From a virus: a stretch of 32,287 nucleotides of DNA. Shown here one piece after another: positions 1-32,287 of the stretch (position 1 is its first letter; the number at the start of each line of letters is the position of its first letter). Made by a program: the position numbers and the translations under genes. The notes beneath the pieces are model-generated. The model was not told the origin of the DNA. It searched no databases and was given only the letters and a program-made list of their open reading frames with translations. The stretch lies in IMG/VR virus record IMGVR_UViG_3300030493_000405; one strand, written 5' to 3'.

Positions 1-45
1 TCATTCACAAGTGCATTTACTCTGTTCTTTCCCATAGATATCCCT

Positions 46-109
46 ATCATAATAAGTGATGTTGATGATATTTAAGCCTATTACATCATAATAAGTGATG
101 ATGATGATA
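46..109 (+). repeat. Direct repeat ATCATAATAAGTGATG(T/A)TGATGATA x2 (39-bp period)
   Basis: The identical 16-mer occurs at 46-61 and 85-100. A similar GAT-rich tract lies at about 668-692, upstream of the SWIM gene. Confidence 0.7.
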
Positions 110-143
110 ATATGTAAGAACTTGTACAGGAGCCTACTAAGCA

Positions 144-453
144 GGGAAACCTCAGCGGTTTCCCCGCACCCCATCCCCTACATGGAACCCCTAGCTACGG
201 GTTCCCTAACCCTCCTGGCAGGGGGTCAGCCTTCGGCTGAACGCTCCTTAACAGTCGCTCCCCCCGCACCCCCCACTGTAACCAGGATAGGAGAGCCCCG
301 GAGAAGGTCAGCTCTGCATTTGTCAGTGACTTTTTTATTATACCATGAAAGATGTCACCTATTTAAACAGCTGGCCATGGTATTGGGGAGCCATTGGGCT
401 CCCCAGTAGCACATCCCATGGGGCGAGATTATAGGGCGGCCGAATGGCTGCCC
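144..453. other. Hairpin-dense non-coding leader
   Basis: Stems at 144-151/157-164, 184-190/199-205, 226-231/235-240, 385-392/397-404 and 434-441/446-453. CCCCGCACCCC occurs at 162-172 and 262-272. Confidence 0.65.
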
Positions 454-741
454 AATAGTGGGCGCCATCAGGCGCTGGCCCTACAACCTAAAACAAGCCC
501 ATACGACTCTGAGGCTGGCAGGAGTCCCCAGGCCTGAAGAACCGGCCGACATATTCCGCCCTGTTCAGGCCAATTGATAAATATTTTTATTAAGTTTATA
601 CTGAATCTCACATCGCGCACTGTTCGTATTGAGAACTATTTTCAGATGTCCTAAGCCTAGTTTCTACTATGATGATGATATTGATGATGATAATGCTTAA
701 ATATCATAACAGTCTAATAGTATATTGGAGGTAAAAACTCC

Positions 742-1440
742 ATGAAGGCACAGAACAACGTATCAGATAAGGAGAAGGCCAAATTTATGAAGAATGTACA
801 GGAATATGCAGCCAAGCACCACGGAGCCAAGGCCCAAACTCAGCCCGTCCAAGCTGAGCCCAAGCCCATAGGCTACCAACCACCTAAAGAAGAGATTACG
901 CTGTCGGCGGTGCAGAGTTTAGTCTATATGCTGACTGGTCAGACCTGCCAGTCCAGACCCAATAAGGTAATCATGCCCGAGGGTACCTGGGGCAGGGTCT
1001 GCCTTGTTCTCAGCTCTCAGCACAATCTGTACTATCGGGTTACGCCTGATAGCTGCACCTGTCAGGGTTGGTTCTTCTCATCCCGAAAGTACGGAGCTGG
1101 CAAATGCAGGCATCATACCCTGGCATTCCCTGAAGAAGCAGCCAAAAACTGCCAGATAATTGCAGATCTGAAACTCGGCAAACAGTGCGTGGTGGAGGAG
1201 ACGGGCAAGTCTGCCCCATCCACCATGCCCGAAAAACTGGAAGCTGTGAAGCTTGCTCTTGAACAGGGCGGTATACCCTACAAGTCGATCGTCCAGGATT
1301 GCATGGGACAGGAAACGATACTTATCAAAATGCCTTATGCCGAGGACCTGACCCCAGACCAGGCCAAAAAGATGGACCGCGCCCTTACCCTTGGTAGAGC
1401 TGCCGTTGGCACGAATGATGTGTACGTTTCCGCATACTGA
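742..1440 (+). CDS. SWIM zinc-finger domain protein
   Basis: YRVTPDSCTCQGW...KCRHH fits the SWIM CxC-(n)-CxH pattern. GGAGGT RBS at 727-732. Confidence 0.75.
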   Translation: MKAQNNVSDKEKAKFMKNVQEYAAKHHGAKAQTQPVQAEPKPIGYQPPKEEITLSAVQSLVYMLTGQTCQSRPNKVIMPEGTWGRVCLVLSSQHNLYYRVTPDSCTCQGWFFSSRKYGAGKCRHHTLAFPEEAAKNCQIIADLKLGKQCVVEETGKSAPSTMPEKLEAVKLALEQGGIPYKSIVQDCMGQETILIKMPYAEDLTPDQAKKMDRALTLGRAAVGTNDVYVSAY

Positions 1441-1465
1441 AAAAGAGCTTTGGGGGACTAAGATC

Positions 1466-2365
1466 ATGGCAGATATCTATCAAATCATAACAGATAGGAT
1501 ATGCAGTTTATTGGAGCGTGGGGTTGTACCCTGGCGCCGGCCTTGGTCCGGCTGCTTTCCCACCAACTACGACAGCGGGAAGGAGTACCAGGGAATCAAT
1601 ACGCTCATGCTGGGAGGCTCAGCCATGGCCCAGGGCTTCAAGTCTCCTTACTGGATGACCTTTCGCCAGGCCCAGAAGCACGGCGGAGCAGTCAAGGCTG
1701 GAGAGCATGGCAGTATCATAGTTTGGAAAGAAGTTTACGCCAGAGAGGAGAAGAAAGCAGACGGCAGCACCACTTTAAAGCGAGGCTTCTTCCTGCGGTA
1801 TTACACAGTATTCAATGCCGAGCAATGCCAGGGCTTGCCAGATAAGGTCCCACCCACCTCTAATATCGATATGAATAAGGACGTAGTGGAGCGATGCGAG
1901 GCGGTAATTGCCCATATGCCTACACCGCCTAAATTCGCTCTTGGGCAGGCTGCAGCCTATCGACCATCAGAGGATATCATAACTCTGCCGGCCATGGAAT
2001 ATTTCGAGTCTGTAGAGGACTATTTCTCTACAAAATACCACGAGCTGGTACATTCCACTGGGGCGGGCCACAGGCTTAACCGCCCTGGAATCACCAACGG
2101 TGCCAGGTTTGCAAGCCATGCCTACAGTTTTGAAGAGTTGGTGGCTGAGATGGGCAGCGCCTACCTTGCGGCCAGAGCCGGCATAGATTGCCCTGCCATT
2201 ACTGAAAACAGCGTGGCCTATATTGGGTCCTGGCTCAGGACGCTAAAGGGCGACAAAACCGTATTGCTCCGGGCTGCTGGCAAATCTACGATAGCCATTG
2301 ACTATATCTTAACTGGCAAGCTCCCGGCGCCGGTTGTTCAGGCTGCGCCAGGAGCAACAGCCTAG
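1466..2365 (+). CDS. ardC: ArdC-family antirestriction protein (ssDNA-binding N-domain plus zincin-like metallopeptidase domain)
   Basis: N-terminal IYQIITDRI..LERGVVPWRRPW, YQGIN, WMTFRQA and FNAEQC motifs; HELVH (HExxH) and EELVAEMGSA in the C-domain. ATG 1466 preferred over the ORF-track start at 1391. Confidence 0.93.
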   Translation: MADIYQIITDRICSLLERGVVPWRRPWSGCFPTNYDSGKEYQGINTLMLGGSAMAQGFKSPYWMTFRQAQKHGGAVKAGEHGSIIVWKEVYAREEKKADGSTTLKRGFFLRYYTVFNAEQCQGLPDKVPPTSNIDMNKDVVERCEAVIAHMPTPPKFALGQAAAYRPSEDIITLPAMEYFESVEDYFSTKYHELVHSTGAGHRLNRPGITNGARFASHAYSFEELVAEMGSAYLAARAGIDCPAITENSVAYIGSWLRTLKGDKTVLLRAAGKSTIAIDYILTGKLPAPVVQAAPGATA

Positions 2366-2440
2366 AGAGTTAAAGAAGCACAGAGAAGGCACGAATCATA
2401 TAAAACATGATTAGAGTTTCCACAAGCAGGGGGCTAGAAC

Positions 2441-2623
2441 ATGCAATATGAAGCGACATTTCAGGCGGGGGGTTCACCCCTGCCCACTTTCCGGGGGCGT
2501 GTTTCGTTCACGTCTCGGGCAGAAGGGCATGAAGAGATAGAGAAAGAGGCTATCCATAAGATTCAAAGAAGATATGGACCTATGCCGATTAGAATATTTG
2601 GATTGGTGAGGCTGGAAGCTTGA
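2441..2623 (+). CDS. Small hypothetical protein (60 aa)
   Basis: ATG start, co-directional with ardC, stop overlaps the next start (TTGA). Confidence 0.5.
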   Translation: MQYEATFQAGGSPLPTFRGRVSFTSRAEGHEEIEKEAIHKIQRRYGPMPIRIFGLVRLEA

Positions 2624-3006
2624 GACCACAACCAAGCAAAGAGGAAATGCTCTTAGAGCGGGCCTATGCCCTGCAGAGTATGATCAAAGCCCAGCGCCAG
2701 AACTTAAGACAGCAGGAGGCCGAACTAAAAGACATCCTGGCGCAAGTTGACTCGACCGGCAAATCAAGATTTGGCAGGTACGGCATAGCCAGGAAAGTCC
2801 AGAATCGCAGGAGCATAATATCTGACAGGTTCTTCAGGCTGTGGCCTCAGGCATTTATGAGGCTGGCCAAAGTCTCGATCAAGGATGCAGAGGCCGAACT
2901 AGGAAAAGAGCAGTTAGACGCGGCCAATATCTTCGAGGTAAAGGACCAGATATCGCTAGAAGTTATCAGGTTTGAGCTACCGCCTAAGAAGGAACTCATG
3001 ATTTGA
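2620..3006 (+). CDS. Hypothetical protein (128 aa, N-terminal coiled coil)
   Basis: TTG start coupled to the upstream stop, plausible composition, followed by a T-tract. Confidence 0.65.
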   Translation: MRPQPSKEEMLLERAYALQSMIKAQRQNLRQQEAELKDILAQVDSTGKSRFGRYGIARKVQNRRSIISDRFFRLWPQAFMRLAKVSIKDAEAELGKEQLDAANIFEVKDQISLEVIRFELPPKKELMI

Positions 3007-3090
3007 AGTCTGATAACTTTTTTCTCTTCAAAATTTAGTAGAGGACATGAAGGAAAATATAAGTAGAAATGTCACCTATTATAATATGGG

Positions 3091-3540
3091 ATGTGCTGGG
3101 CTATGACTGGAAAAACAAGTACGGGGAATAGGATTAAAGAGCTGAGAAAAGAGGCGGCGCAATGCCAAAGGGCAATTAATGCAGCTCATAGGCTCGTTAA
3201 GGCTGGAGATATCAACGCAGCGGCGGAGATTGTAGGCCGCCAGGCTCCAAAACGAGACCAGGCTTTAAGAGATGCTGAATTGTTGAGATATTCAGGCCGG
3301 GCCAGGCTTGAAGATATCCAGGTCTATACAGTCGAGCGGGTTGTGGAATCCAAAAAGGGCAAGAGGACCAACAAATATTATTATGCATCCTGGCGCCGTC
3401 CAGGTGGCAAGGTCTATAACAAATACCTTGGCTCAACTAAAAGAATAGATCACCCTTCCGCCCTGGACCTGGCAAGAAAACTTAAGGCTGCAGACCTGGG
3501 GATTGATCTTGAACCCGAAAAAGAATCAATGACAATTTAA
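3091..3540 (+). CDS. Basic hypothetical protein, probably nucleic-acid binding (start may be ATG 3103)
   Basis: YYYASWRRPGGKVYNKYLG beta-rich basic motif. Flanked by the 12-bp direct repeat AATGTCACCTAT at 3068-3079 and 3555-3566. Confidence 0.65.
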   Translation: MCWAMTGKTSTGNRIKELRKEAAQCQRAINAAHRLVKAGDINAAAEIVGRQAPKRDQALRDAELLRYSGRARLEDIQVYTVERVVESKKGKRTNKYYYASWRRPGGKVYNKYLGSTKRIDHPSALDLARKLKAADLGIDLEPEKESMTI

Positions 3541-4107
3541 CCCTTTTTTCTTATAATGTCACCTATCTAATCCTGCCCACTTAACTTATATGCTCCATTC
3601 TCCAGGACCATCAAACCGCCTCTGCAGCTGCGGCCGTCTCTCCGTCGTCGCTGGGTTCCCGTCGCAACGGGATAGATGTCGGAATAGATCGAGCCCCCGT
3701 CCCCATCTCATCTTTTTCTTACTTCGTCTTTCAATGAATCCCAGGCTGTTTAACTCGAAAGGCTGCGGCATGGTCACGGCTTTTTTTTTGTCGTATATGA
3801 GTCTCGCCCCAGCAGGCATTTCTCAGGTGCTTGCTAAATCCCGCCAGGAGGGCTGAGATGATCATGCCTGCGCTGCAGTTCGGCGCAGGCTTGATCTTCT
3901 CAGAACTCCCCGTTTTTAGCAAGCACCTTAATGACTGCGGCAGACTGATGTACGAGTAAAAAGCCAACCTATGGGCCAAAGCCTGTCCCTCTCCTGGCGA
4001 TATTCCATTTTTCAGCCTGTCTACTTGCCACACCCCGGCCAGCATTTACCATGGGCTTTAAAGACAGTACGCCCGCAGGCGCACGTCCCTAAAGAGTCCA
4101 GCATGAA

Positions 4108-4318
4108 AACAGGGCCAAAACCGGGAAAAAACGACCTCATAAAATGCCCCAGGGCGGCCATTTGAAGCTCTACGGACCTTACACAGACCCAGGACGAGAT
4201 GCATAATAATGTCAGACGTTATCGATTCCCAGGGCTGGCACTTGAAAATAGGTAGAAATCCAGGTAACCCAGGGCTGGCCTTGAATCCTCGTCAGATCCT
4301 CAGATGAACCAGGGCGAA
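4108..4318 (+). repeat. Six iteron-like repeats at exact 40-bp period
   Basis: cAGG(G/A)C core at 4110, 4150, 4190, 4230, 4270 and 4310. The best copies read CCCAGGGC(T/G)GGC..TTGAA. Confidence 0.75.
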
Positions 4319-4337
4319 GAGCTGGACAAGGACTTAC

Positions 4338-4628
4338 CTACTTACCTGGATGGGACTCCCCAGAGATTAAAACCTGTTGAATCATCTCCTTCTTCCAGGC
4401 TTCCCAGGATTCAGGCAAGATTTCATCCAGCCATTCAACCATCTGCTTATCTGTCAGTCCAAGGTCTTTCCGTTTAGCCTCATAGAATTCACACCAGATC
4501 AGCAGAGGCGCTGGTCTCATCCTGTGCTTGAACATCTTGAACGCCTTCTGGCATTCTTTTGATGGATGTAGAAATGCAAATGACAACTTAACCGCCTTGA
4601 CAGATCTTGTCAATGGTGACTCCGCCAT
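4338..4628 (-). CDS. Possible small hypothetical protein
   Basis: Helical, amphipathic 96-aa ORF with no recognised motif; start uncertain. Confidence 0.35.
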   Translation of the reverse strand: MAESPLTRSVKAVKLSFAFLHPSKECQKAFKMFKHRMRPAPLLIWCEFYEAKRKDLGLTDKQMVEWLDEILPESWEAWKKEMIQQVLISGESHPGK

Positions 4629-4866
4629 AAAGCCCTCCTGGGTTCTCTATCTCAAGGCGGTCGGCAAAGTGTCTGACCTGGATATGGCTCCCACGAACGA
4701 ACTGACTATAATCACGATGGGCTACGGCATTGACTATGGCCTCTCTCAGTGCTACCTCTGGGTATTCGGGCACATCCTGCCTGTAAACTCCACGAATGAG
4801 GCCGCCCTTACGCATGCTGGCCAACAGATAGGCTACAGCCCCATCAATCATATCCTTAAGGACAAC
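4588..4866 (-). pseudogene. Internal fragment of an AlbA/Schlafen-HATPase_c_4 ('RecG C-terminal'-type) ATP-binding protein
   Basis: YPEVALREAIVNAVAHRDY..GSHIQVRHFADRLEIENPGGL is the family signature. An in-frame stop lies immediately upstream (4867-4869) and only about 90 aa are present. Confidence 0.8.
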
Positions 4867-5075
4867 TCAATATACTCATATCTACTTTATCATCATATGA
4901 TATATCGTAAATTGCATTATCGTAATTTGCTTTATCATATGCATCTTTACCATTAATAATATATGCTATAATAAATTATTATCATATGATTACCCATATG
5001 TAAATATGTCATAAATGATATATCATAATCTGTCTCATCATTTGATGATATACGATATATCCTTTATTATCAACT
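4865..5075. repeat. AT-rich array of ATCAT/ATGAT motifs with GATATATC palindromes (centromere-like)
   Basis: TGATATATCG 4898, TGATATATCA 5016, CGATATATCC 5053. The 14-mer GATATATCGTAAAT is shared with 8017-8030. Confidence 0.65.
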
Positions 5076-5699
5076 GATTTATGGCAGAGTCCTTTACTGC
5101 CACATTCCTGGGCAGTTAACGTCTGAGGCCCAGAAGGAACAGTTCGACTAAGGCAGACATATGGCGGAAACCAGGCTCGACCTTCTTAGTCATCGACACT
5201 TAAGGCAACCTAGAACAGGTAGGATCTGCCAGCTACATCTTCGGCCTTCATGCCAAGGACCTCAACCATGACCTGGTATTTTCTCAGGACCGATAATTTA
5301 GCATTTAGAATAGCCGAGTTAACCAGTGAGCTGGGCCTGAGAAAAACCAGAGAGGCGGTCGTCTCAAGCACAGGATGAGCTAATGCCCCTTTAGATACTA
5401 GCCCTCAGAGCCATGGATACTGGCGGCTACGCTGGATAACAGACTGGAGTTCAGGCTGACCTAGCCACAATAGAAGCTTAGTCTGGAGGCAGAAATGTGA
5501 CTCAATACATCAAAAATCAATTTGATGCGCGAAATTTTTAGAATCATGGTGGTTATAATGAAGGCATGCCGCAGCGGGAACATTCAACCAGACCTAGCTG
5601 TGACTAAAAATCAAGTTGAATTTTAGCAGGAGCCTGAACAGAACTGAAGGGAAAAGTTTAATAGAGAATGTTCACATGACGTTAAAGTGGTGAGCCAGA

Positions 5700-6143
5700 A
5701 TGCAAGAGGCCGAGATAGCTGAAGCGACACGGTACATCTACACCATGATCCATACCAGCGACTATCTCAAGAATGTTCTCGGCAAACACAACTTGAAGGT
5801 CAATGTGACAGTAGAGCCTAGCGATTACGAGCCTGAAAGGCCATACGAGGCTCCAGCGACCAAAGCCGAGCTCAGGGCCAGAGAACTCTGCAGGCTGATG
5901 GCTACCAGGTGGGAGCTGGATACAGTCGAGGTCCAGAAACATCTAGGAGTCATAGAGGGCAAGACAATCCAGGCTCAGGTAGCACACCGAGCCATGGAGA
6001 AGGCCATAGAGCTTGACAAAAACCTGTCAATGACAGAGGGCTCAAAAAAGAAGAAGATACTGATCCATAAATCGCCAGAAAATATATGCACCAGGCTACA
6101 GGACCAGGTAAATCCTGCCGACCAGAAGTGTGAGCAAGTCTAG
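5700..6143 (+). CDS. Short wHTH-like protein, paralog 1 of the 'RAM' family
   Basis: RARELCRLM..ELDTVEVQKHLGVIEGKTIQAQVAHRAMEKAIELDKNL aligns by eye with ORFs 6407, 9961 and 10650. Confidence 0.7.
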   Translation: MQEAEIAEATRYIYTMIHTSDYLKNVLGKHNLKVNVTVEPSDYEPERPYEAPATKAELRARELCRLMATRWELDTVEVQKHLGVIEGKTIQAQVAHRAMEKAIELDKNLSMTEGSKKKKILIHKSPENICTRLQDQVNPADQKCEQV

Positions 6144-6406
6144 AATTAAGGAGTAGAAGAGGAAAAGAAAGAGCGAATTCCAGCCCAGGCGTGCGACCGC
6201 CTGGACAGGAGTTCCCCAGTGAAGGGGATTTATTTGAACGCCAACTTAGCTTTAGCCATGGGTCCCGAGCCCATGACAACTGTAAGAATACATAAGTTAG
6301 TCCATCAGATAAATAGCTTTTGCATCAACTTGATTTTTAGTAACGGCGAGGCATTTCTCAGCCTTTCGTCATGCAAAAGTAGTTTTAAGTGTATGGAGGG
6401 CCTGTC

Positions 6407-7336
6407 ATGACCATAGAGGCCGACCTGGTCCAGGTCAAGACTCCAATATCAATATCAATCCCAATTCCAGTAACTCCAGGGCCCGAAGGAGAACTCGAGG
6501 CCACCAAGGCAGTTCTCAAGGAGAAGTCCGACAAGGTCATAGAACTTGATGCCCTGGTACAGGATTTCCAAGCCCAAATCAAGGTAGCCAACGATCTGGC
6601 AGCCAGAGCCTATGAAGGCCGGTTTAGGAAGGACTCATCATCACTGGTCTTGGAGATCCAGGACCTGAAACAGAGCCTCAGGATAGCAGGAGCCCAGTAC
6701 CAGGCCATTCAGGAAAAAAATCGGTCCCTGGAATCTCAGCTCAAGACCATGATCAGGCCGAGCAGTGAGAAGGTCGCCAGCGAGATGACCCAGCTCAGAG
6801 CCGAGGTCAACCGGCTCAAGATGATCAATGCCGACCTGATAGACGAATACCAACACAAGTTCCAGCTCCAGGAACGCTGGGTCCGGGATGCCATCAAGAT
6901 CATAGAGCCCCTGGATCAGACCAGCCCGGAGATCCAGGACATCATGCACATGCTCAGTACCAGGCCCCAGGAGCTCAGGTCCGAGGTCATGGCCAAGAAG
7001 ATCTCGTATCACGATGCCTTTGATGAGCTGGCTCCAATACTCATAGTGGCCCTGAAACAGGTAGCCAAATCCCATGTCAAAGAGGTGGCCAAGACCAAAG
7101 TCTGTATCAGGGCCGAGTACCTGACCATGCAGATGCAGACCCGAAAATCCATCACCACTCAAACTGCTATTGACCTCATTACTGGCCGTGAGGAGTTAGA
7201 GAAAACAGTCAGCAGGGCTACTGCGCTACGAGCTATGGAGCTGGCCGCTCTAACAAATCCCAAGCTAATTTTTGAAAGAGAGGCAAGAAAGGTAGCAAGG
7301 CTAGTCTGGAGGGTAAATGAGGCTCCATGTGTGTGA
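6407..7336 (+). CDS. Coiled-coil plus C-terminal wHTH-like protein, paralog 2
   Basis: ATG 6407 with GGAGG at 6395-6399; long heptad region; C-terminal RAEYL..SITTQTAIDLI..SRATALRAMELAA. Confidence 0.8.
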   Translation: MTIEADLVQVKTPISISIPIPVTPGPEGELEATKAVLKEKSDKVIELDALVQDFQAQIKVANDLAARAYEGRFRKDSSSLVLEIQDLKQSLRIAGAQYQAIQEKNRSLESQLKTMIRPSSEKVASEMTQLRAEVNRLKMINADLIDEYQHKFQLQERWVRDAIKIIEPLDQTSPEIQDIMHMLSTRPQELRSEVMAKKISYHDAFDELAPILIVALKQVAKSHVKEVAKTKVCIRAEYLTMQMQTRKSITTQTAIDLITGREELEKTVSRATALRAMELAALTNPKLIFEREARKVARLVWRVNEAPCV

Positions 7337-7343
7337 ATATCTG

Positions 7344-7640
7344 ATCTGTATCAAGTTGATACAGATATTAGCCTGTATCAGGCTGATACAGCCAGGGGGT
7401 GACTCCTTAGGCCTGAGCTAGGACTCTTTAATCAGGGGGAGTAGATTTGGCATAATCCTCACTTTTGATCATCAGGGCGCTTTTCTGAGCGATTTCGACA
7501 AGCGCAGTCTTGGCCGATCTTATACCTTGATTTGATAGCCTTACTTTTAAGAGTAAAAATTCGAGGGTTTATTCGGGGGTATATTCGGGGGGACTGGGGG
7601 GTAAGGCGTAGCTATGTGCTCTGTATCAAGTTGATACAGA
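7344..7640. promoter_or_regulatory. Three palindromes CTGTATCA-N3-TGATACAG plus a G-tract
   Basis: Copies at 7344-7366, 7373-7391 and 7620-7640. G3/G5/G6/G6 runs at 7565-7601. Confidence 0.8.
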
Positions 7641-7889
7641 TCCAGAACGTTCTCTAAGTTTCAACAGTGTCATAGTCTCGAATAAGTTATCTTATCTTCA
7701 AAAAGGATAGCGAGTTCTGCTTATTACGGACCTGGCGATTCCCGACCATTTGCTGGTCTAAAACTAGATCTCATTCAAGCCCGAACAACTCTATGGGTAA
7801 AAGATCTTTGGTCGTGGATGGGTGTGGGCTGCTGAAAGAACTCGCATGAATTGTCTTGGCTTCTCCACCTTAGCCACTGAAGGCGGTGT

Positions 7890-8030
7890 TCGTATATCAT
7901 TTATCGTTTCATTATATATCATTTATCGTATCATAATAGCATGATATTAAATATCTCTACTAACAATATATGATATATTGTACTTGATGAACATGATATA
8001 TAATATATCAGATAACGATATATCGTAAAT
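7890..8030. promoter_or_regulatory. AT-rich array of GATATATC-like motifs upstream of parA (candidate centromere/operator)
   Basis: TTATATATCA 7912, TGATATATTG 7971, TGATATATAA 7994, TAATATATCA 8001, CGATATATCG 8016. Confidence 0.6.
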
Positions 8031-8113
8031 CATGGGATGCATTACAATTATTCTTCTCATGGTTGTCCAATTTACCATAAACTATATCTTTTCTTGAGCA
8101 ACCCATTGATTCC

Positions 8114-8872
8114 ATGAAGGTAATCACGATCTCCAACCAGAAGGGGGGGACAGGAAAATCGACGAGCGCAGTCAACACTGCTGCCTACCTGGCTCTCAAA
8201 GGCAAGAAGGTTCTTTTGGTCGATCTCGATCCTCAAGGGTCATCATCGACCCATCTGGGCATAAATAAGCTGCCTCTTGAAAAGACCATGTACGAAGCTC
8301 TGATGAAAGACCTCCCTCTCTCGGACGTCATTTTACCAACTTCCATTGCCGGCCTGGATATAGCTCCCACTAACACCAGGCTTGCCAAGGCAGAGATAGA
8401 GCTGGTTGCCAAAAAGCTTGGTCGAGAGTTCGTCCTTGCAAAGACGCTGGAATCTCTTGGCGGCTATGATTATGTGATCATAGATACAGCTCCGACACTC
8501 GGGTTCTTGACCCTGAACGCCCTGGTAGCCTGCGATACTATCTTGGTCCCCATCCAGACTGAGTTCTTTGCCCTGGAAGGGCTGGCGACATTGGCAGATC
8601 TGGTGACAGAGATCCATGAAGGTCTGAATCACAAGATTGAACGCCGCTACCTTCTCACCATGTTCGATGCCCGGACCAATCTGGCAAAGGAGGTCGCCAA
8701 GCAGATGAGGGATGTTTTTGGCGATTCAGTCTTCAAGACAGTTATACCCAAGAGCATAAAGCTTGCAGAAGCTCCGAGTCGTGGTGTGCCCATCTGCTCC
8801 TACGATCCTGAGACTCCCGGCGCTAAAGCCTATTCCGATCTGGCTGACGAGGTGATCGCTGATGGGAATTGA
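8114..8872 (+). CDS. parA: ParA/Soj-family partition ATPase
   Basis: Deviant Walker A KGGTGKST, VDLDPQG, YDYVIIDTAP, LVPIQTEFFALEG and LAEAPS motifs; no N-terminal HTH (252 aa). Confidence 0.97.
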   Translation: MKVITISNQKGGTGKSTSAVNTAAYLALKGKKVLLVDLDPQGSSSTHLGINKLPLEKTMYEALMKDLPLSDVILPTSIAGLDIAPTNTRLAKAEIELVAKKLGREFVLAKTLESLGGYDYVIIDTAPTLGFLTLNALVACDTILVPIQTEFFALEGLATLADLVTEIHEGLNHKIERRYLLTMFDARTNLAKEVAKQMRDVFGDSVFKTVIPKSIKLAEAPSRGVPICSYDPETPGAKAYSDLADEVIADGN

Positions 8873-9491
8873 TAAGGGGTTAGTTGGCAGTCTTATTAGC
8901 TCTGCAAAAGATGCCGCTGATAAGGATAAATCCTTAAATGGTAAAGCAGAAGACAATAAAGCATCAGATGATATATCATTAGATGATAAATCAATTGAGC
9001 ATAAAGAATTACATGATATATCGCCTGAAGCTACAGGATCGGATCATAAACCGAATGATAAAAAAGGCGATGGTAAAGCTTCCCCTGATATATCAATATC
9101 TAATAAAGGATCTAATGATATATCATTAGAAGATAAAGCAGGAAAAGATAAAGGATCAAATGATATAGCAATAGAAGGTAAAGTCAGCAAGGGTATGCTG
9201 GGGCGGAACAGGCTCATATTACAGCTATGCCAGATGGAGAAAGACGATTTTGACCCAGATGACATCCGAGCTGCCATCGAAGAGGCAGATAGCAAGCAGT
9301 TCAGGCTGGGCGTGTTCTCGCCCGAGCTATCATCGGCCTTGAGGTTCATCCAGTCTTCCATACCAAAGTATTCAATCAGCGACGAGGTCAGGGACATATT
9401 GGCGCCGGCCCTTGAAGCCAAATACCCCGGCCTTCTGACCAGGATAAGAGACGAGTTGGATAGCAGTGGAAAAGGTTCAAAGGAGAATTAG
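8862..9491 (+). CDS. ParA partner, candidate centromere-binding protein (disordered N-half, possible C-terminal ribbon-helix-helix)
   Basis: Start overlaps the parA 3' end. C-terminal strand-helix-helix pattern RLGVF-SPELSSALRFIQSS-SISDEVRDILAPAL. No ParB/Srx motif seen. Confidence 0.65.
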   Translation: MGIDKGLVGSLISSAKDAADKDKSLNGKAEDNKASDDISLDDKSIEHKELHDISPEATGSDHKPNDKKGDGKASPDISISNKGSNDISLEDKAGKDKGSNDIAIEGKVSKGMLGRNRLILQLCQMEKDDFDPDDIRAAIEEADSKQFRLGVFSPELSSALRFIQSSIPKYSISDEVRDILAPALEAKYPGLLTRIRDELDSSGKGSKEN

Positions 9492-9565
9492 CTGGACTGA
9501 CATCTAAGTACTTTGGGGTTCCTGCTGCGGTTCAGGTGGCCTGGGCACAAGGGGCCCGCTCACAC

Positions 9566-9802
9566 TTATTGGCTTGATGACGTAGTCATCCATTCCTGCT
9601 TCAACTCCAGCTGGGCTACTGTCCCTTCAAGCCTTATGACGTCCTGGGTCAGCTCGAAAATCCGCTGGTCCTGATAGTTTTCCCAGCTCATTCTTTGTAT
9701 GTGGGCTGCGTACTCGTCCGGGAACTCCTTGATGAGTGATACTGTTGTCTCTTCCAGGCTTGCTATTATCCCAGGTCGCATAATCCTTCCTGCCTGTATC
9801 AA
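9566..9802 (-). CDS. Small hypothetical protein
   Basis: 78-aa ORF with a short C-terminal coiled coil; no recognised motif. Confidence 0.4.
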   Translation of the reverse strand: MIQAGRIMRPGIIASLEETTVSLIKEFPDEYAAHIQRMSWENYQDQRIFELTQDVIRLEGTVAQLELKQEWMTTSSSQ

Positions 9803-9960
9803 GGCACCACATCACAACGTCGGACAGATACCTCTTCTCAGGCGGGCTCTCTATAATAGAAGTCCTTACGGCCGTCTCATCTCAATCGCACTTCTGGCAA
9901 TGGGTCTTCGCTCCATGTCTTCGTAAGCCTTATCCGCCAGGGCTCCATGGCTCGGTCAAG

Positions 9961-10521
9961 CTACTTGCATGAAACCCTCGAAGCAAATGCTAAAACCAAG
10001 TCATCCTCTGGATCAGGCTCATTATATACCATCGATATTGAGTCTAAGAGATCCACTTCATCTAGGGCATCGGTTATGGATTTAGGTTTTGGATCGCCCG
10101 TTCTTTCGATCCAGGCTCTGTGGACGTCTTTCCGCCTTATTTTTGTGGTCTGCTTCCAATTATATTCATTGACTATTTCAAGGTTCGAATCCAGTTCTGT
10201 GGCCCGTATCATGGCTTCTGCAGCCTGGATTTTGGATATCTTCGTTCCTTCCCACTTGCTCAGGTCAAATATTGCCCAGCGAACATCTCTCTCTATGCTT
10301 GGTTGCCCCTCATATGGGCGGTCATAAATCAAGTTGATTAAGGCAATTGCCCTGGCGTCCATAATATCTATGCTCTTTAATGAATCAGGTCTTTCCAGGA
10401 TCGTTACCATCATTTCATTCCTCTTTTCGAGCTTAGTTATTGACCCCTTCATCTTCACATTCCAAAGTTCTCGAATAGTCTCACATTTTTCTTTGAATCT
10501 GGAAATGTGGCAATGTGCCAC
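9961..10521 (-). CDS. Short wHTH-like protein, paralog 3 (start may be ATG 10452)
   Basis: RAIALINLI..DLSKWEGTKISKIQAAEAMIRATELDSNL closely resembles ORF 5700. Confidence 0.7.
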   Translation of the reverse strand: MAHCHISRFKEKCETIRELWNVKMKGSITKLEKRNEMMVTILERPDSLKSIDIMDARAIALINLIYDRPYEGQPSIERDVRWAIFDLSKWEGTKISKIQAAEAMIRATELDSNLEIVNEYNWKQTTKIRRKDVHRAWIERTGDPKPKSITDALDEVDLLDSISMVYNEPDPEDDLVLAFASRVSCK

Positions 10522-10763
10522 ACCCTACCAGATGACTCCATGTCCCCCGATAACCCCCGAATAGAACCCCCTAAGTCAAACACCGTATACTAAAGGTGGC
10601 ACATTGCCATCAGTTATGCAGAGGCTGGACTACCGTTTAAGGATATTCATCAGGTTTGTTTATCCCCTTTGGGAAGAGATGTCTTCTTGACTGGGACCTT
10701 ATTCCTGCTCTCCCGAGTGTGGCACATTGCCATCTTTAGACGGTTCTGTGGCACATTGCCATC
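10506..10763. promoter_or_regulatory. Four palindromes GTGGCA-N3-TGCCA(C/T) plus a C-tract
   Basis: Copies at 10506-10522 (inverted), 10596-10610, 10718-10734 and 10747-10763. C5 runs at 10544, 10554 and 10567. Confidence 0.8.
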
Positions 10764-11606
10764 CACTATGTGTAGGTCTAATTTGGTCAATTTGGCTTGC
10801 TTGTACTTTTCGTGCTCTAATATCATTTCTCCTGCATAATTTTTAGCGCAGCGTTCCATTGCCCTCAGGGCCATCTTTCTATCTAATTTAATGCCTTCAG
10901 GCTCATGTGATTGTAAAATCTCCATAGCTGCGGTGCTTGTTATCGATCTTTTGGGAGCTATGGCGCTATGCAGCCTTGCAGCCCTTATATCTACTGCAGC
11001 CATTGGCTCTGCAATCATCGGTTTGGATACTAAGAAGTGCATCACTTTGGCTATTAGGATGGCAGTCTCTTCAACGAGATCTAGGTGGGTCAACTTGCCC
11101 GTCTTCTTATTTTCCTGGAGCCTGGTATACCCGCTCCGTATGATCGATTCGAATGCTTTGGCTTCAGTAGTCTCAAATTCTCTAACCAGGCTCAGTGCTT
11201 CGATTAGCCTATCTGCCTGGCTGAAACTCATGCCTACTATTGTAGAGTGCTGATCATCTTTCTCATCAATGAGAATCTTAATCTTGGCCTCGGCCTCAGC
11301 CAGCTTCTTGCGCAGGTCCTCAGCTTCTTCAACCCTTATGGCCAGTGCCTTGCTCAGCTCCTCAACTTTTCTGGATTCGTGGGCCTGGACCTGGACTTGG
11401 ACCTGGGCATATGGTGCAGCCTTCTGGCAGCTAACCTGGCTCTCTAAATATTCAATGGTGACGAGCTGTGTGGCGATTAGGTCATCCTGGGCGTCCAGTC
11501 TTGCGCTTAATTCCTCATTTTCAATTTGGAGGGCGTTGGGGCTTTGGCTGCTACGCTCTGAAGCTGTCCGAAAAGCATTTATGCCTTGGGCGGCTATTTT
11601 ATCCAT
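10650..11606 (-). CDS. Coiled-coil plus C-terminal wHTH-like protein, paralog 4
   Basis: Heptad-rich N-half; C-terminal RAARL..SITSTAAMEIL..DRKMALRAMERCA matches ORF 6407. Confidence 0.8.
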   Translation of the reverse strand: MDKIAAQGINAFRTASERSSQSPNALQIENEELSARLDAQDDLIATQLVTIEYLESQVSCQKAAPYAQVQVQVQAHESRKVEELSKALAIRVEEAEDLRKKLAEAEAKIKILIDEKDDQHSTIVGMSFSQADRLIEALSLVREFETTEAKAFESIIRSGYTRLQENKKTGKLTHLDLVEETAILIAKVMHFLVSKPMIAEPMAAVDIRAARLHSAIAPKRSITSTAAMEILQSHEPEGIKLDRKMALRAMERCAKNYAGEMILEHEKYKQAKLTKLDLHIVDGNVPQNRLKMAMCHTRESRNKVPVKKTSLPKGDKQT

Positions 11607-12395
11607 ATTAAGTCGCCTCGGTTACATTTATCGTTCTCCGGGGTTGGAACAACGCGGCACAATCTCCCAATGGTTGGATCTTATACCAAGATCAAGCCGC
11701 ATATTAGCTACAGGCCGGGACCCTTGGACAAGGTCTCGGCATTCTGTGCCTATTTTATGCAGTTTGTTGCTTAAAACCACCATACTGTAAAAGATATTAA
11801 GATCAGATAGCGTTGCGTATCCTGAATTCGGACCAAAATTATTTATACCTTGATAGTCTAACCTATTGTAGGTCATGTAACTTGCTCCTGTCAAGGATAA
11901 GGTTCAGACCACCCAAAAAAGTCGTGCGACTTTACCACAGACGCAAACGACTTTTTTCCCTGGTAAAGGTGTCGCCAAACATTTACTTTACCAGGGACCT
12001 AACCTATTATACGAATCTGAACCTTGATTGGTCCCTGACTAATAATCCGTAGTATTGTTACATATAAAACATTTTGGGCCATACAAATATCAATCGCGCA
12101 TTCTAAATTTTTGACAGAGTTCTTTACAATCAGTACCATTAGACCTAGTTCACACTCTGTTATACGTCACTTGCCGATACTGATTTTTGGGCTGGTTGCG
12201 CGCTAAAAACCGTAGAGGTTATATACCTAAAACGATAGAGGCGTGAATGGTGAAGTGGCACACTGCAAGTAATTCAATGCTTGTGGGTTGGCGACCCTAT
12301 GGGCATCCTGTCAGAACTTGCTATGCAGAATCTTCCGGCTATTCAACCTGGAGAGATCTTAGACTTATGTCCGAGATGCGCCAGATTGTCGGCAA

Positions 12396-12800
12396 TTGAT
12401 AATAGTGCTGAGACTGAGCAATGTCCTCAGTAGGAGTGTTTTCTGTGTACCAGGTGTAGCCCACTATTCACTAAAATATTTAGGATGTGTGTCTGTGGTG
12501 CTGTTAACAAGACTTGTACGAGTCGATGACGAGGACGGTAACGCTTATCTTCGATCTAGGGGTGCCAGGGCTCCAGAGAAGTTGAGTGACAAGTATCGGT
12601 CACAAGGGATAGTCTATTCAATGCCTGATAATCTTGGCCTTGACTATATAAATGCGGTCTTCTTCACTTCAGTTGGCCCCAGATCTATGCGCTTGGAGTG
12701 TGCAGTGAGCCAGGATAAGGAGACTACGTTTGCCTATCTCTCTCAGGATGACTATGCAACGTATTTCAGGGAAGCTCCTGTTAATGGGGTGGCGATATGA
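12396..12800 (+). CDS. Hypothetical protein (start uncertain)
   Basis: First of a run of small, overlapping + strand ORFs; no recognised motif. Confidence 0.4.
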   Translation: MIIVLRLSNVLSRSVFCVPGVAHYSLKYLGCVSVVLLTRLVRVDDEDGNAYLRSRGARAPEKLSDKYRSQGIVYSMPDNLGLDYINAVFFTSVGPRSMRLECAVSQDKETTFAYLSQDDYATYFREAPVNGVAI

Positions 12801-13121
12801 AGCGCCAATGGGGTGTATCAGATGGCCTTTACCTGATCCTCCTTCAAACATGTGCGTGGCTCTGGCAGCAACTTGACCAAGGGGTTCGTAGGGTTCTGGG
12901 TTGTGAAGATTGCCCCGTCCTAGCCAAGAGGTGTACATGCTAAACAAGACCTATGTTGGCGTGCTCTCTGATACCTTTACTTCTGCCTTCAGAACTCCTG
13001 GGCTTTCTATGGAGGGTATGGGACAATGACCGTACCATTATCTTTTTATAGTTTAGGGCTCCTACATATTGCTGTTCTCCGTCTGTTCATAGACGGTTTT
13101 GTTCTGGCGGAGGCTGTCTAA

Positions 13122-13478
13122 ATGGCCTCGGCTCTCCTGAACCCAGTTCCTGGTCGTTACCATGCTGAGCATCATGGAAGCAAGTTTGGCCATCTTTGGT
13201 ATACCCAGACCAGGACTTGTCCTGATTGCGGCGATCCAATGGACCAATCCAGACCTGGCCATTATCGTTGCCTTGCCTGCGGAATCGCTGATCTCTATAT
13301 GCCGCAAATGTGCCCGCAGTGCCAAAAGAATATGTCCTTTGACGAACATGAAGTTCATAGCTGCCTTCAGTGTGGCGCTACAGATATTCATGAGATTACC
13401 ATTCGTGATAAACCTCGTCGGCACTCCAGAAGCCTTAGAAGCTTTGGTGCCTATATGATGAGGAAAAAGCGTCGATGA
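13122..13478 (+). CDS. Double zinc-ribbon protein
   Basis: Four CxxC pairs (CPDC, CLAC, CPQC, CLQC) and a basic C-terminal tail. Confidence 0.65.
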   Translation: MASALLNPVPGRYHAEHHGSKFGHLWYTQTRTCPDCGDPMDQSRPGHYRCLACGIADLYMPQMCPQCQKNMSFDEHEVHSCLQCGATDIHEITIRDKPRRHSRSLRSFGAYMMRKKRR

Positions 13479-13596
13479 GGCTGAAGACCCCTGATGAGAT
13501 GGTATCGTCACTTGGAATGTCTCTAAAAGGCAAATAGATTAGGCATATCATGCGCCCGGGCTTGGGCGCATTCATATTCATGTTGGGAGAGCTCAA

Positions 13597-13797
13597 ATGT
13601 CTGGCATTGACCCTTGCTCTGAATTTGCTGGTATCGATTCCGAACTCAGGAAGTTGCTGGAACAAGATCCTTCTCTGGCCGATGGCTACGAGGAGGAGGT
13701 CGAGGACCTTAACCAGGTCATCTATCTTCCCAGGGCGCCTACTGATGAAGAGTGGGAACGAGCCCTGAAGATGGGAGTGCGGGGAGATGGCCCATGA
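13597..13797 (+). CDS. Small acidic hypothetical protein
   Basis: ATG with upstream GGGAG; stop coupled to a downstream ATG. Confidence 0.45.
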   Translation: MSGIDPCSEFAGIDSELRKLLEQDPSLADGYEEEVEDLNQVIYLPRAPTDEEWERALKMGVRGDGP

Positions 13798-13860
13798 ACC
13801 GTTCTAATTGCCTGGCCTTCGCCCGGGCCGTTTCCGTACCCGAGTACGGAGGAATATGCA

Positions 13861-14181
13861 TTGCTCTTATTCAAACCTGAACACGTAGCCCTAATCCTGG
13901 CCGGGATCAAGACGGAAACTCGCCGGGTCTGGAAAAAGCAGAGGATCAAGGTTGGATCCATCCAGCTGGCTAAGACTAAGATGGTCAGCAAGGATCACTT
14001 TGCTAAATTGCATATCCTGGAGGTGAAGACTCAAAAGCTGGGTCAAATCTCAGATCTGGAGGTTCGACGTGAGGGCTACAATACCCTGGCAGAATATCAG
14101 TTGGCTTGGGAACGAATCAATAGGATCCCCTGGGATCCGATGCAGGATGTCTATGTAGTAAGCTTTGAACTGGTTCGCTAG
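13861..14181 (+). CDS. ASCH-domain protein
   Basis: ILAGIKTETRR (GxKTxTxR), REGY..L and VYVVSFELV motifs; GGAGGA RBS before a TTG start. Confidence 0.9.
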   Translation: MLLFKPEHVALILAGIKTETRRVWKKQRIKVGSIQLAKTKMVSKDHFAKLHILEVKTQKLGQISDLEVRREGYNTLAEYQLAWERINRIPWDPMQDVYVVSFELVR

Positions 14182-15005
14182 ATTCTATTTTCCTTAAAAC
14201 TTTTGCTGAAACGAATGAGCAACGCCTTTGATGAGGACGGTGACTGGGCTTATCCGGACATTCACCGCGCCCTAATACTTTCGTCCTCCTCGCACGCTAA
14301 ATCCTGATTATCTATCACGGTCATGGGGTATATTTGCCCTTTGATAGGAGGTATAATCCGGCCAAATCCTTGACAGGAACTCAATTCAGGGAAGGGTGTA
14401 GGCGACCACTCTTCCCGGCCTCCTTTATATCTGGGGCCGGTCTCTCTTGATTAGAAGCATAAGGTTCCCCTCAGATCGGGGTCAGTTTGGCAGGTGGCCT
14501 TGAGTGCAGCCCAGGCATGGGTTACAATCCCCGAAAATAGTCGTCTGCGTCGTAATTTGAGAAATCATAAGTGACATCTCAATAATCCTCTCTAACAAAT
14601 GTCACAGACATTGAACCTGAAAGCTAACAGCTCTGCTCTTTTCTTACTACCCACATTCATCTTCATGCTTATCGCCAAGAGCATGACTTCCCTCCAGGTC
14701 TGTTAGCCAGGAACTTCAAGAAAATGAAGAAACAGGCCCGGGCCCTTATATGCATGTGACTCCTGCATCTTATCCCAGGCACTAAGGTATCTGGGGCATG
14801 ATAGATATTCCCGGCAAGAGCCATGCCTCGGTCCGAGGCGATGGCATGGTCGAGGACATTTTCGTATTTGGGCTGTGCTGGATCGCTCGTGTGCTTTCTC
14901 GTTCACCCGCCATGAGCATATTTCTGTGACTCTTGGCCATACCACGGCCAGTCCAGAGCGCCAGCGCCGAAAAATGCTTAACGTATTAGATCTGAGCATA
15001 CCTGG

Positions 15006-15170
15006 ATGAAGGCAAAAGCTACTAAAAAGCCCAAAGAGAAGGCAGTACTGCTTGAAGAGGATGAGCGAATTGTAGCTGAAACGCTTCAGGGTGCCAAAGA
15101 GTGCAAGATGGGCCTAGCTAAGCAATTCGATAATGTAGATGATGCCATCGAATATCTTCGTGATTTATGA
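15006..15170 (+). CDS. Putative antitoxin (54 aa, RelB/StbD position); not in the ORF track
   Basis: MKAKATKKPKEKAVLLEEDERIVAETLQGAKECKMGLAKQFDNVDDAIEYLRDL; the acidic C-terminal F.nvdd.ie.L motif is typical of RelE partners; ATGA overlap with the toxin. Confidence 0.7.
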   Translation: MKAKATKKPKEKAVLLEEDERIVAETLQGAKECKMGLAKQFDNVDDAIEYLRDL

Positions 15171-15436
15171 GTTTTCATCTCGTTTTTGCGCAACAATTTC
15201 AGAAGAATTTTAAGCGTTTGACTAAGAAAAATAGCGTTCTACGAGATGCCATCCTCAAAAAGATAAAGGAAATAGATTTAAATCCTGCTATTGGCGAGCA
15301 TCTACGTGGGAGTTTAGCCGGAAAGCAGAGCGTACATATAATGAATCATTGGGTTATTATCTATGAAGTCTTTATAAATGAGAATAGGATAGAATTTCAA
15401 AACTTCGATCATCACGATTACGCTTATGGTATGTGA
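15167..15436 (+). CDS. relE: RelE/ParE/YafQ-family toxin
   Basis: 89 aa; FQKNFKRL, NPAIGEHLRGSLAG, SVHIMNHWVIIYEV and DHHDYAY patterns. Confidence 0.85.
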   Translation: MSFHLVFAQQFQKNFKRLTKKNSVLRDAILKKIKEIDLNPAIGEHLRGSLAGKQSVHIMNHWVIIYEVFINENRIEFQNFDHHDYAYGM

Positions 15437-15471
15437 TTGCACGCACTTAATCCTTCAGATCCCCTGCAGGG

Positions 15472-16041
15472 CTACAGCTTAGCCAGCATCTCCCTGAACT
15501 TATCCTCTACTACCCCAACTCCTGCATGGTCATAGTGGGCAATGCTTGCGATGGCCCTGTGGCCTGTGACCCTCTGGATCTCATCATAGGACCACTCGGT
15601 TTCAATGAGCTGGGTAATCAGGTGATGCCTGAAAGAGTGGCAAGAGACGAACTTGTTTATCCCGGCTTTATCAGCGAACCTCTGGGGCCACCTCTTAAGG
15701 GTGGAATATGAAGCCTTGAAGATCGGCTCATCATGGCCTATCTTGTTCCGGGCGATGTACTGCTGGAGAAGGACCAGAGTGGTATCATCGAGGAAGATCT
15801 TCCTCCGGTCATTATCAGGTGCCTTCTTTGACCTCTTCTCTATATGGGTCCAGAGGCATTTCTCCCTGATATCCACGTCCCTGGGTGTGATCCTCTTTAT
15901 CTCACCCATCCGCCGGCCGGTCCTGGCCAGGAGCCGGATGAAAAGGTGGGCGGTCTCGTAGGGGACCGAGGCCTCAAGGATCTTGGATACATCTTCTTTG
16001 GTCAGGTAGTCTCTGTAGTATGCGTTGCCTCTTCGTACCAT
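15472..16041 (-). CDS. Compact tyrosine recombinase/integrase (catalytic domain only, 189 aa)
   Basis: TGRRMGE (R), EKR (K), HSFRH (HxxR), TGH (H) and HYDH (Y) give a complete catalytic set; GGAGG RBS upstream. Confidence 0.92.
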   Translation of the reverse strand: MVRRGNAYYRDYLTKEDVSKILEASVPYETAHLFIRLLARTGRRMGEIKRITPRDVDIREKCLWTHIEKRSKKAPDNDRRKIFLDDTTLVLLQQYIARNKIGHDEPIFKASYSTLKRWPQRFADKAGINKFVSCHSFRHHLITQLIETEWSYDEIQRVTGHRAIASIAHYDHAGVGVVEDKFREMLAKL

Positions 16042-16055
16042 TGGTTATCCCTCCA

Positions 16056-16165
16056 TGAGCCAATTTTTAAAAAAGGCTCATTTTAGGGCCATAAACCTGG
16101 TGGTTGAGGGGGTAAAAATGGGGGTAAAAGCCCTGAAAATGAGCCAATATGAACATATTGGCTCA
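16056..16165. promoter_or_regulatory. Two related palindromes TGAGCCAAT-N7/8-ATTGGCTCA flanking GGGGGTAAAA x2
   Basis: Imperfect copy at 16056-16080; perfect inverted repeat at 16140-16165; G5 tracts at 16108 and 16120. Confidence 0.75.
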
Positions 16166-16437
16166 ATCGCATTCAGTAAAGGGTTTTAGAAAAGGAGGGA
16201 TTGGCGAAAGAGGTATAGGAGGGAGAAAAGAAATGATCGACTCTCGCCATAACTAATTACGTCGATTGCCGAATATAAGGTTTTTGGTCCTATTATACCC
16301 CGATGGACTCTTGCCCAAATTCAGGTGGGCAAATTTATCATACCCAGAGTCATCTCATCCCTCCTGGTCGATAGCCCAGAACAAATTATATAACTACCTG
16401 AGATCTATAATGATTCATTCGTTGGAGGGGTTGAGAC

Positions 16438-16710
16438 ATGGATGGAAAAAGGAATTTCGTGCTCAGAGATGCTGATGGAAACGAAGTTGGAATTTTCGCT
16501 GGCAAATCGCCCAGACAGGCAGCTCTGAAAGCAGCGAACCGAGGCTATACTGAAATAAAGCTGAGGGAACGGGGTACCAAGAAGATCCATATCTTCACCG
16601 GTGAGCGAGTCCAGGTCGATAAGCCAGCCAATGCTCCCGCCTGGATGGCCGATAAGGTCTGGAAGCCCAACGTCAAAAAGGTAGGCATCGAGACGCTGGA
16701 AGAGCTTTGA
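16438..16710 (+). CDS. mc1: Archaeal non-histone chromosomal protein MC1
   Basis: RNFVLRD.DGNE.G.F.GK.PRQAALKAANRG..I.LRERGTKK.HIF..PAWM..K..KP.VKK is the MC1 signature. Confidence 0.95.
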   Translation: MDGKRNFVLRDADGNEVGIFAGKSPRQAALKAANRGYTEIKLRERGTKKIHIFTGERVQVDKPANAPAWMADKVWKPNVKKVGIETLEEL

Positions 16711-16717
16711 GCTCCTT

Positions 16718-17110
16718 TTGGTGATCCAGATGAGGAACGTTGAGATCGAAATGCTGGATGAAGTGGGCCTGGAGTTAGTCACGTCTTTAAGAGCCCTGGG
16801 AATGACTCGAAACGAGGCACCTCTAGTTGTCTATTTATCAGGCGTTGAGATGGCAACATCAAGGGAAATCGAGTCTGGAACCGGCCTGAGGCAGCCTGAG
16901 GCAAGCATAGGCATGAAGATGCTCAGGTCCCGAGATTGGATCAGGGAGGATGAGATCAAAAGTGAGAAGAAGGGCAGGCCGACGAAGGTCTATGCGCTCA
17001 GGGTGGCCTTAGCGGAGATTGTGAAGTACCTGGAAGAGAAAAAGGTGCGTGATGCCAATCTGGCCATGACCTCTATCGGACCTGAAAGGATATCTTGTCT
17101 GGTTGGATAA
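16718..17110 (+). CDS. Archaeal wHTH transcriptional regulator (COG4738-like); C-terminus possibly frameshifted
   Basis: ATSREIESGTGLRQPEASIGMKML..DWI..KKGRPTKVYAL. Confidence 0.82.
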   Translation: MVIQMRNVEIEMLDEVGLELVTSLRALGMTRNEAPLVVYLSGVEMATSREIESGTGLRQPEASIGMKMLRSRDWIREDEIKSEKKGRPTKVYALRVALAEIVKYLEEKKVRDANLAMTSIGPERISCLVG

Positions 17111-17254
17111 GTCCAGCAAGTATGCTCCTGTGCTGAAGAACTCTGTGGCCTATAAAGAGACGGCTAATGAAAGGATATTCCTCATGAAGGACTTGGCAGC
17201 AGTGGAAGAGGCATTAAGCTTCGGCGCTAAAATCTATGAGGGCGAGGTCAAATT

Positions 17255-17518
17255 CTAAGGTGGCTTTGACTGCTTCCCTATCTCCGTTTTCCAGTAGGTA
17301 TTATACCAGAACCTATGGCCATCCTCTCTTTGTCTCTGTTCGTAAGCCACCCAGCCCCACCTTATTAGAGATCTCAAGGAACTGGATAATCGCCTCTCAA
17401 CCCTGATCCAGTCTATGTAGGTGGCAATATCCAGACCCATTGCCTCGGCGATCTCCTTAAGGGACCTGGCCTCTTCTTTGCTGTTTGGAAGAGCTGCTAG
17501 AATAGCTTCGTGATTCAT
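17255..17518 (-). CDS. Small wHTH protein
   Basis: SLKEIAEAMGL..RRLSSSLRSLIRWGWV; ATG 17518 overlaps the upstream stop (ATGA). Confidence 0.7.
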   Translation of the reverse strand: MNHEAILAALPNSKEEARSLKEIAEAMGLDIATYIDWIRVERRLSSSLRSLIRWGWVAYEQRQREDGHRFWYNTYWKTEIGKQSKPP

Positions 17519-17727
17519 GGGGCATCCTTGATTCGCCAGAAGCAATGGTACCCATGGCGCCCACCGTAGGCCTTTTCTTTCTGCAATTCCACTAGGTCGA
17601 ACTTCTCAAGTGCCAACAGAGCCCGATAGATCGTAGATAGCTTATGCCGAGAGTCAGTTTGCTCCTGGATATCTTCCTGAAGCTCCCTGGTGCTCATATG
17701 TACCGGTGATTGGCTCAGTATCTCCAA
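17515..17727 (-). CDS. Small wHTH protein
   Basis: MSTRELQEDI..STIYRALLALEKFDLVE..GYHCFWRI; start uncertain. Confidence 0.6.
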   Translation of the reverse strand: MEILSQSPVHMSTRELQEDIQEQTDSRHKLSTIYRALLALEKFDLVELQKEKAYGGRHGYHCFWRIKDAP

Positions 17728-18082
17728 GAGCTTGTCCTGTAGTACGCTCGCTCTGTTCCCTCCTACTGCCTATCTGCTAGATCTACGAGTATATAAATAT
17801 CGAAGAAAATCAGGATAAACATGACAGATTCATGCATTTATGCCTCAGCTTTAGGTGATCACACGCGAGAATAAGACCCAAGCATCTTTTGGTAACTCAG
17901 CTATTCCAAGGATTATGCGAATTTGCTCCTCTCGGAGCGCATCCCCATGATTATCGAGATAAAAATATGCCAGAAGGGTAGTGAGGCTACAAGATAGGGA
18001 TTTACCATAAAGGCCATGCGGGGGATAAGATCCCCGCATGTATGATAAAATGGATTGTTGTCCAGACCCAAACTCTCTAGCT

Positions 18083-19423
18083 TCATAGCTCCCTAAGAGT
18101 GAAGTTGAAGAACTGGGAAAATACATTGCTTGGCCCTCCTAGCATTGGATCTGTAGGTCCGTCTCTCAGATAGAACCTGGCAGAAATCGTGCCATTGGTC
18201 AGATCCAGCAACGAGTTCGTAGTGGTCCTTTCAGGCATGTCCACCTCAAGTGATCTATCCTTGAAGAGCACTTGATCATCCTTCTCGGCATAAACGGACC
18301 TGAGTGTGTCGATCATGTCCTGGAGAGTGAACTTCCCCTTGTGGTTTGAAGTAATGTTTGTGAGGGTCTTGTAGCGCAGGAATGTATCGTAGTAGCTGGC
18401 GTTAGCATCCGGCTTGGGGAATGAGTCCACTGTAGGATAAATGGACACTGGATGGTTGGTCATCACTCGAATTGAGTTAGAACCATCTGTAAAGTGAACG
18501 CTATCATCCTTGGCAGAGAACTCAGCTATGGTGGAGTTGCCATACTGGTCATAGATCAGGAAATGGTTGCCAGCGAATGGGAAATATATCCTGTTGTTGA
18601 GCATGGCTACCTTGGCCTCTTCGATGCTCTTGCATGTGTCTAGAACCATCCTGGCTGCAAGCATCTCTGAAAGGCCGCTGGATCTGGCTCCGCCGGGAGG
18701 TATCATCACTATAAGTGGACTGTCGTCTTCGAGCAATTCTATGGCCAGGCCTTGGGAGTTTATTCCCTGGAAGAATGTCCCCAACAGGTCATGGCCACCG
18801 ATCACCAGGCTCGAATAGCCCTCATCAGGGTAGAGTTCCAGCACATAGGCTCTGGCAAACATGCCCGTTTGGTTTGAGGCATTCTTGCCCAAGACTACAT
18901 CCAAAGGCACTGTGACATAGTCCATGTTTCTACAGGCCATGGAATGACCGTTATAAGTTACAGATGGCGGGAAGTAGACCACCGAGCAGCCAAGAGACCC
19001 TGCATCGTAGGGCAGAACACTGAGGTCTAAGTCAGTAGAGCTGAGGGAGACATTGTAGGCCTCTGCCACGCCCTTCATCCTCTCGTAGAAGGCTGGATAG
19101 TTCTTCTGCATATAGATCTGGTGAGCTTTGGCATACACTGGATCGACGAACCGGATTGGCCTGGCATTATAATACTCCTTAGAGATCTCTCCAAGGGCTT
19201 TGCCGATTTGCTCATTGGTCCCCTTGAGAACGATGTGCCTTACCTCTGTGTAATTTGTGCTATCTCGATTCAAGAGAACCTCATTCTTCAAAATCACAGG
19301 GTTCACTGCAGCTGTAATAAGGCTGCTATTAGATATCTTTGTCCCGGTATCGGCCGCGGCTGAGGTGCTTAAAAGCGATGCCAAGATAAAGAGCGATACG
19401 ACCATTGTTGGGTAGACGTTCAT
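18083..19423 (-). CDS. Secreted C45-family Ntn-hydrolase (cysteine peptidase/acyltransferase-like)
   Basis: Signal peptide MNVYPTMVVSLFILASLLSTSAAA, autoprocessing site G-CSVV, CRNMDY, GINSQGL and MTNH. ATG 19423 has GGTGAT upstream. Confidence 0.88.
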   Translation of the reverse strand: MNVYPTMVVSLFILASLLSTSAAADTGTKISNSSLITAAVNPVILKNEVLLNRDSTNYTEVRHIVLKGTNEQIGKALGEISKEYYNARPIRFVDPVYAKAHQIYMQKNYPAFYERMKGVAEAYNVSLSSTDLDLSVLPYDAGSLGCSVVYFPPSVTYNGHSMACRNMDYVTVPLDVVLGKNASNQTGMFARAYVLELYPDEGYSSLVIGGHDLLGTFFQGINSQGLAIELLEDDSPLIVMIPPGGARSSGLSEMLAARMVLDTCKSIEEAKVAMLNNRIYFPFAGNHFLIYDQYGNSTIAEFSAKDDSVHFTDGSNSIRVMTNHPVSIYPTVDSFPKPDANASYYDTFLRYKTLTNITSNHKGKFTLQDMIDTLRSVYAEKDDQVLFKDRSLEVDMPERTTTNSLLDLTNGTISARFYLRDGPTDPMLGGPSNVFSQFFNFTLREL

Positions 19424-20033
19424 CTGATCACCATCTGCTGTCCTGTGAAATTGTGCCCTGATTAGATAACATTTCTGATATCTCAAAACTCGAAAGAAAA
19501 CATTAGGGCACCCTGCAAGGGGTAAATTACTGATAATCCGTATGGTATGTATAACGTGCAAAATTCATGGCTCATTTTCTATCACTTGTGTGCCCTGGCT
19601 ACTAAATTATAAAAGCAAACTTGCATTCAATCTTTTGTGTCGCATAACTCACAAAATTCGATATGCTCTGAACCATATCTAAATTGATCTGCGAAACGGA
19701 AAAATCGATATCTAACAGCACTTTATATCTCGACTTATGCGACACAGCACATCCTTCTGGAACCCGTAAGTTGATGGCTCTGGTCTCCCCCAACACTCCC
19801 TTTAATTTGCCTATTACTCCCCAGGCAAATTCTCTTTTGCCAAGGACCATCAGCCGGGAACTTCCTTGAGTGAAGATTGGCCTATGGTAAAGCCTCGGAC
19901 GCTTTACCTGTCCTAGACCTGGAAAAATGTTTGCGCTCACTTGACCGGGCCGGCCAATGTAAAAGTCGATCCGAGGTGATATATCATTACACCTGATGAG
20001 ATAATAAAATTAATTACGGCAATCAGTGACCTA

Positions 20034-20243
20034 TTGGATACTAAGAAACGGGTATTCATAGGACTGGTAGTTCTCTGTATAGCGTACTTTGCAACCACAA
20101 ACCCGGCAATCAATCAGACATATGCCGGCCAGTGGGTCAATGCGGCAATGATGGTGATCTCATTCTACCTGGGATCCCATACTGAGAAGATGAAGATGGG
20201 GGAGGATCAGGGCGGGGATGGCACGGTTGGAGGATCTGGATGA
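20034..20243 (+). CDS. Small two-TM membrane protein, holin-like
   Basis: Two hydrophobic segments, an ISFYLGS motif, a charged C-tail and a position at the head of the virion operon. Confidence 0.5.
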   Translation: MDTKKRVFIGLVVLCIAYFATTNPAINQTYAGQWVNAAMMVISFYLGSHTEKMKMGEDQGGDGTVGGSG

Positions 20244-20917
20244 GGCCTATTCATTGGCTCTTGATCTTCGCATTAATTGCCCTGATTCTCGTCTGCCTTG
20301 ATCTGTCACTGTCCCAGGCCGAGGTGACTATAGACAAGAACATCCACGTAGGCGGGAACGGCACTCTCTACAGCTCAGCCCGAGCTGACACTGGCATAGG
20401 AACGGCAGGAAACCGGATAACTGGCCAAGGTGAGCAATATCTTGAAGACAGTGTAGACATGACCGACGAACAGACCACGCTCAACACATCTTACTCCTTG
20501 ACCTCTGAAACGCCCTGGTTCCATAACGCCTACATGACCTATACCGCTACATCAAACAGGGACTACAGCCGCTACCTCTCAACATTTGGCAGCAGGACAT
20601 TCAGAGTCGAGACTGTTCTCAAGGCCAACGATACCGAACTCAGATCCAACATAGAAGCAATTGGCGACGCTGGCCAGGCAACGGATGTCATAGTCGATGC
20701 CACTAAGAAGAAGCCTATAGAGCTCTCTAGGACCGTAGTCACAGGCCCTTTCGAGCTGGGGATAAAGTTTGATGCCTTTGTCCCTGCCAAGATTAGTGCA
20801 GACTGGCTCCCCTGTCCTTCGGGCATTCAGCTTGACAACTCTACGGCATGGCGCCCCAGGAACCTGCTCGGCAACATGAGCGACATATTCGACGCCGCAA
20901 GGGGGAACAGGTCATGA
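20240..20917 (+). CDS. Secreted or membrane-anchored beta-rich hypothetical protein
   Basis: N-terminal hydrophobic signal (WLLIFALIALILVCL..SQA); ATGA coupling at both ends. Confidence 0.72.
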   Translation: MRPIHWLLIFALIALILVCLDLSLSQAEVTIDKNIHVGGNGTLYSSARADTGIGTAGNRITGQGEQYLEDSVDMTDEQTTLNTSYSLTSETPWFHNAYMTYTATSNRDYSRYLSTFGSRTFRVETVLKANDTELRSNIEAIGDAGQATDVIVDATKKKPIELSRTVVTGPFELGIKFDAFVPAKISADWLPCPSGIQLDNSTAWRPRNLLGNMSDIFDAARGNRS

Positions 20918-21093
20918 ATGAGGATAAGCTGACCTCGGCCCAGGTCCGGGCCGGGCATCGGAGGTGCATCAAGGAGAACTCTGAACGGAGTACGCCAAAC
21001 ATCCGGCCCCAGGCAGCGTTCAGCCTGGAATGTACCTTGCGGGCATTAGCTGCCCATCGGGCCTCTCAGGGGGTGGAACCAATGGGTCAATGA
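20914..21093 (+). CDS. Small hypothetical protein (59 aa)
   Basis: ATG 20914 overlaps the upstream stop. Confidence 0.4.
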   Translation: MNEDKLTSAQVRAGHRRCIKENSERSTPNIRPQAAFSLECTLRALAAHRASQGVEPMGQ

Positions 21094-21392
21094 CCCCTCA
21101 TCCCCAGCCACATCCTTTCAACATTGATCAGTTACATTATTCTTGCTATTAGCTAAAATGTCACCCAATAATCTGGCCTGTCAAGATCAGTCAATGGCTG
21201 GCCTAAATCGGTGAATTGGCTGGGCAAAGGCCAGACAAATTACCCAAAACCCACAGTCAACCCAGCCAATTATGCTTCATGACTGACCTGTTCCCTTGTT
21301 ATTTGCAGGCCTGGAACTGCTATCTTCTGGCGATGTGACTTGTGGTTGAGCCCAGTCAGGCCAAGACACCTCCTATAGGATGCCCAGCCACC

Positions 21393-21986
21393 ATGACTAA
21401 GACACCAAATGACCAGTGCAAGACTTGCAAATCACCCCACCTTCATGATTATGAGCGCTGGTACTTTGTTGAAAAGCTCAGCCCCAGGAAAATGAGTGCC
21501 AGGGCAATGCAGGAATTTCAAGAAAATATCGGTAAGGATTCCTTTTTCAACCATTTTAAGTACCACTCGCAGGTTCCGGCTGAGGTCCAGAAGCGGTACC
21601 AAGAACAACAAGCCTCAATCAAAGAAACTGCTGGCAAGGTCGTTGATGAGCTGGCCGTCTTGGACCAGCTAATCCAGGATGAGATGGAAACTCATGGCCT
21701 GGTCAAAGCCTGGGTCTCTGAACTCTTCAGGCCGAGGGTTCCGCACATCGATAAAAGTACAGAATTGCCCTACATTCCCATGTCTCTTGTCTCCATGGAT
21801 CAGGGCACGATAGCAGAGATTCGACAGCTCATAAAGACCAAGTCTGACCTGATGAATGGCGACCTCAAGGGCACTGAGGCGAAGATGATCACAGAAGCGA
21901 TGAAGAAGGTGCATGAACACAGAAAGCAGCGGCTCAATGGACCTGGCGGAGGCTTACGAGGAGCTGGCTTTGGAGGTAAGAAGTGA
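21393..21986 (+). CDS. Probable terminase small subunit
   Basis: Lies directly upstream of and overlaps terL; N-terminal CKTC..H / H..YH putative Zn-HTH region, then helices. Call is largely positional. Confidence 0.55.
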   Translation: MTKTPNDQCKTCKSPHLHDYERWYFVEKLSPRKMSARAMQEFQENIGKDSFFNHFKYHSQVPAEVQKRYQEQQASIKETAGKVVDELAVLDQLIQDEMETHGLVKAWVSELFRPRVPHIDKSTELPYIPMSLVSMDQGTIAEIRQLIKTKSDLMNGDLKGTEAKMITEAMKKVHEHRKQRLNGPGGGLRGAGFGGKK

Positions 21987-23466
21987 TCCCGTCTGGTATG
22001 TCGAGACATTCCTTGACTCCCACCCCTGGACTGTTCAAGCCCAAATCCTTGAAGCCATCCGAGACTACAAGCGTATCGTTGTCCGGTCCTGTCATGGCAT
22101 AGGCAAGTCCTGGCTCGCTGCCCAGGTCATCTTATGGTTCCTCATTGCTTTTTATCCCTCAATCGTTCTCTCTACAGCTCCCACTTTCAGACAGGTCGAG
22201 AAGCTGGTCTGGAAGGAAGTCAGAGCCAGCTTCAACAGGGCGAGTTTCAAAATAGGCCACCTCCTGCCCAAGGCTCCCGAACTCCAGATCCAGCAAGACC
22301 AATGGTATGGTGTGGGCCTCTCGACCAATGACCCTAACAGGTTTCAGGGGTTCCACGAAGAGAATATCCTGGTGGTCATAGATGAAGGCCCGGGTGTGGA
22401 CGAGGACATCCATGAAGCCGTAAACGGCGTGATGACCTCCAAGAATGCTAAACTCTTCATGACCGGCAATCCCACGGCCACCACAGGAACATTCTTTAAC
22501 GCCTTTAACTCCGATCTTTGGAAGACCTTCCATGTCGCAGCCTGGGACACCCCGAACTTCACCGAGTACGGAATAGTCGAGGCAGACATAGCGTCTGGTG
22601 CCTGGAAGGATAAGCTCGGAGATAAACCGCTGGTCAACCCCAACCTCATCACTCCAGGCTGGGCCGCAGAAATGTACCAGCTCTGGGGACCGGATTCCTC
22701 AGCTTACCAGGTCCGTGTTGGAGGCAACTTCCCTAAGAAGGGCCTTGATACCATTATTCCTTATGACTATGTTGAACGGGCAATAGAACGCTATGCTGAT
22801 CTCGAAGACCAGGGCGTACTTGATGACTTAGACGGCCTGGAACCTAGAACCCTGGGCGTAGACGTTGCCAGGTTCGGAGATGATGACTCTGTCCTGGCCC
22901 CAAGGATTGGCAATATTATCCTGCCACTCGAGTATTACAACGGCCTGGATACCATGGAGCTGACAGGAAAGATCGTCCAGATCATGGACCGGCTGAGCCT
23001 CGATCATGTGAACGTAGACGAACCAGGCCTTGGCGGTGGTGTAGAGGACAGACTTAGAGAACTGGATTATGATGTCACTGGCGTAAATACCGGCAACAGC
23101 CCCAAGGACCCAACCAAATATTTCAATCTCAGGGCTGAACTCTGGGCCACTTTCAGGGACAAAATCCACCCCAACCCCAGAATTAACGCTAATCCTTACG
23201 CCCTTCCTGAAGACGATAGGCTAAGGGCTGATCTCTGCGCCCCCAAGTACAAGAATCTCTCTGATGGTCGCATTCAGTTGGAACGTAAGGAGGACACCAA
23301 GAAGAGACTCAGGCGCTCTCCCGATGCTGGAGATGCCGTAATTCTTGCTAGTGCTAATTCTGAGGATATTGATAATGATGGCGCTGTTGTTGATTTTGAT
23401 GTTATGGAACAAGAGAGCCGATGGAAAGGCAGCGGGAGACGGAAAGGAAAAGGAAGGAGGAGGTAA
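21937..23466 (+). CDS. terL: Terminase large subunit
   Basis: Walker A VRSCHGIGKS, Walker B VVIDEG, coupling motif MTGNP, nuclease LGVDVARFGDDDSV and RSPDAGDA. Confidence 0.95.
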   Translation: MDLAEAYEELALEVRSDPVWYVETFLDSHPWTVQAQILEAIRDYKRIVVRSCHGIGKSWLAAQVILWFLIAFYPSIVLSTAPTFRQVEKLVWKEVRASFNRASFKIGHLLPKAPELQIQQDQWYGVGLSTNDPNRFQGFHEENILVVIDEGPGVDEDIHEAVNGVMTSKNAKLFMTGNPTATTGTFFNAFNSDLWKTFHVAAWDTPNFTEYGIVEADIASGAWKDKLGDKPLVNPNLITPGWAAEMYQLWGPDSSAYQVRVGGNFPKKGLDTIIPYDYVERAIERYADLEDQGVLDDLDGLEPRTLGVDVARFGDDDSVLAPRIGNIILPLEYYNGLDTMELTGKIVQIMDRLSLDHVNVDEPGLGGGVEDRLRELDYDVTGVNTGNSPKDPTKYFNLRAELWATFRDKIHPNPRINANPYALPEDDRLRADLCAPKYKNLSDGRIQLERKEDTKKRLRRSPDAGDAVILASANSEDIDNDGAVVDFDVMEQESRWKGSGRRKGKGRRR

Positions 23467-23469
23467 TGC

Positions 23470-24969
23470 GTGAAGCGGATTAAGAACGTATTTGACCAGG
23501 TTGGCAGGACCGGCCTACAGCAATACGGTGGCTATATCTATGAGGATTGGTTCCCGCCACTCGTAGGAGCTGCAGGTGCCAGGATCTATAGGATGATGGG
23601 CGATAACTCGCCCGTCCTATATGGCATGCGGTACGCTGTGGATATGATCCTGTCCAAGGTGCCTGTCAAGGTCACCGAGGCCAGCAGCTGCAGGGCAGAT
23701 ATTGAGGCTAAAGCCTTTGTGGATTCTCTTTTTAAGGATATGAATCCCTCCTGGCCAGAGACCAAATCCGAAATCTTAACAGATATCGTATTTGGCTGGG
23801 CCTACTTCGAGCAGCTTTTCAAGAAGCGTGAGGGCCTTGACCAGGACGACCCCCTGAGACGCAGCCAGTATGACGATGGCCTTATCGGTTGGAGGTCCTG
23901 GGAGATCAGGTCTCAGGAGTCCCTGGATCACTGGGTATTCGATGAGGAGACAGGCGAGCTTCTGGGCATGGTCCAGTCCCCGCCTCCAGACTTCCAGCCC
24001 CGGTTCGTCCCATATGCCAAGTCTTTGCTTTTCAGGATTCGATCTTCAAAGAACAACCCAGAGGGCGAGAGCCTCTTCCGTGGCTGCTACCGGGCCTGGT
24101 ACAATGTCACCAATGCCGAGGACATAGAGGGCATAGGCATGGAGCGGGACCTTTGCGGCCTGCCAGTCCTTTACGCTCCCGAGAAAGTGGTCAGTGGCAA
24201 GGATGCCAAATCCAGACAGGCAAAACAGAAGTGTATCAAGCTCATCACCGGCCTTAAGAGGGACGAATCCGAGGGCGTTCTTCTCCCCTCTACCAGGGAC
24301 AAATACGGCAACCGCGAGTACGAGCTGACACTTCTGGCCAGCGCCGGCACCAGGCAGTTCAATATCAACCAGACCATCACCAGGTACACCAGAGACATGG
24401 CTATGACCCTCCTGGCTGACTTCCTGCTCCTGGGCAGCCAGAAGTATGGTTCCAACGCCCTGGCCGTGACCAAGAACGAGCTTTTCCAGGCAGCTCTCCA
24501 GACCATCTGCGACCGGATGGCGGGCGTGATCAACTCCCAGGCCATACCCCTGGTCATATCCCTGAATCCCTTTGATGACATAACCGGCCTGCCCAAGGTC
24601 TCATTTGGCACTGTTGAGACCCCAGACCTGGCCCAGTTAGGAGAGTTCATCAGCAACCTTGCAGGCTCCAAGCAGAACCTGTTCGCTGATGATGTAGAGC
24701 TTGAGAACTATCTGAGAAGAGCTGCAGGCCTGCCTTCCGTCCCGCCTAAGCCTAACCAACTACCTACGCCTCTACCTAATTCTCTACCTGCAGGTGGCCA
24801 GTCCCAGGCTCAGGCCCAACCAGGCCCGGAGGCACAGCCCCAGGATGACCAGGCTCAAGCCATGGGCGAGCTGCAGAAGGCTTTCGACACGGGCCACTAC
24901 TCGGCTAAGGAAATTCAAGACCTGGCCCATCTCCTCCTCCGCAGGCCCGAGGGGAGGCTGATAGCTTGA
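23470..24969 (+). CDS. Portal protein (DUF935/Mu gp29-like) with a Pro/Gln-rich tail
   Basis: 499 aa after terL; GRTGL..YGG.I.E, FGWAYFEQ, NNPEGESLFRGCYRAW, GMERDLCGLP and QAIPLVISLN. Confidence 0.9.
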   Translation: MKRIKNVFDQVGRTGLQQYGGYIYEDWFPPLVGAAGARIYRMMGDNSPVLYGMRYAVDMILSKVPVKVTEASSCRADIEAKAFVDSLFKDMNPSWPETKSEILTDIVFGWAYFEQLFKKREGLDQDDPLRRSQYDDGLIGWRSWEIRSQESLDHWVFDEETGELLGMVQSPPPDFQPRFVPYAKSLLFRIRSSKNNPEGESLFRGCYRAWYNVTNAEDIEGIGMERDLCGLPVLYAPEKVVSGKDAKSRQAKQKCIKLITGLKRDESEGVLLPSTRDKYGNREYELTLLASAGTRQFNINQTITRYTRDMAMTLLADFLLLGSQKYGSNALAVTKNELFQAALQTICDRMAGVINSQAIPLVISLNPFDDITGLPKVSFGTVETPDLAQLGEFISNLAGSKQNLFADDVELENYLRRAAGLPSVPPKPNQLPTPLPNSLPAGGQSQAQAQPGPEAQPQDDQAQAMGELQKAFDTGHYSAKEIQDLAHLLLRRPEGRLIA

Positions 24970-27329
24970 TCTCGGATAGCAGGAGCGAGGAAGCCAGGAA
25001 GGCAGTCGTGCCCGGCTCTGGCCCAGCTGGTGCCCTCATAGCCTTCATAGCAGCCTCACCCTCAGAGCTCGAAGGTATAAGGCGTCTCCCATTTGTAGGA
25101 CAGGCGGGACGTGTATTCAAGGAACATTACTTGGATCCTCTGGGCCTGACTCGTGACCAGGTCATCCTGGCCCATGTGGTCCCTGAGGTGCTGAAGTCGG
25201 ATGGGCGGATAAGAGGCCCAAGCCAGGCCGAGATAGATGCTCACCTTCCGTCTCTCCTGAAAGCCCTGGACGATTCAAAGCCCCAGGTCATAATTGCCCT
25301 TGGCCGGGTGGCTAAAGATGCCCTCGGAGATCGGGCCGCCCTGGTCCTGCCTCACCCCCTGGCCATAATCTCGAAGGGTGACAGGGGAGAAGTGGCCCGA
25401 AAGCTCAAACAGATCAAGGGCCTGGTCCAAAAGGAGAGGTCGGGCTCAGCCCAACCCTTTCATCGAATCATAAAGGGCTACTGCACGCTCCACAACTCCA
25501 AGGGTGGGACGTTCGTGGTCAATGCTCCCGGCCTGGACTGCAAGGGCTCTGACAAGTCTTCTAATGTCAGTAGTGCCTCTGGTGTGCCTGGTTCAGACCA
25601 CTCGATTATACCTTCTGGTAGGCCCAATGTGATAAGACTCTGGCTCAGATCCCACCCTGATGAACGGGCCGTGGTCAGAAGCATAAAAAACGGCAAGGCT
25701 GAGGTCAGACTGGCTGGCAGTGGTGACCTTCTGGGCACATTCTCGACCAAAGATCTGCCTGAGGGCCTGGCTGAGGGTGACCGCCTCTATCCAGTAAGCA
25801 GTGGCCTGGTTATAATTAAGCCAAGATCAGATAATATAAAGCGACACACTCACGAAGCTTACCACACTCCGGAAGAGAACGCCCTGAATCACGAGCCTCG
25901 GCTTGAAGACGATACCACCTCCTGGCTTGCCAGAGAGATGAGCCCTGAGGCGAAAGTCTCAGTTACTCACATAGACTCCCAGACCAAAGAGGCCATCCTG
26001 ACCTCAGAGGCCCGGTCCTGGCAGGCCCGGATACCTCTAAACCTCTTGCCTGACCCTCAGGAAGGGGACGTCATTTACGGGACTTCTGGCAAGCTTAACA
26101 ACAAGAGGACCGGAGAATCTACAGATTCAGCACCTCTGATAGACTATATCCTCCACAACACCGAGGCCCCCAGCTACTTCAAGAACCTGATTAAGCCCTA
26201 TGGAGAGAGCGGCCCAGACATAAGTGGAGTGACCAAATCTCTTGAAGAGGACGAGCCTCATAGTGCTGTTGCTTTACAATCGTATTATCAAAACTGGCAG
26301 ACCTATGTACCCAAGACCGGCAAGGGCAGATTTGTTTTACAAGCGCATTGGCGAGGTCTTAATAGAGAAGAGGCGAACCTCAGCCACGAGGAGCTTCTGA
26401 AAACAGACAACAATGTACACTGTGACCTCCGCTTAGAGATCGATGGAGAGACGTTATGGGGCTTCACAATCTTTGAAGGTAAGGCATCTGACATTCGTGA
26501 GACGACAGACGGCGCCGGAATCCTGAGCCTAAAGCCTGCAGACAGCCTACAAGGAGCATACAAGCTTCCTCAACCCTATGCCTGGCTCGACATAGCCAAA
26601 GAAAAGCCATATGTCATCGAGCCTACAAGTGCAGGTGCGACCTCCAAATCCTGGGCAGCATTCTTCCAGCTAGATGCAGGTGAATACGAGCTCTCTTATG
26701 CTCGCGAATATGCCAGAGAGCTTTTCATGCATGGCGCAAAGCTGAAGGGAAGGCTATTGATTCAGTGTGCCCCTGTGGGCAGTCGCCGTGTGTGGATTAT
26801 TAACCGCCCTGAAGACCAGACTCCCTACACAGCTAACCATAAGCTTGAGGATGTGGAGGCTGATGTTAAGGCCAGGGGCCAAAAATATCTTGTCTGGGCA
26901 GACAAGCCTGGAGAATCCCCACAGGTCATAAATACTTCTTCTGATATACAGAAGGGCCAAGGCTACGCAACTATTCTAAAAGCTGATGAGGAAAAGCGCA
27001 TAGTATGCGGCGTAGTCCTTGAGCCTGAGTCCTTTGATTTACAAGGGCATCGGCTTACCGCTGATGAGATTAAGCGGTCTGGTGAAGAATACCTAAAGAA
27101 ATCCAGGGTATTTTTCGATAGACACCGCAAGCCCGCCAAAGCTGAGCTTGTAAAATTCTGGTTTGTAGATAAAGACCAGATGGTATACGGCCAGCTAGTC
27201 AAGGCCAATTCCTGGGTAATTTGTGTTCATGTCTCAGATGATAGGATATGGGACAGGATCAAGCGCGGTGAATACACTGGATTCTCGGTAGGAGGTAGAG
27301 GTGTCCTCATACCCGTCAGGATTGCCTAA
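24966..27329 (+). CDS. Multidomain prohead protease: UDG-like, two DUF3006-like repeats, LigD 3'-phosphoesterase-like and XkdF-type serine protease domains
   Basis: PFVGQAG..LGLTRDQV..PQVIIALG..LPHP (UDG family 4/5 fold); LPEGLAEGD and LPDPQEGD; FVLQAH..HCDLRLE..DAGEY..GAKLKGR (PE); KADEEKRIVCGVVLEP..DLQG..RH..W..IKRGEYTGFSVGG (XkdF). Confidence 0.88.
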   Translation: MISDSRSEEARKAVVPGSGPAGALIAFIAASPSELEGIRRLPFVGQAGRVFKEHYLDPLGLTRDQVILAHVVPEVLKSDGRIRGPSQAEIDAHLPSLLKALDDSKPQVIIALGRVAKDALGDRAALVLPHPLAIISKGDRGEVARKLKQIKGLVQKERSGSAQPFHRIIKGYCTLHNSKGGTFVVNAPGLDCKGSDKSSNVSSASGVPGSDHSIIPSGRPNVIRLWLRSHPDERAVVRSIKNGKAEVRLAGSGDLLGTFSTKDLPEGLAEGDRLYPVSSGLVIIKPRSDNIKRHTHEAYHTPEENALNHEPRLEDDTTSWLAREMSPEAKVSVTHIDSQTKEAILTSEARSWQARIPLNLLPDPQEGDVIYGTSGKLNNKRTGESTDSAPLIDYILHNTEAPSYFKNLIKPYGESGPDISGVTKSLEEDEPHSAVALQSYYQNWQTYVPKTGKGRFVLQAHWRGLNREEANLSHEELLKTDNNVHCDLRLEIDGETLWGFTIFEGKASDIRETTDGAGILSLKPADSLQGAYKLPQPYAWLDIAKEKPYVIEPTSAGATSKSWAAFFQLDAGEYELSYAREYARELFMHGAKLKGRLLIQCAPVGSRRVWIINRPEDQTPYTANHKLEDVEADVKARGQKYLVWADKPGESPQVINTSSDIQKGQGYATILKADEEKRIVCGVVLEPESFDLQGHRLTADEIKRSGEEYLKKSRVFFDRHRKPAKAELVKFWFVDKDQMVYGQLVKANSWVICVHVSDDRIWDRIKRGEYTGFSVGGRGVLIPVRIA

Positions 27330-28221
27330 GCAAGACCTGACCAGGACGCATTGGAACGAGATCTCTTTCGTTCCCCGAGGTGCGAACAATAAGATTTATT
27401 TAATATTCAAAGGAGCTGATGAAATGGGACTCGAAGAAGATATCTTGAGGGCCATCCTGGGCACACCCCTAGACAAGGAAGACCAGGTAGATGGCGTCCT
27501 CAAGGAGCACAAGATAGAGGGCGATGCCGCCGCTGTGCTCAAGGCCGTAGTTAAGCTGACCAAGGCATTTGAGGATGTCCTTCCAAAGGATGTGCCAAGT
27601 GTCATAGCCAAGTGTGCCGGTTATCCGGCCCCGGTGCCAGAGAAGAAGGATGAAACGAATGAGGAGGCTGGGACTGGCAAGAAACCTCTGTACGGCTACC
27701 CTATCAAGAAGTCTGTGGATGGTGAGTATGACCTCTCAGACGTGCCGCCTGAGATGCAGCCCATCATAAAGGAGCTTTGGACTGAGAGAGAGGCGCGTCA
27801 GATAGAGAAGGAAGAGCGCCAGAAGCTCCAGGACGCTGCAATAACCAAGGAGCTGGAAGAAGAGATCACCAAGGAACTGAGCATGCTGCCTGTTGAGACC
27901 AGGCCCTTTGCCCAGGTTCTCAAGCAGTTCAAGGAACTTGACCCCGACGGCTACAAGGCAATCATGCCAGTCCTCAAGGCCGCCAGCAAGGGACTGGCCA
28001 AGAGTGAGCTATTCAAGACCCATGGCAGGGCCGGTGCTGGTAGCATGACGGGCAGTGCCTGGGATCGGCTCGTAGGCATTGCCAAGGGCATGGTAGCCAA
28101 GGGAGCTGAGGATATGACCCTTGAAGAGGCCATCAACAAGGCCATGGACGAGCATCCGGAGCTGGTTGAACAATACGAGGCCGAGCATGCCGCCCAGGTC
28201 CGGGCAGTGGGGATGGTCTAG
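27322..28221 (+). CDS. Capsid scaffolding protein (start TTG 27322 or GTG 27301)
   Basis: Lies between the protease and capsid genes; helical and charged; N-terminal EISFVPRGAN motif; C-terminal TLEEAINKAMDEHPELVEQY capsid-binding-like helix. Confidence 0.72.
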   Translation: MPKQDLTRTHWNEISFVPRGANNKIYLIFKGADEMGLEEDILRAILGTPLDKEDQVDGVLKEHKIEGDAAAVLKAVVKLTKAFEDVLPKDVPSVIAKCAGYPAPVPEKKDETNEEAGTGKKPLYGYPIKKSVDGEYDLSDVPPEMQPIIKELWTEREARQIEKEERQKLQDAAITKELEEEITKELSMLPVETRPFAQVLKQFKELDPDGYKAIMPVLKAASKGLAKSELFKTHGRAGAGSMTGSAWDRLVGIAKGMVAKGAEDMTLEEAINKAMDEHPELVEQYEAEHAAQVRAVGMV

Positions 28222-28959
28222 ATGGCCACTGAAAAGCCTGTCCAGACACTCTCTGGCCTCGCTGGTGAGGACCTCTCTTCCAAGCAGTCCCTGGCCATGA
28301 AGTACAATTCATCTGGTAATATCGTGGTCTGCGGTGCAGGAGAGACCAGCATAGGCATACTCCAGGAGCCTGATGTGGAGGGCAGGGTCGTCAGCGTAAT
28401 GGTCCTTGGAGAGAGCCCGGCTATATACGGCGGGTCTGTGACCGCTGGGGTGAACCTGGCCGTTGGCTCTGGCGGGAAGCTGGTAACTGCTGCTGCCGGT
28501 GATTCTGTCGTGGCATATGCCAAAGAGTCTGGCAACCTCAATGAGCAGCACACCGTTATGCTCTTGCCCCGTCTCTATAGCGGTGCCAGGGGCGAGACCA
28601 TACTTCAGTTCCACCTCAAGAATACCAGCATTGCAGATGGTGACCTGCTCACGGATATCATCCTGGGGTTTGCTGGCACTATCAAGAAGTTCATGGCCAT
28701 GGTCAATGATCCAGTCACGACCGCGGCCAAGGCCTCGACTCTCCACGTTGAGATCGAGGACACTCCTCTGACTGGCGGAGTTCTGAGCCTGGCCAGTGCA
28801 GGCATGACCCCACTTGGCAAGGTGATCAATGCCACTGCAATCACTGCGGCCAACGTTTTCACTGCCACTCAGAAGATCAGCATAGTGGCGGCTTCTACCA
28901 CTGCTTTCATCGAGGGAGAGACCACCCTCACTATGGTCATTGAGCCCGCGGTGGCTTGA
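28222..28959 (+). CDS. Capsid cement/decoration protein (DUF2190-like) with an extra C-terminal beta domain
   Basis: GAGETSIGILQEP..VSVMVLG..GGSVTAG..GSGGKLVTAAAGDSVVAYA.E pattern; position just before the MCP. Confidence 0.72.
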   Translation: MATEKPVQTLSGLAGEDLSSKQSLAMKYNSSGNIVVCGAGETSIGILQEPDVEGRVVSVMVLGESPAIYGGSVTAGVNLAVGSGGKLVTAAAGDSVVAYAKESGNLNEQHTVMLLPRLYSGARGETILQFHLKNTSIADGDLLTDIILGFAGTIKKFMAMVNDPVTTAAKASTLHVEIEDTPLTGGVLSLASAGMTPLGKVINATAITAANVFTATQKISIVAASTTAFIEGETTLTMVIEPAVA

Positions 28960-28980
28960 ATTTGTAGGAGGTGAATAAAA

Positions 28981-29961
28981 ATGCCAAATCCAACAAGAGG
29001 CGACCTGTATGTTAATAAGCTGCTTGGCAACTTCGCCGTCGGCTGGGTCCAATCGCAGAATGTCTACATAGCAGGCAAGGTGTTCACAAACATACCTGTG
29101 GATGACAAGACCGGCAACTACGGCGAGTACAACCGTGCGGACTGGATGAGAGATGAGGCCGAAGAGAGGGCCCCAGGCAACGAGTCCGCTGGTGGTGGAT
29201 GGGATATAGACAACTCAGCAGAGTACATCTGCAGACGCATCTCATACCACTTCGATGTGGACAATGAGAAGCTTGCCTCCACTCAGAAGCCCTTCAACCT
29301 GAAGAAGGATGGCACAAGGTTCGTTTCCCAGAAGCTGCTCATCAACAGGGAGAGGAAGTTTGCCAACAGGTACTTCGGCGCCAGCAAAGGCTGGAACGAT
29401 AGGGCTGGAGTGGCTGGGACACCCAGCACGAACCAGTTCAAGCAGTTCAACAAGGACGGCAGCAAGCCAGCAGATACCATAATGGCCTACATAGATGAGA
29501 TCGCTGGCTATGGTTTCAAGCCTAATAAGATAACCTCCTCGCCAGACGTGTACCGTTGCCTCTGCAACCATTCTGACGTCCTGAGCAGGATCCAGTACAG
29601 CCAGAAAGGCATCGTCACTGCTGACCTGCTGGCAGAGCTCTTTGGGGTTGAAGAGTTCCTGGTCGCCAGGGCCGTAGCCAATACGGCGCCCAAGGGAGCT
29701 GCAGAGAATACAAACTTCATCTTCCAGAATGGTCTCTTGATCACCTACTCGGACCCGAACCCAACGATTGAGTCACCTACAGCCGGGGCGACATTCTCCT
29801 GGCGGGCCTATGCAGGGGCCTCTGACCTGGGATCCAGGATAAAGGAGTTCCCAATCGATGAGAAGGACTGCGTGAGGATCGAGGGCGATATGGCCTCGGA
29901 CCAGAAGATGGTCTCAGGCATCCTCGGGACATTCATGGCCGGTGTGCTTGCCGCGGCATAA
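28981..29961 (+). CDS. Major capsid protein (HK97 fold, lambda gpE-like family)
   Basis: 326 aa; strong GGAGGTGA RBS; YIAGKVF..IPV, EERAPG, FKPNKI, L.NHSDVLSRIQYSQKGIVT.DLLAELFGV. Confidence 0.92.
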   Translation: MPNPTRGDLYVNKLLGNFAVGWVQSQNVYIAGKVFTNIPVDDKTGNYGEYNRADWMRDEAEERAPGNESAGGGWDIDNSAEYICRRISYHFDVDNEKLASTQKPFNLKKDGTRFVSQKLLINRERKFANRYFGASKGWNDRAGVAGTPSTNQFKQFNKDGSKPADTIMAYIDEIAGYGFKPNKITSSPDVYRCLCNHSDVLSRIQYSQKGIVTADLLAELFGVEEFLVARAVANTAPKGAAENTNFIFQNGLLITYSDPNPTIESPTAGATFSWRAYAGASDLGSRIKEFPIDEKDCVRIEGDMASDQKMVSGILGTFMAGVLAAA

Positions 29962-29976
29962 GGCAAGCCCATCACC

Positions 29977-29987
29977 TTTTTTCTTTT
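29977..29987 (+). terminator. Oligo-T tract after the MCP gene (archaeal-type terminator candidate)
   Basis: TTTTTTCTTTT 16 nt after the MCP stop. Confidence 0.35.
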
Positions 29988-29996
29988 GAGGTTATT

Positions 29997-30413
29997 ATGG
30001 CCTGGACCTTTACGGATGATCCTGAGCACGTCCCCCGGGATGCTGTCAGGGTGCTATGTGGAGATGCAGATGAGAACAACCAAAAACTCTCTGATAACCA
30101 GATTGCCTTCTTCATTTCTCAGAACGAGGATAATAATGTAGCTGCAGCTGCAGATGCTGCTGAGGCAATAGCCGCTCACTACGCGGATATGGCGGCCGTC
30201 CACACGGGAGACTTGGGCGAGAACCTGACTTCAAAGCATGATGCCTATCTGAAGATAGCTGCCAGGCTCAGAGCCAGGTCTGAAGATGATGGCCCGGATG
30301 ATACCGATATACCAGCTCCTTTTGCTGGTGGTGTGAGCCGGGAACCAATGTTCTATCGTGGCGTGGGCTATCGTACAAGAGACACCACCGATTACTCGAC
30401 CGATACCTCATGA
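29997..30413 (+). CDS. Head-tail adaptor/connector protein
   Basis: Follows the MCP; WTF..DP..RDAVRVLCGD..LSDNQI.FFI..AAA.AAEAIAA helical adaptor pattern. Confidence 0.75.
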   Translation: MAWTFTDDPEHVPRDAVRVLCGDADENNQKLSDNQIAFFISQNEDNNVAAAADAAEAIAAHYADMAAVHTGDLGENLTSKHDAYLKIAARLRARSEDDGPDDTDIPAPFAGGVSREPMFYRGVGYRTRDTTDYSTDTS

Positions 30414-30424
30414 GGTGGTGGTGA

Positions 30425-32287
30425 GTGTCATTTCGCTATGTGGATGCAATTCTTCAGGCTCTCCATAACAATGCAGCCCTGCACGACCTTGTAGATGGCA
30501 ACCTGTTCAAGTTCAAGTCCCTGGAAGAGAGCGAGACCGGCCTTGGCAAGAGCACTCATAAAAGCCTGATCTCTGTAGAGCTGAGATCCTGGCCAGGATC
30601 GAAAGAGGTCACCGAGCCCGTCCCAGTAATCGATATCAGGTGCAGGAACGGGGCGGAATACTGCCTTGAGATCGCCAAAGCTGTCAAGGACATTATAGAC
30701 GATGGCATAAGTGAAGTCATTGACGGAGTCGCCTATGTTATCTCAGTCTCCAGCCTGGATGGTGATCTGACCTGGGACAAGACCTTACTGGCCTGGCGAC
30801 TTATCTACGTGGTCAAGGGTATAATCTACAATCCAGCCACCGTAATGAGCCTCACGCCCAGCCTTGCGAGCCCACAGAAGCCAGATAATAAGGTTATATG
30901 GTTCTGTGCCTGCCCTGAAGCTACTACCCAGGAGATCCAATACAGGTTCTCACTAAACGGCCCAAGGACCGGCAGCATCTGGCAAGATATGACCAGCTGG
31001 ACCCCTCAAGCATACTGGCTCTGGGTCATCTCCGCCTCAGACATCGGCTCCAGCCAGGTCAAGGTCGAGGTCAGGAACGCTCAGGGCCTCCCCTCGGCTG
31101 ATGCCAGCTCTACAGCCAGCTATACAATCCTGGCTAATGCCCTGCCTGTCCTGTCATCACTTACTCCAAACCTGGCTAGCCCCCAGGCCCCAAAGGTCAG
31201 CGTATCATTTACGGCCGAGGCATCAGATGCAGAAGGCGATTGGATACTTTATCGCTTCTGGCTTAATGGCCCAGGGACCGGGAACGTATGGCAGGATCAA
31301 ACAGGCTGGCAGACAGAGAATAGATGGGTCTGGAATCCCAGAGCTGAAGATGTAGGGACCAGCCAGGTCAAAGTCGATATCATAGACCAGATGCATGCGG
31401 GCAGATCTGGCTATGACGCAGCCGAAACAATCAGCTTCGTGATTCTAGATAATGATGCGCCAACAATTGAAAACATAGTTGCAGCACCTACAGACACGCC
31501 AGCGCCAGGATCGCCAATAGATATCATCTGCATAACCAGCGTTGTAGAGACTGATGAGATCCTGTATAAGTTCATCCTGACAGGACCAGGGACGCTCTCA
31601 GAGAGCGCAGATAAGACCGGGTGGCAGAATAAGAACTCATGGACTTGGACGCCCACAGTGGACGATATAGGAGCTAACACCGTTGGCGTGATGGTCAGAG
31701 ACGGCAAACATGCCGGGCCTGGCGGCTATGATGGTTATAGCTCGGTCGCTGTCACTGTCAGCCTACCATCTGCGCCTGTACTCAGTAGTGTTGCATTCAG
31801 CCCTGGGAGCCCCCAGTTTGTAGGCAAGACCATTGAGATGATCGCCACAGTCCAGGATGCCACAAATGAGGTGCTTTATAAGGTCAAGGATATGCACTTC
31901 ACAGCCCCGGCAGAAATCACAAGCCCATATCAGGCGGTTGATCTCATAACTATCCTGCCTAGTGGCCTTGGCTTTGGGCGCTTTGCTGATGGGTCCATGG
32001 CCAGAACCCAGACATCTGGTGTATATTGGGACGTGTTAGACGGCCCAGAGTTTGATTATATTCAGGACATCGCAGTGTTTCCAAATGGGGTGGTCATTGT
32101 ATCTGGCGCCCATAACGACGATAATAGGCCCCACATATCCAGATCAACAGATGAAGGCGGCAGTTTCGACCTCGTTTATACCTATCCGGGTGATGCTGAG
32201 GCTATTTGCGGCCTGGAGGTCCACTCTTCAGGCGTGGCCCTGGCATTCACAGAGTATGACGGCAAGGTACTGAGAGCGCCTGACTTT
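30425..32287 (+). CDS. Partial (>621 aa) virion protein: tail-terminator-like N-domain, three to four Ig-like repeats and an Asp-box beta-propeller; not in the ORF track
   Basis: Translated by hand from GTG 30425 (GAGGTG RBS) with no stop to the window end. Repeats read SPQ..YRF.LNGP.TG..W.D.TGW..W.W..D.G..V.V; ISRSTDEGGSF is an Asp-box. Confidence 0.85.
   Translation, partial: MSFRYVDAILQALHNNAALHDLVDGNLFKFKSLEESETGLGKSTHKSLISVELRSWPGSKEVTEPVPVIDIRCRNGAEYCLEIAKAVKDIIDDGISEVIDGVAYVISVSSLDGDLTWDKTLLAWRLIYVVKGIIYNPATVMSLTPSLASPQKPDNKVIWFCACPEATTQEIQYRFSLNGPRTGSIWQDMTSWTPQAYWLWVISASDIGSSQVKVEVRNAQGLPSADASSTASYTILANALPVLSSLTPNLASPQAPKVSVSFTAEASDAEGDWILYRFWLNGPGTGNVWQDQTGWQTENRWVWNPRAEDVGTSQVKVDIIDQMHAGRSGYDAAETISFVILDNDAPTIENIVAAPTDTPAPGSPIDIICITSVVETDEILYKFILTGPGTLSESADKTGWQNKNSWTWTPTVDDIGANTVGVMVRDGKHAGPGGYDGYSSVAVTVSLPSAPVLSSVAFSPGSPQFVGKTIEMIATVQDATNEVLYKVKDMHFTAPAEITSPYQAVDLITILPSGLGFGRFADGSMARTQTSGVYWDVLDGPEFDYIQDIAVFPNGVVIVSGAHNDDNRPHISRSTDEGGSFDLVYTYPGDAEAICGLEVHSSGVALAFTEYDGKVLRAPDF

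Follow-up and report, generated by a model that had tools for sequence, protein, structure and literature searches.

Some phage proteins enter the procapsid, undergo trimming by the head protease, and reach the host along with the injected DNA, where they counter its defenses; examples are the internal proteins (IPs) and Alt of phage T4 and the Dar proteins of phage P1. They are encoded by separate genes and depend on short targeting peptides or adaptor proteins, and no fusion of the protease with a LigD-type or UDG-type enzyme is known among them. These systems are also covered in the description of polyvalent proteins from phages and conjugative elements (Iyer, Burroughs, Anand, de Souza and Aravind, 2017; PMC5512222), for which packaging, processing by a built-in peptidase, and delivery with the DNA were proposed. 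Polyvalent proteins combine unrelated enzyme domains in one polypeptide whose gene lies among virion genes, with processing by zincin-like metallopeptidase domains and anchors of the MuF or portal type (PMC5512222). The text of that paper makes no mention of XkdF, UDG, LigD, or DNA ligase.

Here we describe a 32,287-nt stretch of viral DNA (IMG/VR record IMGVR_UViG_3300030493_000405), hereafter the window, in which a single head-module gene encodes a polyprotein (P0001) combining a UDG-superfamily domain, a LigD-type 3'-phosphoesterase (PE), and an XkdF-type prohead protease (Table 1). As in polyvalent proteins, unrelated enzyme domains share one chain encoded among virion genes, with at least two effector-type domains in a phage that has a portal-terminase system (PMC5512222); 2H phosphoesterase and methylase domains are also common to polyvalent proteins and the relatives of P0001. 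In P0001, in contrast, the capsid-maturation serine protease serves as the anchor and carries cargo of the DNA end-repair kind. The passengers of P0001 can be likened to the T4 and P1 proteins if, as we infer, they are loaded and injected, although here the connection to the protease is a fusion. Open-access literature and bioRxiv yielded no description of this UDG/PE/XkdF-protease architecture, and repair enzymes fused to a head protease are apparently undescribed.

Table 1. Features of the head module and of the polyprotein gene, in window coordinates.
Feature	Position	Strand	Basis or remark
Large terminase subunit (TerL)	21913..23466	+	
Mu-type portal protein	23470..24969	+	
Polyprotein gene P0001, 787 aa	24966..27329	+	TTG start overlapping portal stop
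UDG-superfamily domain, aa ~11-145	24996..25400	+	Pfam, family-4 structure matches, motif comparison
Lineage-specific insert, aa 146-426 (281 aa)	25401..26243	+	found otherwise only in the 92%-identical P0003
Small beta-rich unit 1, aa ~232-283 (putative DUF3006-like repeat 1)	25659..25814	+	weak structural hint
Small beta-rich unit 2, aa ~331-396 (putative repeat 2)	25956..26153	+	
Conserved PE module, ~225 aa	26244..26915	+	AF2 model and structure matches
PE core, aa 453-619	26322-26822	+	LigD 3'-phosphoesterase fold
PE residues His461, His485, Asp487, Arg489	26346-8, 26418-20, 26424-6, 26430-2	+	
XkdF-type (Peptidase_S78_2) prohead serine protease core, aa 669-779	26970..27302	+	PF14550, E 4e-19
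Protease residues His720, Ser774	27123-5, 27285-7	+	
p306, conserved 306-aa partner gene	27301..28221	+	29-nt overlap with polyprotein end
p306 residues 20-29, EISFVPRGAN, protease-type segment	27358..27387	+	predicted docking on XkdF catalytic strands
Head scaffolding protein, phrog_673	28222..28959	+	
Major capsid protein, phrog_1005	28981..29961	+	

The polyprotein gene is a single uninterrupted ORF with a GGAGG motif ahead of its TTG start, and a protein database entry, which may be the window's own sequence, is identical to it over 787 aa. The initial annotation had read this ORF as a fusion of UDG-like and LigD-PE folds to a capsid protease, and the ORF and its main domain calls hold: the folds match by Pfam and, for the PE, by an AF2 model with Foldseek. 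There is a negligible chance that several genes were merged by an assembly or sequencing error, or that the domain matches arose by chance. A run-together ORF is refuted by the recurrence of the same fusion order in dozens of independent metagenome contigs and by the database protein, and the domain statistics far exceed chance.

Gene order in the window is TerL, Mu-type portal, polyprotein, p306, scaffold, and major capsid protein. The polyprotein had been assigned to a protease slot between portal and scaffold; it does lie in the head module, but p306 separates it from the scaffold gene. Every one of the 60 IMG/VR loci in which an XkdF core was detected has head genes resembling those of the window, most often arranged as portal, polyprotein, p306, scaffold, and capsid, so that homologous fusions do not occur mainly outside head operons; three sampled loci in which the XkdF-core search missed are head modules as well. 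The family is large and metagenomic, with the usual form NTase-ligase-(UDG)-PE-XkdF. The design is common in uncultured phages, and the PE module was found in none of 50,697 GenBank records of deposited phages.

The protease core at the C-terminal end, as first annotated, matches PF14550 with 69.3 bits against a cut-off of 24, and an alignment of 31 cores shows no variation at its His720 and Ser774. It is the only recognizable prohead protease of this head operon; no other protease families were found among the head-module proteins. An ILK|AD stretch preceding the core falls inside the Pfam protease domain itself.

The XkdF protein of Bacillus phage vB_BtS_B83 (gp09, 398 aa) belongs to the same Pfam family and is likewise encoded upstream of the capsid gene. 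There, an N-terminal segment, the core, and a tail of ~250 aa form one chain, whereas in the window the core terminates the cargo polyprotein and the segment starts the next gene. This EVSLV.RGAN segment is absent from the P0001 core and opens p306. Across the family, the motif EVSLV.(R/K)(G/P)AN is absent in 174 of 176 polyproteins and present in 59 of 68 p306 homologues. The p306 segment aligns with the N-terminus of the canonical B83 protein (hhalign E 1.6e-4, probability 51%), and BLASTP and hhalign comparisons of p306 with B83 gp09 and RHph_TM16 gp143 give matches confined to this N-terminal segment. One relative, P0037, has core and segment on a single chain, the segment coming second (E 3e-7, probability 93%). 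p306 matched no Pfam family, its PHROG matches are all of unknown function, and its ESM Atlas matches were confined to viral clusters without names. The split of protease core and EVSLV.RGAN segment over two genes is new in this analysis. Frameshifting or readthrough into p306 was considered and rejected: every copy has its own start codon (in the window, AGGAGG lies 5 nt before the p306 GTG), and p306 lies in different frames with respect to the polyprotein at different loci (34, 14, and 12 loci over the three frames), so no conserved recoding joins them.

Complex prediction for p306 with the XkdF core scored 0.83, a mark attained by 58 of 80 solved complexes and 2 of 110 mismatched pairs, although it may partly reflect the model rebuilding the known intramolecular fold of single-chain proteases; the best control scored 0.00. 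Three runs share at least 75% of their contacts, with a partner pLDDT of 56. The predicted contacts link p306 residues 8-28 to core residues 62-66 and 115-130, which bear the catalytic His and Ser; that is, the p306 segment is predicted to dock on the strands carrying His720 and Ser774. We take the modeled score to show complementarity rather than in-cell binding. A two-gene protease, with the core inactive or untethered until the p306 segment inserts and the same contact both activating it and recruiting exchangeable cargo, is a tentative idea to which we give well under even odds. If true, it would permit modular loading of arbitrary enzymes into heads for delivery with the genome, the cargo elsewhere being a full ligase, NTase, methylase, or anti-CBASS kit.

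For the PE module, Pfam LigD_N (PF13298) gives P0001 a marginal match (E 0.057, 14 bits, cut-off 31.1) and the relative P0025 18.8 bits. A sequence-profile search of the PDB was likewise marginal (5dmp, E 0.26), so a fold search was needed. The AF2 model of aa 427-675 has a pLDDT of 92.9, and the top 7 Foldseek matches are all LigD PE structures. VIA-align superimposes the model on 3p43 with Z 13.5 and an rmsd of 2.4 Å over 123 of 124 residues; the Z scores of all 6 PE entries lie within 9.3-13.5, compared with 3.4 for the next, unrelated chain. The LigD-PE-like fold proposed at first reading is thus unambiguous, though the LigD_N match is marginal.

The H..H-x-D-x-R set is retained as had been noted (His461, His485, Asp487, Arg489), with HxDxR aligning to 5dmp. 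Among 216 non-redundant relatives, His461 is present in 214 and His485, Asp487, and Arg489 in every sequence, as are Lys533 and Trp540; such near-invariance over diverse sequences argues for catalysis. The PE structures of LigD (3n9b, 3p43, 3p4h, 5dmp) share the fold (Z 10.7-13.5, 22-26% identity in structural alignment) and the His..His-x-Asp-x-Arg set, and in P0001's relatives, as in LigD, the PE comes paired with an ATP-dependent ligase. P0001 differs from LigD in having an extra N-terminal helix, a C-terminal extension of ~55 aa, and ~19 additional aa separating the two His residues, and in lacking an AEP polymerase domain and a ligase; its gene is viral and lies within a head module. The second-shell catalytic residues of Pseudomonas LigD are His84 and Tyr88. 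The apparent His84 position, matched by position only, is Gln in P0001 and in 168 of the 216 sequences, within the motif K-L-P-Q-P-Y-A-W.

At the N-terminus, aa 16-135 match PF03167 (E 8.5e-14, 52.3 bits against a curated cut-off of 24.3), and the best sequence matches are family-4 UDG structures (4zbx, E 1.3e-10), which bears out the UDG fold annotated at about 25000-25430. The family-4 enzymes (PDB 4zbx, 1ui0; UdgX 6ajo) and P0001 have in common the PFVG.AG loop and the motif-B His-Pro (LPHP in P0001, with His130-Pro; His in 61 and Pro in 63 of 63 relatives). However, the domain is ~140 aa long, compared to ~190-200 aa in family-4 UDGs, and has, downstream of motif B, a GD(S/R)GEV.RK motif specific to this family. 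It begins after the N-terminal Cys pair and lacks the Fe-S cysteines; 53 of 63 relatives have 0-1 Cys, whereas family 4 needs four for its 4Fe-4S cluster. Motif A is AASPS rather than GE(A/G)PG, and the Glu column holds Glu in 1 of 63 relatives. The uracil-reading Asn, kept in 30 of 63, is replaced by His70 in P0001 and by His throughout its lineage. The initial annotation had the domain starting base-excision repair; the fold stands, but with Glu, Asn, and Fe-S cysteines absent this activity is not secure.

Two DUF3006-like repeats had also been proposed, within what proves to be the private insert, and these calls were not borne out. Pfam gave no DUF3006 (PF11213) match in the insert, where weak matches may have been filtered. 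BLASTP found no similarity between the two small beta-rich units, and 430 of 2000 shuffles reached their Smith-Waterman score of 27. AF2 modeled the insert unreliably (pLDDT 43); the sole hint comes from the ESM Atlas, where aa 233-294 resemble a DUF3006 cluster in structure (TM 0.66 over 60 residues).

Cargo on the protease anchor is modular. An ATP-dependent ligase domain is present in 37 of 38 long relatives, with matches up to E 1.6e-53 against Pfam; 14 carry a methyltransferase, 10 a UDG, 9 an MBL-fold domain, 3 a 2H phosphoesterase, and 1 an Acb1 domain. P0001 departs from the usual form in having no ligase and in its private 281-aa insert, and tblastn with family NTD, ligase, and OB segments found no ligase or NTase elsewhere in the window. 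In P0003 the PE module is cleanly deleted in frame, so cargo exchange is possible without harm to head assembly. Ligase, NTase, methylases, 2H phosphoesterases, and an Acb1-like domain on the same anchor fit cargo towed by the protease.

We favor, with a probability of about 60%, a head-module polyprotein whose passengers assemble with p306 into the head, are freed by the protease, and are ejected to heal the ends of incoming DNA. The passengers N-terminal to the XkdF core would be a UDG-superfamily domain lacking the Fe-S cluster, the private insert, and the LigD-type 3'-phosphoesterase. The core would be incomplete alone, with p306 supplying the conserved segment, and the resulting two-chain protease complex would co-assemble with scaffold and capsid protein into the procapsid. 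Loading of the enzymes into the head is the probable purpose of the fusion. Cleavage of the scaffold, of the protease itself, and of the linkers would leave the passenger enzymes free within the head, to exit with the DNA at infection. There the PE, presumably Mn-dependent by analogy, would clear breaks in the entering genome of 3'-phosphates or other 3' blocks, and damaged bases may be bound or processed by the UDG-like domain. Most relatives carry a ligase and a small nucleotidyltransferase in the fusion, which would complete a kit for end healing and sealing; P0001, having lost both, would rely on host ligase.

The same enzymes could instead serve the producing cell, cleaning nicks, 3' blocks, and odd bases from the DNA before or during packaging, at or in the procapsid, with the fusion giving timing and location only and no role in the next infection. 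Packaging motors tolerate nicked or branched DNA poorly, the polyprotein is a late head-module gene directly after the portal, and the cargo of most relatives is a set for sealing nicks and breaks (ligase, PE, NTase). We nevertheless consider such quality control unlikely, since some relatives have Acb1-like domains, 2H phosphoesterases, and DNA methylases, which are sensible only in a newly infected cell, and cytoplasmic enzymes gain nothing from a tether to a protease acting inside the shell. Less probable again is that the UDG-like and PE-like domains are non-catalytic, DNA-binding internal head proteins that hold or organize the genome end near the portal, as SPP1 gp7 and other MuF-type minor head proteins do. 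The gene occupies a frequent site of such proteins, the UDG-like domain lacks the Glu, the Fe-S cluster and, in this lineage, the Asn, the PE has no obvious His84 equivalent, and P0003 dispenses with the PE module at 92% identity. Against purely structural domains stand the constancy of the PE His-His-Asp-Arg set with Lys533 and Trp540, the conserved motif-B His of the UDG-like domain, and the strength of the partner ligase matches.

If ejection with the genome is correct, many uncultured phages would keep DNA end-healing enzymes inside the particle, ready at genome entry. This would be a new kind of counter-measure, made in advance, to host nucleases or to damage of the incoming DNA. The protease core and its partner segment would then be a naturally occurring, swappable device for loading capsids, which is of practical interest where enzymes are to be packaged in phage heads. 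The family would also bring the LigD-PE and UDG superfamilies into virion biology, in distinct and strongly conserved sequence variants. The fusion is not obligatory: at least one relative, L081, has an unfused repair polyprotein and encodes its protease in a separate gene. Phages with such particles would include ones linked to Chloroflexota, Clostridia, and possibly Methanothrix; a contig from a Methanothrix MAG is syntenic with the window's head module.

On computational grounds, the 787-residue protein P0001 appears to be a virion-cargo polyprotein with an undescribed anchor, an XkdF protease divided over two genes. Its cargo would likewise be undescribed, consisting of a LigD-type 3'-phosphoesterase (PE) module and a UDG-like domain lacking an Fe-S cluster; we found no description of this UDG/LigD-PE/XkdF architecture in open-access papers or on bioRxiv. 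The protein is encoded by a single ORF of 787 codons within the head-assembly operon, and its TTG start overlaps the stop of the preceding gene (TTGA), with GGAGG 8 nt before the TTG. An identical 787-aa protein was found in the protein database, although the window itself may be the source of that entry. Positions of the relevant genes are listed in the following table.

Genes of the head module and of the upstream region of the window, with positions in nucleotides.
Feature	Position	Strand	Context
ArdC-like anti-restriction protein (phrog_7245, E = 1.4e-76)	1391-2365		upstream of head module
ParA-like partition ATPase	8114-8872		upstream of head module
Tyrosine recombinase, 189 aa	15472-16041		upstream of head module
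Large terminase	21913-23466		head-assembly operon
Mu-type portal	23470-24969		head-assembly operon, upstream of polyprotein
Polyprotein P0001	24966-27329	+	between portal and p306
p306, 306 aa, no known family	27301-28221		downstream of polyprotein
Scaffold	28222-28959		downstream of p306
Major capsid protein	28981-29961		downstream of scaffold

The initial annotation described P0001 as an XkdF-type protease fused to a UDG fold, a LigD-PE-like domain and two DUF3006-like repeats. The protease was confirmed: residues 669-779 match Peptidase_S78_2/XkdF (E = 4e-19) as well as head-maturation-protease PHROGs, and His720 and Ser774 are invariant across 31 aligned XkdF cores. At the other end of the chain, residues 16-135 match Pfam UDG above its cut-off (E = 8.5e-14) and are related in sequence to family-4 UDG structures (4zbx, E = 1.3e-10). 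The UDG-superfamily fold of this segment is certain; glycosylase activity is not. In comparison with 63 relatives, it stands out as a clade of its own within the superfamily. The family-4 motif-A Glu is kept in one of them, the window having AASPS, and the uracil-reading position is occupied by Asn in 30 and by Tyr in 20, with His in the window's domain and those closest to it. Motif B retains His in 61/63 and Pro in all 63, and is followed by a family-specific GD(S/R)GEV.RK motif. Because 53 of the 63 domains contain at most one Cys, no Fe-S cluster is present.

Among representatives of clusters at 50% identity, 317 contain the PE module (aa 427-650); with few exceptions these are long multidomain proteins or fragments. 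The module's Pfam LigD_N score is sub-threshold, and searching PDB sequences with a profile returned 5dmp alone (E = 0.26); the claim of a LigD-PE-like domain is borne out by structure. An AlphaFold model built from 40 sequences (pLDDT 92.9) matched LigD/NHEJ 3'-phosphoesterases in Foldseek (E = 5e-7 to 1.5e-4), and VIA-align superimposed it on 3p43 with Z = 13.5 and an rmsd of 2.4 Å over 123/124 residues. Six PE entries scored Z = 9.3-13.5 and the next chain 3.4. The model has no significant structural matches outside this enzyme group. Among 216 non-redundant relatives, His485, Asp487, Arg489, Lys533 and Trp540 are kept without exception and His461 in 214; the residue that seems to correspond to LigD PE's second catalytic His, assigned by sequence position, is mostly Gln (168/216). 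Lys533 and Trp540 are candidate occupants of the LigD His84 and Tyr88 sites.

The DUF3006-like repeats could not be confirmed. Neither has a Pfam match, mutual similarity between the two was not detectable, and model confidence in the region is low (pLDDT 43); the sole hint of DUF3006 comes from ESM-Atlas, where aa 233-294 match a DUF3006 cluster in structure. The whole stretch from aa 146 to 426 is shared only with P0003, a 92%-identical protein. P0003 is also a natural cargo-deletion variant, having cleanly lost aa 429-649, the entire PE module, through an in-frame deletion bounded by ...LEE and E(S/E)P(Q/R)VIN; cargo modules therefore come and go while the protease is left undisturbed.

Domain mapping over 176 collected proteins gave the usual order as a small NTase-like N-domain, ATP-dependent ligase adenylation and OB domains, an optional UDG, PE and XkdF. 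Among 38 long relatives surveyed with Pfam, ATP-dependent ligase occurs in 37, XkdF in 26, methyltransferases in 14, UDG in 10, MBL-fold domains in nine, D12-class DNA methylase and 2H phosphoesterase in three each, and an Acb1-like domain in one. Judged against these relatives, P0001 is a derived form, without NTase or ligase, with its UDG at the extreme N-terminus and with a private insert. No ligase was found elsewhere in the window. The N-domain of most relatives, about 200 aa long and missing from the window, carries the GS...D.D pattern typical of Pol-beta-type nucleotidyltransferases (e.g., residues 1-200 of the relative P0007), and matches Pfam NTP_transf_2 in one member.

In IMG/VR, the PE module turned up on 80 viral contigs. 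An XkdF core was detected in 60 of them, all 60 with head genes homologous to those of the window, most commonly in the order portal, polyprotein, p306, scaffold, capsid and a 138-aa protein. Three of the remaining 20 contigs were inspected, and all three are head modules: in L058 and L065 the polyprotein ends in a divergent protease domain, and in L081 (2829-8901) an NTase-ligase-PE polyprotein unfused to a protease comes after the portal and ahead of a head-maturation protease encoded by its own gene (406 aa), with the capsid gene following. Since the loci with a core and the three sampled others are all head modules, a predominance of fusions outside head operons, which would have refuted the initial reading, was not seen. 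The PE module was not found in 50,697 deposited phage genomes, where XkdF domains alone match. Named-species genomes carrying it are MAGs of Methanothrix, Dehalococcoides, Chloroflexota and Leptospira, and the loci from Dehalococcoides or Chloroflexota genomes (L086 and L087) are prophage-like. The closest of these (59% identity in the PE module) is L085, an 8.5-kb contig binned with a Methanothrix sp. MAG and fully syntenic (portal, NTD-LIG-UDG-PE-XkdF, p306, scaffold, capsid); going by this binning, the clade may have an archaeal host.

Canonical XkdF proteins, among them gp09 of Bacillus phage B83 (398 aa), have a short segment at the N-terminus, then the protease core and a tail of about 250 aa, with the capsid gene next. 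The window's core, in contrast, lacks the N-terminal segment and ends eight residues ahead of the stop. The segment appears instead in p306, the conserved protein that comes after the polyprotein in most related loci, which opens with ...THWNEISFVPRGANNKIYLIFK. Of 68 p306 homologues, 59 carry the motif (I/V)S(L/F)V.(R/K)(G/P)AN, which is missing from 174 of 176 polyproteins. This part of p306 aligns to residues 3-34 of B83 gp09 (hhalign E = 1.6e-4, probability 51%) and also with the start of the gene after a short XkdF gene in Rhizobium phage RHph_TM16. Only the first ~40 of the 306 residues resemble anything known, namely the XkdF N-terminal segment; the other ~265 do not. No recoding joins the two products, as the frame in which p306 follows the polyprotein differs from locus to locus. 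A natural fusion, the relative P0037, links them: an EVSLV-type segment follows its XkdF core in one chain (residues 1041-1073, probability 93%, E = 3e-7). The core-then-segment order in P0037 (residues 902-1073) is the gene order of the window.

Complex prediction used 31-row alignments of the core and of the first 95 residues of p306, in three runs with three controls. The three runs gave a score of 0.83 vs. 0.00 for the best control, a level reached by 58/80 solved complexes and 2/110 mismatched pairs; at least 75% of contacts agreed between runs, and the p306 partner had a pLDDT of 56. Predicted contacts join p306 residues 8-28 to core residues 62-66 and 115-130, the strands bearing His720 and Ser774, and would fit either a strand of the fold or a plug resembling a substrate. 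As there are relatives with both parts in one chain, the prediction may rebuild a known intramolecular arrangement; it shows complementarity of core and p306, not binding in the cell.

Multi-enzyme proteins packaged in phage heads are a published general idea (PMC5512222). The processing peptidase of the polyvalent proteins described there by Iyer et al. is a metallopeptidase, and the text mentions neither XkdF, UDG, LigD nor DNA ligase; a jumbo-phage survey names XkdF solely as a head peptidase (PMC7824862). In the mechanism we propose, the protease core would pair with p306 and join scaffold and capsid protein in the procapsid. As no other protease can be recognised in the module, the core must act there, and the fused domains would be carried along; we put the probability of encapsidation at roughly 0.65. 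Maturation cleavage would then free the passengers within the head, to exit with the DNA by analogy with injected internal proteins and polyvalent proteins (PMC5512222). The PE domain would remove 3'-phosphates or other blocks from 3' ends, and the UDG-like domain would act on damaged bases by binding or processing them; sealing in the window's phage would need a host ligase. Ejection and a repair or counter-defence role at entry are the more tentative part, at even odds or somewhat less. The main rival is that the same enzymes maintain the DNA while the producing cell packages it; a non-catalytic, DNA-anchoring role ranks behind that. What the initial annotation observed is for the most part confirmed, with its UDG, PE and XkdF domains recovered and its DUF3006 repeats unconfirmed, and its packaged-repair reading is partly supported.

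Together with its ArdC-like, ParA-like and recombinase genes, the window looks like a phage-plasmid. In RHph_TM16 (L084, 4974-6660) the short XkdF gene is annotated "DNA methyltransferase/prohead protease", and the gene overlapping and following it, which opens with the p306-type motif, "ribonuclease E/G family"; both annotations look misleading. Eight loci (L019, L049, L056, L059, L063, L071, L076 and L077) have XkdF cores with an internal insert of ~25 aa and, in addition to the p306 segment, a C-terminal extension of ~80 aa whose last residues are MP(K/R)V.(F/Y)(V/I)(D/E)L.
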